Shown in pieces: positions 1-64,000 of a stretch of DNA of 64,000 nt. Location: assembly GCA_022599915.1 (NCBI GenBank), contig JAHZLH010000027.1, positions 73,813 through 137,812 on the forward strand, written 5' to 3'. A program made the translations under genes and the position numbers. This stretch comes from Actinomycetes bacterium. GTDB lineage: Bacteria; Actinomycetota; Actinomycetes; S36-B12; GCA-2699445. The notes beneath the pieces were generated by a model. It ran no database searches. It was not told where the DNA came from and saw nothing but the letters and a program-made list of their open reading frames with translations. How positions within the stretch are numbered: position 1 is the first letter of the stretch; each line of letters begins with the position of its first letter.

Positions 1-1478
1 TGGACTCTTCGCACGGCGCGGGATTTGTCCACCGAGACATCAAGCCGGAAAACATCTTGATCACCCCGGATGGCGCAGTGAAAGTCACTGACTTTGGTCT
101 CGCCCGGGCGTTGCGAGCGCCCTCCAACCGCACTTCGGGTGCTCTTATCGGCACCGCGGCGTATTTGTCCCCGGAGCAAGTTTCCGGCCAGCCCACCGAT
201 GAGCGATCTGACATCTACCAGGCCGGAATTCTGCTCTTTGAGCTGCTGACCGGTGAGCCGCCGTTCAGCGGCGAAACCTCCTGGGACGTCGCCAGCCAGC
301 ATGTCAATACCGCAGTGCCGCCAGTGACTGAACTGAATCCCGATTGCCCGCCGGGGTTAGCGGAACTCGTGATGCTGGCAACGAAGCGAGATCCTAGCCA
401 GCGACTCGCAACGGTCGGCGAATTCCGGGCCCGAGCAGCAGCGCTGCTTGCTGATCTGCCCGCTGCCGGACCTTTGACCACTGCTGGCTCCGATGTGACT
501 ACCGCTGATCAGCCGTATCCAAGCCAAGACGATGAAGCCACAACTACTGCTGCGGCTCCGGCAGCAGCGGGGCGCAACAACGATGGATCAGCCACGGATT
601 GGGGGCGAAAGATCGGCATTGTCGCGGTGATCCTGCTGTTGGTTGCTGGGCTGGCGGCATTCCTCTGGTTCAATCCACTGGCACGCGCCGAAGTACCCAA
701 TGTGTCGGGCGACAAGCCGGAAAAGGCCATCGAAAAGCTGACCACCGCGGGTTTTGTAGCAATCGTGGGTGAACGTGCCTTCTCGGAAGATGTCGCCGCA
801 GATCGAGTGATCCGGACCGACCCAGAGGCTGGTGCGAGTGCACGCGAAGGCTCCGAGGTGGGCTTGGTGGTTTCGCTCGGCCCAGAACGCTACGCAGTGC
901 CCAATGTGAGTGGCGAAAGACCGGAAGAAGCCATCGAGATCATGGCTGCCACTAATCTGCAGGTCGTCGGAGAACGCAAGAAGTTTGATGACGACATCGA
1001 CAAAGGGCTCGTGATCGGCACCGATCCGAAGACCGGAACCAAAGCGAAACGGGATGCCCCCATCACCCTGCTGGTATCGAAGGGCCCGGCACCGGTGCAG
1101 GTACCCAGCCTCGGCGGAATGTCGGAAGAGTCCGCTCGCGATCAACTGTCCGACCTGGGCTTGTCGCCGCGAATCACCATGCAGGAATCAGAGACCGTCC
1201 CAGAGGGGAAGGTAATCCAGACCGTGCCTGCTTCCGGGGCAAAGGTGTACCGGGGCGACTCAGTGGAAGTCATCGTGTCCGATGGGCCACCGCCGGTAGA
1301 GGTCCCCAACGTGATTGATTTACCTCGCGCCGAAGCCGTGGCCATCTTGGAAGCGGCAGGATTCAAAGTAAAAATCTCCGAGGGTGTCGTCACCCCATTG
1401 GATCGGGTGTACGAAACAGATCCGGACCCCGGAACCGATGCGCCCGCTGGCAGCACCATTACGGTCAGCATCTTCTGA
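1..1478 (+). CDS. Ser/Thr protein kinase, PknB/PknL-like, 5'-truncated by the window edge (kinase C-lobe, TM helix, four PASTA repeats)
   Basis: Frame 3 is open from nt 3 and reads ..[20 protein letters not shown]. The tracked ORF 57..1478 only starts at an internal TTG. A TM segment [20 protein letters not shown] is followed by 4 repeats of about 65 aa, each beginning VPNV/VPSL (PASTA-like). Confidence 0.93.
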
Positions 1479-1575
1479 CAACCCGCTGGCATTGCGAGCA
1501 GGTCACACTCCGGCGCGCCTCTGCCCGCACAGTGTCGCTGACCGCTAGGAATGGGCTAGCGACGAAGGGAGCATC

Positions 1576-2160
1576 ATGTCGCAAGAAACCACCGCAGCTG
1601 AGCGGGAAGAGGCAGTATTCATCGGTAAGTACTGGTGGCTGTACTTGGTCACCGGCATTCTGTGGCTGATCGTCGCGCTAGTTGTCCTACAAATCGACAC
1701 CGCCTCCGCCGCCACGGTGGGGTTCATTGTGGGCTTCATGTTCTTGTTCACCGGCATTCAGAACTTCTTTTTGGCCGCAGTCACTCCTGGTGGCTGGAAG
1801 ATCCTGTGGATCGTGTTCGGAGTGCTGCTGGTCATCGCAGGTGTCTGGGCGCTGTTCAATCCTGGCGGCACCTTCCTGGCGCTAGCTGACTCACTGGGCT
1901 TCTTGTTCCTGCTGATCGCAATCTTATGGATCGTGGAGGCGTTCGCTTCGAAGGCAGAAAATGAACTGTGGTGGCTCGGGCTGATCGCCGGCATCCTGAT
2001 GCTCATCATCGCTTTCTGGGTGTCCGGACAGTTCCTGATTGAGAAGGCTTACACCCTGCTGATCTTTGCTGGGGCTTGGGCGTTGATGTCCGGGATTATC
2101 GACATCGTGCGAGCCTTTGCCATCCGCAAGCTAGGTCGTGCGATCAGCCCCTCCGAGTAG
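1576..2160 (+). CDS. HdeD/DUF308-like integral membrane protein
   Basis: 194-aa ORF with AAGGGAG just upstream of the ATG. It has six hydrophobic helices with repeated W/G-rich spacing typical of DUF308 repeats. Confidence 0.75.
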   Translation: MSQETTAAEREEAVFIGKYWWLYLVTGILWLIVALVVLQIDTASAATVGFIVGFMFLFTGIQNFFLAAVTPGGWKILWIVFGVLLVIAGVWALFNPGGTFLALADSLGFLFLLIAILWIVEAFASKAENELWWLGLIAGILMLIIAFWVSGQFLIEKAYTLLIFAGAWALMSGIIDIVRAFAIRKLGRAISPSE

Positions 2161-2267
2161 TAGCAACCCCGATCTGCAGCTTTTCGCGCCGTTCGTCGGG
2201 TCCGCCACGTCAATGAGCTGCCACTGACCGGTACCCTGGGTTTTTCCCAGTTATCCGGAGGATTCCC

Positions 2268-3314
2268 GTGGTTGTCGTCATGCACGCCACTGCCGAAAAC
2301 GCAGAAATCGACGCTGTCGTGGCTCGAGTGGTCGAAGCTGGCGGGGAAGCTTTTGTCTCCCGCGGTGAAAGCCGCACCATCATCGGACTGATCGGAGACC
2401 TGGAGCAGTTCGCCGATCTGCAGCTCGCCGGCATGCCCGGAGTTGCCGAGACGGTTCGGATTTCTACCCCATTCAAGTTGGTATCCCGGGATCATCATCC
2501 TGACCGGTCGACAGTGTGGGTCGGACAAGGCGAATATCGGGTGCCTGTCGGCCCCGGGGTGCTCTCTGTCATGGCTGGCCCATGTGCGGTAGAGACCCCA
2601 GAGCAGACCCTAGAGTCTGCTCAACTGGCCCAAGCGTTGGGTGCCACGATCTTGCGCGGCGGAGCCTACAAGCCACGCACCTCGCCCTACGCTTTCCAAG
2701 GTCTCGGCAAATCCGGACTGCAGATCTTGTCAGAGGTTCGCGCCGAGACTGGTTTGCCTATCGTGACCGAAGTCGTGGATCCGGCAGATGTGGCTGTAGT
2801 GGCCGAGTACTCCGACATGCTGCAAATCGGGACCCGCAACATGGCCAACTTTGGGCTGCTACAAGCCGCTGGTAGCGCGGGCAAGCCGGTACTGCTCAAG
2901 CGCGGGATGAGCGCCACGATCGAGGAGTGGTTGATGGCGGCGGAGTACATCGCGCAGCGGGGAAACTTGGACATCGTGCTATGTGAGCGAGGCATCCGCA
3001 CCTTCGAGACGGCTACCCGCAATACCCTGGATGTGTCCGCGGTCCCCGTTGCCCAAAAGTTGTCCCATCTACCAGTAGTCATCGACCCCAGTCACTCTGG
3101 CGGCAAACGCGAGTTGGTGCGACCGCTATCTCGGGCGGCGGTGGCAGTGGGGGCCGACGGGTTGTTGATTGATGTGCACCCACATCCGGAAATCGCACTG
3201 GTGGACGGAGCACAGGCCTTGGCAGCAGCCGATCTCCCCGAACTAACGCATGAGTTAACAACGCTGGCAACTGCCATGGGCCGCAGCTACCTCGATAACG
3301 CCGTTCGCGGCTAG
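2268..3314 (+). CDS. 3-deoxy-7-phosphoheptulose (DAHP) synthase, type I-beta, with N-terminal ferredoxin/ACT-like regulatory domain
   Basis: GTG start 5 nt after GGAGGA. The catalytic part reads AGPCAVE..LRGGAYKPRTSPYAFQGLG..VTEV..IGTRNM..KRG..DPSH, the KDO8P/DAHPS I-beta pattern. About 80 aa of extra N-terminal domain precede it. Confidence 0.9.
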   Translation: MVVVMHATAENAEIDAVVARVVEAGGEAFVSRGESRTIIGLIGDLEQFADLQLAGMPGVAETVRISTPFKLVSRDHHPDRSTVWVGQGEYRVPVGPGVLSVMAGPCAVETPEQTLESAQLAQALGATILRGGAYKPRTSPYAFQGLGKSGLQILSEVRAETGLPIVTEVVDPADVAVVAEYSDMLQIGTRNMANFGLLQAAGSAGKPVLLKRGMSATIEEWLMAAEYIAQRGNLDIVLCERGIRTFETATRNTLDVSAVPVAQKLSHLPVVIDPSHSGGKRELVRPLSRAAVAVGADGLLIDVHPHPEIALVDGAQALAAADLPELTHELTTLATAMGRSYLDNAVRG

Positions 3315-3315
3315 C

Positions 3316-3381
3316 CTTGCTGGCCGGGCTTGCTGGTCGGGGTCATTGGTCGGGCTTGCTGGTCGGGTTCCGCTGATCAGG
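3316..3381. repeat. degenerate 13-14 nt tandem repeat (CTTGCTGGYCGGG x about 4-5) in the gap between two convergent DAHP synthase genes
   Basis: Read directly: cttgctggccggg / cttgctggtcgggg / tcattggtcggg / cttgctggtcggg / ttccgctgatcagg. Confidence 0.7.
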
Positions 3382-3392
3382 ATTGTTGGCCG

Positions 3393-4718
3393 CTAGTCAC
3401 TGGCCAACATTTCGGCCACCATGAAGGCGAGCTCCAGTGACTGCTCCCGGTTCAACCGAGGATCACAGGCCGTCTCGTAGCGGTCCGCCAGGTCGGTTTC
3501 CGCGACTCCCTCGGTACCACCGATGCATTCGGTAACGTCATCGCCGGTCAACTCCACGTGCAGCCCACCCGGGTGGGTAGCCAAACTGCGATGCACGGCG
3601 AAGAAGTCCCGCACCTCTGATACGACATCATCAAATAGCCGAGTCTTGTAGCCCGACGGCGCTTCCTTGGTATTGCCATGCATCGGGTCGCATACCCACA
3701 CCACTGGCAGCCCAGCGGAGGTGACGGCCGATACCAACTGCGGCAACCGATCTTGCACGTTGGCCGCACCCAGACGGGTGATCAGTGTGAGCCGACCGGG
3801 AGTGCGGTGCGGATCCAGCGCCCGCACTAACTCAACAACCTCGTCTGGTTCCGCCGTGGGGCCGATCTTAACCCCAATCGGATTACTGATCCGGGAGGCA
3901 AAATCTACGTGCGCGCCGTCCAATTGCCGAGTGCGCTCGCCGATCCACAGGAAATGACCTGAAGACCCGTACACCTGTCCGCTTGATGGATCGATCCGAA
4001 CCAGTGACCGCTCGTAGTCCAACGACATGGCTTCATGGCCGACAAAGAACTCCACCCGACGGAACTCGGAATGTTCGGCACCGCATGCGTGCATAAAGTC
4101 CAACGCCCGCTGAATCTCGGCGGCCAACCGTTCGTAGCGCTGACCCGCGGGTGACTGACGGACAAAGTCTCGGTTCCAACTTTGCACCTGACGTAGGTCA
4201 GCACTGCCGTCTTGGGTGAAGGACCGGATGAAGTTGAGCGCGGCTGAGCTGGCTTGGTAGACCTGCAGCATCCGGCGCGGATCGGGCCGGCGAGAGGTCG
4301 GTTCGAAGGGCAGTTGATTGACTGCGTCGCCGTAGTACGACGGTAGTTCCACCCCATCGCGATTCTCGACCGGCTTGCTGCGCGGCTTGAAGTACTGACC
4401 GGCCATCCGACCGATCTTGACCACCGGCAACGAGCCACCGTAGGTGAGGATGACCGCCATCTGCAGCACCGTACGCAGCCGCGACTGCAACGAAGTGGCG
4501 GTATTGGCACCAAAAGTCTCGGCGCAGTCTCCCGCGGTGAGTACGAAGGATTCGCCACGCTCCACTGAAGCGAGCCGTTGCGTCAGCAGCCCACAGTCAC
4601 CCGCATGGACGAGCCCGGGCGTTTGCGCGAGCAGTCGGGAGACTTCCAACACCTCGTCCTGATCCGGCCACGGAATGGCTTGGGCAATCGGACGGGTGTC
4701 CCATTCGATAGTGGACAC
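3393..4718 (-). CDS. 3-deoxy-7-phosphoheptulose (DAHP) synthase, class II (plant/actinobacterial type)
   Basis: 441 aa. The N-terminus (..PIAQAIPWPD..EVSRLLAQTPGLV..), then GDCAE, KIGRMAGQYFKPRS, WIGERTR, DPMHGNT, and the overall length match class II DAHPS. Confidence 0.92.
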   Translation of the reverse strand: MSTIEWDTRPIAQAIPWPDQDEVLEVSRLLAQTPGLVHAGDCGLLTQRLASVERGESFVLTAGDCAETFGANTATSLQSRLRTVLQMAVILTYGGSLPVVKIGRMAGQYFKPRSKPVENRDGVELPSYYGDAVNQLPFEPTSRRPDPRRMLQVYQASSAALNFIRSFTQDGSADLRQVQSWNRDFVRQSPAGQRYERLAAEIQRALDFMHACGAEHSEFRRVEFFVGHEAMSLDYERSLVRIDPSSGQVYGSSGHFLWIGERTRQLDGAHVDFASRISNPIGVKIGPTAEPDEVVELVRALDPHRTPGRLTLITRLGAANVQDRLPQLVSAVTSAGLPVVWVCDPMHGNTKEAPSGYKTRLFDDVVSEVRDFFAVHRSLATHPGGLHVELTGDDVTECIGGTEGVAETDLADRYETACDPRLNREQSLELAFMVAEMLASD

Positions 4719-4765
4719 CCCTCTAGGCTAACTGCACCATCGTGAGGGGGCGATCTGTAGTCCGG

Positions 4766-5512
4766 TTAGGCCTGCTGCTCGGCGCGATCGTCAGGATGTG
4801 TTCCATCGCTCTGCTCAGGGATCCGACCATGATCTTCTCTCAGTTGCTTCTTGGCAGCAGCCGCGTAGATGTCGGAGTAGCGCTGCCCGCTCAACTGCAT
4901 CAAGTCGTACATGATCTCGTCGGTGACCGATCGAAGCACGAACCGGTCTTCTGCCATGCCGTAGTACCGCGACAAGTCCAGTGGTTTTCCGAAACGAACG
5001 CCGATTCGCCGCAATCGCGGCAAAACGTGCCCGGTCGGTTGCGCCTCGTAGGTGCCGATCATAGCTACTGGAACAACTACAACTTCGGCTTCCAAGGCCA
5101 TGCGAGCCGCACCAGTCTTTCCGCGGTATAGCGATCCGTCTGGGGACCGAGTCCCCTCGGGATACAGACCCAGGAGGTGCCCCTCATTCAGGATCCGCAG
5201 ACCGGTGCTCAGCGCAGCTTCGGAAGCTTTTCCGCCCGAGCGATCGATGGGTACTTGGCCGGTACCGCCGAAGAAGAGCCGAGTGAGGGCACCCTTGATC
5301 CCGGTACCGGTGAAGTAGTCGCTCTTTGCCAGAAAGGTAGCCCGGCGCTTCAGTACGAGCGGCAAGAAGATGGAGTCCGAGAAGGACAGATGATTACTCA
5401 CCAAGATAGCGGCGCCGTCTTCGGGAATATTCTCTTCGCCATCACACCAGGGCCGGAATAGTATCCGCAGCCAGGGACCGAGCAAGAAGCGTTTGAGGAA
5501 CCAGTACAACAT
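4766..5512 (-). CDS. plsC: 1-acyl-sn-glycerol-3-phosphate acyltransferase family (PlsC-like)
   Basis: HX4D motif (SNHLSFSDS) and PEGTRS motif. I chose the start at ATG 5512 (MLYWFLKRF..), preceded by GGAAAGGAAG. The tracked ORF extends to 5557. Confidence 0.85.
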   Translation of the reverse strand: MLYWFLKRFLLGPWLRILFRPWCDGEENIPEDGAAILVSNHLSFSDSIFLPLVLKRRATFLAKSDYFTGTGIKGALTRLFFGGTGQVPIDRSGGKASEAALSTGLRILNEGHLLGLYPEGTRSPDGSLYRGKTGAARMALEAEVVVVPVAMIGTYEAQPTGHVLPRLRRIGVRFGKPLDLSRYYGMAEDRFVLRSVTDEIMYDLMQLSGQRYSDIYAAAAKKQLREDHGRIPEQSDGTHPDDRAEQQA

Positions 5513-5865
5513 GGCGCTTCCTTTCCCGGTCGGGATTCCCCTACCTTGCCCCACCAAGAGGCTCGTTGCCTACCCAACCACGACATCGATTCGCAGACGT
5601 CACCAGTTTGATGCACAACCTGCAGTTATCGTTCCAACGACCCGCCTACGCGGGTCAGATGCACCCGATATCCCTACCACCTGGCTGGCACGCTGTTGGT
5701 CGACAGATCGAGGGTACTCATGCCCGCTCGCGAGCTCAGCAGCACCCGGTAGCCGAACGAGACCCGCGAATTGGGGCTGCGCGTGAGACGATGGCCACAA
5801 CGGGAACATCCCCGAGGCGCCAAGCGTTTCAGCCAAGCAACGACCGATCGGGGAGAGGAGTCGAA

Positions 5866-6450
5866 GTGACTGATCACACACCGCTCTGCCGTGCGCCTGT
5901 CGATCTTGCAGATCATGTCGTTCAGTTGCTCGCTGACTCCGGCATCTCGGCCCAACAACAGGCCGCTGGTGACTCCGTGATGATCTCGGTCCCCGCCGCC
6001 GATGTGGAGCGGGGACGAGCCACTATCGACCTAGTACTTCCGCAGCTGTTGGCTGAAGACCCCAGTTCAGACACTGTCAAACTTTCCGATCGGCTAGTAC
6101 GCAGCGAACCGCCGCCGCAGCCGGAGTTACGACTTCCGCGACTCATTGACGGTCGCACAGCGCTTTCCGGCGCATCAACCCCACCCAGTGAAGAGTGGCA
6201 CGACGAGCATGACGACGAGTTCCTTCCACCTCATCCTCCCGAGATCCCCCGGCCCAAGGACCATATTTCTCGCTTCGCTTGGGGCGGTGTCGTGCTCGGG
6301 CCACTGCTGCTGCTGCTCACCGCGGTACTCGGGCTGCCGAACATTCTCACCACCGCGGGACTAGCAGCCTTCATCATTGGCTTCGGAACTCTGGTCGCCC
6401 GCCGAGAGGAAAATCCCCGGGAAGGCTGGGACGACGGCGCGGTGGTTTAG
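5866..6450 (+). CDS. hypothetical membrane protein (soluble N-domain, acidic/Pro linker, two C-terminal TM helices)
   Basis: In-frame GTG 5866 lies 5 nt after GGAGAGGAG. The upstream part of tracked ORF 5566.. looks non-coding. The C-terminus reads WGGVVLGPLLLLLTAVLGLPNILTTAGLAAFIIGFGTLV. Confidence 0.6.
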   Translation: MTDHTPLCRAPVDLADHVVQLLADSGISAQQQAAGDSVMISVPAADVERGRATIDLVLPQLLAEDPSSDTVKLSDRLVRSEPPPQPELRLPRLIDGRTALSGASTPPSEEWHDEHDDEFLPPHPPEIPRPKDHISRFAWGGVVLGPLLLLLTAVLGLPNILTTAGLAAFIIGFGTLVARREENPREGWDDGAVV

Positions 6451-6524
6451 CGCCAACAAACTCGCCTCGGACACGCATTCCCCGGCTGAATCTGGCACGC
6501 TATTTTCAACATGTTGGAGGTGCC

Positions 6525-7754
6525 ATGGCCGCGACCGAGCGGGTTGAAATGCAAGGCCACGTCTTGGACGACGGCAGCTTACCCAAAGTCCTAAACGAGA
6601 TCCTGGGACAAGACGGTGACTACGTTATTGAGCGTTTCGAAGTGGGTAAGAAAGCTGAAGATTCTTCCGTAATTCGGATTGCCGTGACCGCTGCCTCAGA
6701 CGAGATGCTGCAACAGGTCATCAATCGACTGCAACGGTACGGCGCCAACCTGACCGAGCCAGGCGAGCCAACTCTCGTTACCGCTGATGTCGCCGGAGCG
6801 TTCCCGGAAGGCTTCTACTCCTCCACCAATCTGGAAACCGAAATCTTCCTCGACGGACACTGGCACCGGGTGGACCGACCAGAGATGGACTGCGGCATCG
6901 TCGTTGCCAACGGTGCCGCTGCAACCAAACCGATGTCGGAGATCGAGATTGGCGATCAAGTCGTTGTCGGAGCAGAGGGAGTGCGGGTCCGAATGGAACC
7001 GCGGTCAATGAACCCGGACGAGAGCGCTTTCGAGTTCATGAACTCAGTCGTCTCCAGCGAGAAACCGCAAGCCTTACAGGTCCGCAATATCGCCGACGAT
7101 TTCCGCCGGGTAAAGGCCGAGGGCAACAAGATTCTGTGGGTCGGCGGCCCCGCTATCGTCCACACTGGCTCCGGACCTGCCATGGTTGCTCTCGTCGAGG
7201 CAGGCTTCGTCGATGTCCTGTTCGCAGGGAATGCGCTGGCCACCCACGACATCGAATCCAATATGTATGGCACATCCCTAGGTGTCGATCTCAGCAACGC
7301 CACCGGGGTGGATCACGGCCACGAACATCATCTGCGTGCTATCAACCGCGTCCGTCGCGCCGGTTCTATCGCGGCCGCAGTTGAGGCGGGGACGATCACC
7401 GGTGGCATCATGCACGCGATGGTGAAGAACGACAAGAAATTCATCTTGGTCGGTTCCGCCCGCGACGATGGGCCGTTACCCGATGTCTACACCGATGTGA
7501 TTGAAGGCCAGCAGGCGATGCGAGCCGCTATTCATGGGGTGGGCTACTCGATCATGGTGGCCACAATGTTGCATGCCATCGCCACCGGCAACCTCCTGCC
7601 CGCAGCTGTACCACTGGTCTGTGTCGACATTAATCCGGCCACGGTGACGAAACTGTCCGATCGCGGTTCCGCACAGGCCGTTGGCGTGGTGACCGACATC
7701 GGCTTGTTCATGGAGCAACTAGCCACCGAACTCGTCCCGGGGTACCACAGCTAA
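6525..7754 (+). CDS. TIGR00300 / LOR-SDH conserved-domain family protein (function uncertain)
   Basis: ATG 6525 lies 4 nt after GGAGG. About 410 aa starting MAATERVEMQGHVLDDGSLPKVLNEIL.., with a small N-terminal domain plus a Rossmann-like body (ILWVGGPAIVHTG..). The family call is from memory of the N-terminal pattern. Confidence 0.6.
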   Translation: MAATERVEMQGHVLDDGSLPKVLNEILGQDGDYVIERFEVGKKAEDSSVIRIAVTAASDEMLQQVINRLQRYGANLTEPGEPTLVTADVAGAFPEGFYSSTNLETEIFLDGHWHRVDRPEMDCGIVVANGAAATKPMSEIEIGDQVVVGAEGVRVRMEPRSMNPDESAFEFMNSVVSSEKPQALQVRNIADDFRRVKAEGNKILWVGGPAIVHTGSGPAMVALVEAGFVDVLFAGNALATHDIESNMYGTSLGVDLSNATGVDHGHEHHLRAINRVRRAGSIAAAVEAGTITGGIMHAMVKNDKKFILVGSARDDGPLPDVYTDVIEGQQAMRAAIHGVGYSIMVATMLHAIATGNLLPAAVPLVCVDINPATVTKLSDRGSAQAVGVVTDIGLFMEQLATELVPGYHS

Positions 7755-7823
7755 GTGTTCCTAGCCAGGGCCCGGCGCAGAAGGGCTTCACTGATTCACG
7801 CCGCTAGCCGTGGCAGGCGGACG

Positions 7824-8762
7824 CTAGTGCCGGGCGAGGTCAGCGGCACCCGCGATGCCGGCATCATTTCCCAACTCGGCGGCAATAATCGAAGTCACGT
7901 CGTGGTGCTCCCGAGCCACCACCTCGGAGCCAAAAACCTCCCGAGCAGGCTCCAGCAGCAAGTCACCAGCATCAATGACACCACCGCCCACGATAAAGCA
8001 GCCTGGATCAAGTAACGCCGAAACCTCGGCCATCCCCCGACCCAGCCACTTACCGATCTCCTTGAAAGCATCGATCGCCACCGGATCGCCCTTCTTAGCC
8101 GCCGCAGTGATGTCACGCCCCCGGATTCCTTCTGGCGTTCCGTCACCGAATGACAGCAAGATATTGGCCTCCTTGCGCCGCTTGACCGCCAACTGCCGAG
8201 TAGTCCGTACTAGCGCGTTTCCACTCGCATACTGTTCCCAGCAACCAGTCCGGCCACAGCCGCAAAACTGACCGTTGCGCACCAACCGCAAATGTCCTAG
8301 CTCTGCCCCCATCCCGTGGGCACCGCGCTGCAACTCGCCGCCGAGCACTATGCCGCCGCCGATACCGGTGCCTACCGTCACCATGACCATGTCAGTGGAT
8401 CCTCGGCCAGCACCGAACTTGAACTCTCCCCAGGCAGCCGCGTTGGCATCATTTTCCACCACGGTGAGCCGATCGGTTCGCTCCTCGATAGCGGCCTTGA
8501 GCTTTTCGTCTGCCCAACCCAGATTGGGTGCGAAGATGACTCGAGATCGATAGACATCGACCAAACCGGCCACACCTATGCCAATGCGATCGTAGGACCA
8601 GTCGTTAAATTCCTGCGCCAGTTCGACGATGGCATCAACAACAGCACTTGGATTGCGTGCCGGCGTAGATCGCCGATTTTGTGCAAGGATCTTTCCGTCT
8701 TCATCTACGACGCCCGCAGCGATCTTCGTACCGCCGATGTCGATTCCCAGTGACAGCGACAC
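7824..8762 (-). CDS. glk: ROK-family glucokinase
   Basis: GTG start 5 nt after AGGAGG. N-terminus LGIDIGGTKIAAGVVDEDGKIL (ATP site) and the ROK Zn motif CGCGRTGCWEQYASG. Confidence 0.92.
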   Translation of the reverse strand: MSLSLGIDIGGTKIAAGVVDEDGKILAQNRRSTPARNPSAVVDAIVELAQEFNDWSYDRIGIGVAGLVDVYRSRVIFAPNLGWADEKLKAAIEERTDRLTVVENDANAAAWGEFKFGAGRGSTDMVMVTVGTGIGGGIVLGGELQRGAHGMGAELGHLRLVRNGQFCGCGRTGCWEQYASGNALVRTTRQLAVKRRKEANILLSFGDGTPEGIRGRDITAAAKKGDPVAIDAFKEIGKWLGRGMAEVSALLDPGCFIVGGGVIDAGDLLLEPAREVFGSEVVAREHHDVTSIIAAELGNDAGIAGAADLARH

Positions 8763-8786
8763 CTTCGCCTCCTAATCAGGGAAAGG

Positions 8787-9275
8787 CTACTGATTTGGGG
8801 CGTCGGTTTCCTGCTCTTGATCAGACTCGGCCCGAACATCGACGGACTCGTCGACCACAGCGCCGGCTTCGTCAGGTTCCGGCCAGTCCTCAAAGTCCTC
8901 GTCCAGCGGCACGTGGCGAACCCGATCATCGTCAGTTTGGTCTGGAGTGCCGACGATGGTGCGCACGGTGTCGGCGAATTCCACGGCTGCGGCTGTCAGT
9001 CGCTCCACGTGCTCGGGGCTCAAGGATTTCGCCCGCGCCATGGCCTGACAAAACGGACAATAGGCGCATTCAGAGGATTCACCGGGCAGGGAACCAGTAT
9101 GACCCTGCAACGTGGCGAAGGTATCCAGCAGCCGAGCACCTGCTCGCAATGCTGTGGGATCGGACATCAGCCGATCGCGGACAGCGGTGAACAGTCGACC
9201 CGCTTCTTCGGCGGCCGAACCCACCGGATCCGGCGGTACCTCGTCATTGTTGTGCCACCACGGCTCGTCGGTCAT
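8787..9275 (-). CDS. hypothetical acidic protein with CxxC pair (DUF5304-like, actinobacterial)
   Basis: ATG 9275 follows GGGAG. The sequence MTDEPWWHNNDE..SECAYCPFCQAMA.. has a very acidic C-terminus. It lies directly downstream of the ArsA-like gene. Confidence 0.6.
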   Translation of the reverse strand: MTDEPWWHNNDEVPPDPVGSAAEEAGRLFTAVRDRLMSDPTALRAGARLLDTFATLQGHTGSLPGESSECAYCPFCQAMARAKSLSPEHVERLTAAAVEFADTVRTIVGTPDQTDDDRVRHVPLDEDFEDWPEPDEAGAVVDESVDVRAESDQEQETDAPNQ

Positions 9276-9348
9276 CTGCAATCTCCCGCATGGCAAGTTG
9301 GCTGCCACCAGAGTACCCAGCCACGAATCACTTCGGGGTGCACGGCTA

Positions 9349-10533
9349 CTACCGCACCTGATCCTTCGGAAGGAAACGCACTCGTAAAACCCCGTCAGCG
9401 AGTCCAGCACCCACTACTTGGTGCCGTTGCAGCGCCGAGGGCAAAGCCAAGACTCTCCGATACCCGCCAACGGTGACAATCAGTTCTGTATTGCGCTCCG
9501 CAAGATCGACATCTCCCTTGACCGCCAACGGCAGCCGCAGGACGACGACGATCTGCTCGCCCAGTCGCTCCAGCTGCAGCGGTGGCTCGGCTTCGGGCAA
9601 TCCCAACGGATCCTGGTCCGGGTAAACTTCACTAGCGAGTTCGCGGAGCTCCGCCACCCCGACCGGCTCCTGGCTTCGATAGGGCGCGGTCAGTACCGGC
9701 AGCGGGGCAATGTCTTGGCGAGCCTGCTGGAGTCGCTCAGCCTGCGCCTCGGCCCAGCCGCTGCGCCATTCATCAGCACCGGCAGGAAAGATTCGGTTAG
9801 CTATCCCGGCATCTACCCGGTAACCGAACAAAGCTAGTGATGTCAGTGTCCGACGAGCCTCTGCTAGCACTACTGCATCAGGGGTAAAGACCAGTCGTAC
9901 TGCCGAACCTGGCGCGGTGAGTACTGATCGCACCTCCGCTAAATCATCATGCAGCCGCTCCACTGCATCCAATACATCTGAACCTGGCATCGGCACACCA
10001 GTTGTCCGAGTCAACGGTGAGCGCAAGGCAGTGACTACTTTGCGCTCCACCGGCCAGATTTTGCGCATGTACCAATCCAGTGCCTCAGGTAGGGACAGCA
10101 ACCGCAGCGTCTCCGCGGTGGGTGCGCAGTCAAGGGCGATGAGATCGTAGTCGCCAGAGCGCACGTAGTTGCGCACCTCCAGGAGGGCCAATACTTCTTC
10201 GGCGCCTGGCAGCACTGTGAGTTCCTCGGCAGCGACGTTGCCGATCCCAGCGGTATCGAGCACTTTCAATAGGTACTCCTGCACCGAGCGCCAGGATCGC
10301 TCCAGCAGCATCCGGCTGTCCAACTGCAAAACGTCCAAGTGATCCGAGACCGGCAGCGGCCCACCCCCGGAGGCATCAATGCCGAACACGTCGGCCACCG
10401 AGTGCGCCGGATCAGTGGAGATCACCAGAGTTCGCAGACCCAAATCAGCCGCTGCTACCGCACTCGCGGAACATAGCGTCGACTTTCCGACGCCACCCTT
10501 GCCGGTGAACAGCAGCACTCTCGAGTCGGTCAT
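9349..10533 (-). CDS. ArsA/Get3-family ATPase (anion-transporting ATPase-like)
   Basis: Deviant Walker A FTGKGGVGKST at the N-terminus, DPAHS switch motif, and 394 aa length. Confidence 0.88.
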   Translation of the reverse strand: MTDSRVLLFTGKGGVGKSTLCSASAVAAADLGLRTLVISTDPAHSVADVFGIDASGGGPLPVSDHLDVLQLDSRMLLERSWRSVQEYLLKVLDTAGIGNVAAEELTVLPGAEEVLALLEVRNYVRSGDYDLIALDCAPTAETLRLLSLPEALDWYMRKIWPVERKVVTALRSPLTRTTGVPMPGSDVLDAVERLHDDLAEVRSVLTAPGSAVRLVFTPDAVVLAEARRTLTSLALFGYRVDAGIANRIFPAGADEWRSGWAEAQAERLQQARQDIAPLPVLTAPYRSQEPVGVAELRELASEVYPDQDPLGLPEAEPPLQLERLGEQIVVVLRLPLAVKGDVDLAERNTELIVTVGGYRRVLALPSALQRHQVVGAGLADGVLRVRFLPKDQVR

Positions 10534-10970
10534 GCCAACTCCTCCACCCGATCTTTCAGACCTTGCAGGGCTGTCCGCACAATGACCTTCTCCGCTCGTC
10601 GGCGAAGCGCCCCGATAATGGGCACCGTGAGTTTCATCGTCAGCCGATAGTGGACCGTGGTGCTACCCGCTTCCGCAGCGACGCAGCGGTAACTGCCGAT
10701 CAGTTCACTCACGGTTTGACCTGCGGTGAGGTGCCAGCGAACTTCGGAATCGGTCCAAGAGTCATAGCGATAGCGGTGGCTGTCCTTGATCGGTCCGGAA
10801 TCAAAGACCAGTTCCACGTCCTGTGGAAGTCCATCGGCCCCGCTGCTGTCCACCCGAGCGCTCCGGACGCCGGGACACCATTGCGGGTAATCGGGGATGT
10901 TGGCAATCACCGCCATTATCCGTTCCGGGGTCGCCGCGATTTCAATCTCGGCTTCGGTGGATTCCGGCAT
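10530..10970 (-). CDS. SRPBCC (START/polyketide cyclase-like) family protein
   Basis: 146 aa with a typical SRPBCC opening (EIEIAATPERIMAVIANIPDYPQWCPGV). Its stop overlaps the ArsA-like start (ATGA). Confidence 0.75.
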   Translation of the reverse strand: MPESTEAEIEIAATPERIMAVIANIPDYPQWCPGVRSARVDSSGADGLPQDVELVFDSGPIKDSHRYRYDSWTDSEVRWHLTAGQTVSELIGSYRCVAAEAGSTTVHYRLTMKLTVPIIGALRRRAEKVIVRTALQGLKDRVEELA

Positions 10971-11014
10971 GGCCCCACGCTACCCCGAGCGCCCGGGCCG
11001 TGGACCGTTGCCGG

Positions 11015-11782
11015 TTAATCCACTGTCAAGGTGTATGGCTGTCGCCGCGATCGGAAGTGTCCGACATTGATGATTTCGGTCTTGCCGATCGTGGTACGCG
11101 CAGCCAGCGGCTGATGGACGTGACCGTGCACCAGGTAGCGAGGTTGCACTTCGCGGACGTAGTTCAGCAGCGCAACGCTGCCTCGTTCCGACCGTCGCGC
11201 GACAACGTCGTAGCAGATCTCGGGAATCGCTGGCGGAATGTGCGAACACACCACATCCACCGGACCTAAACGATCCACTTTGGCCTGAAACTCCTCGTCG
11301 CTGATCTCAAAGGGAGTTCGGTAGGGAGTTTGTAACCCGCCACCCACGAAACCTAGCCGCAGCCCACCCACTTCAGCGGTGGCACCGTCCAAAATTTGTT
11401 GACCATCGCGCGCGAAGTCCGACCACATCGTCGGGATATCGACGTTGCCGTAGGTCATTAGGCCATCTGGCATAGCGGCGAATAGTTCCGCATACTGCTC
11501 AGCCACCCGTTCCGAGATTGATTGCCATGGGTCAGCGCCGATGGCCTCCCATAGTTCCCGAGAAAATAATCGCGCCTCGTCGAATCGCAACTGCAGCCTC
11601 AGTTCGAGGTAGCGGCGAGTGTTCTCCGGGCCAAACAAGTCGCAAAAGATTCCCTGGTGAGGGTCCTCGTAGTCTAAGAAAAGGATGAGATCACCCAGAC
11701 AAACGAACAAGTCGACATCCTGGTCGGCCGCTGCAAGCCCGTCCACCCGATAGTGAACATCACTGACAATGTTGATCCGCAT
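11015..11782 (-). CDS. metallophosphoesterase
   Basis: Motifs SDVH, LGDL, GNVD, GGG and GHVH appear in the canonical order. The start overlaps the upstream stop (TAATG). Confidence 0.85.
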   Translation of the reverse strand: MRINIVSDVHYRVDGLAAADQDVDLFVCLGDLILFLDYEDPHQGIFCDLFGPENTRRYLELRLQLRFDEARLFSRELWEAIGADPWQSISERVAEQYAELFAAMPDGLMTYGNVDIPTMWSDFARDGQQILDGATAEVGGLRLGFVGGGLQTPYRTPFEISDEEFQAKVDRLGPVDVVCSHIPPAIPEICYDVVARRSERGSVALLNYVREVQPRYLVHGHVHQPLAARTTIGKTEIINVGHFRSRRQPYTLTVD

Positions 11783-12270
11783 TAGGAGAACACCGCTCCC
11801 AGCATGGTCCCGATCACAGTCAGCACCAGCATCACTCCCAGTGCACCGAGTAACGCCACAGTGATCCGGGTGCCGCGGCTAGCTAGTGCTTTACCCATCC
11901 GCGACTTCTGCTGACTCTCAGCGGCGGCCAACAGCACACCCCACTGTTCGACACCCTGTGAGGCTGCCTGCCCACTGGCCGCATGATCCGCTCCATCGAA
12001 CGGCGGCGGCGCTATTGGCGGCTCAGCAGGGCCACCCAGCTGCGGAACTGGCGGGACGTTCCCCCCTGCGTGTGGTGGCGGCGGTATGGCCGGGCGCTCG
12101 CTCGGGGACAGCGATGGTGGTGATGGTGGTCGCGGCAGTGGGGGTGGCGGCAACTCGGCTAGTTCCTCCGGGGTTGGCGGTGGCCGCAGATCGGCGTGGC
12201 AAAGGGTGCACCATTGCAGTCCCGGTGATACCCGGGCGCCACAGTTGCCGCAGTTGAGATTGCTTGCCAT
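11782..12270 (-). CDS. zinc-ribbon / proline-rich / C-terminal TM protein (hypothetical)
   Basis: N-terminal CGNCGARV..CTLCH zinc ribbon, then PPPTPEELAELPPPPLPRPPSPPSLSP, then a TM helix ITVALLGALGVMLVLTVIGTMLGAVF. Confidence 0.6.
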   Translation of the reverse strand: MASNLNCGNCGARVSPGLQWCTLCHADLRPPPTPEELAELPPPPLPRPPSPPSLSPSERPAIPPPPHAGGNVPPVPQLGGPAEPPIAPPPFDGADHAASGQAASQGVEQWGVLLAAAESQQKSRMGKALASRGTRITVALLGALGVMLVLTVIGTMLGAVFS

Positions 12271-12277
12271 CTGCTCG

Positions 12278-12691
12278 TCACCACTGCCCGGTTCCTGGTG
12301 ACCGACCCGCCTCCATCTCGGCCTTCAAGGCCCACACGATGTGTTTCCAGCGCAACGCATGTCGGCGTCGTAGTCGGTCTGCTGCTCGGCGACTGCGCGG
12401 AGATTCCGAATATTGTCTAGCTTCAGAGCCCGATTGGGGGTCAGCGGGGTCGCCACGCAGGTAGTAGTGCAATATCGCGCCGTCACCAAAAGGCTCTACC
12501 CAGATTTCGGCTGATCCGACGAGTTCGCCAGTCATTGACCAGCGCAGCCCTTTCTCGCCGCGATCCATGAAGATTTGCATGGTGAGTTCGGGCCACCACG
12601 CGTTCCACCGGGCCTGCTCCGCCACGACCGCAGCCAAGCGCGCGGGCTGAACAACGATGAAGGTCTCGTCCACCAGATCTACCACGGGCAC
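12278..12691 (-). CDS. hypothetical protein, possibly SRPBCC-like
   Basis: The ORF is open to 12838, but that would collide with the divergent fadD start. GTG 12691 or GTG 12685 (6 nt after GGGGGA) are the plausible starts. The fold call is weak. Confidence 0.5.
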   Translation of the reverse strand: MPVVDLVDETFIVVQPARLAAVVAEQARWNAWWPELTMQIFMDRGEKGLRWSMTGELVGSAEIWVEPFGDGAILHYYLRGDPADPQSGSEARQYSESPRSRRAADRLRRRHALRWKHIVWALKAEMEAGRSPGTGQW

Positions 12692-12824
12692 TCCCCCATC
12701 TTGCCCTATCGCTCCACATTGCGCGCTACCCACGAGGTAGTGGTACGGCTTGGTCGGGGAGGTACTCGTCGGGGGCGCTAGCGACGAGAGTAGGCTGCGG
12801 GGAAGCACCTGGGAGGTAGCACAA

Positions 12825-14618
12825 GTGAAAGAATTCAAAGAACCCGCCCTAGTTGGTGTCCCCGACTATGGCAGCCTCGCCTCATTCCTCGTCGACAACG
12901 TGGAAGCGGCACCTAACGACAGCGCATTTTCCGTCCCACAAGCTGACGGAACCTGGCGCCACCTGAACTATCGGCAGTTCGCCGACGAGGTCAAGAAGTT
13001 GGCCCGCGGTCTCGCCGCCAATGGCATCGCAGTCGGCGATCGCGTCGCGATCATGTCCCGTACCCGCTACGAGTGGACGCTGACCGACTTTGCCCTATGG
13101 TACGCCGGTGCCGTTCCCGTCCCGATCTACGAAACCTCCAGCGCCGAGCAGGTGGAATGGATCATCAGTGACTCCGGCGCTGTTGGTGTGTTCTTGGAGA
13201 ACAGCGGTCATGAGGAGACGCTGGCTGAAGTTAAAGATCAGTTGCCAGCCCTCAAACACGTTTGGGTGTTCGACAAGGGCGCTCTGGACCTACTCAAGGA
13301 TCAGGCGGAAGAAACCCCGGAAGCAGACCTGGAGAAGCGTCGCGAGTCCGTCAAGCCGGGCGACCTCGCCACCATCATCTACACCTCTGGCACGACCGGT
13401 CGCCCCAAGGGCTGCATGCTGACCCACGGCAACCTGATGTTTGAGGTTGATGCCGTGGTGGCCGCCATGCCGGAAATGTTCACCGGTGGTAACTCCACAC
13501 TGCTCTTCCTACCGCTGGCACACGTGTTCGGCCGGGCCATTGAGGTGGCCTGCGTTCGAGCCCGCGTCCGGCTCGGCCATACCGCTGATGTGAAGAACCT
13601 GCTGCCCAACCTGGAGCAGTTCCAGCCCACGTTCTTGCTGAGCGTTCCGCGCGTCTTCGAGACCGTGTTCAACAAATCGCAAGCGAAGGCTGCCGCCGGC
13701 GGTAAAGAGAAGATCTTCAACGCCGCTGCCGACACTGCCATCGAGTACAGCCAAGCTCAGGATCAGGGTGGCATTGGGCTGGTGCTCAAGGTCAAGCACG
13801 CACTATTCGACAAGTTGGTCTACGGCAAGCTCCGGGCCGCCATGGGCGGCAAGATCACCCACGCGATCTCCGGTGGTGCTGCACTAGGTGAACGGCTGGG
13901 TCACTTCTACCGGGGCATCGGTATCACCATTCAGGAAGGCTACGGTCTCACCGAGACTTCTGCCGCCTCGACGGTAAACCGAGTCTCCAACTTCAAGATC
14001 GGGACGGTCGGCCGACCACTTCCTGGCACTGGCGTGAAAATCGCCGACGATGGCGAGGTGCTGCTCAAGGGGCCGCAGATCTTCCCCGGATACTGGAACA
14101 ACAAGAAGGCAACCAAGGAGGTCCTCGGCCAGGATGGCTGGTTCCACACTGGTGATATCGGCACGCTGGACGAGGATGGCTTCCTGCGCATTACGGGTCG
14201 CAAGAAGGAACTCATTGTTACCGCAGGCGGCAAGAACGTCGCTCCCGCGGTGCTAGAGGACCGGCTCCGGGCCAATGCTCTGGTCAGCCAGTGCATGGTG
14301 GTGGGAGACGCCAAGCCATTCATCGCCTGCTTGGTCACGCTCGATGTCGAATCGCTACCGGTGTGGCTGGAGAACAAGAACAAGCCAGAGATGTCTTTGG
14401 CGGAGGCCGCCAAGGACGCGGACGTGCTCGCTGAGGTTCAAGCCGCAGTGGACAACGCCAACAAGGCGGTATCCAAGGCCGAGTCAATCCGGAAGTTCGC
14501 GATTCTGTCGGACGAGTGGACTGAAGAAAACGGCCAGCTCACCCCGTCCATGAAGTTGAAGCGCAACGTGGTGATGTCTCAGTTCGCCGACGAGGTGGAA
14601 GACCTCTACGCGAAGTGA
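12825..14618 (+). CDS. fadD: long-chain fatty-acid--CoA ligase (FadD15-like AMP-dependent synthetase)
   Basis: GTG 12825 lies 8 nt after GGGAGG. AMP-binding motif IIYTSGTTGRPKGCMLTHGN, plus GYGLTETS, TGDIG and KLKR. Confidence 0.92.
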   Translation: MKEFKEPALVGVPDYGSLASFLVDNVEAAPNDSAFSVPQADGTWRHLNYRQFADEVKKLARGLAANGIAVGDRVAIMSRTRYEWTLTDFALWYAGAVPVPIYETSSAEQVEWIISDSGAVGVFLENSGHEETLAEVKDQLPALKHVWVFDKGALDLLKDQAEETPEADLEKRRESVKPGDLATIIYTSGTTGRPKGCMLTHGNLMFEVDAVVAAMPEMFTGGNSTLLFLPLAHVFGRAIEVACVRARVRLGHTADVKNLLPNLEQFQPTFLLSVPRVFETVFNKSQAKAAAGGKEKIFNAAADTAIEYSQAQDQGGIGLVLKVKHALFDKLVYGKLRAAMGGKITHAISGGAALGERLGHFYRGIGITIQEGYGLTETSAASTVNRVSNFKIGTVGRPLPGTGVKIADDGEVLLKGPQIFPGYWNNKKATKEVLGQDGWFHTGDIGTLDEDGFLRITGRKKELIVTAGGKNVAPAVLEDRLRANALVSQCMVVGDAKPFIACLVTLDVESLPVWLENKNKPEMSLAEAAKDADVLAEVQAAVDNANKAVSKAESIRKFAILSDEWTEENGQLTPSMKLKRNVVMSQFADEVEDLYAK

Positions 14619-14637
14619 TCCGCTAGTCGAATACGGT

Positions 14638-14673
14638 CAACGGCCCGCTGCCCCTTGGGGTAGCGGGCCGTTG
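14638..14673 (+). terminator. intrinsic terminator-like hairpin after fadD
   Basis: caacggcccgctgccc-cttg-gggtagcgggccgttg forms an approximately 16-bp stem starting 20 nt after the stop. The T-tract is weak (cgttgctgct), as is common in GC-rich actinobacteria. Confidence 0.65.
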
Positions 14674-14832
14674 CGTTGCTGCTAGTCCGCAAGATCTCGA
14701 CGGTGCTGTCGGAGGCCCTCGCTAGGTTTTCTACTGTTCCGCCAAGTACTGGTCAGAAACGGCTAGTCCCGACGGATCGGGCTGATGTGGCCCCCTCGCC
14801 TCGTGCGAGGAGAACGAGAGAAAGGCGCAACC

Positions 14833-15066
14833 GTGCAGATTGATTGCGAAACTTGTCCTGTGCGCGGCGAGGCATGCGGAGACTGCGTTGTGACGGCGCT
14901 GCTCGGACCACCGCAGCTCGACGAACGAGAAGGGGCGGCGCTCGTGCTGCTCGTCGATCGCGGACTGGTGCCACCGCTACGCGACCCCCGGACTGAGATC
15001 GAGGAGACCGGACATCCTGGCCATTACGCGGAATCCGACGGCGCCATATCGTCGCGGACTGGCTAG
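14833..15066 (+). CDS. small hypothetical Cys-rich protein
   Basis: GTG 14833 follows GAGAGAAAGG. The sequence begins VQIDCETCPVRGEACGDCVV (CxxC..CxxC). No recognisable family. Confidence 0.45.
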   Translation: MQIDCETCPVRGEACGDCVVTALLGPPQLDEREGAALVLLVDRGLVPPLRDPRTEIEETGHPGHYAESDGAISSRTG

Positions 15067-15110
15067 TAGTAGTCGCTAGCGGCAGGCTAGCGTCCCCCTG
15101 CTCTGCGGAG

Positions 15111-15374
15111 TCAGGGACCGCCTACTTCAGCTGGCGAGTCACCCACGCTGTGGCGCGGTACCAGCTCAATGCGGTCACTGGATCCGCACCAACGGCAGGA
15201 AACCTTTTGCACCTGCTCGCTATCCACTGCTACTTCCTCGATTTCTGGTTCACCAGCGATGGTGAAGTGCCAGTACTCCGACACCGTGCGCGTACGCACG
15301 ACATCGAATCGGGTGAGATTACCGCAGTGGCCGCAACGCCACCGAGAGTCGGGATCGGGAAGGGGCATCGCCAT
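15111..15374 (-). CDS. small zinc-ribbon protein (hypothetical)
   Basis: 87 aa with CGHCG..(about 45 aa)..CRWCG. It lies directly downstream of qcrB. Confidence 0.55.
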   Translation of the reverse strand: MAMPLPDPDSRWRCGHCGNLTRFDVVRTRTVSEYWHFTIAGEPEIEEVAVDSEQVQKVSCRWCGSSDRIELVPRHSVGDSPAEVGGP

Positions 15375-15434
15375 AGTTCTTGATCCTAACCGACCCCGTA
15401 GCCGTACGAACCAGCGATCCCGGGGGCTATCTCG

Positions 15435-17231
15435 CTACTGTTGCGAGTTGCTGCCAGAGCCATTGCTGGAACTGTCGGCAGGATCACCGCTCTCCAGCAC
15501 GTCAGTTTCTAGCGGTGGCTTGGACAACACTGCCCCGTCATGAGCGACGTGCATAGCCTCTTCCCGCTCTAGCAGTGGCTTCTCCATCTCCACCTGCTCC
15601 GCGATGTGCTCGTCAGCATGATGGATCTCATCCGCAGTGGGCTTTTCGATGGCGTCTCGGTGTATGAAGCGGGACAGACCAGCCCTACGCTTGCCCGACT
15701 TGTACTTCGGGTTGGCCACACCAGCGCTATCCGTTTCCGGGGGTTCGGGTAGCGGCTTGATGTCGGGCTTGCCCTCAATACGTGCCCGCTCGTTGTCATT
15801 GATTGGTGCATGCACCTCAATGAACTCACCATGCGGGAGCCGAAGGATGCGACCAGTCTCGCGGCCATGAAGCAGCAGATCGCGATCCCGACGTTGCAGA
15901 CTCAGACAGATTCGCTTGGTAATGATGAAGGCCAAGGCGGGCAGAATGATCAGCGAGAACCTCAATAACCAGATCATAAAGTTGATGGATAAATCGAAGC
16001 CGACTGCGATGACGTCGTTACCACCACCGATCCAGAGCACCACGTAGAAGGTAATCGCCATCACCCCCAAAGCGGTGCGGGTAGGCGCATTGCGGGGGCG
16101 ATCCAATAGGTGATGTTCGCGCTTGTCGCCCGTAGCCCATGCCTCAAGCCATGGATAGATGATGGCTGCCGTGACGATCAGTCCGGGCAATATCACCGTG
16201 GGAATGAAGACGTTCAGCGACAGGGTATAGCCGAAGATTACCCATTCCAGATTAGGCATGAGTCGTAGCGCCCCATCGAGCCAGCCGATATACCAGTCCG
16301 GCTGGGTACCTGCCGAGACTTGGTCAGGCGTGTAGGGGCCGAAAATCCAGATCGGGTTGATCTGCACAATGCCGGCGATGATTGTGATGAGACCGAAAAT
16401 CAAGAAGAAGAAGCCGCCAGCTTTCGCCATGTAGACCGGCATTAACGGATAGCCCACCACATTTTTGTCCGTGCGGCCAGGCCCAGGGAATTGCGTATGC
16501 TTCTGCGACCACACCAGCATCAAGTGGACGGTGATCATCGCCACGATAATGCCCGGAATCAACAAAATATGTATGCCGTACAACCGCGAGATAATGTCGA
16601 CGCCGGGGAACTCGCCGCCAAACAGGAGGAAGCTCGCCCAGGTACCAATAACCGGGATAGCGAGCAAAATACCTTCGATAATTCGCAGACCCGTACCGCT
16701 GAGCAGGTCGTCAGGAAGTGAGTAGCCGGTAAAGCCCGCGCCCAGAGCCAGCAGCGCTAGCGTCATACCGATAACCCAGTTCAGTTCGCGAGGCTTGCGG
16801 AAGGCACCAGTGAAGAAGATTCGGAACATGTGAACCGCTATAGCGACCACGAAGAATAAAGCCGACCAGTGGTGGATTTGCCGCATCAGCAAGCCACCGC
16901 GTACCTCGAAGGAGATCGCTAGGGCCGAGTCGTAGGCCTCCGACATCTGCACACCCTTGAGCGGGATGTACGGACCGTCGTAAATGACTTCGACGACACT
17001 GGGCTTATAGAACAAGGTGAGGTAGACGCCGGAGAGTAGTACGACGACGAAAGAATACAGCGCGATCTCGCCCAACATGAACGACCAATGGTCGGGGAAC
17101 ACCTTGTTCAAGTTTCGAGAAAGCCACGAGTTCGAGTGAACTCGCTCATCTACGTAGGTGGCGGCTGCAGCCCCTTTTTGCTCGACACCACTTTGCGGTT
17201 CGTTACTCACGGCCTGCGATTCGGTACTCAT
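15435..17231 (-). CDS. qcrB: cytochrome bc1 complex, cytochrome b subunit
   Basis: 598 aa and polytopic. It has the cytochrome b signatures (..MRQIHHWSALFFV..HMFRIFFTGAFRKPRE..) and a long actinobacterial C-terminal extension. ATGA overlap with the qcrA stop. Confidence 0.95.
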   Translation of the reverse strand: MSTESQAVSNEPQSGVEQKGAAAATYVDERVHSNSWLSRNLNKVFPDHWSFMLGEIALYSFVVVLLSGVYLTLFYKPSVVEVIYDGPYIPLKGVQMSEAYDSALAISFEVRGGLLMRQIHHWSALFFVVAIAVHMFRIFFTGAFRKPRELNWVIGMTLALLALGAGFTGYSLPDDLLSGTGLRIIEGILLAIPVIGTWASFLLFGGEFPGVDIISRLYGIHILLIPGIIVAMITVHLMLVWSQKHTQFPGPGRTDKNVVGYPLMPVYMAKAGGFFFLIFGLITIIAGIVQINPIWIFGPYTPDQVSAGTQPDWYIGWLDGALRLMPNLEWVIFGYTLSLNVFIPTVILPGLIVTAAIIYPWLEAWATGDKREHHLLDRPRNAPTRTALGVMAITFYVVLWIGGGNDVIAVGFDLSINFMIWLLRFSLIILPALAFIITKRICLSLQRRDRDLLLHGRETGRILRLPHGEFIEVHAPINDNERARIEGKPDIKPLPEPPETDSAGVANPKYKSGKRRAGLSRFIHRDAIEKPTADEIHHADEHIAEQVEMEKPLLEREEAMHVAHDGAVLSKPPLETDVLESGDPADSSSNGSGSNSQQ

Positions 17232-18316
17232 GGTCTACTGATCTCCCAGTAACTGGGGCCGACGGGTTCGGCGAAATCACTAACTGCTACTAGATATCCT
17301 TCATCATCCACCGTAATTGGCAACTGCGGCATCCGCCTATAGGCCGGACCGAATACTACTTCTGCTGAATCCGACAGGTCGAAGGTCGACTGGTGACACG
17401 GGCACAGCAACAGGTGGGTGCGCTGCTGGTACAGCGAGATTGGGCAGCCCACGTGGGTGCAGATCTTGGAATAACACAAGACTCCGTTGTAGTCCCAGTT
17501 GTCACCTTCCGGTGCCTGCTGGGACTGGATTTCTTCGGGGAGCATGCGCACGACGATGACGGCCGCTTTCGCGCGGGCATTCAAGTTGTGCTCTTCTTCT
17601 TCGACCTCTGGCAAATTCTCGGGTACCGCGTTCACCAAACCGCCCACCGGAATCTCATCTGCCTTAATGGGCTGGTAGGTGATGTCGGTAACCAGCCGCA
17701 TGCCTGGTTCCCATATCGTCGTCTTCAGCTCAACCGACGGGGTCGAAACCGACGCGGGCTGAATCCATAAGTCTCGCAGCGAAATAACGAAAGGAATCGG
17801 CACCAGCGCCATCGCAGCCAGCATGGTGCGGCGGATGATCGGGTACTTCGCCCAGGTGCTCTGATCCCGCCCGACCTCGTAAATGTCTGCGGCTAACGCC
17901 GTTTCTTCCGGAGTGGACTTCATCGGATGGCGTTCTTGCACCACCTCGACGTTGCTCATCAGTTTCTTCGCCCAGTGCACCGCACCGGCGCCGATGAGGA
18001 AGATAGCCAAGCCAAATGTCAGCCCCATCGCCGAATTCAGCGCACTGATAGGTCCGATGAACGGAATCGACACCACCGCATCGCGTGGGATGGCGATAAA
18101 GGCAACGATGAACAGGATGACGAACAGCACCGACAACATGAACATCGTGGCGACTTGTCGGACCGCCCGGGCCTGTGCTTTGGGATCGGTATCCGTTCGC
18201 CGCAGGTGATGCTCAACATCAGCGGGTGGCCACTCGCCTGGGCGCAGTTCTTTGGTCGCACCCCCAGTCGACTGAACTAATTCCTGACCGGTCTGGTCCT
18301 GGGTGTCGTCGCTCAT
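17228..18316 (-). CDS. qcrA: cytochrome bc1 complex, Rieske iron-sulfur subunit
   Basis: Rieske motifs CTHVGC ... CPCHQS. I chose the start at ATG 18316 (MSDDTQ..) because it forms an ATGA overlap with the qcrC stop. Confidence 0.93.
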   Translation of the reverse strand: MSDDTQDQTGQELVQSTGGATKELRPGEWPPADVEHHLRRTDTDPKAQARAVRQVATMFMLSVLFVILFIVAFIAIPRDAVVSIPFIGPISALNSAMGLTFGLAIFLIGAGAVHWAKKLMSNVEVVQERHPMKSTPEETALAADIYEVGRDQSTWAKYPIIRRTMLAAMALVPIPFVISLRDLWIQPASVSTPSVELKTTIWEPGMRLVTDITYQPIKADEIPVGGLVNAVPENLPEVEEEEHNLNARAKAAVIVVRMLPEEIQSQQAPEGDNWDYNGVLCYSKICTHVGCPISLYQQRTHLLLCPCHQSTFDLSDSAEVVFGPAYRRMPQLPITVDDEGYLVAVSDFAEPVGPSYWEISRP

Positions 18317-19098
18317 CGAACCTTCGCTCCGATCCAGATCGCGAGGATTACAGCCAATAGCATGCCGCCAATCCAAACAAATAGACCTTCAGTCACTGGC
18401 CCGAACCGGCCCAACGCCCAGCCACCCGGGTCATCGCTGGTTCGAAGCGACTCGATGTAAGCGATGATTTCGCGCTTGTCTTCGGGCGTAACCGTGGTGT
18501 CCGCGAAGACCGGCATCTGCTGCGGCCCGGTCAGCATGGCTTCCCAGATGTGCACAGCCTCGGTTTGCATGAGGTTTGGCGCGTACTGGCCGTCATTAAG
18601 AGCGCCGCCCCGGCCCGCAGCTTGATGACATTGTGAGCAGTTCGCACGGAACAACTCACCACCCCGGGCCACGTTGGCGTCGGAGTAATCCAGCTCGGAT
18701 TCGGACGGAATCGCCGGCCCTGGCGCGAGTGAGGCGACAAACGCTGCCATCGCCTGGATTTCTTCTTCGGTGTAATCGGGGAGTTTCGCGGGGGCTTGGG
18801 CGCCAAAGTTCGCCAACGGCATCCGGCCAGTAGCCACCTGGAAGTCAACCGCAGCCGCACCAACACCGATCAGGCTGGGCCCATTGTCCGAACCCTGGCC
18901 TTGCAGACCGTGGCAACTGGAGCAGCCCTCCAAAAACAGTTTGCGACCCTGCTCGATTTGCAGCTCATCCGCCTCTACCGATTGAGCCTGCGTGGCCGAG
19001 TTGGCCGCTGCGTAAAGGCCGCCAGTAACGAGCAAGCCCAGCAGAATCACCACCAGCACTGCCGCTGGGTGGCGTCGATGTTTGGCCAGTGACGTCAC
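18313..19098 (-). CDS. qcrC: cytochrome bc1 complex, di-haem cytochrome c subunit
   Basis: Two CxxCH motifs (CSSCHG, CSQCHQ), an N-terminal signal/TM segment and a C-terminal TM anchor. Confidence 0.93.
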   Translation of the reverse strand: MTSLAKHRRHPAAVLVVILLGLLVTGGLYAAANSATQAQSVEADELQIEQGRKLFLEGCSSCHGLQGQGSDNGPSLIGVGAAAVDFQVATGRMPLANFGAQAPAKLPDYTEEEIQAMAAFVASLAPGPAIPSESELDYSDANVARGGELFRANCSQCHQAAGRGGALNDGQYAPNLMQTEAVHIWEAMLTGPQQMPVFADTTVTPEDKREIIAYIESLRTSDDPGGWALGRFGPVTEGLFVWIGGMLLAVILAIWIGAKVR

Positions 19099-19141
19099 AC
19101 TCTCACCTCTCGTTGCTGGACGACCGAAACTTCGATGGTCC

Positions 19142-19750
19142 TCATTGCAGGATGTAAATCATGGCGAATAGGGCAATCCACACGACGTCGACGAAGTGCC
19201 AGTAGTACGACGTGACAATCGCCGACGTTGCCTCTTGGTGGGTGAACCTACGCGCCATGTAGGTCCTAGCAAGTACGAATAAGAACGCGATTAGGCCACC
19301 TGTGACGTGCAGTCCGTGGAAGCCAGTGGTCAGGAAGAAAACGGAACCGTAGGCGGAGCCAGAGAAGCTCATGCCCTCTTCGAACAGCTTGCCGTATTCG
19401 TACACCTGACCAGCGATGAAGAACGATCCCATCAAGAACGTCACAACGAACCAGAAGCGTAGTCGGCGCACATCACCACGTTCCGCGGCGAAAACACCCA
19501 ACTGACAGGTAACTGAACTCAGCACCAGAATGGTGGTGTTGGCGGCCGCGAACGGCACGTTCAGCTTTTCGGTATCTTCTTTCCACACGTCAATGTTGAT
19601 GCCGCGCGTCGTGAGGTACATCGCGAACAGACCCGCGAAGAACATAAGTTCGCTGGACAGCCAGACGATAGTGCCAACCGAAACCATGTTTGGTCGGTTG
19701 GACGGCACGTGCGCCTGCGTCTCGGCAACGGTAGTTGTGGCCACCTCCAT
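19142..19750 (-). CDS. ctaE: cytochrome c oxidase (aa3) subunit III
   Basis: ..[28 protein letters not shown].. and ..[10 protein letters not shown].. are hallmark CtaE segments. It sits upstream of qcrCAB, as in other actinobacteria. Confidence 0.93.
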
Positions 19751-19939
19751 ATCCTTGCAGAATGCGCGCGAGAGCGCTGAACGACCCCCCGATATTTGTG
19801 CTACACCCGCCGCAAAAGTTGGTCAAATAGCCCAGGTTTACGTCAATTTGACCGCTATCAGCCGACCTTCGTCGGAGCCCAACGGCTGCGATGCCCCGAC
19901 GATGGGTCAGGACTGCTCCGCGAGCGCTACTATCACCGC

Positions 19940-20350
19940 ATGGCCCCACGCACGCTAAAGATCCTGGTCTACTCCGACGATCGCGATACCCGCGCTCAGG
20001 TGATGGGCCTGTTAGGGCCCCGCCCGTCGGCCGAACTCCCACGAGTGGAGTACCTCGAAGCTACATCTGACGCCATGGTGATTCAGTGGATGGATACGGG
20101 TGGAATCGATCTGGCGATCTTGGATGGGGAAGCAGTACCCGCGGGCGGCATGGGAGTCTGCCGGCAACTCAAGGACGAGATCTACAACTGCCCGCCAATC
20201 CTGCTGGTTGTGGGACGAGAGGCCGATGCCTGGCTGGCCACCTGGTCCCGGGCCGACGACGTCGCTCCGCTGCCGCTGGATCCGCTGCGGTTCGCCGAGT
20301 CGGTTGCAGCGTTGCTGCGGCAACGTATCGCGGCAACGCCAGCTTCATAA
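19940..20350 (+). CDS. stand-alone receiver-like domain protein (probable pseudo-receiver)
   Basis: ATG 19940. KILVYSDD and DLAILDGE match the acidic pocket and phospho-Asp positions. I see no Thr/Ser or Lys at the expected downstream positions (LLVVGRE; APLPLDP). Confidence 0.6.
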   Translation: MAPRTLKILVYSDDRDTRAQVMGLLGPRPSAELPRVEYLEATSDAMVIQWMDTGGIDLAILDGEAVPAGGMGVCRQLKDEIYNCPPILLVVGREADAWLATWSRADDVAPLPLDPLRFAESVAALLRQRIAATPAS

Positions 20351-20408
20351 CCACTTGCACCTGCCAGCCGCCGGAAATTGCCCATCGCGGCTGGCTTAGG
20401 CTGCTGCG

Positions 20409-21473
20409 ATGAGTGATTTCACGTGGCCGCAGGTGCTGGAGCACCTGCTGAATGATGAAGATCTGTCCCCGGACGCAGCGCGTTGGGCTATGGCGCAGAT
20501 CATGTCCGGATCCGCCGCTCCGAGCCAGATCGCGGGCTTTCTGGTGGCGCTCCGCGGCAAAGGCACTTCGGGCGCTGAACTAGCCACCCTGGTCGAGGTC
20601 ATGCTGGATCATGCTGTCCCGGTCGACATCCCCGGGGTCACCGTCGACACCTGCGGCACTGGCGGGGATAACTCCGACTCCGCCAATATTTCCACCATGG
20701 CGGCAGTAGTTGTAGCCGCTGCTGGCGAGTACGTCGTCAAACACGGGAATCGCTCTGCCTCTTCGAAGTCGGGGTCTGCTGACGTACTGGAGGCGCTGGG
20801 AATCCCACTGGAACTCTCCGCCGAACAGGTGGCGGAATCTGTACAGCAGCACGGAATTGGATTTTGTTTCGCTCGTTCGTTCCACCCGGCCATGAGATTC
20901 GCCGGGCCAGTACGTGCCGAACTCGGTATCCGCACAGTTTTCAACGTGCTGGGCCCACTGGCCAACCCGGCACGCCCCAAAGCACAGGTAGTAGGGGTAG
21001 CAGACCCCTTAATGGCACCCATCGTGGCCGCTGCCCTCGCCGAACGCGGCAGCTCCGCGCTGGTCGTTCGTGGTGATGATGGGCTTGATGAGGTAACCAC
21101 CACAACCACCACAACGTTCTGGGACTGCCGCACTGGGTCGGTTCAGCAGGCAACCGTAGACGTCGCAGATCTCGGCATCCCCAGAGCCACCGCCGCTGAT
21201 TTGCGCGGCGGTGACGCGGCAGAAAACGCAGACATCATGCGTGCGGTGTTGTCGCCCGGCGATGCCGGATCACTTGCTGCGATTCGGGACGCCACCGTGG
21301 TAAATGCGGCAGCCGCACTGGTCGCCGCCGATTCGGCTCACAGCGGCGAGGCACCTGATCTCGTGCCGGCATTGGCCCGTCAGGTAGAACGAGCCAATGC
21401 CGCCATATCGTCTGGTGCCGCTAGCGAGATTCTTGCTGGCTGGGTCGCGACCGGAGCCGCCCCGCGCGAATAG
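20409..21473 (+). CDS. trpD: anthranilate phosphoribosyltransferase
   Basis: GFLVALRGKG, TCGTGGD, KHGNRSASSKSGSADVLEALG and ANPA motifs. 354 aa. Confidence 0.95.
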   Translation: MSDFTWPQVLEHLLNDEDLSPDAARWAMAQIMSGSAAPSQIAGFLVALRGKGTSGAELATLVEVMLDHAVPVDIPGVTVDTCGTGGDNSDSANISTMAAVVVAAAGEYVVKHGNRSASSKSGSADVLEALGIPLELSAEQVAESVQQHGIGFCFARSFHPAMRFAGPVRAELGIRTVFNVLGPLANPARPKAQVVGVADPLMAPIVAAALAERGSSALVVRGDDGLDEVTTTTTTTFWDCRTGSVQQATVDVADLGIPRATAADLRGGDAAENADIMRAVLSPGDAGSLAAIRDATVVNAAAALVAADSAHSGEAPDLVPALARQVERANAAISSGAASEILAGWVATGAAPRE

Positions 21474-23233
21474 TGATCGGCGCGGGGCTGCCGCGCCGGC
21501 TTAGGCATCGTCTCGGTGAACCGCTGCGGTGAATCAACTGCCAGCGACAGCGGCTCACTGCTCGCCACCAAACGAACACCCGGCTGCCACAGCCACGCCG
21601 AGATCAATGCTGATTCCTCTGGCAGCGCGGCTGTGTCACCAGTTCGGGGCGGGTCGGTATGCGCTGCGGTGGCAACTGCGGCGGCCACTGCCGCTTTGGG
21701 ATCCTCCCCCGGTCGCACCCGCGCAGCTGCGGCAAGTCGGCCGTAGCGAATAACGTGCAACTCCCAGTCCTGACCATCCGCTCGGGCAGCCACAATCTCG
21801 GCAGTCGATCCCAGCAGGAGCCGCTCCGACATCTTGCTCGCACCCTGTAGCAGCACCCGCAACCGTTCCCGCTCCCGTGCCGCAGTCTCGAACTCTTCCG
21901 CCGTAGCGAGTTGCTGCATACGTTCACGCACTGCCGTGACCACTACAGACGGCTCCGCCAGTGCGGTTGCGGCTTGCTCGGCTAGTTGGGCGTACTGAGC
22001 ATGGGCGGCGGGATCAATACACGGAGCACAACAAGTGCCCAGATCCGCCGCGATACAGGAAGGCGATCGGACGGAGCGGGCGATCCGAGCCGAGCACGTG
22101 CGCAGCGGAATAGCCTGATGCACAGCCTCACGTGCCATCTCAGCAACCTTGCTCGACGGAAAAGGTCCGCAATACTGCGCCCCGCGGTCAATATCGGCGC
22201 CAACCTTGCGGGCAACAGCCAGCCTCGGAAATGGCTCAACTGTCAGTTTCAGCCAGACTGCTTTGTTTGGATTCTTAGATTTGCGGTTGTACGGCGGTTG
22301 GTGTTCCGCGATGAGCCGAACCTCGCGAATCTGCGCCTCGAGATCCGTGGCACAGGGGATGGGGTGAACCCGAGCCGCGATTCGGACCATCTCCAAGATG
22401 CGCCCCCGCTTCTCCGATTTCGTGAAGTAGCTGCGGACTCGGGTCCGGATCGAGCCGGACTTTCCAACGTAGAGCGGTTGATCAGCAGGGCCCAAAAACA
22501 TGTAGACCCCTGGGGCGTCCGGGAGACCGTCGGCCAAGGTCCGCTTACCGCGTTGTTCGCGGGTGATGCGGCTGCTGACCTGCATCAGGTCGGTCAGGTG
22601 GCTGACACCGAAGCCAGCCCCCCGCTCCAGCAATCCATGCAGCACAGTCACAGTTGCGCGGGCATCAGATAACGCCCGGTGATTGGGAGTGGTGTCTGCC
22701 CGGAAGTAGGCGGCCAGTGTGGCTAGTTTGTTATTGCGGACCTCGTCGCGATTGAGAAATACCCGTGCCAGCCTTGCGGTGTCCACCACCGCGGCGTCTG
22801 GCCAAACCATGTCCAACTGATCACAGGCCGCTTTCAAGAAGCCCATATCGAATCTGGCATTATGCGCCACCAGCACCGCGCCGTGGGCAAACTCCAGAAA
22901 TGCGGGCAAGACCGCCCCAATGGCTGGCGCATCGGCAAGTGTGGCATCTGTAATTCCGGTGAGGGCCGCAATAAAGGGTGGCACCAGAACGCCCGGATTC
23001 ACCAAGCTCTGGAATTCCCCGATCACTTCTCCCCCACGTATTCGAACCGCACCGACCTCGGTGATGTGACAGTCGCGTGGGGAACCGCCAGTAGTTTCCA
23101 AATCAACCACGACGAAATCTACCTCTGCCAGTGGTGGACCGAGATCGGTAAAGGCTGCCTGCACCGGAGTACCCGGTTTACCCAGAGCGGTCGTGCGCTG
23201 ATCCGCACCAGTTTGCGGTCTGGGCTCGTTCAT
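21380..23233 (-). CDS. DEDD 3'-5' exonuclease (DnaQ-like) fused to GIY-YIG/UvrC-like nuclease domain
   Basis: Exo I VVVDLETTGG, Exo III HRALSDA, and GIY-YIG GVYMF..LYVGKS..R..SYF. I chose ATG 23233 as the start (MNEPRPQ..), but this is uncertain. The 3' end overlaps the trpD 3' end. Confidence 0.85.
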   Translation of the reverse strand: MNEPRPQTGADQRTTALGKPGTPVQAAFTDLGPPLAEVDFVVVDLETTGGSPRDCHITEVGAVRIRGGEVIGEFQSLVNPGVLVPPFIAALTGITDATLADAPAIGAVLPAFLEFAHGAVLVAHNARFDMGFLKAACDQLDMVWPDAAVVDTARLARVFLNRDEVRNNKLATLAAYFRADTTPNHRALSDARATVTVLHGLLERGAGFGVSHLTDLMQVSSRITREQRGKRTLADGLPDAPGVYMFLGPADQPLYVGKSGSIRTRVRSYFTKSEKRGRILEMVRIAARVHPIPCATDLEAQIREVRLIAEHQPPYNRKSKNPNKAVWLKLTVEPFPRLAVARKVGADIDRGAQYCGPFPSSKVAEMAREAVHQAIPLRTCSARIARSVRSPSCIAADLGTCCAPCIDPAAHAQYAQLAEQAATALAEPSVVVTAVRERMQQLATAEEFETAARERERLRVLLQGASKMSERLLLGSTAEIVAARADGQDWELHVIRYGRLAAAARVRPGEDPKAAVAAAVATAAHTDPPRTGDTAALPEESALISAWLWQPGVRLVASSEPLSLAVDSPQRFTETMPKPARQPRADHYSRGAAPVATQPARISLAAPDDMAALARST

Positions 23234-23437
23234 TGAGGGCACATCTGCACCGTAGGCGGTCACTCCGACGATCCGCCGCTGCGACGCGGCCACAGCACTG
23301 CAGCGACTGCCCGAAGAACAGGCACGACAGCGCAACAGTCGTCACATCATCGAACTACTTGGCTATTCCGGCGGACTGCGCGCCATCCTCGGCGGCGGCG
23401 TCGTGGCCGGTACATTACTTGCGGACGATTCCCGGCT

Positions 23438-23731
23438 GTGGGCCGCAGTCACGTTGGCCTTAACCATGTGCCTGGTCGTCGCGACCGCCATTGTGGCGGC
23501 AACTGGCCCTGGGCGGTCGCAGTTGTACTCACTCCAGCCATGTGGCTCATGCACGACGTCGACGACGAACTCGGCACCGGCTTGGCGACACTGGCAGCGG
23601 GCTTGCTGCTCGCTGGCGCGAGCGTACTGCTGACGGTGGTACGGCGGCGGACGCAGTACGGCAAGTCAACCGAGACATCTGCCGGAGTCACCCGACCAGA
23701 TTCACTACCTGATCACAGCGTCACACCGTAG
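23438..23731 (+). CDS. small hypothetical membrane protein, possibly frameshifted (see findings)
   Basis: The C-terminal half (MWLMHDVDDELGTGLATLAAGLLLAGASVLLTVVRRR..) looks protein-like. Upstream of about 23530 the overlapping frame (GTG 23403, ..LWAAVTLALTMCLVVATAIVAATG..) looks the more coding of the two. Confidence 0.3.
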   Translation: MGRSHVGLNHVPGRRDRHCGGNWPWAVAVVLTPAMWLMHDVDDELGTGLATLAAGLLLAGASVLLTVVRRRTQYGKSTETSAGVTRPDSLPDHSVTP

Positions 23732-23778
23732 TTGCCAGACAGTCACAGGGCCGAACCTTCGGCCAGTGACTAGGCGTT

Positions 23779-24981
23779 CTAGGCGGTGAGTGCACTGCCC
23801 GCTTTCCAGTCCTTCCAGGACTCTTCCCACACGGTCCAGCCATTACCCAAGTCTTGCGACCGACCGGTGTTCTTCACGGTCAACACATCACCGATCCGGG
23901 AGAGGTTGAACAACCAGGTCGCATTGCTGGGAGCCAGGTTGATGCAACCGTGACTGACGTTGGCGTTTCCCTGCGAACCGACTGACCACGGTGCGGAGTG
24001 AACGTATTCCCCAGACCAGGTCACCCGCATCGCCCAATAGACGTCCAGCCGGTAGTACTCGGGGTCATCCTCGTCGACACCGAGCGTGCCCGCGTCCATG
24101 ACGACGTGCTGTTCCTTGCTCATGATCACCTTGGTGCCACTGCGAGTCTCGTAGCCGGGTTTGCCCGTCGAGCTTGGCATTTTCCGCAACACTTTTCCGT
24201 TCTTACGAACGGTCATCACCTTGGCGGCAGAGTCTTGCACCATGATGATTTCGTCGCCGATCTTGAAGGTCTCGCGCTTGTTGTCCAGCGGATAAAAATC
24301 GTCACCAGCATTCACGCCTTTGAAATCGGCGTTGATCTTGACCTTGGTCTTCGCGGGCCAATATTTCTTGGGCCGGTAGGTGACCTGGGAATCGCCCTCC
24401 CAGTTCCATGCGCCCACGACCGGCTCGTCTGCGTTGGTTTCTACCACCAGCTTTTCTTCGATCTCCGCCTTATTCGTCACTGGCGAGTTAAAGGTCATGA
24501 TGATCGGCATCCCGACGCCATAGGTAGCGCCAGGCTCGATGTTGGTCGATGCCACTAGTTCGTTCTCGGGATAGAACGTCCGGAAAGTGTCGGTTGTCCG
24601 AGTCTCGTTACCTCGCATGTCTAACGCGATGACAGAGACCGTGTACTTGGTATCGAAATCTAAGTCGCTGCCCTCGATTTGCCAGCCGGCGCCAGCCTTG
24701 ACCGATTGACCACCGATCCGCTGACCATCGGGGCCAACAACGGTGACCTGCTGGATACGACCCTCTTTGACCTTGATCGCCGGGATCTCGTCGAACGTGA
24801 CGTCTTTCTTGCCGAACAACTTCGACTTCACGATCGCCTGCGGTTCTGACCAAGGCGGCGTGATCATGCTCAAGGTCGGCCCACACGAGGTCACAACCAA
24901 AGCAGAAACGGTAGCCGCGACAGTGCCACCAACTACCCGTCGACGGTTTCGCCGTCGTACAACATTTTCACCCACGAACAA
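23779..24981 (-). CDS. L,D-transpeptidase lipoprotein (YkuD domain with N-terminal Ig-like domains)
   Basis: Catalytic motif HSAPW..NVSHGCINL. Lipobox ALVVTSC follows an Arg-rich N-terminus. The start is TTG 24981 or GTG 24975. Confidence 0.9.
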   Translation of the reverse strand: MFVGENVVRRRNRRRVVGGTVAATVSALVVTSCGPTLSMITPPWSEPQAIVKSKLFGKKDVTFDEIPAIKVKEGRIQQVTVVGPDGQRIGGQSVKAGAGWQIEGSDLDFDTKYTVSVIALDMRGNETRTTDTFRTFYPENELVASTNIEPGATYGVGMPIIMTFNSPVTNKAEIEEKLVVETNADEPVVGAWNWEGDSQVTYRPKKYWPAKTKVKINADFKGVNAGDDFYPLDNKRETFKIGDEIIMVQDSAAKVMTVRKNGKVLRKMPSSTGKPGYETRSGTKVIMSKEQHVVMDAGTLGVDEDDPEYYRLDVYWAMRVTWSGEYVHSAPWSVGSQGNANVSHGCINLAPSNATWLFNLSRIGDVLTVKNTGRSQDLGNGWTVWEESWKDWKAGSALTA

Positions 24982-25179
24982 TCCCCACGTTCTATCGATC
25001 AGGGTTTACCGACCCCACGTTCATTGCCTAGCCCTCAGTGTGAAACAACTCGACTACTTCTGCCAGCAATTTCCGCACGTAGAGACCGAGGAATTATCAA
25101 AAAAGCGACCCTGCTCACTCAAACGGGAGCAAATCCTCGGAATCCGAAGGATGACGGTACCTCAGATAGCCGAATGGCA

Positions 25180-25575
25180 TCAGTGGGCGAAGTCACCGTA
25201 GTAATACTCGAACAGCCAGCCCGCAGCGGTCAGAAGCACCAGCAGGATTCCGAAAGCGAACATCCAGGCCGCGAAAATGAAGCCCAAGACCAGCACGAAT
25301 ACCGCGAAGCCAACCGCCAGCGGCCACCATGAATGCGGACTGAAGAAACCGTATTCGGGGTCGGCATCCTCGATGTTGCCATCTCGGCGATCTTCTGGCC
25401 GGGCACCGACTCGCTTAGCGGTGTACAGGATGTAAAAGCCAGCAACCAAGGTAAGGAGTCCGGTGAAGAGCAACAGCGTCGTACCAATCACATCGCGGCT
25501 CAGCCAGGCATAGGCGACACCCACAATGGTGTAGAAGAAGAAGCCTGCGGCAAAGAGCCAGCCCTCAATCTTCAC
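25180..25575 (-). CDS. ctaF: cytochrome c oxidase subunit IV (actinobacterial CtaF)
   Basis: 131 aa, 4 TM helices, starting MKIEGWLF... ATGA overlap with the ctaD stop. Confidence 0.85.
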
Positions 25576-27350
25576 TTGTCTGTCCCTTCTGCTGTGCCGG
25601 CAGAATCGTCGGCCGGCGCCGCCGACACCGCCTCGGCGAAGTGACCAACGACTTGTTCGCCGTCAGTCTTATGTTCTATGTCCGGATAATGCAGATCGAA
25701 GGCCGGTCGCTCCGAGCGGATCTTTGGTAGCGACGTGAAATTGTGTCGCGGCGGTGGGCATGACGTTGCCCATTCCAGCGAGCCGCCGAAGCCCCAAGGA
25801 TCATCGACACCCACCATGGGCGCCTTCAGCCAGGTATGGAACACGTTGATCAAGAAGAACACGGTCGACGCAGCTACCAAGATAGAGCCGTAGGTCGATA
25901 TCTGGTTCATCTCGGTGAACCCGTCGCTGGCTAGATAGTCACCGTAGCGACGCGGCATGCCCTTAACGCCCACCCAGTGCTGGATGAGGAAGGTCACCTG
26001 GAAGCCGATGAATAGCAGCCAGAAATGCCACTTACCCAACGTCTCGTTAAGTTTTCGACCCGTCCACTTTGGCCACCAGAAGTAATAGGCGGCAAACATC
26101 AAGAACACCACCGTGCCAAAGACGGTGTAGTGGAAGTGCGCAACCACGAAGTAGGAGTCAGAGACCGGGAAGTCCAGCGGTGGCGAGGCCAAGATCACCC
26201 CGGTTAGGCCACCAAACAGGAAGGTGGCCATGAATCCCAGTGTGAAGAGCATAGGTGTCTCGAAAGACAAGGATCCCTTCCACATCGTGCCCACCCAGTT
26301 GAAGAATTTCACGCCTGTGGGCACGGCAATCAACATCGTCATCAGCGCGAAGAACGGCAAGTAAATCGAGCCGGTGACGTACATATGGTGAGCCCATACA
26401 GCGACCGAGAGGCCGGCGATTGCGATCGTGGCGAAGACCAAGCCCTTGTAGCCAAAGATCGGTTTACGACTGAAGACTGGCAGGACTTCACTGGCAACCC
26501 CGAAGAACGGCAGCGCCAAGATATAGACCTCGGGGTGACCGAAGAACCAGAACAAGTGCTGCCACAAAATGGCACCACCATTGTCCGCGGCGAAAACTAC
26601 GGTGCCGAACTTACGGTCCACTTCCAGCACCACCAGCGCCGCAGCCAGTAGCGGGAAGGCGAACAGCACCAGGATGCTGGTTACAAAGATTGTCCACGAG
26701 AACACCGGCATCCGGAACATGGTCATACCGGGCGCGCGCATGCAGAAGATGGTGGTGATGAAGTTGACCGCACCCAAAATGGTGCCGAGGCCACCCATCG
26801 CCAGACCCATCAGCCACAGATCGCCACCCACGCTGGGCGAGAAGACTCCGTCGGACAGTGGCGCATAGGCAGTCCAGCCGAAGGCTGCTGCCCCGTCTGG
26901 GGTGATCAAACTCAACGACACCGTCAAGCCGCCGAAGAAGAACAGCCAGTAGCCCAACATGTTGAGCCGAGGGAAAGCCACGTCGGGAGCGCCGATCTGC
27001 AGCGGCATGATGGCGTTACCCAAGCCTACGAACAGCGGCGTTGCGAAAAGGAACAGCATGATGGTGCCGTGCATGGTGAAGAGCTGGTTGTACTGCTCCA
27101 GGGAAACAAACTGCATCCCCGGCTCGAAGAGTTCCAGCCGGATGATCAGCGCCATCACGCCAGCGACGAGGAAAAAGACAAAGGATTGGATCAGGTAGAG
27201 GTAACCGATGATCTTGTGATCAGTACTGGTCAACCAGTTGACGATGGTTCGTCCCAGGCGAAAGTCGCTCTTGGGTTCCCACGACTCTCCTTGATAGCGG
27301 GGAGGAGTCGGATCGGCAGATTCCTTGGGGGGCTCCGCGAGAATGGTCAT
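25572..27350 (-). CDS. ctaD: cytochrome c oxidase subunit I
   Basis: 592 aa with canonical haem-copper oxidase segments (..[10 protein letters not shown].., [20 protein letters not shown]). ATGA overlap with ctaC. Confidence 0.96.
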
Positions 27351-28180
27351 TCCGAGGTCCTTCCTTCGACTCCGGGTACACCGGAGGTGCCAACCCGACC
27401 CGTCTCAAGTTGACCGCTGTTTCCAGCAGCGCGTAGGTCTTCCATGTGTGCCTCGAACTCCGCCCGAGGTACGACCTTCACATCAAATAGCATCCGGGAG
27501 TGATCGACGCCGCACAACTCGGCACACTTACCGACGAACTCACCTTGTTTGTTCGGCGTCACGATGAAGGAGTTCATCTTGCCGGGAATGACGTCTTTCT
27601 TGAACAGCCAGGCCGGAACCCAGAAAGAGTGAATGACGTCCGGTGAAGTCAAGTCGATGCGCACTGGCTCATCGACCGGCAACCACAGCATGGGATCGTC
27701 TTGTGGCGTTCCGATTTCGAAAGTGTCTTCTTCTACGTAGTTGAAGGCCCAACTCCACCGGAAACCGACCACATTCACCGTATGGTCACTGGGCTTGTCA
27801 ACGCTCAAGATCTCAGAGCCGTCGCGAGCCGCGAACCAGAACAGTCCGAAGATCATGATCAGTGGCGCCACCGTGTACATAACTTCGAGCGGCAGGTTGT
27901 AGGCGGTCTGCTCGGGAATGCCACTGCGCTTGCGGCGGGCAAAGAGGATGATCGCAACGATCATGAGACCCCACACCAGCATCCCCACTGGCCAGGCCGC
28001 TACCCAAGCGCCTTCCCAGAGGTCCTCAATGAGGATTCCCTCTTCCGTGGCGGGCTCAGGAATCCCGATAAACAGTGTTTCTCGAGCGCTACAACCCGTG
28101 GCAACGAGCAATGCAGCAGTCGCAAGACCGGCTCCCCCGATCCGGCGCCGAAATCGCGAGGCGTTTCCGGAACTAGCCAC
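27347..28180 (-). CDS. ctaC: cytochrome c oxidase subunit II (lipoprotein)
   Basis: CuA site [13 protein letters not shown] and lipobox LVATGC. Confidence 0.94.
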
Positions 28181-28310
28181 AGCATCATCTCCTCAACGAA
28201 CCCCTTGGGGTTGCCACGGATTTCGCAGCATCGTCGACAAACAGCCGTCTGCACGAGACTAGCGCAAGAGCGGGCCGCCCACACCCGAGGGTGCCAGGTA
28301 GCGTTCAGTT

Positions 28311-29474
28311 ATGTCCCGTTCACCGATCGACATCCGGTCAGGCACCGAAATGAGTGATGTTGAGCGGCAAAAATACCGCTATTGGGATGCAGCTTCCGGC
28401 CTGCCGCTGTCCCCCGCTGGACGGCAAGCGCTAACCACGGCCTGGGATTCTGCTTGGCCGGATCCGTCCCGTCGCTACGCCGCTGCGCGGCAATCGCACA
28501 GATTGCTGGACGCCGCCCGTAGCTCCGTGGCTAACAGGCTGGGAATTGGTGCGGCCGGGGTGTTCTTTCTGCCCGATATCGACACCGCGATCACCACGGC
28601 ACTGTCTGGCTTTCCCGCGCACCGACTGCTGGTTTCTGCAGTCGAGGACACCGCAATTCTTCGAGCCACCGACGAGCGGCAACGGCGGGGAGCGGCGCTA
28701 ACTACTGCGCCGGTCACTGACAGCGGGGTCGTGGCAGCTGCCGGCGTCGGCCAAGCCGCTCATCCCAGCGATTCTGCGCTGCTCGTGATTCAGGACGTGA
28801 ACATCGAGATCGGCAGCCGGCAACCGTTGGCCGAACTGGGCGCACTGCTGCCGGCGCAATCCCTGGTCTTGGCTGATGGCCGAGCGTCAGTGGGTCGGGA
28901 CACCGTGGCTGACAGTTGGGATCTGTTGCTGGCCGACCCGCGTATGTGGGGCGGACCGCCGGGATGTGCCGTGCTGGCAGTCCGGGAGCCGCAGCATTTT
29001 CACCCGCAGACACCCTGGCTTGGTGGATTTGCGGACATCGAGCCGGCGAATCCAGCTGTGCCATTAATCGCCGCCGCTGCGCTGGCGCTTGAGCAGCAAG
29101 CTGAAGATCGGGCGAACACCGCGGCGATCAGTGACTACCTGCGCACCACCGTGCCGGAGACCATCCCCGACTGTGAGGTCGTGGGAGTCCCGACGTCCAG
29201 TTTCATCACCATGTTCACTTTTCTGTACGTGGCAGCAGACGAGTTAATCGACGAGCTGGCCCGGCGAGGGTGGTCTTGCGCCAGCGGCGCCTCGTGCACC
29301 TCCGACACCCAACGCCCGCACCACGTGCTAACGGCGGTCGGGGCTTCCAGTCACGGAAGTCTGCGGGTTTCGCTACCACCCTGGATTAGACAGCAAGACG
29401 CCCACGATTTCGTCGCTGAACTCGCTGACATCGTGACGATATTGCGCCGCGAAGCTGGAGCTGCGGAACTATGA
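28311..29474 (+). CDS. cysteine desulfurase / class-V aminotransferase homologue, apparently lacking the PLP-binding lysine
   Basis: The overall IscS/NifS-like layout and the C-terminal CASGASCTSD..HHVLTAVG..SLRVSL loop are retained. The SxHKxxGPxG position reads ADPRMWGGPPG, with no Lys. Confidence 0.7.
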   Translation: MSRSPIDIRSGTEMSDVERQKYRYWDAASGLPLSPAGRQALTTAWDSAWPDPSRRYAAARQSHRLLDAARSSVANRLGIGAAGVFFLPDIDTAITTALSGFPAHRLLVSAVEDTAILRATDERQRRGAALTTAPVTDSGVVAAAGVGQAAHPSDSALLVIQDVNIEIGSRQPLAELGALLPAQSLVLADGRASVGRDTVADSWDLLLADPRMWGGPPGCAVLAVREPQHFHPQTPWLGGFADIEPANPAVPLIAAAALALEQQAEDRANTAAISDYLRTTVPETIPDCEVVGVPTSSFITMFTFLYVAADELIDELARRGWSCASGASCTSDTQRPHHVLTAVGASSHGSLRVSLPPWIRQQDAHDFVAELADIVTILRREAGAAEL

Positions 29475-29716
29475 CTGCGCCGACCGCTGAGCCGCCCGAC
29501 GCCGCAGTCACTGTCGACTCACGCGGCAAGTTATGTCCCGTTCCCGTCATCGAGCTCGCTCGGGCAGCACGTTCGCTGGGCAATGGGGTCATCGCAGTGC
29601 TTGCAGACGATCCCGCTGCCGAAACCGACATCCCTGCCTGGTGTCGGATGCGTCAGGTCGAGTTGATCTGCATGGAGCAGCAGCATGACACCACTCGCTA
29701 TCTCGTGCGGGTGTAG
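29471..29716 (+). CDS. TusA/SirA-family sulfurtransferase
   Basis: 81 aa with the active-site motif GKLCPVPVIEL (CPxP). The ATG overlaps the upstream stop (ATGA). Confidence 0.85.
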   Translation: MTAPTAEPPDAAVTVDSRGKLCPVPVIELARAARSLGNGVIAVLADDPAAETDIPAWCRMRQVELICMEQQHDTTRYLVRV

Positions 29717-29770
29717 CAGCTTGCAACCCGGGCGATAGCGGGCTCGGAGCGCGGAACTCGCGGTGACGCG

Positions 29771-30436
29771 CTAGGAAAAGCTGGCCGGGCTCATCAGTGC
29801 CGCGCGCAGTTCGGTCAAGTAAGAGTCACGCGACCAATCAACCACTCCCAGCGTGCGCAGGTGGTCGGTGGACCACTGCACGTCGAACAAGCGCGGACCG
29901 GGGGCGGCGGCAAGTCTCCGCACCAGTTCCACGACCGCCACTTTGGAAGCATCCCGACCGTGGTGGTACATCGATTCACCGGAAAACAGACCGCCCACTT
30001 CGACGCCCACAAGGCCACCCGCCAACTTTCCGTCGGACTCCCGCACCTCGATGCTGTGGGCCCAGCCCATTCGATGCAGTTCGAGGTAGCAGTCCGCGAA
30101 CTCCGGCGCGATCCAATGGCCCGGTCGAGTGCGGTCGGCGCATCCTGCCAACACCGCAGCAAAATCGGTATTGACCGTTACGGAGTAGCGCCGCAGCGAG
30201 CGGCGTAGCGATCGGCTGACGTGCAACTGATCCAGCGGAAGCACCCCGCGAGGATCTGGCGAAAACCAACCGATTAGATCGTCGGCTATCGGCATAGCGA
30301 ACAGCCCACGCCGATAGCCCGCCAGCATGAGCGCTGGATCAATGCTTGCTCCGGCGGCGATGAGATCATTTCCGGGCGGGGCGTGCGCAGGATCGGGCAG
30401 CGGCACCCGCGTTGGCCGGGGCTCGACTCGAGCCAT
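29771..30436 (-). CDS. aat: leucyl/phenylalanyl-tRNA--protein transferase
   Basis: ..MLAGYRRGLFAMP..WFSPDPRGVLPL..GWAHSIEV..GGLVGV..GGLFSGESMY.. matches the Aat family pattern. 221 aa. Confidence 0.88.
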   Translation of the reverse strand: MARVEPRPTRVPLPDPAHAPPGNDLIAAGASIDPALMLAGYRRGLFAMPIADDLIGWFSPDPRGVLPLDQLHVSRSLRRSLRRYSVTVNTDFAAVLAGCADRTRPGHWIAPEFADCYLELHRMGWAHSIEVRESDGKLAGGLVGVEVGGLFSGESMYHHGRDASKVAVVELVRRLAAAPGPRLFDVQWSTDHLRTLGVVDWSRDSYLTELRAALMSPASFS

Positions 30437-30440
30437 CGGC

Positions 30441-31421
30441 TCAACTCACACCCAGATGTCCGGCCACTTCTCGGCCAGCTTCGGCGCCGAACGCATCACC
30501 CAGTCGCTGTGCAAAGGCCGTATGTGTGAAGGAGTATTCCTGCGGACCGACTGTTTCAATCACGTAAGCAGCAAGGGTCGCACCTACCTGAGCGCATCGC
30601 TCTGGCGTGACCCCCCACCACATCCCGGCAAGGTAGCCAGACCGGAAAGCGTCACCCACTCCGGTGGGGTCCGCTTTGTCCTCTTCGGGGACGACACCCA
30701 CCTCAATGGCAGGCTCCCCGCGATGCTCGATCCTGGCTCCCTTGGCGCCCAACGTAGTGATACGCACCGGAACGAGTTCCAAGATCTGCTCCGAGGTCAG
30801 ACCCGTTCGCTCGTGAATCAGTGCGGCCTCGTACTCGTTATTGATCAACATGCCCGCACTATCCAGCAGGTTGCGTACCTCGTCCCCGTCCATGGAGGAC
30901 AACTGCTGGGAGGGATCGGCGATGAAGGGGATGCCGCGGAATCGACATTCTTCAGCGTGGTTGGCCATGGCCTCGGGATCATTCGGACTGATCAGCAGCC
31001 AATCAATGCCGCCCAAGCGCTCCAACACCGGAGCAAGTTCGATCAACCGTGCATCAGCCATCGCCCCGGCATAGAAGGTGGCGATCTGGTTGCCGTCCCG
31101 GTCAGTGGTGCAGACGAACCGAGCTGTCTGATGAACCTCGGAGATATGAACTGATTCGGTGTCGACCCCGTGACGATCCAGCCAAGACCGGTAATCGTCG
31201 AAATCCGGCCCAGCTGAGCCCACCAACGCCGGCCGCAAACCGAGGCGCGCCATGCCGAAACTAATGTTGGCGGCTGAGCCACCGCGGCGGACCTCCAGGT
31301 CACTGGCGAGGAACGATAGCGAAATCGATTCCAGCTGCTCCTGCATTAACGACTCAGCAAAACGGCCTGGAAAGGTCATTAAATGGTCGGTTGCGATGGA
31401 ACCAGTAACAACAACTCGCAC
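30441..31421 (-). CDS. PfkB-family carbohydrate/adenosine kinase
   Basis: GGSAANI near the N-terminus and the C-terminal DPTGVGDAFRSG motif. It occupies the position of adoK/cbhK in actinobacterial synteny. Confidence 0.88.
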   Translation of the reverse strand: MRVVVTGSIATDHLMTFPGRFAESLMQEQLESISLSFLASDLEVRRGGSAANISFGMARLGLRPALVGSAGPDFDDYRSWLDRHGVDTESVHISEVHQTARFVCTTDRDGNQIATFYAGAMADARLIELAPVLERLGGIDWLLISPNDPEAMANHAEECRFRGIPFIADPSQQLSSMDGDEVRNLLDSAGMLINNEYEAALIHERTGLTSEQILELVPVRITTLGAKGARIEHRGEPAIEVGVVPEEDKADPTGVGDAFRSGYLAGMWWGVTPERCAQVGATLAAYVIETVGPQEYSFTHTAFAQRLGDAFGAEAGREVAGHLGVS

Positions 31422-31544
31422 GGCATGTTCCTCCCGGTAGCGCTCGGCCCAGCGTAGGACATCAGCGCAACATTCACGCGCACCTGGTGACGGGAATGAG
31501 GTTCAGCGCTTCACAGCGCCGGGCCACCGCGAAGTGGGATGGAC

Positions 31545-31928
31545 TCAGTGGAAGGAGTCACCACAGGCGCACGACCCGGTGGCGTTGGGGTTGTCAATGG
31601 TGAACCCCTGCTTCTCGATGGTATCCACGAAGTCGATCGTCGCGCCGCCCAAGTAGGGAACGCTCATCCGGTCTACGACCACATTGACGCCACTGAAATC
31701 GATGACCTGGTCACCGTCTAGTGAGCGATCGTCAAAGAACAGCTGGTAGCGCAGTCCGCTGCAGCCCCCGGGCTGGACAGCAATACGCAGGGCCAGGTCA
31801 TCGCGACCTTCGGCCTCCAGCAGGGCCTTTACCTTGCCGGAAGCGATATCGGTAAGGGTCACCGAACTGGTGGCTTCGGTGCTGGCATCCGGGGCACTGG
31901 GAACGGCCTGGGTGCTTTCGGCAGTCAT
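31545..31928 (-). CDS. erpA: HesB/IscA/ErpA-family iron-sulfur cluster insertion protein
   Basis: Motifs C-x..-GCSG and C-terminal GSCACGDSFH. Confidence 0.9.
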   Translation of the reverse strand: MTAESTQAVPSAPDASTEATSSVTLTDIASGKVKALLEAEGRDDLALRIAVQPGGCSGLRYQLFFDDRSLDGDQVIDFSGVNVVVDRMSVPYLGGATIDFVDTIEKQGFTIDNPNATGSCACGDSFH

Positions 31929-32062
31929 TCGACTCTCCTGTCGTTGGTGACGGCGGCGCTTTCGCCTCTGTCAGGGTAGAACGAATCTGCCGTCAGGGCT
32001 ATTCCCCGCCACAACTGCACACTACCCCCGGAGTCTTTCGCCGTGAGGTCAGCAGTGACAAG

Positions 32063-33265
32063 ATGGGGGACGTGACCACCTTCACAGAGCCCGAGCCCAC
32101 GCCATTGGCGCTGCTGCTTCTCGGCCAGGAGGCCGATCCTGACACTGAGCGCGGTATCGAATGTCCGGGAGATTTGCCCCCGGCATCTGATCCGGAACTG
32201 GTGGCACAGGTACGCGCAGCCAAGGAAGAACTCGGCGACCGGATGTTCGTTTTGGGGCATCACTACCAGCGAGACGAGGTCATCCAGTTCGCCGATGTCA
32301 CCGGCGACTCTTTCAAGCTGGCACAGCAAGCCGCTGCCCGACCAGACGCCGAGTTCATCGTTTTCTGTGGCGTGCACTTCATGGCGGAGTCCGCTGACAT
32401 CCTCACGGCGGCCAATCAGCAGGTGATTCTTCCGGACCTAGCGGCTGGCTGCTCCATGGCTGACATGGCCAACATCAAACAGGTGGAGGACGCCTGGCGA
32501 GTGATCGAACAAGCTGGCCTGGCGGAGAGCACCATTCCGATCACCTACATGAACTCCACCGCCGCTATCAAGGCCTTCACGGGACGCAACGCCGGCGCGG
32601 TTTGCACTTCCAGTAACGCCCAGCAATCGCTGGAATGGGCTTTCGAGCAGGGTGATCGGGTACTTTTCTTGCCGGATCAGCATCTCGGTCGCAATACCGC
32701 CGTCATGCAGTTGGGGCTGTCGCTAGACGACTGCGTGGTCTATGACCCACACAAGCGGGATGGCGGCTTGACCAGCCAAGAGTTGGCCGAGGCCAAGATG
32801 GTGCTGTGGCGGGGCCATTGTTCGGTACATGGTCATTTCGTCCCGGAAACGGTTGATGAGGTCCGCGAGCGAGTGCCCGGCGTGAACGTACTGGTGCACC
32901 CGGAGGTTCGCTACGAAGTGGCGACGAAGGCCGATCTGATTGGCTCCACCGAGTACATCATCAAGACCATCGAGACAGCCGAAGCTGGCTCCAAGTGGGC
33001 GATCGGCACGGAACTGAACTTGGTTCGGCGGTTGGCACTACAACACCCGGACAAAGAAATCGTGTTCTTGGATCGCTCGGTGTGCTTCTGCGCCACCATG
33101 AACCGGATAGATCTGCCGCACCTGAACTGGGCGCTGCAAGAACTGCGCCGCGGGAATGTGGTCAACCAGATCACGGTGGATGACCATACTGCGCATTGGG
33201 CTCGGGTAGCGCTGGATCGGATGCTGGCGCTGCCGGGGGTAACGGCGGCTGCCACCGCTGACTGA
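32063..33265 (+). CDS. nadA: quinolinate synthase
   Basis: ..VLGHHYQRDEV..GDSFKLAQ..VFCGVHFMAESADIL..CSMADM..HPE.. with three conserved Cys regions. Long-form NadA with an N-terminal extension. Confidence 0.93.
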   Translation: MGDVTTFTEPEPTPLALLLLGQEADPDTERGIECPGDLPPASDPELVAQVRAAKEELGDRMFVLGHHYQRDEVIQFADVTGDSFKLAQQAAARPDAEFIVFCGVHFMAESADILTAANQQVILPDLAAGCSMADMANIKQVEDAWRVIEQAGLAESTIPITYMNSTAAIKAFTGRNAGAVCTSSNAQQSLEWAFEQGDRVLFLPDQHLGRNTAVMQLGLSLDDCVVYDPHKRDGGLTSQELAEAKMVLWRGHCSVHGHFVPETVDEVRERVPGVNVLVHPEVRYEVATKADLIGSTEYIIKTIETAEAGSKWAIGTELNLVRRLALQHPDKEIVFLDRSVCFCATMNRIDLPHLNWALQELRRGNVVNQITVDDHTAHWARVALDRMLALPGVTAAATAD

Positions 33266-33295
33266 CCCGGGCGAATCAAGCGACTCCGATTGACC

Positions 33296-33889
33296 TCAGT
33301 CGAGTCCGGGGGCTCCCCAGACGGCGAACCAGCGAGACAAGTTAGGTTCCAGGTTGAGCTCACCGGCCAGCAAATCACGCACTTGGATCTCGACCAGATT
33401 CTCGCGTGCGCCCGAGTTCCCCGAGCCGTCCGAACCTGGTTTCGGTACGAAGGGATAGAAGGTTCCCTGCTTGAACAGGTAGACCATGCCCAACTTCTCC
33501 CCCGCCGGACCGCGGAAAACGACCAGCGAGCACAACAGCGTCGAGCCAAAACCATGATCTTGCAGCGTGGCGTTGATCGCGTGCAGGTCGGTGACCAGCC
33601 CCGCAATGTCTGATGGCTCGCCACGAACAACCAACCAGGTGTAGCCGAAGTCATCTACCTGGGATTTAATTTTCGGTCCGCCGTCGGCGTCCAGCAGATC
33701 TTGAACCTCTTGCTGCACATCAGCGAAAGCTTTTCCTTGCGGTGCCCGGAAGGCTACTGAACCAATGCCGGCTGGCTGATAGTCCAGCGCCGCTTGCAAG
33801 GTGATCGCAGCGCTAGGTAGCCCGAACAACTGGTCCAGATCTGCGCGCGGCGGCTTTTTTCGCCCCATGATGCTGTCAAAGAAACCCAT
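33296..33889 (-). CDS. conserved hypothetical protein co-transcribed with htpX/pspA (PspA-associated-type protein)
   Basis: ATG 33889 lies 6 nt after AGGGAAG and 11 nt after the htpX stop. The sequence begins MGFFDSIMGRKKPPRADLDQLFGLPSA... The tracked ORF start (34138) lies inside htpX and was rejected. Confidence 0.7.
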   Translation of the reverse strand: MGFFDSIMGRKKPPRADLDQLFGLPSAAITLQAALDYQPAGIGSVAFRAPQGKAFADVQQEVQDLLDADGGPKIKSQVDDFGYTWLVVRGEPSDIAGLVTDLHAINATLQDHGFGSTLLCSLVVFRGPAGEKLGMVYLFKQGTFYPFVPKPGSDGSGNSGARENLVEIQVRDLLAGELNLEPNLSRWFAVWGAPGLD

Positions 33890-33899
33890 GTTTGCTTCC

Positions 33900-34802
33900 C
33901 TATTGGCCGAGTTCGGCGGCGACTTTCGCCAAGTTTTCCAGCCGCTTTTCGAGCGGTGGGTGACTGGCGAAGACCTTAGCCAGATCCACCCCACCGCCAC
34001 GACCGATGGCCGGGAAGAACGCCATGGATGAAACCGCGTCCATCTCTCGCAAATCGCGGGTGGGGATCTGGGCCATATCGCCACTGATCTTTTGCAGTGC
34101 CGAAGCCAGCCCGTCTGGATTGCCGGTGAGCATCGCACCAGAACGGTCCGCAGACAGTTCTCGATAGCGGGATAGCGCAGCCGTGAGGATGTAGGAAATC
34201 ACGTAGACCAGCGCAGACACCAGCATGACCGCAAGGAACACCAGCGCCGTGTTGTTGTCGCGCCGATCCCGCATCAAACTGCCCCACATCGCCGAGCGGA
34301 TGAGCAGACCAGCCAGGATCGCCGAAAAGGACGCAACTGTCATCACCGTGACATCGCGGTGCGCCACATGAGACAACTCGTGGCTGAGCACTCCCTCAAG
34401 TTCATCACGATCGACTCGGCGCAGCAGCCCGGTGGTGACACACACCACGGCTCGCTTGGGCGACCGCCCGGTGGCGAACGCGTTGGGCACGTCGGTGTCT
34501 GCGATAGCTACCCGCGGTTTGGGCATATCTGCCAGGGCGCAGAGCCGATCCACCATGCCGTGCAACTGCGGGGCGTTTTCCGGGGAGACTTCACGCGCCC
34601 CCATCGAACGCAGCGCCATAGAATCCGAGAAGTACCACTGCGCCCACAACATCCCGCCAGCGATGACCAGCACGAAGATGGCCCCGAAGCCGAGAGCGAT
34701 CAGTGCAACCATCAAGACCACATACAGCAGCATCAAGCCACCCATGGTGCTGAACATCCGTCTGGTCAGTCCGGGATCGTTGACGTATCTGGTCTTAGCC
34801 AC
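33900..34802 (-). CDS. htpX: M48-family zinc metalloprotease HtpX
   Basis: HELSHVAHRD (HExxH) and 4 TM helices. I chose GTG 34802 as the start (VAKTRYVNDPGLTRRMF..), by resemblance to actinobacterial and archaeal HtpX N-termini. Confidence 0.88.
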   Translation of the reverse strand: MAKTRYVNDPGLTRRMFSTMGGLMLLYVVLMVALIALGFGAIFVLVIAGGMLWAQWYFSDSMALRSMGAREVSPENAPQLHGMVDRLCALADMPKPRVAIADTDVPNAFATGRSPKRAVVCVTTGLLRRVDRDELEGVLSHELSHVAHRDVTVMTVASFSAILAGLLIRSAMWGSLMRDRRDNNTALVFLAVMLVSALVYVISYILTAALSRYRELSADRSGAMLTGNPDGLASALQKISGDMAQIPTRDLREMDAVSSMAFFPAIGRGGGVDLAKVFASHPPLEKRLENLAKVAAELGQ

Positions 34803-34910
34803 GCTGTAATTGTGCAACACGTAGTGACTCGCCACCTGCCGCGTCCGCTCAGGGCGCAAACTGGCGAGCAGTCACCCAGATCGGGTTACCTCATTGAGTT
34901 ACCGTCAGGA

Positions 34911-35705
34911 TTAGCTGCTGGCGGGCGGAGTATCCGCCTCGTCGGCAGGCTGTCCCTGCCGCTTGGACTCGGTGCCACCGGACTCAATGGCGTCGGGGGT
35001 AGCCGTACCGCCGATCTCAGCACGCAAAGATGCGAGTTCGTCTTCGACCTGATTCTCCGATGCCATCGCTTCGAGTTCCCGGGTCAGGCTGTCCTTGCTG
35101 GTCCCGGTGAGGTCCTCCAGCGCCCCAGAGGCGACTAACTCGTCAATGGCACCTGCCCGCGCCTGCATTCCCTGAGTCTTTTCCTCAGCCCGCTGGATAG
35201 CGAGACCGACGTCGGACAGTTCATCGGATACCCCGGCAAATGCCTCGTTGATCTTGGTCTGTGCCTCAGCGGCCGAGTACTGCGCTTTGATGGTTTCTTT
35301 GCGAGTACGGAAGGAGTCGATCTTCGCCTGCAACCGCTGTGCTGCGTCGATCATCTTTTCCTCCTGACCCAGTAACTGGGCCAGTTGCGCTTGCAGGTCC
35401 TCCAACTGAGTGCTCAACCCGCTGCGGCGGGTCAAGGCCTCACGGGCCAAGTCCTCGCGACCACCTGACAACGCGGCCTTGGCTTGAGCCGTCAGTTTGT
35501 CTGCTTGCTTTTGCAGTCCCTGGATCTGCAGCTCCACCCGCTTGCGGGAAGTCGCTACGTCAGCAACACCACGGCGGACCTTCTGCAGTAACTCCAACTG
35601 CTTCTCATATGAGTAGTCCAAAGTCTCGCGGGGGTCTTCCGCCTTGTCTAAGGCCTTGTTTGCTTTGGATTTGAAGACCAGTTTGAATCGCTGCCAGAGG
35701 CCCAT
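34911..35705 (-). CDS. pspA: PspA/IM30 (phage-shock protein A) family protein
   Basis: ATG 35705 lies 5 nt after GGAAGGA. The sequence begins MGLWQRFKLVFKSKANKALDKAEDPRETLDYSYEKQLELLQ, followed by a long coiled-coil region and an acidic tail. Confidence 0.9.
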   Translation of the reverse strand: MGLWQRFKLVFKSKANKALDKAEDPRETLDYSYEKQLELLQKVRRGVADVATSRKRVELQIQGLQKQADKLTAQAKAALSGGREDLAREALTRRSGLSTQLEDLQAQLAQLLGQEEKMIDAAQRLQAKIDSFRTRKETIKAQYSAAEAQTKINEAFAGVSDELSDVGLAIQRAEEKTQGMQARAGAIDELVASGALEDLTGTSKDSLTRELEAMASENQVEDELASLRAEIGGTATPDAIESGGTESKRQGQPADEADTPPASS

Positions 35706-35787
35706 CTCGTTCCTTCCATCGGTCCGGCCCGTTCGACTTTGCATCGACCGGTTCGTGCGCCTGTCCCCCAAGGTTATCCTTATCTAC

Positions 35788-36420
35788 ATGTTCGGACGTC
35801 GCAGCCAACCCGAAAGTGAAGTCGCACCCTCGGCTCCCACCGAGGAAGACACCAACCGTAGCCCCGCGCAAGCAAAAAAGGGACGCCCTACGCCTAGCCG
35901 GAAAGAGGCCGAGGCCAACCGGAAAACCCGCCTGAAAGCGTCTGCCGACAACAAGGCCGCCAAGAAGGAAATGAAGGCTCGCGAGCGGGAAGAACGGATG
36001 ACCGCTCGTCAAGGAATGATGGCTGGCGACGAGCGGTATTTTCCGGCCCGAGATCAGGGCCCTGGCAAGGCATACACCCGCGACTACGTGGACAGCCGCC
36101 GGCGACTCAGCGAGTATTTCCTGTTCATCGCGGTCGGAATCCTGCTTGCCGGCTTCGTGCAGAGCCCACAGGCGAAGAACATTGTGTCGCTGCTGTGGTT
36201 CTTGGTCGCCGGCTTGGTCGTGTTGGACGTCACCTGGTTCTTGATCGCCTTCAGCCGTCGGCTGAAGGCAGAGTTCCCCGATCCCGCCGACCGCAAGGGC
36301 TGCAAGCTATACGCTGCGATGCGGCTGCTTCAGATTCGTCGCCTTCGTATTCCCCCGCCCCGACTACGGCCCGGGGGTAAGCCGGTGAAGCCGAAGAAGC
36401 CGAAAGAGCCACAAAGTTAG
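35788..36420 (+). CDS. DUF3043-like membrane protein
   Basis: ATG 35788. A Lys/Arg-rich N-terminus (..KKGRPTPSRKEAEA..) is followed by 2 TM helices (YFLFIAVGILLAGFV; LLWFLVAGLVVLDVTWFLIAF). It is divergent from pspA. Confidence 0.7.
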   Translation: MFGRRSQPESEVAPSAPTEEDTNRSPAQAKKGRPTPSRKEAEANRKTRLKASADNKAAKKEMKAREREERMTARQGMMAGDERYFPARDQGPGKAYTRDYVDSRRRLSEYFLFIAVGILLAGFVQSPQAKNIVSLLWFLVAGLVVLDVTWFLIAFSRRLKAEFPDPADRKGCKLYAAMRLLQIRRLRIPPPRLRPGGKPVKPKKPKEPQS

Positions 36421-36461
36421 CCGCTGAGTAGTGACGGCGGCACGAGGCGAGGAGGAACGCC

Positions 36462-37463
36462 ATGGAGCACCGTCATTTAGGAAGTTCTGGTCTCAAGGTC
36501 AGTGAGCTGGCCTACGGTAACTGGATCACGCATGCCTCCCAAATCGAACAGAAACAGGCTGAGGCATGTGTACATGCCGCATTGGACGCGGGTATTACCA
36601 CCTTCGACACTGCTGACGTCTACGCCGGCACCCGCGCCGAAGAAGTTCTCGGCCATGCCCTCAAAGAGCAGCGACGTGATGGTTTGGAGATCTGTACCAA
36701 GGTGTACTGGCCGACTGGCCCTGGTCCCAATGATGTCGGACTGTCTCGCAAGCACATCCTCCGGTCCTGCGAAGGCTCGCTGCAGCGCCTCGGCACCGAC
36801 TACATCGACCTTTATCAAGCCCACCGCTTCGATGTCGCAACCCCGCTGGAAGAGACCATGCGCGCCTTCAACGACTTAGTGCGGTCGGGCAAAGTTATGT
36901 ACATTGGCGTCTCAGAATGGACCGCCGGCCAGATTCGAGCGGCGCTCCGGATCGCCGACGATCTCGGCCTAGATCGGATCGTGTCCAATCAGCCGCAGTA
37001 CTCCATGTTGTGGCGGGTGATTGAGTCCGACGTCGTCCCGGTTTGCGAGGAAAACGGCATCGGGCAAATCGTGTGGTCCCCGCTGGCGCAAGGCGTGCTG
37101 ACCGGCAAGTACCGCCCTGGCGTCGAGCCACCGAAAGATTCCCGGGCGCAGTCCAAAGAGGGCTCCTACTTCATCAAGCGTTGGCTGGACCAGCCAGGGC
37201 TGCTGGAGCGGGTGCAACAACTCGGTGACTTGGCCAAGCAGACCGATCTCTCGCTGCCGCAACTGGCGCTTGCCTGGGTGCTCAACCAACCCGGGGTATC
37301 TGCGGCCATCATTGGTGCTAGTCGCCCGGAACAGGTGCACGAGAACATTCGGGCGGTCGGCGTGCAACTGGATGAGCAACTGTTGAAGGCCATCGACGAT
37401 TTGCTCGCAGACGCCATCATCACCGACACCGGCCTCACCCGCTCTCCCGAGCAACGGCCCTAG
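36462..37463 (+). CDS. aldo/keto reductase
   Basis: ..LGSSGLKVSELAYGNW..FDTADVY..GxxE, Y and K catalytic positions, and IGVSEW. Confidence 0.9.
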   Translation: MEHRHLGSSGLKVSELAYGNWITHASQIEQKQAEACVHAALDAGITTFDTADVYAGTRAEEVLGHALKEQRRDGLEICTKVYWPTGPGPNDVGLSRKHILRSCEGSLQRLGTDYIDLYQAHRFDVATPLEETMRAFNDLVRSGKVMYIGVSEWTAGQIRAALRIADDLGLDRIVSNQPQYSMLWRVIESDVVPVCEENGIGQIVWSPLAQGVLTGKYRPGVEPPKDSRAQSKEGSYFIKRWLDQPGLLERVQQLGDLAKQTDLSLPQLALAWVLNQPGVSAAIIGASRPEQVHENIRAVGVQLDEQLLKAIDDLLADAIITDTGLTRSPEQRP

Positions 37464-37574
37464 GGGAGCCCAAACACTCCGGCTGACCGAACTTCCCGCC
37501 TCGTTCCGGCGGCGAAGCGAGCGGGTAACCGGCTAACTTAGTCAATAGCTAGAAGCCACTTTGCAGGAGCCCAC

Positions 37575-38036
37575 ATGAATGAAATGGTCGTTCAGCAGCA
37601 GGTCGATGCCCCAGCCGAAACGGTGTGGCGGGTCGTCACCGACGTGGAGCATGCGGCCGAGTTCATCTCCGGCATAACTCATATCGAGCGGGTGGATACT
37701 GGTTCCGATTTCGTTGCCGGTTTCAGCTGGCGCGAGACTCGCCGAATGTTCGGCAAGGAGGTCACCGAACTCATGACCGTCGTCGCAGTTGAGGAAGGAC
37801 ATTCCTACGACGTGGAGTCCATCAGCCGCGGCGCGAACTACTACTCCACGGTCACAGTGGCCGCTAGCGGTTCCGGCAGCATGTTGACGATGAGGTTCCG
37901 CGGCGAGGCGCAAGGGACCGTCAACAAACTCCTGGTCAACCTCGTCGGCCGACTGTTCGCCGGGGTCAATCGAAAAGCCATGCAACAGGACCTGCTTGAT
38001 ATTGCGGCCGTTGCAGAGCAAAACTCGCGCACCTGA
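37575..38036 (+). CDS. SRPBCC-family protein
   Basis: 153 aa with the typical opening VVQQQVDAPAETVWRVVTDVEHAAEF. Confidence 0.75.
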   Translation: MNEMVVQQQVDAPAETVWRVVTDVEHAAEFISGITHIERVDTGSDFVAGFSWRETRRMFGKEVTELMTVVAVEEGHSYDVESISRGANYYSTVTVAASGSGSMLTMRFRGEAQGTVNKLLVNLVGRLFAGVNRKAMQQDLLDIAAVAEQNSRT

Positions 38037-38168
38037 CGCCCGACGATCCGTCGGACAGACACGAGTGGTGCCGCTCGACTGGCGAACCCTCGGCCGTGGC
38101 AGTACCACTTTCGACGGCTGTGCCAAATACTGGCAGTCACGGGCGAGGCTGGGCGCTAGGCTCGTCTC

Positions 38169-38372
38169 ATGGCTTGGACATGGCAGTATCTGTCGGCAGA
38201 GGGCAAGGCAATGACACCTGCGGCTGGCGACCTGGATTTTCCGAATCAGTCGGATGCTGAGAGTTGGCTGGGGGAAACCTGGCGGGAACTGCGAGAACAA
38301 GGGGTTTCGTCAGTGACGCTGCTAGAGGACACTCGCGAGGTCTACGGGCCGATGTCGCTGTTCGAGCAATAG
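38169..38372 (+). CDS. small hypothetical protein (67 aa)
   Basis: The composition is protein-like (MAWTWQYLSAEGKAM..SDAESWLGETWRELREQGVSSVTLLEDTREVYGPMSL). No family recognised. Confidence 0.5.
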   Translation: MAWTWQYLSAEGKAMTPAAGDLDFPNQSDAESWLGETWRELREQGVSSVTLLEDTREVYGPMSLFEQ

Positions 38373-38435
38373 TTCAGCAATGGACTCACGCCACAGACGG
38401 CACCGTCAGTCAGCCTGCCAGGTGGCGCCCCACAA

Positions 38436-39419
38436 CTACGAGGAACGACGGCGATAGCGCAGTAGGAACCATCCCGCTAATCCCGCCACCAGCACCAGCG
38501 CGATCACCGCAAGTGGCGACGGCCCAGTTGATCGGCTGACCTGACCGGTTTGCACCGCAGCAGCGTTCGATTCGATGTCTGCTGGCGGGGAAGTATTCGG
38601 CGACGCTGCCCCAGTCTCACTGGAGTCAGGCGTGGAACTCGGTGAGCGCTTGTCATTGTCGCTAGCCGTTGGTCGCGACGACTTCTTGCCCTTACTAGCT
38701 GATGGGGACGGAGCAGTCGAGGCAACCGATCCCGACGGCGTCTGCTTCGGACCGCTAAGAGTCGGGGTGGCGTTGGGGCTATCGGCACCGCCGGACTTCT
38801 CGTTCTGTTGCTTGTCCGTTCGCTCTTTCTTCTTGTCTTTCGAACCAGTCGGATCGGTTGGTGAGGTCGCCGGTGCCGCACCCTTCGGTGAAGTGGTGGC
38901 TGATGGTTGGTCACTGACCGCGGGAGCGCACTCGCCCTGCGGATAGCCGTTGATGGCGCAGATCAGACCGCCCTCAACTCGGATTTCACTCACCTGTTGC
39001 AGCACCTGACCGCCGGTGTTGTTCTCGGGTAGTTGTGCACATCCACCGGTTGCAGCTGACGGATTTTGCCCAGCGGGCGCGTCGCCGGCTCCTCCGTAGT
39101 CAATGACGACCGCAACTCGCTTCATCCCACTGGCAGCGGGAACGTCAGCACAGAACTGCTGGAACGCGACCGCAGGTGCGATGGTGGGTTCCGCGCCCTG
39201 ACCACCAACCCCAGCACTCACGGCGAACCGCCACCCTTCCACCGCACCGTCAGCCGGGACGGCAGAAGACGGGCCCACCGGCGAAAATGTCCACGCCTGC
39301 CCGGCACCACTCCAGTAGGTCCAATAGCGGTAGTTCGTTGCCTGCGCGCTGGCAGTGCCGAGGATGCCGCCCATCAGCAGCATCGCAACGGCAACCGCTA
39401 GCGCACGAGCCCGGGTCAC
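38436..39419 (-). CDS. secreted, C-terminally membrane-anchored protein: about 135-aa Cys-containing globular domain plus long Ser/Pro/Thr/Lys-rich linker
   Basis: GTG start overlaps the upstream stop (GTGA). Signal peptide ..LLMGGILGTASAQA, a low-complexity linker of about 120 aa, and a final TM helix LAVIALVLVAGLAGWFLL followed by RYRRRSS. Confidence 0.8.
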   Translation of the reverse strand: MTRARALAVAVAMLLMGGILGTASAQATNYRYWTYWSGAGQAWTFSPVGPSSAVPADGAVEGWRFAVSAGVGGQGAEPTIAPAVAFQQFCADVPAASGMKRVAVVIDYGGAGDAPAGQNPSAATGGCAQLPENNTGGQVLQQVSEIRVEGGLICAINGYPQGECAPAVSDQPSATTSPKGAAPATSPTDPTGSKDKKKERTDKQQNEKSGGADSPNATPTLSGPKQTPSGSVASTAPSPSASKGKKSSRPTASDNDKRSPSSTPDSSETGAASPNTSPPADIESNAAAVQTGQVSRSTGPSPLAVIALVLVAGLAGWFLLRYRRRSS

Positions 39420-40486
39420 TGCAGCGAAGCCTTCAACTGTTTCACCAGATTCACACCACCGAACTTCTTGGGGTTTTCATTGGTCGCACCAGCCACCAGC
39501 AACAGCGTTCCCAGCGCACCGGCATCCGGCTGACCATCGGTTTCGGTGTAGACGGGTGCCTCATCCTGCAACGCAGCCAGGGCAGCCTTCACCTGCTTGC
39601 CATACCGATCGGAAGACTTAAACGCCAACAGCGCATAGGCAGTGGCCGAAGAGTCGACCCCGTCACCGAAACTGCTGGGCAGCATTCCGTCGTTCTTCTT
39701 CAACTGCTTCTTCAGCGATGCCAACAGGCCGCCCACGAGTTTAGGCTTGCTGGCCTCCTCGCCGCACTTGATCGCACCGCCATCGCTGGCCTGTGCAGTC
39801 GCAGCCACTGGCAACTGTGTCAGCAGTCCCAACGCACCCTGAGCGGACGCGAGCAGGTTGGCACTCTTCGGGCTCTTCTGATAGGACAGCTGCCCCCGGG
39901 CACTCTTTCCTGCCTCGCAGCGCAACTGCGTCTTCTTGAGGAACTTCTTGCCCTGCTTCAGAGCCTGCTTATTGTTGTCGGAAACCCGCGAACCGCGAAT
40001 GGCAGCCAGGGCCAGGCCGGTGCTGTTGGCGTCGCTGAGACCACCACCGATGTAAGGGAAACCACCATCAGGGTTTTGCACCTCTCGAAGCCAGGCAACC
40101 GCACGCTTGCTCGGCTTACTCTTACCGACCACTGCCAGCGCCATGGCCGCCATCGCGGTGGAGTTAGTATCCGGTCCGGTAAAAGCCTCCGGATCACCCG
40201 GGTCACAAGCAGCCAAGAGGTCATTCCGATATGCCTGGAAGGAACCGTCACCGCATTGCTGATTGCTCAGCCACGTCACCGAGGAATCCGGCACCTTGCG
40301 GTCTACCGCAACCATGCCGGATATCGCCAGCCCCTGGCGGTACACGCCGTCGAAGGACGGATCCTGCACACCGAAGCGGCCAGCGTCATCCTCTTCGGCA
40401 GTAGGAACGGCGGAGGCCGCGGGCATTAACGCCCCAGTTCCCAGCGCTAGTACGGCGGCAGCAGCCACCAGTGAACGTCGAATCAT
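39416..40486 (-). CDS. secreted prenyltransferase/squalene-oxidase-repeat (alpha/alpha toroid-like) protein
   Basis: ATG 40486 lies just after GGGAGGGA. Signal peptide MIRRSLVAAAAVLALGTGALMPAASA. Repeats QQCGDGSFQ, QNPDGGFPY and KNDGMLPSSFG are typical of terpenoid-cyclase/prenyltransferase repeats. Confidence 0.8.
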   Translation of the reverse strand: MIRRSLVAAAAVLALGTGALMPAASAVPTAEEDDAGRFGVQDPSFDGVYRQGLAISGMVAVDRKVPDSSVTWLSNQQCGDGSFQAYRNDLLAACDPGDPEAFTGPDTNSTAMAAMALAVVGKSKPSKRAVAWLREVQNPDGGFPYIGGGLSDANSTGLALAAIRGSRVSDNNKQALKQGKKFLKKTQLRCEAGKSARGQLSYQKSPKSANLLASAQGALGLLTQLPVAATAQASDGGAIKCGEEASKPKLVGGLLASLKKQLKKNDGMLPSSFGDGVDSSATAYALLAFKSSDRYGKQVKAALAALQDEAPVYTETDGQPDAGALGTLLLVAGATNENPKKFGGVNLVKQLKASLQ

Positions 40487-40488
40487 GA

Positions 40489-42355
<1,867 letters not shown>

Positions 42356-42359
<4 letters not shown>

Positions 42360-43450
42360 TTACCCCACAACTACCCGGTCCCGATGCTGAGCAACGGACT
42401 GAGACCGAGAGTTACCTCGACCGACTCACCAAACCTCCGGGCTCACTAGGGAGACTGGAACAGCTGGCGGTCTGGGCTGCCGGAGTACAAGAACGCACAC
42501 CACCACTGCCATTTCAGCAGGTTCGTCTCGTCATCTTCGCTGGCGACCACGGTGTTGCTCGCGCCGCTGGCACCTCTGCTTTCCCCAGCGAAGTCACCGC
42601 ACAAATGGTGGCCAACTTTCACAACGGCGGCGCTGCCGCGAACGTACTAGCGGAACGCAACGGAGCCACCGTGCGGGTGATCGACGCGGCTGTGGATTCT
42701 GACTACGAGGGTCTGCCCGTCCCGACCGACGTAGCCAAACACCGGATCCGCCGGAGTAGCGGCCCGCTGGATCGCGAGGATGCGCTGACCCGAGAAGAAG
42801 CCGAGGCCGCGCTAGAACTTGGGCGCAACATCGCAGATGAGGAAATCGACTCCGGCGCGGATCTGCTCATCGCCGGCGATATGGGTATCGGGAACACCAC
42901 CCCCGCCGCTGCACTCATCGCAGGTATTACCGGATCCGACCCAGTCTCGGTCTGTGGCCGCGGCACCGGAATCGATGACGAGACCTGGATGCGAAAAGTG
43001 GCCGCGATCCGCGACGGCTTGTGGCGTGCCCGAGATTGGCGCCCCGACCCGGTGGCGTTGCTGGCGACCGTCGGTGGCGCTGACCTGGGCGCCATGGCGG
43101 GTTTCCTCGGCCGGGCAGCCCAGCGCGGCGTACCGGCGCTATTGGACGGTGTGGTGGTGGGAGCCGCCGCTTTGCTGGCGGAGCGGATTGACCACGGCGC
43201 CCGCCGGTGGTGGTTGGCTGGACACCAGTCGGCTGAACCGGCTCATGTCATCTGCCTAGATCACCTGGATCTCGAGCCGCTGCTCACGCTGTCTATGCGC
43301 CTCGGCGAGGGATCGGGCGCCCTGACCGCGCTGCCCATTCTGCAGGCTGCACTTGCAACCGCCAGTGAGATGGCTACCTTCGATCAAGCCGGGGTTGATG
43401 ATGGCTCCGCGCCCCCGCCCGGGGAGGTCGATCCGGAGGACCTGCCATGA
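42356..43450 (+). CDS. cobT: nicotinate-nucleotide--dimethylbenzimidazole phosphoribosyltransferase
   Basis: GTG 42356 lies 5 nt after GGAGGA and overlaps the cobU stop (GTGA). Motifs LTKPPGSLGRLE, GDMGIGNTT and RLGEGSGA. Confidence 0.93.
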
Positions 43451-44253
43451 CTCAGACGCTGCGATTGTCGCTAGGCATGTTCACTATTCTTCCCGTGGCG
43501 CCTCGTGGCGAGTTCCGGCCGACACCCCGGCAAATCCGCGGCATGATCCTGCTGGCTCCCTTGGTCGGCTTACTGATTGGCTTGGCACTAGCCGCCGCAC
43601 TGTTCCTGATCCGCGAAGGAGCCAAGTGGCTGCACGGCGGCACCGAGCATGTCCCCGGCAACAGCCTGGCGGCGTTACTGACCATCGGGTTGTTAGTACT
43701 CATCACCGGCGGCCTACACCTAGACGGTCTCGCCGACACCGTCGACGCTATGGCCTGCCACAAGGATCGAGCCGGGGCACTGCAAGTGATGCGGCGGTCC
43801 GATGTGGGACCCCTCGGTGTGGTGGCGGTTGTGATGGTGCTGCTGATTCAGGTCCTGGCACTGGCAGTTGCCCTCGACTACGGCCACGGGGCCGTCGCAA
43901 TCGTGACCGCAGTTGTCGCGGGTCGGTTAGCGGCTGTTTGGGCTTGTCGACTTCCTGCGGCGCGTCCTGACGGTCAAGGCTCCTGGGTCGCTCGCTCGAC
44001 GAATGCGGTTCAGGCCACCATCGTGACGATACTGTCGCTGCTGATTCCGCTTGGCCTCATGTTCGTCAACCACGATCCATCCCGGATTTCACTGATCCTG
44101 GCGTTGGCAGCTATTCCTGCTGGGCTGATCGTCACCGGGTTGCTGCAGCGATGGTGGGCACATCGCTTTGGCGGCATCACCGGCGACACCATCGGTGCCG
44201 GCGTCGAAGTCTGCACGGCGGTCACATTAATCGTGATTGCGCTCGCTCCGTAA
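43447..44253 (+). CDS. cobS: adenosylcobinamide-GDP ribazoletransferase (cobalamin 5'-phosphate synthase)
   Basis: Polytopic membrane protein with GGLHLDGLADTVDA and FGGITGD motifs. ATGA overlap with cobT. Confidence 0.92.
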   Translation: MTQTLRLSLGMFTILPVAPRGEFRPTPRQIRGMILLAPLVGLLIGLALAAALFLIREGAKWLHGGTEHVPGNSLAALLTIGLLVLITGGLHLDGLADTVDAMACHKDRAGALQVMRRSDVGPLGVVAVVMVLLIQVLALAVALDYGHGAVAIVTAVVAGRLAAVWACRLPAARPDGQGSWVARSTNAVQATIVTILSLLIPLGLMFVNHDPSRISLILALAAIPAGLIVTGLLQRWWAHRFGGITGDTIGAGVEVCTAVTLIVIALAP

Positions 44254-44555
44254 TCCTGCCCGGTGCACACGAGCCACCGCCCACTAACGACAAATCACCG
44301 CGCGGTGCTGCGCCCTTCGACATGCACGCTAACCCCACCAATCCTGGCTGTGAGGAGCCTCACAGCAGAGCAGGTTTAGCGTCGGGCGACTGTGGCGATA
44401 CCTGCCACGGGTTCAACAGAAATCGAACTCGTAGGCCTCGGAAAGTCCGAGACCAGGAGACACCGACATAGGTAGGTGGTGAGCCAAGCAGCAGCGTTGC
44501 TGGGCTGTCCGTCTGTTTGCCGATGTCTCGCGTTATTTCCTGGAGGGAAAGAACA

Positions 44556-45614
44556 ATGAAGACAAGCACAGTGATGGCCACCGGTATGAGCGGCCTACTC
44601 CTCGCCGGATTGGTGGGAACGGCCGTACCAGCCATGGCCGCTGATAGTTCAACGGCCGCTGTCGGAGACAGCTCAGTGTCCGCCGCAGTGGCGGGCAAGA
44701 CGTACCAGAAATCACGCGTCGTGAATTTCCACGCAAACAAGGAGAATTCCACGCCTGGCCAAACCATCAAACTGCGTGGCCGGGTAGCCCACAACCACCA
44801 CCGGCACACTCGCGTGGTCATTCAGAAGCAGCTGGACAGCGGAAACTGGAAGAAGGTCAGCAAGACCTTTACCAAGCGGAATGGTCATTTTGTGGCCAAG
44901 AAAGCTTTCCGTCATGACGGTGACTTCACACTTCGCGCTAAATCTCAGGGACGCCACTTCAGTGAGGAGATCGGAGTTAGTGTTGCCAGCCCGACTCCAC
45001 CCGATAACAGCCAGATCTACGTCACCGCTGGAGATACCCAGGCATTGTTGGACGCGATTAACACTGCGCCGGACGGGGCCACTTTGTACCTGAATGGCAC
45101 GTACAACGTAACTACCACTACGGACGCCAGCGGCTGGGACGCCGGTGTGGTGATCGGCAAGAACCTCACCTTGGCTGGTGGCACCATTCAGTCCGACGGC
45201 ACCGATAACGTGATTTCAGTGCACAAGGGCGTCACGCTGACTTTGGATGATGGCATCAACATCACCGGTGGCTACGCCGGCCAGGGTGGCGGCATCTGGA
45301 ACCTCGGCACTGTAGTCGTCAACGATGCCTACATCTGGGGTAATGAAGCTGATCAAGGTGCTGGCGTCTACAACAAAGCGGGCGCAACCTTCACTCTGAA
45401 CGGTGGCCGGATCGACAAGAACACTGCCAACATCGCTGGCGGCGGCATCGACAACAAGGGAACGGTTTACCTGAACGACGGTGCCATCACCCAGAACACC
45501 TCAAAGGGTAACTATGGCGGGATCGTGTCAGATGGACAGGTGTTCAATGCTGACGGTCAACTCATCACGAGCTCCTCGCTGGTATTCGACAACTCCACCG
45601 ATATCTGGGGCTAG
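44556..45614 (+). CDS. secreted protein with basic Ig-like N-domain and right-handed parallel beta-helix repeats
   Basis: ATG 44556 follows GGAGGGA. Signal peptide ..LVGTAVPAMAADSS. The C-terminal half carries about 22-aa repeats of the type N..GG.A..GGGI.N.G (GGYAGQGGGIWNLGTVVVND.. / NIAGGGIDNKGTVYLND..). Confidence 0.75.
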   Translation: MKTSTVMATGMSGLLLAGLVGTAVPAMAADSSTAAVGDSSVSAAVAGKTYQKSRVVNFHANKENSTPGQTIKLRGRVAHNHHRHTRVVIQKQLDSGNWKKVSKTFTKRNGHFVAKKAFRHDGDFTLRAKSQGRHFSEEIGVSVASPTPPDNSQIYVTAGDTQALLDAINTAPDGATLYLNGTYNVTTTTDASGWDAGVVIGKNLTLAGGTIQSDGTDNVISVHKGVTLTLDDGINITGGYAGQGGGIWNLGTVVVNDAYIWGNEADQGAGVYNKAGATFTLNGGRIDKNTANIAGGGIDNKGTVYLNDGAITQNTSKGNYGGIVSDGQVFNADGQLITSSSLVFDNSTDIWG

Positions 45615-45632
45615 GCACTAGTTCCGCAACTC

Positions 45633-45680
45633 AATGGCGGGGACACCTCAACAGGTGTCCCCGCCATTCGTGGTTTTGCG
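45633..45680 (+). terminator. intrinsic terminator
   Basis: Perfect 15-bp stem aatggcggggacacc-tcaaca-ggtgtccccgccatt, followed by cgtggttttg. It starts 19 nt after the stop. Confidence 0.8.
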
Positions 45681-45754
45681 GCAACTTGGTCGATCAGCAA
45701 ACTTCTCAGCGTTAACATAAACCGGTCGGGCAGTTGGGCACGAGGGAGCAGCCG

Positions 45755-46480
45755 GTGGGTGGACTAGGGAACGCAGTTGTTGCTGCCGCAGCAACGGCAT
45801 CGCTGCTTGCTGGGGGATCAATGACCACCGCCGCCGCCACGGCAACTCCGGCCGTGGTGATCAATCTGACCCCACTCACCCAGCCAGCTGTGGCTGCCGC
45901 AGCTGCGGCTGAACTTCCACCCGAGCCATTCGCGAAGACCGCCGGGCTACCGCTGCTGCCACTGGCCGACAAAGTTGTGCGCTATACCTACCACGAGTCA
46001 ATGTTTTCCGAGGCGCTGCCACTGCGGCCACGCGGTCGAGCAAAGTTTGTCGGTCATCCAAACTTCCGGGCACCCAAGCGGACTCCGGGGCCGAAATACT
46101 TCGTGCTGCCCTCACGGGGGCGAGGGACCGGGTCGACGACCGCCACTGATGTCGTCCTACGCAAGGGCACCAAGGTCGCATCACCCGTCTCCGGAAAGGT
46201 GGTGGCCACCACTGACTACCGGCTCTATTGCCGCCGCCCGGATACCCGCATCATCCTGCGACCCCAAGGCCGACCGGACTTGCGTGTCGTCATCTTCCAT
46301 GTGGATCGTCCTCGAGTAAAGCGGGGCGACAAAGTGGTCGCCGGGGAGACGGTCTTGGCCCGGGTGCGGCATTTCGCCAACTCTCGCGCCCAATACGACG
46401 ACTTCGTTCCTGGGAACCACCCACACATTCACCTAGAAGTTCAGCGCGGCAAGGTGTTCCCCGTCCCCGGTTGCAAGTAA
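45755..46480 (+). CDS. secreted LytM/M23-like peptidase-domain protein (first Zn-ligand position apparently substituted)
   Basis: GTG 45755 lies 6 nt after GAGGGAG. Ala-rich signal-like N-terminus. C-terminal pattern ..GTKVASPVSGKVV..IFHVD..VKRGDKVVAGETV..HPHIHLEV (HxH present; the HxxxD position reads TTATD). Confidence 0.65.
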   Translation: MGGLGNAVVAAAATASLLAGGSMTTAAATATPAVVINLTPLTQPAVAAAAAAELPPEPFAKTAGLPLLPLADKVVRYTYHESMFSEALPLRPRGRAKFVGHPNFRAPKRTPGPKYFVLPSRGRGTGSTTATDVVLRKGTKVASPVSGKVVATTDYRLYCRRPDTRIILRPQGRPDLRVVIFHVDRPRVKRGDKVVAGETVLARVRHFANSRAQYDDFVPGNHPHIHLEVQRGKVFPVPGCK

Positions 46481-46591
46481 CGCCTACGGCTCGCCGTTCG
46501 CCACAGCTAGGCGCGATCAGTTCTCGCCCAGACCACATTGAGTGGCTCCGCAAGATCACCGGTAGACCACCACAGTGACCGGAAAATGCAA

Positions 46592-46621
46592 CGAGGGCGG
46601 TCTTCGGAAAGACCGCCCTCG
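46592..46621 (-). terminator. intrinsic terminator after the tRNA pair
   Basis: 13-bp stem cgagggcggtctt-cgga-aagaccgccctcg. On the minus strand it is followed by TTGCATTTTCC. It lies 7 nt downstream of the tRNA-Glu 3' end. Confidence 0.8.
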
Positions 46622-46627
46622 CGGATG

Positions 46628-46700
46628 TAGCCCCGACGGGATTCGAACCCGCGCTACCGCCTTGAGAGGGCGGCGTGCTAGGCCGCTACACAACGGGGCC
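46628..46700 (-). tRNA. tRNA-Glu (anticodon CTC)
   Basis: The minus strand GGCCCCGTTGTGTAGCGGCCTAGCACGCCGCCCTCTCAAGGCGGTAGCGCGGGTTCGAATCCCGTCGGGGCTA folds as a cloverleaf. The anticodon loop is CT-CTC-AA and the T-loop is TTCGAAT. Confidence 0.93.
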
Positions 46701-46774
46701 AGGGGTGATGCCGATTAGACGCCATGCTGCCCATCGCTGGTGCGCTTGGGCGCCGTGACACCTGATCGGTATCG

Positions 46775-46846
46775 CTGGGGTACCAGGACTCGAACCTAGA
46801 ACAACTGAACCAGAATCAGCCGTGTTGCCAATTACACCATACCCCA
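46775..46846 (-). tRNA. tRNA-Gln (anticodon CTG)
   Basis: The minus strand TGGGGTATGGTGTAATTGGCAACACGGCTGATTCTGGTTCAGTTGTTCTAGGTTCGAGTCCTGGTACCCCAG has a U1-A72 acceptor, anticodon loop TT-CTG-GT and T-loop TTCGAGT. Confidence 0.93.
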
Positions 46847-46910
46847 AGGGTGTGATCGGGCTCCCGAACAGCGTCGTGCGCAAGTGCCCAACCCGCTTGA
46901 GTATAGGCCA

Positions 46911-48407
46911 TTAGGACAACGTCTCGATACCACGCTGCAGCCGAACCAGTGACGACTCCCGTCCCAGAAGTTCCAAAGATTCGAATAGCGGCGGGGACAC
47001 TCGCCGACCGGTGACTGCCACCCGCACCGGACCGAAGGCTAGTCGGGGCTTCAACCCCAGCGACTCGATCAAGGCCTCCCGCAATGAGGCTTCAATGCTG
47101 GCTAGATCCCACTCCGGCAACGCTGTCAACGCCTCGTGCGCGGCCTGGAGCACCGAGAGTGCATCTGGCTTGAGCACCTTCTGGGCATCCTGCGGATCGA
47201 CGCTGAAATCGTCGTCACCGACAAACAGGAACGCCACCATGTCCTCGGCTTGGTTCAACGTGTCCATTCGGGTGTGAATCAGCGGCACCACAGCAGCGAG
47301 GGTGGCCCGCTGCTCCTCAGTCGGCGGATCAGTGATCAGCCCGGCAGTAGCCAGGAACGGCACCAACCGCTCAACAATCTCGTCCTCGGAGAGCGCTCGC
47401 ATCCAGTCGCCGTTGATCGCCGTACACTTCTTCAGATCAAATCGCGCCGGGTTGGGATTGACCCGCGCGATGTCGAAATTCTCGGCCATTTCCGCGCGTG
47501 AGAAGAACTCCCGATCCTCACCGATTGACCAGCCCAATAGCGCCAGATAGTTGGCCAGCCCTTCCGGTAAGTAGCCAGCTTCGCGATACATATTCAACGA
47601 AGATTCTGGGTCCCGCTTCGACAGTTTCCGATTTCCCTCCCCCATCACATACGGAAGATGCCCGAACTGCGGAGTGGGCCGGTCGATGATCCCGACCGCG
47701 CGCAGTGCATCGTAGAGCGCTAGCTGTCGCGGGGTGGAGCTGAGCAAGTCCTCGCCGCGCAAGACGTGGGTGATCTGCATCAATGCATCATCGAGTGGGT
47801 TCACCAGGGTGTAGAGCGGATCACCGTTGCCGCGCACCAACACGAAGTCCGGAATCGCACTCGCCGCCACCTCTATCCGGCCACGGACCAGATCATCAAA
47901 GGCGAAATCGGTGCCCGGCATCCGGAATCGAATCGCAGCTGAGCGGTCCTCATCTCGGAACCGCTGCCGCTGCTCCTCGGTGAGATCCCGGCAGTGACCG
48001 TCGTAGCCTGGTGGCCGCCCTTCAGCGCGGGCCTGTTCCCGCCGCTGTTCCAACTCCGCCGGGGTGCAGAAACAGGGGTAGGCGAAGCCACCGTCTTGTA
48101 GCCGCTGTGCGGCGTCGGCGTAGATATCAAGCCGTTCCGATTGGCGATACGGACCCAACGGTCCGCCTACTTCCGGGCCCTCGTCCCAGTCCAGACCCAA
48201 CCACCGCAGTGCATCGAGCAGCGCCTGGTAAGACTCTTCGGAGTCCCGGGCAGCATCGGTGTCTTCAATGCGAAAGACGAAGGTCCCATCGTTGTGTCGA
48301 GCGAATGCCCAGTTGAACAGTGCAGTCCGCAACATGCCCACGTGCGGGTTACCTGTCGGTGACGGACAAAACCGCACCCGCACACTCGGATCAGTAGCGC
48401 TAGTCAC
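46911..48407 (-). CDS. gltX: glutamate--tRNA ligase
   Basis: HIGH-type motif [15 protein letters not shown] and KMSKS-type KLSKR. It is followed by tRNA-Gln and tRNA-Glu, as in many actinobacteria. Confidence 0.95.
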
Positions 48408-49191
48408 TCAAACTCACCTCATTGCCCAACGTCCCGATTCCGGGAATCTCGACCGTCACTCGGTCACCATCGCGCAGCGGTCCCACTCCTGCCGGGGTCC
48501 CGGTGAGAATCACATCACCGGGTAGCAGTGTCATCACTGAGGACACCCACGCAACGAGTTCCGGTACCGAAAACATCATGTCCGCCCCGGAACCTCGCTG
48601 AACCTCGTCACCATTCAGCGAAGTAATGATCTCCGCCGTCGCCGGGTCGAAGTCGGTGCGGATCCACGGTCCTAGCGGGCAAAAAGTGTCGAAGCCCTTG
48701 GCTCGTGCCCACTGGTTGTCACGAGCCTGCAAGTCACGAGCGGTGACGTCGTTACCGCAGGTGTAGCCGAGGATGACGTCGCCGGCGTCCTCGGCCGCCA
48801 CGTGCCGACACATCCGCCCGATCACCACCGCCAACTCGCCTTCGTATTCCACCTGCTGCGACTGCTCCGGCAGTCTGATGTTCTCGTCGGGTCCGATGAC
48901 GCTGGTGCTGGGTTTCAGGAAGGCTAGCGGCTCATCGGGAACTTCTGACTTCATTTCCGCGGCGTGATCGGCGTAGTTCTTGCCAATGCCGATGACTTTG
49001 GCGGGCAAGACTGGGGCTAGCAGCCGCACTGTGGCCAGCGGTAGCGTCAGGTCCACCAAGTCGGGATCTGTGTAAGGGTGTCCGCGCATCGGCCGAACCA
49101 CGGCGCTGGCCGGATCGAATTCAGCCCCGTCCGCAGCTTCAATGACGCCGTAGGCGACCGTGCTCTCCAGCGAGAATCGAGTGATCAGCAT
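48400..49191 (-). CDS. fumarylacetoacetate hydrolase family protein
   Basis: ATG 49191 lies 3 nt after GGGAGGATC (spacer ATC). Sequence ..[16 protein letters not shown].., ..EGELAVVIG.., ..[12 protein letters not shown]... The 3' end overlaps the gltX start by 8 nt. Confidence 0.88.
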
Positions 49192-49360
49192 GATCCTCCC
49201 AGAGTAGGGGGCAGGACGTTTCGCTAGTAACTCGGCTGGTTCCCCCAATCGTGGCCGGGGTGCATCACACTGGGTGGGTGCGGTCATCTCCACAGCAGCG
49301 TCAGCGCCGATCTGGCTGCCACCGATCAGACGCGCAACGAATCGCTGCCGGTGGTGAAGT

Positions 49361-50311
49361 GTGATGGCGGGCCGATCGTGGGTACTCGCCTATCTGGCGC
49401 TGGCACTCATGTGGGGTATGAGTTTCGCCTTCAATCAACTGTCACTGGAATCATTTACTCCCCTGCAGATCACCGCAGGCCGGATGGGTCTAGGTGGATT
49501 GACTCTGCTGACCATTTTGCTGGTCACGAAGAACGCCCCGCGACCCAACCGCACCGAGTTACGACACCTGATCATTCTTGGCGTATTCGGTCTCGCGCTG
49601 CCATTCACCTTGATTTCCTTCGCCCAGACACAAATCACCTCCATCCTGGCGGGGCTGCTCAACGCGGCCACACCACTGTTCGCGGGCATCATCATTACGC
49701 TGCTGATCCCTGCCGAACGACCTGACCGAACGCAGGCGGTGGGACTCGTCGTGGGTTTCGCGGGCATCGCGGTGCTGATCGGTGTGTGGGAAGCATTTGA
49801 CGAGGGCTTCGCCACCCCTGCTGGTATTGCAGCGATGATCGGGGCCAGCCTGTGCTACGGCTTTGCTACCTCCTTCAGCCGCTTGAAGCTGTCCGCTTCC
49901 AGCCTGTCGGGAAGTCAGCTCAGCTCGGTGCAACTACTGGCAGGCGCGGGAATGGCGCTGCTCTTGCTTCCGATAGACCCAGTGCCCGATCGCGGGGGCA
50001 TCACGTGGTCGGCAACTGCGGCTCTCGTAGTACTCGGTGTGCTCGGCACCGGTGTGGCGATGGTGCTGATGTGGCACGTCATTCGACAAGCGGGTTCCAC
50101 TATTGCCGCGACTGTCACTTACGCGATCCCAGTGGTGTCCACCACCATCGGTGTGACGCTGTTGGCCGAACGACTGGAGTGGAATGAGATTGTCGGCGGC
50201 CTGATTGTCATCTTCGGCGTCGTACTGACCCAATGGACGCAACTGACCCGGCGTCACGACTTCGGCGGCACTCGCGCATCGACGACAGCGGAGACGACTG
50301 AGGCTGGCTAG
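49361..50311 (+). CDS. EamA/DMT-family transporter
   Basis: 10-TM protein with two EamA-like halves (..LALMWGMSFAF..; ..VLGVLGTGVAMVLMW..). Confidence 0.85.
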   Translation: MMAGRSWVLAYLALALMWGMSFAFNQLSLESFTPLQITAGRMGLGGLTLLTILLVTKNAPRPNRTELRHLIILGVFGLALPFTLISFAQTQITSILAGLLNAATPLFAGIIITLLIPAERPDRTQAVGLVVGFAGIAVLIGVWEAFDEGFATPAGIAAMIGASLCYGFATSFSRLKLSASSLSGSQLSSVQLLAGAGMALLLLPIDPVPDRGGITWSATAALVVLGVLGTGVAMVLMWHVIRQAGSTIAATVTYAIPVVSTTIGVTLLAERLEWNEIVGGLIVIFGVVLTQWTQLTRRHDFGGTRASTTAETTEAG

Positions 50312-50312
50312 T

Positions 50313-51920
50313 TCACTCACCCTGGCGGATGAACCAAAACCGCAAGGCGTCGTCGAGTGCGAGCCAGGAGGCTTCTATGACGTTTTCGTGGACACCCACG
50401 GTCTGCCACTCCTCGGCACTGTCTGTGCTGCTGATCAACACCCGGGTCACTGCGTCGGTGCCCTCCACCCCGTCCAAGATTCGAACCTTGTAGTCCACCA
50501 ACTTCATATCCGACAGTTCCGGGTGCGCGCCTAGCAACGCCTTGCGTAGTGCATTATCCAAAGCGTTGACCGGGCCGTTTCCCTCCGCGGTGGAAATCAC
50601 TCGTTCACCGTCAATGTCAATCTTGACCGTTGCCTCGCTCACCACCCGGCCATCGGCTCGGCGCTCCACCAATGCTCGCCACGACTCCAAAAGATAAGGC
50701 GGTGATGGGCGGTCTCCGGTCTCATCACGCAGCATCAGTTCAAATGAGGCATCGGCCGCCTCGAAGGACCAGCCGCCCGCTTCTAGTTCTTTCACTCGAT
50801 TCGTGAGCCGGGTGAGCGCACCGCGATCGGCAGCAAGGTCAAAGCCGAGTTCTTTGCTCTTCATTTCCACCGAGGCCCGGCCCGCCATTTCGGTGACCAG
50901 CACTCTCATGTCGTTGCCAACGAGGTCTGGATCGATGTGGTTATACAGATCGTTGTTCACCTTGAGCGCGCTGGCATGTAGTCCTGCTTTGTGAGCGAAG
51001 GAAGAGATGCCCGCATAGGGCTGGTGAGTGTCTGGAGGAAGGTTGGCAATGTCAGCGACAGCGTGCGACACCCGCACCGTCTCGGCCAGATTGCCCGGTG
51101 GCAGCACTGGAATACCCATCTTCAGTTCTAGGTTGGCAGTGACCGCGAAGATATCGGCATTGCCGGTTCGTTCCCCGTAGCCATTAGCGGTGCCTTGCAC
51201 ATGAGTAACGCCAGCTTCCACTGCGGCGATGGTGTTTGCGACCGCACAACCGGTGTCGTCTTGACAGTGGATCCCGAGTCGCACCCCGCTGCGCTCGGCA
51301 ACGTCGGTGACCACTCGGGAAATTCCCGATGGCAGCATTCCGCCGTTGGTGTCGCATAACACCCCTACCGAAGCACCAGCCTCGGCGGCCGCCACCAGCA
51401 ACCGGACACCATAGTCCGCGTCATGGTCGTAGCCGTCAAAGAAGTGCTCCATATCGACAAAGACCCGCCGCCCTTCGCCCACGAGATACGCGACAGTGTC
51501 GGAAATCATGGCCACGTTCTCATCCAGGGTGGTGCGCAGCGCTAGGTCGACATGGCGAACGTCCGATTTAGCCACCAGCGTGATGACCGGCGCCTGGGAG
51601 GCTAACAACGCAGCCACCTGCGGGTCGTCCGCAGCGGCCACTCCGGGCTTGCGAGTGGCACCGAAGGCCACCAACTGGGCGTTAGTCAGTTTTAGTTCAG
51701 TCTGAGCTTGCGCGAAGAACTCTGTGTCTTTCGGCATGGCTCCGGGCCAGCCACCTTCGATGAAGCCAACACCGTACTCGTCCAATAGCCGAGCAACAGC
51801 GAGCTTGTCCGGCACCGAAAAGGAGATCCCTTCCCGCTGCGCACCATCGCGCAGCGTGGTGTCGAAGACGTGGAACTCGTTATTGGGCAGTTCCGGTGCG
51901 CCTGTCAGCTGGGACGCCAT
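50313..51920 (-). CDS. cimA: citramalate synthase (LeuA-related, CimA type)
   Basis: ATG 51920 lies 5 nt after GAGGAGGA. Sequence FHVFDTTLRDGAQREGISFSV..GVGFIEGGWPGA.., HCQDDTG and a LeuA-dimer-like C-terminus. The shorter N-terminus and the GGWPGA motif distinguish it from the LeuA at 58957. Confidence 0.85.
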   Translation of the reverse strand: MASQLTGAPELPNNEFHVFDTTLRDGAQREGISFSVPDKLAVARLLDEYGVGFIEGGWPGAMPKDTEFFAQAQTELKLTNAQLVAFGATRKPGVAAADDPQVAALLASQAPVITLVAKSDVRHVDLALRTTLDENVAMISDTVAYLVGEGRRVFVDMEHFFDGYDHDADYGVRLLVAAAEAGASVGVLCDTNGGMLPSGISRVVTDVAERSGVRLGIHCQDDTGCAVANTIAAVEAGVTHVQGTANGYGERTGNADIFAVTANLELKMGIPVLPPGNLAETVRVSHAVADIANLPPDTHQPYAGISSFAHKAGLHASALKVNNDLYNHIDPDLVGNDMRVLVTEMAGRASVEMKSKELGFDLAADRGALTRLTNRVKELEAGGWSFEAADASFELMLRDETGDRPSPPYLLESWRALVERRADGRVVSEATVKIDIDGERVISTAEGNGPVNALDNALRKALLGAHPELSDMKLVDYKVRILDGVEGTDAVTRVLISSTDSAEEWQTVGVHENVIEASWLALDDALRFWFIRQGE

Positions 51921-51960
51921 CGGTGTCCTCCTCATCTTCCTGTTCTGGGCCGTCATCAAT

Positions 51961-52045
51961 GAAAAACCCCCTCGCCTAGGGCGTAGGGGGTTCGCGCGGC
52001 AGGTGGGCCTGTCGCGCGCTAGATAATAATGATGACCGCAGTCAC
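51961..52045 (-). promoter_or_regulatory. putative leader-peptide transcription attenuator (Ile-codon run) upstream of cimA
   Basis: Minus strand: GTG ACT GCG GTC ATC ATT ATT ATC TAG (52045->52019). An 11-bp-stem hairpin follows (52018->51993), then a 12-bp hairpin plus TTTTT (51992->51962). Confidence 0.65.
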
Positions 52046-52100
52046 CCGCCTATGGTGACACTCTCCGCCGCATCAGGGCAACCGAGGTAGCGAAACTGGG

Positions 52101-52745
52101 CTACTCACGCCGTTGGCTGTCGCCGGTAGCCCGAGCGAGACCCTGCTGAAAAAACTCCACTGCCGCGGCAGTTTTGCCCCCATGATCCGACCCCGTCAAC
52201 TCCCGTATCGGTAGTGCGGCACCGAACGGCAGATTCCAGAACGGATCCGCATTGACCTGGTCGGGGCCAACGTAGGCGTAGGCCTCCGGCATGGCCGAGT
52301 CCGGCGGCGCAACGCCAAAGTTGATGTCGCGAAAGCGAATCGCCACGTCCAAGTGTTCCGGCCACAGGATGGGTGTCTCACCTGGTTGAAAGAGCCGAAG
52401 CGCATCGCATCCGATCAGGTACTCAGCATGGATCAACGCGAGCTCCGCGGGGTCGAGCTGCAGCACCGTATCTGGGTTCGCGGGGACCGGATCGTGGTAG
52501 TCGACCTCGGGACGACCCAACGGCAAACCGGCGGCAGTGGCGATCTCGCTAATGCTGCCGACTACCGGGACAGTGCGGCCCTCGGCGGTGAGAACCACCC
52601 CGGTGAGTTCTATCGCGGGCTCCCGCGAGGTGGCGAAGCCGGCGTCAGACACTCGCAGCCGGACGGTGTCACTGCGCGCGTGTTGCGGACCGGCCAGTAG
52701 CCACTCACAGATGGCGTGGAGTGATGACCTGGTCGCTGAGCTCAC
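52101..52745 (-). CDS. hypothetical protein (between ilvE and cimA)
   Basis: GTG 52745 lies 9 nt after the ilvE TAA; the tracked ORF start (52973) is inside ilvE. The composition is protein-like and no family is recognised. Confidence 0.55.
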   Translation of the reverse strand: MSSATRSSLHAICEWLLAGPQHARSDTVRLRVSDAGFATSREPAIELTGVVLTAEGRTVPVVGSISEIATAAGLPLGRPEVDYHDPVPANPDTVLQLDPAELALIHAEYLIGCDALRLFQPGETPILWPEHLDVAIRFRDINFGVAPPDSAMPEAYAYVGPDQVNADPFWNLPFGAALPIRELTGSDHGGKTAAAVEFFQQGLARATGDSQRRE

Positions 52746-52753
52746 GAGTCGCC

Positions 52754-53863
52754 TTATCCGACTCGTTCCAACCAGCCGTACGGGTCCGGTGCCGCACCCG
52801 TCTGAATGTCCAGCAGTGACTGCCGCAGCCGGGACGTGATCGGCCCAGCGTTGCCGTCTCCGACCGTCCAGTTCCCGTTCCGGCTCTTGACGTGACCGAC
52901 CGGAGTGATGACTGCTGCAGTACCGCAGGCAAACACTTCGGTCAGTTCGCCAGATTCGTTGGCCTGCTGCCATTCCTCGACGCTGATCCGGCCTTCTTCC
53001 ACCTGGTAGCCAAGGTCAGCGCCCAGCCGCAACAGCGAATCCCGCGTGATGCCCGGCAGCAGGGAACCGGTCAGCGAGGGCGTCATCAGCCGGGCATTTT
53101 CGCCGCTGCCGAAGACGAAGTAGAGGTTCATACCGCCCATCTCTTCGACCCAGCGGTGCTCGTTGGCGTCCAGCCACACCACCTGATCGCAGCCGTGTTC
53201 TGCGGCTTCTGCCTGCGCGATCAACGAAGCCGCATAGTTTCCCGCGCACTTGGCCTCACCGGTACCACCCGGTGCTGCCCGCACATAGTCCTCCGACAGC
53301 CACACCGTCACCGGCTGCAGGCCACCTTTGAAGTAGGCGCCAGCCGGTGAAGCGATCAGCAGGTACAGGTATTCATCGGCGGGGCGCACGCCAAGGCCCA
53401 CTTCGGTGGAGAACATGAAGGGCCGAAGGTAGAGCGACTTCTCTTGATCCTGCGGTACCCAATCCCCATCCTGGGCGATCAGCGCCCGGACGGATTCCAA
53501 GAACAGCTCCTCGGGTAACTCCGCCATGGCAAGACGGCGAGCGGAGCGCTGAAAGCGCTGCGCATTCGCTTCCGGCCGGAAGGTGTAGATCGCGCCGTCA
53601 GCGTGCCGGTAGGCCTTGAGCCCTTCAAAGATCGACTGACCGTAGTGAATCGAGTTGGTCGCCGGATCCAGGCTCAATGGGCCGTAGGGAACGACGGCGG
53701 CATCATGCCATCCCTTCTCCGCAATCCATCGCGCTTGCACCATGTGATCGGTGAAGACGTTGCCGAACCCGGGGTCCTGCAGGATCATCTCGCGCTCGTT
53801 GGCGGGCAACGGCGAGGGGTTGGCGCGCAGCGGGAACTGCGTGTCACTGTGCGACATCGACAT
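52754..53863 (-). CDS. ilvE: branched-chain amino acid aminotransferase
   Basis: 369 aa, long actinobacterial form. Sequence ..FTDHMV.., ..[21 protein letters not shown].., ..[15 protein letters not shown].., ..GITRDS... Confidence 0.94.
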
Positions 53864-54026
53864 GGCAGGCTCCGAACCGGTGGTGTGCGCTTAGTGTGGC
53901 CTACTAAGATACCGGCACCGACCCCGGTACTGTCTTTTGCATTGCACGCTAGTGGGTCGCTTACTGGCTGGCATATTGCTTCTGGCCTGTTTCGGCGGCA
54001 GGGACTCTGCGGCAAGAAAGGCGACC

Positions 54027-55079
54027 GTGACCGCGCAGATTGTGATCACCACCAATCAACTCAACCTAGGTGGAGCTGAACAGCAAAGAATCGCGCTCGC
54101 CAATGGGCTCGCAGCTCGAGGGCACTCGGTCACTATGTTGGTCATCCAGGACCCGGGCATGTTCGCTGACTCACTTGCCGATGGCGTCAACCTCGAGGTA
54201 CAAGGATGGCGCTCAGCACGCGCCCCCGATAGTGGTCAGGACTCTGTCACGGTCATCACCGGCACCACTCACACCGAGTGTGCCGTTGGGCTGCGCTGGC
54301 GCTATCTGAACCTTCGAGATCGATGCCGGTGGCTAGTGGCTTGCCACTCATCGCGAAGTGATGGACCAAACTACGGCCACAGGTTGGGATGGATGATCCG
54401 GCGCAGTGATCGGGTCATCGCCCTTTCGCAGGGACACTGGCGTGAACTAACAGCCCATCAGAAGCTCTCGTCAACTGCGCCACTCATCGTACCCAACGGC
54501 GTGGCCCGAGAATCGGTTCAACAACCTGCCCGCCAGATGGTCCCGGGCCGACCAGTTCGCCTCGTCTTCGTGGGACGCCTAGTCGAAGAAAAGGGAGTCC
54601 AGGTCGCCATTGCTGCGCTCACTGAACTTGAAGAACTTTCCTGGGAGTTTGATATCTATGGTCAAGGAGATTTTGAGAGCCAGCTCGCCAGTTGCATCCC
54701 GCCCCACTTGTCGGATCGCATTGTCTTGCGCGGATCCACCCAAACGCCGATCGCCGTCATGAAGGAAGCCGATCTCCTCCTGCTTCCTAGCCGGGCGGAG
54801 GCGCAGCCCATGGTATTGCTAGAGGCCATGTCGGCAGGAACCGCGACCATGGCAGTAGGAGTAGGAGCAGTGCCCGAAATACTGTCCGGCGGCTGTGGTG
54901 TCCTCATGGCCGACCAATCGGTATCCGCTTGGCGCGAGGCGTTACGAAGAGCTATCACCAATCCCGAGCAGTTGCTCGAACTCGGGCAACGCGGCTGGAA
55001 ATGCGGCCAGAAGTACTCCGTCGATCAGATGATCGACGGCTACGAACAGGCCATCGAGTCGGCGTGGCGCAGCGACTAG
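54027..55079 (+). CDS. glycosyltransferase, GT4/GT-B fold
   Basis: GTG 54027 lies 5 nt after AAGAAAGG. N-terminus ..NQLNLGGAEQQ... C-terminus ..LLLPSRAEAQPMVLLEAMSAGTATMA.. (E-x7-E). Confidence 0.85.
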   Translation: MTAQIVITTNQLNLGGAEQQRIALANGLAARGHSVTMLVIQDPGMFADSLADGVNLEVQGWRSARAPDSGQDSVTVITGTTHTECAVGLRWRYLNLRDRCRWLVACHSSRSDGPNYGHRLGWMIRRSDRVIALSQGHWRELTAHQKLSSTAPLIVPNGVARESVQQPARQMVPGRPVRLVFVGRLVEEKGVQVAIAALTELEELSWEFDIYGQGDFESQLASCIPPHLSDRIVLRGSTQTPIAVMKEADLLLLPSRAEAQPMVLLEAMSAGTATMAVGVGAVPEILSGGCGVLMADQSVSAWREALRRAITNPEQLLELGQRGWKCGQKYSVDQMIDGYEQAIESAWRSD

Positions 55080-55095
55080 CCAGCCACAAGAACGA

Positions 55096-56145
55096 TCACG
55101 AGCTCCGAACCCGTTCGGCCAGGGTATCGCCGATCATTGCCGTGCTCCTGGTGCCTGCACCGCGGCTGGCCAAATCCTCCGACACTGCCTTTTCCACCGC
55201 AGTTGCAGCATCTGACAGACCGAGATGATCGAGCATCATGGCAACGCTGAGGACAGTTGCGGTGGGGTCGGCTTTGCCTTGCCCCGCAATGTCAGGAGCC
55301 GAGCCGTGTACCGGCTCGAACATGCTGGGATTGTTCCGGCTCGGGTCGAGATTTCCGCTTGCTGCGAGTCCAATGCCTCCTGCAATAGCGGCACCAATGT
55401 CGGTAAGAATGTCCCCGAATAGGTTATCGGTAACGACAACATCAAAGCGTTCAGGCTGCGTAAGGAAGAACATGGCCGCCGCATCGACGTGGAGGTAGTC
55501 GGTGCTCACCGCGGGATATTCGGCCGCGACCGTATCGAAAACCCGATTCCACAGCATGCCCGCATGAACCAAAACATTGGTCTTGTGAATCAGGGTTACT
55601 TGACGATCCCGACCTTCGGCCCGGGAAAATGCCTCGCGGACGATCCGCTCGATCCCATAGGCCGTGTTGATGCTCTCCTCGGTAGCCACTTCATGGGGTG
55701 TCCCGACCCGCAGATTTCCTCCCGATCCCGCATAGGGACCTTCCGTCCCTTCTCGACAGACCACGAAGTCGATATCTTCTGAGCCCTTGCCAGCCAAAGG
55801 TGTAGCGACGCCGGGGTAGAGCTTGACCGGCCGCAGGTTCACATGGTGGTCCAGCTCGAACCGAAGCCGTAGCAACAGTCCGCGCTCGAGGACTCCAGGC
55901 GGAACAGAAGGATCACCAACGGCTCCAAGCAAAATGGCATCCAGGTCGCGCAGCTCTGCCAACACCGAGTCCGGTAGCGCTTCACCGGACGAGTTGTAGC
56001 GCGCGGCACCAAGATCGTAGGTCTCGTTCCTAAATGTGACATCAAACCGATCAGAAACCGCATCGAGCACTTTGCGGCCTTCTGCTACTACTTCGATGCC
56101 AATCCCGTCTCCGGGGACAACTGCGATGTTAAAGGACTCAGCCAT
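55096..56145 (-). CDS. leuB: 3-isopropylmalate dehydrogenase
   Basis: ATG 56145 ([19 protein letters not shown]..). Motifs ..NLRP.., ..RE.TEG.Y.., NLFGDILTD and ..GSAPDIAG... Confidence 0.95.
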
Positions 56146-56221
56146 ATTCACCAGGGTAGGTGGCGCGCGACTGCGCCACCGCACTAGGCCTTGACCGGGT
56201 CAACTGACTAGGCTCGCTAAA

Positions 56222-57334
56222 ATGAATCAACCTGGCGCCACGGTTATCCTGTCGCTGCGCAGCGTCGCTCGGGGCCCATGGCTCACCCAGCTATACGCCT
56301 TGGAGGATTTCACGGCCGCGGCTCTAGCTGCAGATGTTGTGCCCGCACCCGTTCCGAGCCGACTGGCATCCCGGCTGATCAGCCGACGTAGGGTGCGCCG
56401 TGGACTTGCTCGCACTCGGACTCCCGTTGTCCGCCCGCCACAGTTGAATCCGGATAGCTACGAGACTTTGATTGCCTTCAGCAACGATGTCTTCACCTTT
56501 AGAGACGGATTCATGGAACTGCTGAACCGGATACCACAGGTTGCGAAACGTCGGATCCTGTATTTGGACGAATCTTGGTCCAGCGATATCCGGGCTAACC
56601 CCAAGGCTTACCAGCAGGCTGCTGGTGTCTTCACCCACATATTCACCACGCTGCCATCAGCGGCATCACTCCTCGCTGCAACCACCGAAGTACCAGTCCG
56701 GGCAGTTCCCAGCAGTATCGACCTCAAGTCGCTGGTGCCTTGGTCGGCAGATCCGCGGCCGATTGACATCACTTGGCTAGGGAGGAAACTTTCGCACCAA
56801 CACGAGAGTTTGCTGGACTGGGCGAGCACCCAACGTTTCTACAACTACGACGCCACACCACCGCGTGATGTCACCAACTTCGCCGAACACCGACGCGCGT
56901 TGGGCAACACCTTGCTGAACTCCAACTTTTGGATCACTAATCCAGCCCGTATCGATGACCCGAAACGTATCGAAGGAGCAATCGAAGTTGGGTTGCGCTC
57001 TTATGAGGCACTTGCGGCCGGATGCCTGATGCTTGGCCGACTCCCCCGAGAGGCTGAGTTCTTCCAGAAAGACTTCGCCGATCTGCCCGGGTTGGTGGAC
57101 TTCGACATCGACTCAAGTCAAGTACCTGCCCAAGTCACCGAACTGCTCAATGATCCAGCGGCGATTCGGACAGCGCGAACCAAACATCGACTGCGGGGAC
57201 TTGAACGGTGTGACCTTGCCCATGGCCTGCAACGAATACTTGGCGAGGTTGGACTCAGCGAAGTTCCAGCAGTGACGGAGCGAATCGCCTACCTGCAGGC
57301 GGAGGCCGCGCGACTGCGCAGCGGAACCGACTAG
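56222..57334 (+). CDS. hypothetical glycosyltransferase-like protein (GT-B C-terminal domain, CgeB/DUF3880-like)
   Basis: The C-terminal ..GLRSYEALAAGCLMLG.. and ..LLNDPAAIRTARTKHRLRGLE.. resemble GT1-type C-domains. The N-terminal half is unrecognised and the start is unverified (no SD). Confidence 0.5.
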   Translation: MNQPGATVILSLRSVARGPWLTQLYALEDFTAAALAADVVPAPVPSRLASRLISRRRVRRGLARTRTPVVRPPQLNPDSYETLIAFSNDVFTFRDGFMELLNRIPQVAKRRILYLDESWSSDIRANPKAYQQAAGVFTHIFTTLPSAASLLAATTEVPVRAVPSSIDLKSLVPWSADPRPIDITWLGRKLSHQHESLLDWASTQRFYNYDATPPRDVTNFAEHRRALGNTLLNSNFWITNPARIDDPKRIEGAIEVGLRSYEALAAGCLMLGRLPREAEFFQKDFADLPGLVDFDIDSSQVPAQVTELLNDPAAIRTARTKHRLRGLERCDLAHGLQRILGEVGLSEVPAVTERIAYLQAEAARLRSGTD

Positions 57335-57341
57335 CGGTCCA

Positions 57342-58160
57342 CTACTGCCGCCAAACCACCCAGTCGTCGTGACGCACGCTGCTTGGCGTCTGAATGCCGG
57401 CATCGCGGTAGTAGCCAAACTTGAGGTACGACTCGAGACCCGGATAGAGGGTGCCGGTGACGGGATGCCAGTCGGTGACGACCGATACGCCATCTCGCCA
57501 CACATCAAGCGATCCTTGTCGCGGATCACTGGCAAACTGGATTCGCACGACCCAGTCGACCCATTCGTAGTTGGTCGCCGGACCTAGATCAACGTACTCG
57601 ACCGCAGATTGTGGATCTGTTCCTGAACGGCCCCATCCCCCGCCGATCTCGTACCGACCGTTCTCAACAACCAGAGCCACTGGTGGCGACGAATCCCCGT
57701 CATCTTTCCATTGGACGAGCACCTGCCAATCCTCGGTGTCTAACGACATATTCCGAAGTTGCGTGGCGAAGGAAAAAACAACGACGTCCCCTTCCCGAAA
57801 CCGGAGTCCGGGTGGAGCACTTTCGCTTCGCTCACCATTGGCGGGAATGTAATACTCCGCCGAACTGCGGCCTTGGCGAGCGTCGCCGGTCACGATAGTC
57901 GGTGGCGTTGGCCGGTGGTTCCACGGTGTATCGCCCAAGGCCTCTAGGTCGCCTGACTCGAAGTCGGCGGCGAAGAGGATCGGATCGTTGGACTCTGCAG
58001 TGGGTTCGACGGGAGCACTCGCACCCGGCGAACCGTTGAGCGCCAAGGCGGCGGCCATCCCACCCGCAAGCACAGCGACGAGGAAGGCAACAGCAGCGAT
58101 CCAGACCTGCCGATTGCCCCGGGGGGCGTCTTGGCCTGGTGGATTTACGTCCACCTTCAA
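57342..58160 (-). CDS. membrane-anchored polysaccharide-lyase-like protein (ConA-like jelly-roll; heparin-lyase-I / Polysacc_lyase-type)
   Basis: N-terminal TM helix VWIAAVAFLVAVLAGGMAAALAL. Body pattern ..FESGDL..W..S.E....G.RSE.., ..W.V..QW.., ..P.......G.....GG.., ..W...V..I.....G....W.DG... and ..LKFGYYR... The call is from memory of the family. Confidence 0.5.
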   Translation of the reverse strand: MKVDVNPPGQDAPRGNRQVWIAAVAFLVAVLAGGMAAALALNGSPGASAPVEPTAESNDPILFAADFESGDLEALGDTPWNHRPTPPTIVTGDARQGRSSAEYYIPANGERSESAPPGLRFREGDVVVFSFATQLRNMSLDTEDWQVLVQWKDDGDSSPPVALVVENGRYEIGGGWGRSGTDPQSAVEYVDLGPATNYEWVDWVVRIQFASDPRQGSLDVWRDGVSVVTDWHPVTGTLYPGLESYLKFGYYRDAGIQTPSSVRHDDWVVWRQ

Positions 58161-58208
58161 CCCCTTTTAGTCAGTGGTTGTCACGTCACGCTCGTGATGC
58201 TGATTTCA

Positions 58209-58745
58209 TCAGCTCGCCATCACCGCACCCTCGTGCGCTAGCAACCATTGCTTCACCTGCACTCCATAGCCGTAGCCACCCAACGATCCGTCTGCGGCAA
58301 CTACACGGTGACAGGGAACGAAGGGTGCAATTCGATTGGCCCCACATGCCGCGCCCACCGCGCGCGCCGCGCGAGGATGCCCGATCCGAGCGGCAACCTC
58401 AGAGTACGCCCAAACCTCCCCCGAAGGAATCTCCCGCAGCTCTTGCCACACGAGTTCCTGAACAGGAGAGCCGCTTTGCTGCACTCGCGGCCGAGCGAGA
58501 GCGGCAAGATCTCCGGCAAGGTAGTCAGACCAAGCCTTCGCTACATCAGCCACCTCACCGCGCTGCGGCTGCCTCAGCAATCCCGCTGCGGCGGCGAGTT
58601 TTTCGACCGGAGCAAAACCAGCCGCCACGATCTGATCCTCGTCAAGAATGACTACGAGTTCCGCGGGGCCACCTGCTAGCACCTGAAAATGCACACAGAT
58701 ATAGTAATCGCCTAGCAGTGACCGGACTTCGCCGAAGGCCGTCAA
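58209..58745 (-). CDS. ogt: methylated-DNA--protein-cysteine S-methyltransferase
   Basis: Active site IAPFVPCHRVV, with ..YSEVA..IG.P.AARAVG.A.. upstream. I chose TTG 58745 as the start (8 nt after GGGAAG). The tracked ORF start (58901) would overlap the leuA leader. Confidence 0.85.
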   Translation of the reverse strand: MTAFGEVRSLLGDYYICVHFQVLAGGPAELVVILDEDQIVAAGFAPVEKLAAAAGLLRQPQRGEVADVAKAWSDYLAGDLAALARPRVQQSGSPVQELVWQELREIPSGEVWAYSEVAARIGHPRAARAVGAACGANRIAPFVPCHRVVAADGSLGGYGYGVQVKQWLLAHEGAVMAS

Positions 58746-58843
58746 CCACTGGACTTCCCGCCAGGCCGAGATGAGAAACCTCGGCGCAGCGATGCCTTCT
58801 TGGGGGTTCACCTCCGTACACCCGCGCTGGTACCTTAGAGAAC

Positions 58844-58920
58844 ATGTTCGACGCGGTTCTGCTTCTTGGCAGCCGCGGTGGAGCCTCATAAGACTGGCCA
58901 CTCCACCGCGGTGGCTTTCG
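58844..58920 (+). promoter_or_regulatory. putative Leu-codon leader ORF plus hairpin upstream of leuA
   Basis: ATG TTC GAC GCG GTT CTG CTT CTT GGC AGC CGC GGT GGA GCC TCA TAA (58844..58891). A perfect 11-bp stem pairs CCGCGGTGGAG (58873-83) with CTCCACCGCGG (58901-11), followed by TGGCTTTCG. Confidence 0.55.
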
Positions 58921-58947
58921 CTGCTGGTCCTATCCGCTTTCCCCTAA

Positions 58948-60675
<1,728 letters not shown>

Positions 60676-60692
60676 TCCAAGCTTCGCTCACG

Positions 60693-62180
60693 TCAGTGAT
60701 CGCTTTCGCCTGAGTCGGGGACGGTTGGATCCGCGTCATCTTTCTCGTCTTCCGACGAGCCGCGCAGCGCCGAGATCAACTCCCTAGGAGAAACGACCCT
60801 CGTGATCAAAGCCAGTGCGGTAAAGACACCAGCGGCGATGATGGCTGATGGCCAGGCGCCCAGCGATGCGGCTGCAATCCAGACTGCGAGCGAAGCTAGC
60901 GTGACTATCGCAATTCGCACAACGACAAACAGCAGCCGACGTTTTCGGAATACTGCGACTCGGCTGGTGACGACCAAAGCGACCGTCACAGACACCAACT
61001 CTGTGACGGTCAGTGCCACAGCCGATCCGGTGGCGGCAAGTACCGGGATCAACAGCAGGTTGAGCACGATGTTGAATGCCAGCACGGTCACGCTGATGTA
61101 GATCAAGGACCGTTGCCGGTGAGCCACGATCAACACATAGGTCACCATCTCGTTGACAAAACTGATGGCGGTTGCAGCCAAGAGCCACTGTGCTGGCCGA
61201 GTAGCCGACTCGGCAAGGTCTTGCGGGGCAATGATCGCCAAGACTGGACCGGCGAAGACTATGCCACCTAGCAGGATCGGGCTCGCCAGCGCCACCACCA
61301 AGTCAAGAGTTCGACCAACTACCGCTCCGAACTCCTTGGGTCCGGACGAGTAGCGGCGCGAGAGGGTCGACATAACCGTGACAGCGAGCAGAGTGCTAAC
61401 CATGCCAACATTGGCGACAAGACGATAGGCCAAGCCGTAGGCGCCGACCTCGTCTGGTGACGTAAGTACTGATAGCAGTACGCCGTCGATTCGGTAGTAG
61501 ACGATCCCAATCACTGCGATCGCCGCCAGCGGCAACGCCTCCCAGATCAGCGATTTGGCTTCCGGCCATGCGAAAGCTGGGCGGAATCGCCCAAAGCGCC
61601 GACTGTAGAAGACGAGCACGACAAGTTGAACAAGAAACGGGGACACCTGCACGACAAAGATGGCGGTCAAACCCCAGTCAAAAACCACGACAGCAGCAGT
61701 GAGCCCCAGAGCGACTAGCCGACCAATCCAATCTGAAGCAGTGATCCCACCAAACTTGACTGCCACCTGATAAGGCGGCCGATAGCAATGGGCCACCAAT
61801 CGGAGCAAGACTCCGACAGCCAAAATCGCTACGCCGATTTGGATCTCGCGATCATCTGGATACACGACCAAACTCGCCAGCAAGATGCACACATAAATGG
61901 GCAACAGCAGTGTCAGCGAGATACCGAGTTGAAGGCCGACCAGTCGTTCCAGATTTCCGCGGCCCTGCGTTACTCGGCGAACAACAACAGTAGCCACATC
62001 AAGGCCTGCGAAGGCCTCAAACAGTCCGGCAAAGAGCACGGCGGTGGTGAGTAGTCCATAGTCATAACTACCCAAATACCGGGTAGTCAATGTCAGCGTC
62101 GCCAGTGAGATGAGCAGCGACGCTCCCTTACCCGTTGCCTGTACAACGAATCCCCGAGCTATCAGCGATGATGAGTTCAT
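60693..62180 (-). CDS. wzx: polysaccharide biosynthesis protein / Wzx-type flippase (MOP superfamily)
   Basis: 495 aa with about 14 TM helices. The N-terminus ..ATGKGASLLISLATLTLTTRYLGSYDYGLL.. is typical of PF01943/PF13440-type flippases. Confidence 0.82.
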   Translation of the reverse strand: MNSSSLIARGFVVQATGKGASLLISLATLTLTTRYLGSYDYGLLTTAVLFAGLFEAFAGLDVATVVVRRVTQGRGNLERLVGLQLGISLTLLLPIYVCILLASLVVYPDDREIQIGVAILAVGVLLRLVAHCYRPPYQVAVKFGGITASDWIGRLVALGLTAAVVVFDWGLTAIFVVQVSPFLVQLVVLVFYSRRFGRFRPAFAWPEAKSLIWEALPLAAIAVIGIVYYRIDGVLLSVLTSPDEVGAYGLAYRLVANVGMVSTLLAVTVMSTLSRRYSSGPKEFGAVVGRTLDLVVALASPILLGGIVFAGPVLAIIAPQDLAESATRPAQWLLAATAISFVNEMVTYVLIVAHRQRSLIYISVTVLAFNIVLNLLLIPVLAATGSAVALTVTELVSVTVALVVTSRVAVFRKRRLLFVVVRIAIVTLASLAVWIAAASLGAWPSAIIAAGVFTALALITRVVSPRELISALRGSSEDEKDDADPTVPDSGESDH

Positions 62181-62268
62181 CTGAGTGTCTAGTGACTAGA
62201 CCCGGGGTTGCTATCGCCGTCGCAGCTAGCTGAAGGCGACATCACGTCGACCCGTGACCAAGACACAC

Positions 62269-63525
62269 CTACTGCCCCGAGACAAGCGCACCGAGGACTA
62301 CCACTCCGGTACTAGCCAGTGCTCGCTTGGCGTCTGCGAGATCGCTGCGCAGCGTCTGACCAATCTCGACGGTCAGGACCACTCCAGCCGCAGATTCACC
62401 GAGCAGCAAAGCATCTGCATCATCCAAAACACTATGAGCCCAAATCAAAAACAGGGAGTAGTCCGTTCCTGACTGCTCCAACAACTGCCCGAGACTAGGA
62501 CCGCTCAAGAAGTTCGTGGCAGACGAACTGTCATTCCAGGTAATCTCCATGACATCAACGCCGCTAGCCAGCGAGCGGACGGCCGTCGCCAACTGGGAAC
62601 TGCCGCCAGCGGCTCCAGGTTGACCGGTTCGACTAGGCTCCTCAGCACCGTTCTTCGCTCCGACAAGATCCACAAGTAGCGTCCTGAAGCCCAACTGCGC
62701 CAGTGACCGCGCTAAACCCTCCACCAGTTCAGGCGAGCTGTCCCGCTGCGTCGGTCCCGCAATCACGACTCGGTTTCTGCCCGAGGAACAACTGTGCGCG
62801 ACCGTCAGCGCGGCCCGCTGTACTCCGGGGTCGACTGCGCTTTCGCCCTTCGCGTCACCGGAGGACCGCGAGCGACCCAACACTTCGACATCAAGATCGC
62901 TTAGATCGGCAGTGCTTCTGAGCCGCAAATCGAGGCGATCACGCAGTAGCGCAAGCAGCAACCCAACGACGATACCCAGCAAGAGTGATCCCAGGATCAA
63001 GACTCTCGACCCAGGCCCGGATGGGCTGATCGGCAGATTTGGCTCGGCCGTGATCGTCGCGACCACTGTTGGTCCTTCTTTGTCCCCGTCCTCACTACTG
63101 CTGGCGATGATCTTCACAAACTGATCAGTCATAGCCTGCAGCGCCGCCTGTGCCTCTTCAGGAGTTTCCGCTGTGAAACTGATGTCGATCAAGTTGGTTT
63201 CCAACGGATTACCGGCTTCTATTTGCTCGATGAAGTCCAAATTGGGAGTAGTGACGCCAATGGCGGCCTTCGCTGGATCGAGCACCTGACTGCTAGTCAC
63301 CAGCGCAACGTAGGAAGGTAGTTGCTGCCTGATTACCAAGTTGTTGGTGTAGGTGTCGTTGATGCTGCCGCCAGTGGAACCCGAGATCAGGACCTGCGCC
63401 GTGGACGTGTACTGGGCCTGCCTCAGCGCACCAGCCGCGACCCCGACAGCGACGAATGCCACTGTGACGATCAGAATTAGCCAGCGGCTGCGATAGATCG
63501 CACGCGAATAGTCCTCAGGCTGCAC
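62269..63525 (-). CDS. Wzz/polysaccharide co-polymerase-like protein with degenerate BY-kinase-like C-terminal domain
   Basis: N-terminus ..YRSRWLILIVTVAFVAVGVAAG.. (Wzz TM1), a periplasmic-type segment, TM2 ..VLILGSLLLGIVVGLLLALL... The C-terminal domain aligns to BY-kinases, but the Walker A position reads IAGPTQRDSSPE. Confidence 0.7.
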   Translation of the reverse strand: MQPEDYSRAIYRSRWLILIVTVAFVAVGVAAGALRQAQYTSTAQVLISGSTGGSINDTYTNNLVIRQQLPSYVALVTSSQVLDPAKAAIGVTTPNLDFIEQIEAGNPLETNLIDISFTAETPEEAQAALQAMTDQFVKIIASSSEDGDKEGPTVVATITAEPNLPISPSGPGSRVLILGSLLLGIVVGLLLALLRDRLDLRLRSTADLSDLDVEVLGRSRSSGDAKGESAVDPGVQRAALTVAHSCSSGRNRVVIAGPTQRDSSPELVEGLARSLAQLGFRTLLVDLVGAKNGAEEPSRTGQPGAAGGSSQLATAVRSLASGVDVMEITWNDSSSATNFLSGPSLGQLLEQSGTDYSLFLIWAHSVLDDADALLLGESAAGVVLTVEIGQTLRSDLADAKRALASTGVVVLGALVSGQ

Positions 63526-64000
63526 CGATCTCGCTCCTGCTCCGCGGGGGTTGTTCTGGCACTGCTAGCGTAACCGCTTGGCCTCGGCTCGGGCTACGTC
63601 TGGCCCGAGCACCTTGCCAGACGTCGAGATATGCCAATCCGGCCGCGAGGGTAAGCAGAGCCGGTGGATACATCAGATTGGTCTGGAAAGTGGACTGCAC
63701 AGCGATTAGCGCTAGGCCGGCACCCGCTGCCACAGCAAATCGCATGTCGGGCGCCGTGTCAGGGTCGCTCGGTCCTTTCCCGTAGGCCTGTCGACATGTT
63801 CGCCAGATCCTGACAGCGAGCCACACCGTTGCGACTACGCCGAGCAGGCCCAACCACAGCCAGATCCCTACGAACGTGTTGTGGATCCAGCGGCGGGGCT
63901 CTTTAGTGGTGGTGTTCGTTTCGGGATTGTAGGACTCGTTCACTGCCCCATAGGGGTTGTTGAGCCCCACACCAACAATCGGACTCGCGATAATCGCCGG
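63515..64000 (-). CDS. O-antigen ligase/polymerase (Wzy_C-like) family protein, 3' part only (5' end beyond window)
   Basis: The frame is open to the window edge. ..WIHNTFVGIWLWLGLLGV.. resembles the H-N-x-(F/L/Y) region of O-antigen ligase-like proteins, followed by more TM helices. Confidence 0.65.
   Translation of the reverse strand, partial: PAIIASPIVGVGLNNPYGAVNESYNPETNTTTKEPRRWIHNTFVGIWLWLGLLGVVATVWLAVRIWRTCRQAYGKGPSDPDTAPDMRFAVAAGAGLALIAVQSTFQTNLMYPPALLTLAAGLAYLDVWQGARARRSPSRGQAVTLAVPEQPPRSRSEIGAA

Follow-up and report, generated by a model that had tools for sequence, protein, structure and literature searches.

Vitamin B12 is scarce in lakes and oceans, where it is found at picomolar levels, and the majority of aquatic bacteria depend on its import. 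Two adjacent genes of an Actinomycetes bacterium (contig JAHZLH010000027.1), here called P1 and P2, are headed by a cobalamin riboswitch and encode proteins predicted to be exported. The locus was studied within a stretch of 64,000 nt, the window, to which all coordinates refer.

The riboswitch leader and the gene pair

The aptamer upstream of P1 (40595–40680, minus strand) belongs to the AdoCbl-II class of cobalamin riboswitches, as it matches the full RF01689 model of Rfam (positions 1–81) with 43.4 bits (E = 4.3e-7) against a gathering score of 36.5. The start codon of P1 is found 108 nt downstream, the aptamer lying in the 5' leader of P1-P2, and the intervening leader or expression platform (40487–40594, minus strand) carries the Shine-Dalgarno sequence GGGAGGG at 40496–40490. 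A scan of the minus strand of the P1 leader for intrinsic terminators found none, which makes regulation of P1-P2 at the level of translation likely; the minimum free energy fold of the leader is indistinct (z = −0.41). P1 and P2 are joined by a GTGA start/stop overlap that can be read directly from the sequence (39416–39419, minus strand). A riboswitch leader driving two overlapping genes had been proposed from the letters of the DNA, and the Rfam match and the exact position of the overlap bear it out.

P1, a secreted toroid

P1 (39416–40486, minus strand; 356 aa) starts with the ATG at 40486, behind GGGAGGG, and ends with the TGA at 39418–39416. Its sequence, the NCBIfam profile NF053823 and the AlphaFold model (pLDDT 91.7, 12 helices) identify it as a secreted α6/α6 toroid protein with a signal-peptide-like N-terminus (..PAASA/VP); inspection of its tail for a transmembrane (TM) or LPXTG anchor revealed none. 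The match with NF053823 (SCO2321 family membrane protein, equivalog) covers profile positions 6–353 of 405 and, at 204 bits, falls short of the required 300, and on this profile P1 is a clear SCO2321 homologue rather than an equivalog. Weak matches to SQHop_cyclase_C, Prenyltrans and TED, together with the motifs QQCGDGSFQ and QNPDGGFPY, agree with the repeats of the prenyltransferase/squalene-oxidase type that the sequence-only reading had assigned to this protein.

The relation to class II terpene cyclases is real at the level of the repeats: the P1 profile finds squalene-hopene cyclase among PDB sequences with an E value of 5e-26, and Foldseek places class II terpene cyclases (E = 5e-9) and TED domains at the top of the matches of the P1 model, the glycoside hydrolase MmpH being found too. 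P1 was nonetheless rejected as a class II terpene cyclase. Residues 106–109 read D-T-N-S in place of the DxDD motif, with the 'PDVDDTA' of squalene-hopene cyclase aligned to 'PDTNSTA' and the Asn nearly invariant across the P1 family, and P1 has a signal peptide, whereas the enzymes are intracellular or membrane-monotopic. A conserved terpenoid catalytic site, which the sequence-only reading had named as a finding that would speak against corrinoid capture, was looked for, and its motif is lost. A thioester role of the QQCGDG motif, as in TED domains, was dropped as well: P1 has four conserved Cys residues (78, 94, 190 and 241), C78 and C94 are invariant, and there is no CxEQ motif. The 16-residue spacing of this invariant pair suggests a C78–C94 disulfide rather than a thioester.

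P2, a small domain on a stalk

P2 (38436–39419, minus strand; 327 aa, GTG start) is a member of the SCO2322 family, being matched by NF040672 at 150.7 bits (cutoff 85) over profile positions 1–143 of 144 and by Pfam PF28005 as precomputed on an identical protein. A signal peptide (aa 1–25; 39419–39345, minus strand) is followed by a globular domain of about 145 aa with four Cys residues (aa 27–170; 39341–38910, minus strand), by a Ser/Pro/Thr/Lys stalk (aa 171–300; 38909–38520, minus strand), 46% of which is made of Ser, Pro and Thr, and by a TM anchor ending in RYRRRSS (aa 301–327; 38519–38439, minus strand). The AlphaFold model shows the signal helix, a domain at residues 30–170 with pLDDT >90, disorder from 171 to 300 and a TM helix at 302–326, in agreement with the sequence and with the architecture previously outlined for this protein. 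The residues W33, Y35, W43, G62, W63, C90, C127, C154 and C164 are invariant in the family.

It had also been held that the pair resembles no known family, yet both proteins match curated NCBIfam or Pfam entries (SCO2321-like for P1; SCO2322/PF28005 for P2). The literature searched for SCO2321–2325 and DUF4430 contained nothing on function, and that searched for cobalamin riboswitches together with squalene nothing relevant.

Fused and permuted relatives, and the comparison with transcobalamin

Toroid and small domain are found in one chain in the natural fusion proteins P0226, P0191, P0199, P0293 and P0316, which shows that P1 and P2 work together. Relative to the small domain of the fusions, that of P2 is circularly permuted, the permutation being seen in the SCO2322 form, and the toroid is permuted as well.

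Kinship with transcobalamin (TC) and intrinsic factor (IF) had been suggested for both proteins. For P1, the part that stands is the toroid fold, supported by AlphaFold and Foldseek; a sequence relation does not, since the P1 family, aligned by hhalign with the TC α domain, scores 15.9, against a null of 14.2 ± 2.8. The P1 profile detects no chain of TC, IF or haptocorrin (HC) among PDB sequences at E values up to 10, P1 being much closer to terpene cyclases, and Foldseek finds toroid proteins of a general kind, none of the first 50 being a transcobalamin. As far as the model can tell, P1 shares with the TC α domain only the α6/α6 toroid fold class.

For the small domain the evidence is of two kinds. 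Aligned by hhalign with the β domains of TC, IF and HC, it gives P values of 0.09, 0.013, 0.0037 and 0.033, with alignments that always fall on the cognate C-terminal hairpin, a colinear global alignment and no shuffled control reaching the observed score (0/150 and 0/100), a signal that is nevertheless weak, as the HH probability is at most 9%. The de-permuted P2 model has the predicted order β-β-α-β-β-β-β-β plus one linking helix; as far as secondary-structure order goes, this equals the transcobalamin-like SLBB topology of PMC1796856. When the P2 model is compared with the PDB by Foldseek, no relative is identified (best E = 2.3), and circular permutation would hinder such detection; the Foldseek comparison with transcobalamin and intrinsic factor that had been proposed as a check thus gave no match for P2 and, for P1, no transcobalamin among the best 50. 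PDB sequences and Pfam were also searched, by profile and by single sequence, with P2, the natural-order domain and 100 further members, and no TC, IF or HC was detected. Pfam DUF4430 (PF14478), which we take to be the later name of the transcobalamin-like SLBB clade of 2007, is found at E values up to 10 neither in P2 or de-permuted P2 nor in sets of 63, 33 and 100 members, and Cobalamin_bind (PF01122) has no Pfam match in 60 members, so that the profile comparisons with these two families, also put forward earlier, gave nothing. The similarity of the P2 domain to the transcobalamin β domain may thus be called suggestive, the hhalign P values pointing to it and Foldseek and DUF4430 not.

The family across actinobacteria

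A survey of 80 actinobacterial genome loci, many of them from Nanopelagicales, places P2 directly upstream of EcfT-EcfAA'-EcfS in 71. It stands immediately before EcfT, at a distance of 0–400 nt that is mostly below 100 nt, with stop and start codons frequently overlapping; the S component belongs to PF12822 and CobT often follows the ECF genes. P1 and P2 overlap or abut in 57 of the 80 loci. In about 19 loci P2-ECF occurs with no P1 in the operon, indicating that the toroid is not indispensable.

At the Rfam gathering score, a riboswitch of the cobalamin clan lies directly 5' of the first gene of the operon in 21 of 28 loci, and all six of the negatives that were re-examined have a sub-threshold RF00174 match at the exact position and on the correct strand. 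Co-occurrence of riboswitch and gene pair in related genomes, on which the sequence-only reading had staked its proposal, is thus confirmed, as the riboswitch heads the family operons in all scanned loci but one, the locus that was left out of the re-examination. It is also present 5' of an expanded operon of Micromonospora and of the operon of a natural-order variant. A P1-like toroid with an SLH anchor (P0201) stands alone behind a B12 riboswitch; the 120-aa gene that follows it was considered as a small-domain partner and ruled out. Taken at the sequence level, the link of the pair to B12 is very strong and conserved.

Members of the family are anchored by a TM helix or by LPXTG, and signal peptides as well as conserved Cys pairs occur in both proteins; from these features P1 and P2 are predicted to be extracytoplasmic. 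The profile of the actinobacterial S component matches no solved S component, CbrT included, and NCBIfam has no specific name for it. The module is also carried by B12 producers, among them Streptomyces and Thalassiella, so that a role other than the salvage of complete B12 is possible. In one pattern scan the family was counted in at least 303 species genomes, and clustering at 50% identity, natural-order siblings included, gives about 3,500 protein clusters. By gene content, the pair is classed as the accessory part of an ECF module of five genes, which the sequence-only reading had missed and the transporter genes of which are absent here.

Neighbouring genes and the missing transporter

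The divergent operon asd-cobU-cobT-cobS (40777–44253, plus strand) was identified by the Pfam matches Semialdhyde_dh, CobU, DBI_PRT and CobS on the identical contig, with cobU at 41796–42359 (CobU), cobT at 42356–43450 (DBI_PRT) and cobS at 43447–44253 (CobS), all on the plus strand. It is a functionally linked neighbour, devoted to nucleotide-loop assembly and cobinamide salvage, that lies outside the pair. Neither the window nor the 10 kb past each of its ends has corrin-ring synthesis genes, so that the Pfam names and this search agree with what had been stated about the divergent operon and the lack of corrin-ring synthesis genes in the window.

A search of the window and its 10-kb flanks for ECF, Btu or other corrinoid transporters met housekeeping genes only; tblastn for EcfT, EcfA and EcfS over the 64 kb gave no match, nor are these found in the Pfam-annotated flanks. 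The dedicated group I ECF operon of the 71 related loci is therefore lacking in the window. The marine clade that includes the window has riboswitch, P1 and P2 beside asd-cobU-cobT-cobS with no adjacent ECF genes, and this arrangement is kept in two gene orders and down to 44% identity of P2. Such conservation suggests that the riboswitch-P1-P2 unit is under selection even without ECF genes, which we count in favour of corrinoid capture.

Known systems and precedents

Burroughs, Balaji, Iyer and Aravind described in 2007 surface proteins with a toroid and a transcobalamin-like SLBB domain, encoded in CbiQ/CbiO operons and predicted to scavenge B12 or its precursors (PMC1796856). The actinobacterial family shares with that clade a secreted or anchored small β-rich domain, with a toroid partner or fusion on either side, and genes for ECF T and A components, the copy in the window being without CbiQ/CbiO. 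It differs in that the SLBB clade of 2007 comes from low-GC Gram-positives, planctomycetes and euryarchaea and not from Actinobacteria (PMC1796856), in that the actinobacterial domain is missed by the DUF4430 HMM and is circularly permuted in its SCO2322 form, and in the anchor of P2, made of a long stalk and a TM helix. A split pair co-encoded with ECF genes is also described for Lactobacillus sakei (Lsa1836–1840), where Lsa1839 (TC β-like) and Lsa1840 (a toroid, α-like) are separate proteins (bioRxiv 10.1101/864751). The pairs are likened here by description: heme import was proposed for the L. sakei system, with no B12 riboswitch reported (bioRxiv 10.1101/864751), and its TC/HC homology was detected by HHpred, while it is marginal in the actinobacterial pair. 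The capture system had been presented as uncharacterised; its concept is already contained in PMC1796856 and bioRxiv 10.1101/864751, having been predicted for Firmicutes in 2007, and what is new is the actinobacterial version.

Transcobalamin, intrinsic factor and haptocorrin (2BB5, 2PMV, 4KKI) sandwich cobalamin between an α6/α6 toroid and a β domain of ~100 aa. The fusion proteins share the order of TC and IF, with an N-terminal toroid and a C-terminal small domain; P1 and P2 depart from the mammalian proteins in being split over two chains, in the permutation of their domains, in the membrane tether, in the lack of significant sequence similarity between P1 and the TC α domain and in the lack of a Foldseek link for P2. 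A precedent for a split binder is offered by intrinsic factor, two proteolytic fragments of which reassemble around cobalamin.

The genes downstream of the pair in the relatives, a dedicated ECF under a cobalamin riboswitch, resemble the modules found by Kang et al. (2017; PMC5301498) in acI genomes, which are without B12 synthesis and whose ECF module behind cobalamin riboswitches was proposed as a cobalamin transporter. The actinobacterial S component matches no solved one, that of ECF-CbrT, the B12 importer of Lactobacillus delbrueckii, included, and the module would add two extracytoplasmic proteins to a transporter class defined as being without extracytoplasmic binding proteins. The analogy of P1 and P2 with BtuG, BtuH and BtuF is one of function, the folds being unrelated (β-propeller, periplasmic binding protein). 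BtuG and BtuH of Bacteroides, and BtuF, are instances of riboswitch-controlled extracytoplasmic capture of corrinoids ahead of a membrane transporter; they are lipid-anchored, work in a Gram-negative envelope and supply TonB/BtuCD transporters.

Proposed function and alternatives

By taking all of this into account, it seems reasonably probable that P1 and P2 make up the extracytoplasmic part of a module by which actinobacteria acquire corrinoids. At low intracellular cobalamin, the AdoCbl-II riboswitch would permit translation of the bicistronic P1-P2 mRNA; P1 would be exported by Sec as a soluble α/α toroid, and P2 would display a disulfide-bonded, β-rich domain on a stalk of ~130 residues over its C-terminal membrane anchor. 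At the cell wall or outside it, the two proteins may capture cobalamin or corrinoids of the cobinamide type, with the ligand probably clamped between toroid and small domain as in intrinsic factor and transcobalamin, and pass them to a membrane importer. This importer would be, in most actinobacteria, the EcfT-EcfAA'-EcfS module encoded directly downstream and, in the marine clade of the window, one encoded elsewhere; at this locus no partner for the hand-over step is seen, the window and its 10-kb flanks having no corrinoid membrane transporter. CobU, CobT and CobS would then convert imported cobinamide to cobalamin. Of this scheme, the riboswitch, the gene architecture, the family membership, the conserved ECF and cob context, the fusions and permutations and the loss of the cyclase motif are observed; that corrinoids are bound, how they would be clamped and handed over, and which transporter takes part are what we infer. 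A bolder proposal, that in the SCO2321/SCO2322 pair and its siblings Actinobacteria have their long-missing extracellular binders of B12 with high affinity, circularly permuted relatives of the TC and IF domains, and that in the clade of the window these work as a free-standing capture device, uncoupled from the ECF importer and feeding a different transporter, is tentative and rather doubtful.

The pair could instead be a non-binding accessory of the ECF complex, serving its stability, placement or gating, or making a passage across the wall, in the manner of the CbiN, NikK and NikL components of metal ECF systems. The invariable position of P2 directly before EcfT, the common occurrence of P2-ECF without P1 and the failure of P2 to match any recognized ligand-binding family are what this explanation can call upon; we consider it unlikely, since the pair is kept under a riboswitch in a clade with no adjacent ECF genes, a P1-like toroid stands alone on an SLH anchor behind a B12 riboswitch, and the long stalk sets the P2 domain far from the membrane complex.

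Quite unlikely is the capture of another ligand of the B12 economy, be it a lower ligand or α-ribazole, cobalt, or a tetrapyrrole such as heme. CobT is frequently adjacent, cobalt transporters are also controlled by B12 riboswitches (PMC3766115), the L. sakei pair is proposed for heme uptake and B12 producers carry the module, all of which would fit; against it, the S component is of the vitamin type (PF12822) and not CbiM/NikM, acI bacteria keep the module yet cannot use cobalt for B12 synthesis, the cobU-cobT-cobS set of the window clade points to import of a cobinamide-type corrinoid, and a heme-related context or regulation is not seen at the loci. That P1 is an extracellular toroid enzyme of the terpenoid or glycan type, with P2 as its anchor or substrate-binding partner and only an indirect link to the riboswitch, is suggested by the squalene-hopene cyclase profile match and by the terpene cyclases and MmpH found by Foldseek. 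The loss of the general-acid DxDD motif to D-T-N-S with its nearly invariant Asn, the secretion of P1 away from isoprenoid diphosphate pools and a context uniformly made of ECF and cob genes make it very improbable.

Significance

The family is large, nearly always under a B12 riboswitch and present in key planktonic Actinobacteria. Should P1 and P2 bind corrinoids, the ECF paradigm would gain extracytoplasmic receptors, a bacterial, permuted counterpart of transcobalamin and intrinsic factor would be added to the known binders, and new genomic markers of corrinoid scavenging would become available. If true, one more corrinoid transporter would be expected from the clade without ECF genes, and the doubtful but wider proposal of long-missing extracellular B12 binders would take in very abundant lineages, the freshwater acI and marine ones.

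The riboswitch and the gene pair

On the minus strand of the window, an AdoCbl-II cobalamin riboswitch (RF01689; 40595-40680; Rfam score, 43.4 bits; gathering score, 36.5; E, 4e-7) precedes two genes. The first (P1, 356 aa, ATG 40486 to TGA 39416) starts 108 nt 3' of the riboswitch, after the sequence GGGAGGG, and the second (P2, 327 aa, GTG 39419 to 38436, as read from the sequence) has an exact GTGA overlap with P1. Divergent from the pair, on the opposite strand, lie asd, cobU, cobT and cobS, so that the arrangement described in an initial sequence-only reading is borne out. The P1-P2 leader showed no terminator-like element, which makes a translational mode of control likelier.

The public-contig gene call of asd corresponds to the longest ORF (409 aa), from GTG 40570, and overlaps the riboswitch on the opposite strand; the canonical N-terminus is at ATG 40777 (+), yielding 340 aa as in the related locus L002, and GTG 40570 was probably called in error. 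A conserved 67-aa ORF (38169-38372 (+), beginning MAWTWQYLSAEG), devoid of a TM segment, is convergent with the P2 3' end, a position kept in L086, a relative at 44% P2 identity. Directly 3' of cobS, a gene at 44517-45614 (+) encodes a secreted protein of 365 aa that lacks a Pfam match and has repeats rich in Gly, Asn and Thr. Elsewhere in the window are two adjoining DAHP synthases, one of type I with a ferredoxin-like domain (2268-3314 (+)) and one of class II (3393-4718 (-)), and two tRNA genes (46628-46700 and 46775-46846 (-); Rfam, 60.4 and 58.0 bits).

Properties of the two proteins

Both proteins fall into curated families without an assigned function, and no paper dealing with a role of SCO2321 or SCO2322 was found. 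P1, with a Sec-type signal sequence, is predicted by AlphaFold (pLDDT, 91.7) to form twelve helices arranged as an alpha6/alpha6 toroid. It is a clear homologue of the NCBIfam 'SCO2321 family membrane protein', with 204 bits against an equivalog cutoff of 300, the lower score being due to the missing C-terminal anchor region. The P1 family profile matches squalene-hopene cyclase (E, 5e-26), and the best Foldseek matches of the P1 model are class II terpene cyclases and complement TED domains. A terpenoid catalytic site had been named beforehand as a finding that would speak against corrinoid capture; at the position aligned with the catalytic D-x-D-D of the cyclases, P1 has D-T-N-S, whose Asn is almost invariant across the family, and this replacement, along with the export of P1, makes terpenoid cyclase activity unlikely.

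P2 passes the NCBIfam 'SCO2322 family' (Pfam PF28005) cutoff (150.7 bits against 85). According to its AlphaFold prediction, P2 starts with a signal helix, which leads into a compact domain (residues 30-170, pLDDT above 90); residues 171-300 are disordered and 46% Ser+Pro+Thr, and a TM helix and then RYRRRSS make up the C-terminus. Each protein contains four conserved Cys residues, which would fit extracytoplasmic disulfides.

Fusion and circular permutation of the modules

The ~110-aa small domain that partners the toroid is found fused at the C-terminus of P1-like toroids (proteins P0226, P0191, P0199 and P0293), at the N-terminus of a protein with two toroids and a sortase anchor (P0316), as a stand-alone secreted protein and, behind a riboswitch, as a protein built of signal peptide, domain, stalk and TM segment that is encoded at exactly the position of P2, with toroid and EcfT on either side. 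These arrangements are evidence that toroid and small domain act as one unit. A search with the small-domain profile retrieved 3,497 cluster representatives at E <= 1e-3 among 1.84 billion.

Relative to this natural-order form, the P2 domain is circularly permuted. Hhalign gave three matches that become colinear after rotation (natural-order residues 77-126 with P2 8-55, P 7e-13; 30-73 with 108-146, P 0.007; 7-13 with 76-82, P 0.04), and artificially rotated P2 yielded a BLASTP alignment to the P0226 C-terminus spanning the junction (E, 1e-12). Unexpectedly, the toroid is permuted too, P1 residues 34-241 and 258-354 matching residues 157-373 (E, 6e-40) and 54-150 (E, 4e-7), respectively, of the partner toroid in L092, a locus from another genome. 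Between the two operon variants (window 39416-40486; natural-order variant, L092 2212-3333), permutation thus affects the toroid as well as the small domain. In the Micromonospora locus L088 (6582-14831), an expanded operon behind a cobalamin riboswitch carries both permutation forms of the small domain, in the order toroid (346 aa), natural-order small domain (162 aa), a 494-aa protein, SCO2322-type P2 (320 aa), CbiQ, ABC and ECF S.

Relation to transcobalamin

The alignment used for comparison comprised the beta-domain sequences of human transcobalamin (TC), intrinsic factor (IF) and haptocorrin (HC) and of bovine TC, confirmed against the PDB. Profile-profile matches always fell on the cognate C-terminal hairpin ('YW..L...G...Y.P.dGe.ie'), with P values of 0.09, 0.013, 0.0037 and 0.033 and HH probabilities of at most 9%; the profiles with P 0.0037 and 0.033 beat 150/150 and 100/100 column-shuffled controls, respectively. 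Global alignment with the TC/IF/HC beta domains is colinear, and the AlphaFold strand/helix order of P2 after de-permutation, b-b-a-b-b-b-b-b, equals that of the 'beta-grasp with a hairpin after the helix' defining the transcobalamin-like SLBB clade. None of ~200 family members matched Pfam DUF4430, and Foldseek of the P2 model against the PDB gave no neighbour, although the permutation would be a hindrance to a sequential aligner. We rate TC-like homology of P2 as no more than suggestive. For P1 and the TC alpha domain, hhalign was at null level and HMM matches were absent; the two have the toroid fold class only in common.

Operon context in relatives

A P2-motif scan of species-representative genomes yielded 303 confirmed loci, of which 80, many from Nanopelagicales, were fetched for context. 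P2 is directly followed by EcfT (CbiQ), a fused EcfA-A' and a PF12822 S component, often with CobT next, in 71/80 loci; six others end too early to judge. A P1 homologue lies directly 5' of P2 in 57/80, and in ~19 loci the riboswitch directly precedes P2 in an operon devoid of P1. The complete absence of B12 riboswitches from orthologous pairs had been set out as a refutation; the opposite was found, since 21 of 28 loci carry a cobalamin-clan riboswitch (RF01689, RF01482 or RF00174) at gathering score directly 5' of the first gene, and all six re-examined among the seven negatives show a sub-threshold RF00174 (20-31 bits) on the correct strand and in the correct place. The acI genomes have no B12 synthesis, and their ECF module behind cobalamin riboswitches was proposed to be a cobalamin importer (Kang et al. 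2017, PMC5301498). In L091, the gene of P0201 (613 aa; 7768-9842), whose product combines a P1-like toroid with fn3 and three SLH domains, immediately follows a Cobalamin riboswitch (RF00174, 41.6 bits), and neither P2 nor ECF genes occur in its vicinity; the same locus has a tandem glycine riboswitch (3282-3488 (-)) 5' of the gene for the glycine cleavage P-protein.

Riboswitch, P1 and P2 have no ECF genes alongside in the window or in its nearest relatives (L001-L003, L086 and L087, from marine and freshwater MAGs, with P2 identity as low as 44%). A search of the 64-kb window and of 10 kb beyond it revealed no candidate corrinoid transporter, whether ECF, Btu or of another kind. The window-type order has P1-P2 divergent from asd-cobU-cobT-cobS; in L002 and L003 riboswitch-P1-P2, a Beta-lactamase2-family gene and asd-cobU-cobT-cobS follow on a single strand. 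The Beta-lactamase2-family gene (283-287 aa; L002 5920-6771, L003 8843-9706) does not occur in the window. Maintenance of the pair through rearrangement and divergence to 44% argues for selection without a neighbouring importer. Mature P2 has 278-296 residues, with a long stalk, in all informative ECF-less loci against mostly 190-230 elsewhere; long-stalk P2 also occurs at loci with ECF.

Proposed mechanism and alternatives

At low cobalamin the riboswitch would open, P1 would be secreted and P2 displayed on a stalk of wall-crossing length, and small domain and toroid might jointly bind a corrinoid. A split binder has a precedent in intrinsic factor, two fragments of which reassemble around cobalamin. 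The ligand would then be handed to a membrane importer, in most actinobacteria the ECF module of the same operon and in the window clade another importer, and cobinamide-type precursors could be completed by CobU, CobT and CobS.

The close association with ECF genes may also mean that the pair assists the ECF complex without itself binding a ligand, a reading that the persistence of the pair in the ECF-less clade speaks against. Alternatively, the ligand may differ, being a lower base or alpha-ribazole, cobalt or heme; heme uptake has been argued for an ECF operon of Lactobacillus sakei in which the beta-like protein (Lsa1839) and the toroid (Lsa1840) are encoded separately (bioRxiv 10.1101/864751). 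An extracellular enzyme would agree with the cyclase relationship of P1, and the altered motif speaks against it. On balance, an extracytoplasmic corrinoid-binding or capture device is the reading we moderately favour for P1-P2, and a specific TC-like clamp is conceivable but rather doubtful. The surface capture initially proposed is partly supported: the B12 link and the surface location stand on strong ground, and TC homology is unproven.

The sequence-only reading missed both the ECF operon link and earlier literature. Bacterial transcobalamin-like SLBB proteins, secreted or anchored, toroid-fused on either side and often with a second paralogue, occur in operons with CbiO and CbiQ in hosts devoid of B12 synthesis and were predicted to scavenge B12 or its precursors (Burroughs, Balaji, Iyer, Aravind 2007, PMC1796856); the taxa were low-GC Gram-positives, planctomycetes and euryarchaea, Actinobacteria not being among them. 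With these and the L. sakei precedent, the idea is sound and not new in kind, such a system having been predicted earlier and being experimentally unproven. The additions made here are the actinobacterial families with their permuted topology, a P2 tethered by stalk and TM helix, riboswitch control that is nearly universal, and a clade that carries the pair without ECF.

Follow-up and report, generated by a model that had tools for sequence, protein, structure and literature searches.

A predicted leaderless isoleucine attenuator upstream of the citramalate synthase gene cimA in actinomycetes, related to the ilvB leader

RESULTS

An isoleucine-rich leader ORF and two abutting hairpins precede cimA

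We analysed a stretch of 64,000 nucleotides of actinomycete DNA (referred to here as the window) in which the citramalate synthase gene, cimA, is preceded by a short leader. This leader is very probably a leaderless, ribosome-mediated transcription attenuator that ties cimA to charged tRNA-Ile, a paralogue of the actinobacterial ilvB leader equipped with Ile sensor codons. The comparative evidence makes it almost certain that the cimA leader is a genuine switch, one that would turn cimA on under Ile shortage. It is an attenuator of a known kind, found here on a gene for which our literature search, thin on subscription journals, returned no published leader description, and it is absent from Rfam.

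A preliminary description of the window had reported a short ORF followed by two hairpins, and both the coordinates and the letters of these elements were confirmed on the minus strand from 52045 to 51962. The features of the locus are the following.

53863 to 52754, minus strand: ilvE (NF009897, 518 bits)
52745 to 52101, minus strand: hypothetical ORF between ilvE and the leader; the family search gave no NCBIfam or Pfam match
52076..52081, minus strand: -35-like hexamer TTGCCC, read from the sequence; putative promoter element
52052..52060, minus strand: extended -10 box TGT-CACCAT, predicted promoter element
52045 to 52019, minus strand: leader ORF, GTG ACT GCG GTC ATC ATT ATT ATC TAG, encoding MTAVIIII and a stop
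52022..52033, minus strand: the four Ile sensor codons of this ORF (ATC ATT ATT ATC)
52018 to 51993, minus strand: hairpin P1, CGCGCGACAGG-CCCA-CCTGCCGCGCG, from the predicted fold, beginning directly 3' of the stop codon
51992 to 51965, minus strand: terminator hairpin P2, AACCCCCTACGCC-CTA-GGCGAGGGGGTT, from the predicted fold
51966 to 51962, minus strand: T-run (five T, then C); P2 and the T-run together span 51992 to 51962
51933 to 51926, minus strand: Shine-Dalgarno (SD) sequence of cimA, GAGGAGGA
51920 to 50313, minus strand: cimA, citramalate synthase (TIGR00977, 599.9 bits versus a cut-off of 450), as the preliminary description had named it

The -35-like hexamer lies 18 nt upstream of the -10 box, and TTGCCC or TTGCGC occupies the equivalent position in close relatives. 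A spacer of 6 nt (AGGCGG) separates the -10 box from the GTG. The base of P1 is a GC clamp (CGCGCG/CGCGCG) that begins 3 nt past the last Ile codon. This hairpin had been described as an 11-bp stem; its position stands, but the stem is made of 10 Watson-Crick pairs and one A.C mismatch. Similarly, the five T residues placed after the second hairpin are present, but two of them had already been counted as the "TT" of the stem. From its hairpin and U-tract, P2 is predicted to be a canonical intrinsic terminator, and 41 nt lie between the end of the T-run and the cimA ATG (51920).

The fold of the 88-nt leader has a free energy of -43.6 kcal/mol (z = -5.27), which was equalled by 0 of 200 shuffled sequences. 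The run of four ATH codons, ATHATHATHATH, occurs once on the two strands of the 64-kb window, versus 0.06 occurrences expected. A cmscan of positions 50000 to 54500 against Rfam (E <= 10), in a comparison that took in the Leu, Thr, Trp and His leaders, the T-box and the ppGpp/ilvB riboswitch motifs, gave no match to the leader, and two chance-level matches fell elsewhere.

The leader accompanies cimA across the class

We found cimA in 40 of 41 related genomes. The preliminary description had suggested comparing the leader with its equivalents in relatives, and this comparison showed that the Ile run and the hairpins are kept: the leader arrangement was present before cimA in 27 of the 30 loci fetched. 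A covariance model (R1, from alignment A1) was built from the cimA leaders of these 27 relatives only. When R1 was run class-wide, at least one copy was detected in 272 of 401 sampled genomes (135 of 175 genera), and the best 30 matches were all located upstream of cimA orthologues, with identities of 62 to 84%. A scan of named genomes gave a similar picture, with 74 of 80 actinomycete cimA loci carrying the leader on the cimA strand. The carriers include Streptomyces, Micromonospora, Actinoplanes, Dactylosporangium, Amycolatopsis, Kutzneria and Saccharopolyspora, together with several lake and soil MAGs. The Streptomyces cimA leader reads MLSFAMIIGSRRAGPQ and a stop, and its P1 is greatly enlarged and branched. 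We take SCO5529 to be the cimA gene of S. coelicolor.

The leader ORF is a predicted leaderless isoleucine sensor

We parsed 111 homologous leaders for a -10 box, a start codon and a peptide. An A..T hexamer (A at position 2, T at position 6) was found 6 to 7 nt before an in-frame GTG or ATG in 105 of these leaders. Position 1 of the hexamer was C in 94, and TG occupied the extended -10 position in 102, with a consensus of TGnCAnnnT. The start of the leader ORF has no SD sequence at a usable distance. Since the -10 box is only 6 to 7 nt from the start codon, the transcript should begin at or beside this codon and is predicted to be a leaderless mRNA. The conserved putative promoter supports a 5' end at the GTG, in line with the earlier suggestion that the ORF might be leaderless.

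The leader peptides were 8 to 18 residues long and varied at their ends, around an invariant core of I-I, I-I-I or I-I-I-I; a run of two to four Ile codons was present in all 111 leaders. The choice among Ile codons was strongly biased. In the named high-GC loci, ATT accounted for 70% of the leader Ile codons versus 4.2% in the adjacent cimA coding sequences, a 17-fold enrichment of a rare codon. In the source genome (61% GC), ATT makes up 27% of Ile codons, and two of the four Ile codons in the leader are ATT. This bias is what would be expected if slow, wobble-decoded codons sharpened the response to charged tRNA-Ile. Translation of the leader and its response to Ile are therefore indicated indirectly, by the distance to the -10 box, the rare-codon bias and the match between codons and pathway described below. 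These observations support the predicted role of the ORF as a leaderless Ile sensor that is translated.

P1 and P2 are supported by compensatory changes and have a fixed geometry

Alignment of the raw leaders with MAFFT/RNAalifold recovered the helix bases only, and the arms were therefore taken from each sequence's own fold. In the resulting arm alignment, which was fitted to structure so that the pair counts and covariation figures lean towards it, 96.8% of the alignment cells were paired versus 83.3% in shuffles, the covariation score was 0.504 versus 0.231 (0 of 500 shuffles scored as high), and compensatory changes, counted as double changes that altered both members of a pair, were seen at 6 of 9 basal pairs of P1 and 8 of 8 basal pairs of P2, or 14 of 17 together. 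Pairing fell to 30 to 60% when the partner was slid by one to three columns. Moreover, cognate arms out-paired non-cognate arms, also when the conserved base was left out. Judged by these comparisons, P1 and P2 are real helices.

The spacing of the elements was measured in 106 leaders. In these, the last Ile codon and the first pair of P1 are 2 to 8 nt apart, most often 5 or 8 nt. P1 runs into P2 with a 0-nt linker in 91 leaders, and no linker among the 106 exceeds 2 nt. Fifty-four leaders have their stop codon immediately ahead of P1. The other 52 have it within P1, and their 5' arm translates as ...(K/E/R)-R-V-G. The loop of P1 is free to change both in sequence and in size, which ranges from 4 nt to about 60 nt (Streptomyces). 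Conservation extends to the sequence itself at the base of P1 (GCGCG/CGCGC) and in parts of P2. The five basal pairs of P1 have a stability of -13.2 kcal/mol versus -10.5 kcal/mol for the base of P2, which is rich in A-U and G-U pairs, and the P1 base is the more stable of the two in 89 of 103 leaders.

No alternative pairing exceeds what composition gives

The preliminary description had failed to find a convincing antiterminator by eye, and our analysis of alternative structures likewise returned none beyond composition. In RNAduplex comparisons, only the two arms of P1 (A:B) and the two arms of P2 (C:D) beat shuffled controls. The z score was about 0 for B:C, for A:C, for the ORF with B, C or D, for loop 1 with D and for the pairings of the tail. 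We also constrained the folds with a ribosome on the first Ile codon, on the last Ile codon or on the stop codon, and the probability of the terminator was about 1 in each of these states. Transcripts ending before arm D formed only a 3-bp GCG:CGC contact. A classical 2:3 antiterminator was consequently rejected, as no alternative pairing rose above composition and the terminator folded under every ribosome mask. Competition for boundary nucleotides, in the style of the C. glutamicum "fast attenuator," was rejected as well: P1 could not be lengthened into P2 by a single pair in 100 of 103 leaders, nor P2 into P1 in 96 of 103. P1 and P2 share no nucleotides and are thermodynamically able to coexist.

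One complementarity between the two hairpins, of the kind used in the ilvB-II model, was examined further. The P1 interior of the window (CCCACCU) can pair with GAGGGGG of P2 at -10.1 kcal/mol, and the equivalent pairing reaches -6 kcal/mol or better in 67% of leaders (-8.2 kcal/mol, versus -4.1 kcal/mol for a control in which C and G were swapped). It showed no covariation, and cognate pairs were no better than non-cognate pairs. The complementarity can be accounted for by composition alone, and the pairing is kept as a candidate without being adopted.

Two other candidate structures were discarded. A 5' hairpin (P0) in which the Val-Ile codons pair with the start codon seemed at first to be conserved, yet it was at chance level, with the start codon paired in 67% of real and 66% of shuffled leaders (mean z = -0.38). 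The MFE structure of the window also contained a long-range helix joining the Ile codons to the stretch past the U-tract, but this helix was not conserved (ORF:tail z = -0.09).

P1 may act as the ribosome-sensed equivalent of an antiterminator

Going by the established footprint and helicase position of ribosomes, a ribosome with the last Ile codon in its A site would have the first pair of P1 at its mRNA entrance, roughly 11 to 14 nt away from where the codon in the P site begins. When Ile-tRNA is plentiful, the ribosome would reach the stop codon and unzip the P1 clamp; with the clamp open, P2 would close before the U-tract, and transcription would end some 85 nt after its start. Under a shortage of Ile-tRNA, the ribosome would wait on the Ile codons with its entry site reaching only the foot of P1. 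P1 would then remain intact, termination at P2 would fail, and RNA polymerase would continue into cimA.

A ribosome on any Ile codon would thus spare P1, and one on the stop codon would open at least the GCGCG clamp, so that P1 would report stalling. A physiologically sensible sign of regulation needs an intact P1 to favor read-through, which would make P1 the functional antiterminator. By analogy with the ilvB leaders, P1 is most likely the ribosome-sensed equivalent of an antiterminator. The corresponding hairpin has been proposed as an antiterminator in the M. tuberculosis ilvB1 leader (PMC13236596) and likewise in the Corynebacterium ilvB leader, and experiments with ilvB leaders show the same sign of regulation (PMC13236596, PMC11857589, PMC10272879). 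As our search returned no mutually exclusive structure, the sign of cimA regulation rests on this analogy and on physiology. Candidate ways for P1 to disable P2 are steric exclusion at the 0-nt junction and capture of the P2 G-run by the C-rich interior of P1.

The zero linker, the very stable base of P1 and the weaker base of P2 suggest a geometric explanation, which we put forward as speculative and rather unlikely. According to this model, the leader would be an attenuator without an antiterminator, in which the hairpins are mutually exclusive by geometry and not by shared sequence. Termination would need the lowest pairs of P2 to form inside the exit channel of RNA polymerase. A GCGCG-clamped P1 with a ribosome docked at its foot could not enter the channel, and the base of P2 would stay open. 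A ribosome that has moved past the Ile codons would unzip the clamp and leave the 3' strand of P1 as a flexible tether, and termination would be licensed. Were the model true, P2 could end transcription only if the leader were translated, which would make ON the default state, and the class's leaders of ilvB, ilvA and leuS would follow the same principle.

It is also conceivable, although we consider it improbable, that the short ORF senses Ile but acts through an output other than read-through of P2. In that case, P2 would terminate constitutively at a fixed partial efficiency, and a stalled ribosome would shield the 5' end from decay or modulate Rho or the pausing of RNA polymerase. The prediction that P2 is folded in every ribosome state agrees with such an output, as do the unpaired parts of the leader, which are C-rich and G-poor like rut sites. 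Rho-linked conditional termination at translated uORFs reportedly occurs in M. tuberculosis, which would also fit. However, the strict 0-nt junction and the 2- to 8-nt spacing between the Ile codons and P1 point to a direct link from the ribosome through P1 to P2. In addition, the terminator matters in the homologous systems: its removal from the M. tuberculosis ilvB1 leader changes the phenotype (PMC13236596), and terminator mutations in C. glutamicum cause a 7- to 8-fold derepression (PMC11857589).

The sensor codons change with the regulated pathway

The case for ribosome-mediated attenuation is strengthened by related leaders on other genes. In the source genome, R1 gave a second match (49.9 bits, E = 1e-8) upstream of the gene for the acetolactate synthase large subunit (ilvB). 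This leader reads CACCAT-6 nt-GTG CGA AGA ACA CGC CTC GTA GTT ACC TAG-CGCGTCGGC... and encodes the peptide MRRTRLVVT and a stop, followed by P1, P2 and TTTTTCGTT. It contains Leu and Val codons and no Ile codon. R1 also matched ilvB leaders elsewhere (L063, L064, L066, L068, L071-L074, L076, L176 and L180). Where a genome gave two matches, the pair consisted of an ilvB leader, in which I, L and V codons are mixed (MRFGILVLH, MQTTLILVLGQRAS and others, each followed by a stop), and a cimA leader with I-I. In one genus, ilvA has a leader built in the same way (MTVHEMAIT and a stop), and in another genus the same P1/P2 layout precedes leuS, with L-L-L codons (MRSTLLLTGPR and a stop).

Of the comparative arguments for sensing by the ribosome, the strongest is that the sensor codons track the pathway to which the regulated gene belongs. 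The ribosome-mediated Ile attenuator put forward in the preliminary description is upheld by these data, as the Ile core, P1 and the terminator are conserved in the class and leaders of other genes carry other sensor codons (I/L/V for ilvB, L-L-L for leuS). The kinship with ilvB leaders had gone unseen there. On sequence grounds, the cimA leader is a paralogue or structural twin of the known actinobacterial ilvB leader; its downstream gene and its Ile-only codons make it a sister element and not an ilvB leader.

These codon changes also bear on the possibility, in our judgment very unlikely, that the conserved P1 and P2 form a protein- or ligand-binding switch in which the short ORF is incidental or secondary. 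A binding switch would explain why the P1 base and parts of P2 are conserved in sequence, and it would explain switching with no antiterminator pairing. A protein was invoked by Seliverstov et al. for the LEU element of leuA, and S. coelicolor ilvB leaders with mutated regulatory codons are, as cited in PMC1262725, regulated as before. Against this, the leaders have no conserved unpaired nucleotides that could line a ligand pocket, the P1 loops vary freely, Rfam gave no match to the leader, and the choice of sensor codons follows the pathway served by the gene downstream. Furthermore, changing LVVI to AAAA abolishes induction of the homologous leader in M. tuberculosis (PMC13236596).

The leader is independent of the gene upstream

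In most relatives, ilvE adjoins the leader on its upstream side. Transcripts of ilvE and of the hypothetical ORF would run into P2, which probably ends them too. In read-through RNA from the ilvE side, the GTG would be internal and without an SD sequence, and such RNA most likely stops at P2. The earlier proposal of an internal attenuator within an ilvE-hypothetical-cimA unit is retained only in part, as the leader has its own conserved putative promoter.

As a fallback, the preliminary description had considered that the hairpins merely terminate the gene at 52101..52745, with the Ile-rich ORF as a chance frame; the canonical form of P2, its position downstream of ilvE and the hypothetical ORF and the frequency of ilvE at this position fit this view, but we find it scarcely credible, because the class keeps P1, the short ORF with its Ile core and a -10 box spaced for a leaderless start, the ATH run and the ATT bias are as far from expectation as given above, and the element accompanies cimA whatever lies upstream. 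It is present beside unrelated or divergent upstream genes (L005, L008, L011, L013, L017 and others), and in the three exceptions among the relatives (L010, L026 and L030) ilvE abuts cimA with no space for any element, so that the whole element and not just the ORF is gone.

DISCUSSION

Isoleucine supply in the source genome

The source genome has a completeness of 98.65%, and a search of it for ilvA (threonine dehydratase) gave no match above the cut-off, the best scores being 84.6 bits versus 378.75 and 54.9 bits versus 411.3. The citramalate route is thus probably its only source of 2-oxobutyrate. With ilvA missing, cimA would be the committed step of Ile synthesis, which would explain a sensor made of Ile codons only. 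The window also contains leuA, which has its own apparently leaderless L-L-L ORF. The three leaders appear to split the amino acids among them, with Leu and Val sensed at ilvB, Ile at cimA and Leu at leuA.

The cimA leader would add a pathway-specific, Ile-only sensor to the actinobacterial leader peptides, and it marks cimA as a regulated committed step of Ile synthesis in organisms without threonine dehydratase. Since it is found in Streptomyces and other industrial actinomycetes, it is relevant to the engineering of products derived from Ile or 2-oxobutyrate.

Comparison with known leaders

A cimA leader is absent from the eight leader peptides catalogued in S. lividans, and the published studies of ilvB leaders (PMC1262725, PMC10272879, PMC11857589, PMC13236596) do not mention cimA. 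Several known systems share some of its features. The mycobacterial poly-Cys short ORFs are, as cited in PMC13236596, leaderless and matched to their pathway, with no obvious intrinsic terminator (Canestrari 2020). The leuS, leuA, trpE and trpS leaders of Streptomyces are likewise leaderless and carry pathway-matched codons, for other amino acids and targets (PMC8079986, PMC1262725).

In the enterobacterial attenuators (trpL, hisL, leuL, thrL and ilvL/ivbL), too, a biosynthetic gene is preceded by a short ORF with consecutive cognate codons and by an intrinsic terminator. As in these, the cimA leader would take its signal from where the ribosome stands, and its regulatory codons are found at the foot of the first hairpin; its long variants also have the stop codon between the two strands of this hairpin. 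Unlike the enterobacterial attenuators, the cimA leader is predicted to be leaderless, has no SD sequence and consists of only 8 codons. It also differs from them in lacking a 2:3 antiterminator with a strand in common with the terminator, and in matching no Rfam leader family.

The closest relative is the actinobacterial ilvB (ilvBNC) leader, named ilvL in Streptomyces, which was predicted in 2005 among "leader peptides with terminators" whose mechanism was unclear (PMC1262725). Both leaders consist of a leaderless short ORF with branched-chain codons just before a GC-rich hairpin, a stop codon beside or inside this hairpin, and a second hairpin with a U-tract as the terminator. They also share the ...TAG/AAG-CGCG... 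base of P1 and the TTTTTCGTT tail. The ilvB leaders have been studied experimentally. In M. tuberculosis, the ilvB1 leader gives a terminated transcript of about 120 nt and carries ribosome footprints on its uORF (PMC13236596), and a reporter fused to the Corynebacterium ilvB-II leader was high in minimal and low in rich medium (PMC10272879). The two leaders differ in target and in sensor: the ilvB leader regulates ilvB with mixed I/L/V codons, whereas the cimA leader carries Ile codons only, from I-I to I-I-I-I. They differ as well in how their hairpins are thought to exclude each other. In the three-hairpin attenuator model for C. glutamicum, a GCC trinucleotide at the boundary is shared (Ryabchenko 2025, PMC11857589), and in the model for the Corynebacterium ilvB-II leader the P1 loop pairs with the right shoulder of P2a (Narunsky 2023, PMC10272879). 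Published models of the ilvB leader thus need the terminator and the antiterminator to overlap, whereas the boundary in the cimA leader shares no nucleotides. With more than 100 natural variants, the cimA leaders offer an attenuator family with two abutting, non-overlapping hairpins, and they challenge the overlap-based models of the ilvB leader.

Promoter and setting of the cimA leader

The promoter of the leader upstream of the citramalate synthase gene, cimA, contains the following element.

Window 52052-52060, minus strand: -10 element of the cimA leader promoter.

When 111 homologous cimA leaders were parsed for promoter and ORF, position 1 of the -10 hexamer was C, not T, in 94 (CAnnnT), and an extended TG accompanied this hexamer almost always. 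The C at -12 is a non-canonical base that is conserved class-wide.

In most relatives, the leader lies directly downstream of ilvE. In the window, an additional ORF is found at this site.

Window 52101-52745, minus strand: hypothetical ORF between ilvE and the cimA leader.

This ORF gave no Pfam or NCBIfam matches; a similar C-terminus (...FFRQGLARVTG-stop) occurs ahead of the leader in a genome of the same genus (L004). No threonine dehydratase gene (ilvA) was detected at the TIGR01124 or TIGR01127 cut-off in the whole source genome (G000; 98.65% complete), and the citramalate route appears to be its sole path to 2-oxobutyrate.

Cognate leaders were also located in Streptomyces.

Loci L105 and L116-L161, about 110-260 nt upstream of cimA: Streptomyces leaders.

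Here, the P1 hairpin is an enlarged branched structure of about 75 nt, within which the stop codon of the leader ORF (MLSFAMIIGSRRAGPQ-stop) falls. Both Ile positions are usually encoded by ATT, a very rare codon.

Two MAG records titled "Bifidobacterium breve," L082 (CAMCSO010000010.1) and L089 (CAMAVT010000124.1), carry cimA with 68-75% identity to that of the window. The leader is present in L082, the closest to the window among the matches listed (80 loci), while L089 gave no match to the covariance model for the leader. The species label on both records looks wrong.

The leader architecture before other genes

L172, L174, and L175 (genus g111); L179 and L183 (genus g68); L181 (G224:C24:196628-196725): non-cimA copies of the leader architecture.

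The same architecture precedes ilvA (MTVHEMAIT-stop, with one Ile codon) and leuS (MRSTLLLTGPR-stop). No gene is recognizable downstream of another copy (MFTPRIII-stop); a gene for an AMP-binding enzyme runs convergently towards this copy.

G000 contig C45:21674-21769 (locus L032, 1501-1596), minus strand: leader of ilvB (acetolactate synthase).

In this leader, CACCAT and then 6 nt precede the ORF GTG CGA AGA ACA CGC CTC GTA GTT ACC TAG (MRRTRLVVT-stop), which contains Leu and Val codons and no Ile codon. Downstream of the ORF come the GCGCG hairpin and the terminator, both as in the cimA leader.

Window 58844-58891, plus strand: putative leaderless ORF upstream of leuA.

This ORF, ATG TTC GAC GCG GTT CTG CTT CTT GGC AGC CGC GGT GGA GCC TCA TAA, encodes MFDAVLLLGSRGGAS-stop, and an 11-bp hairpin begins within it. 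It did not match R1, the covariance model built from 27 cimA leaders of relatives, and is similar to LeuL1 of Streptomyces.
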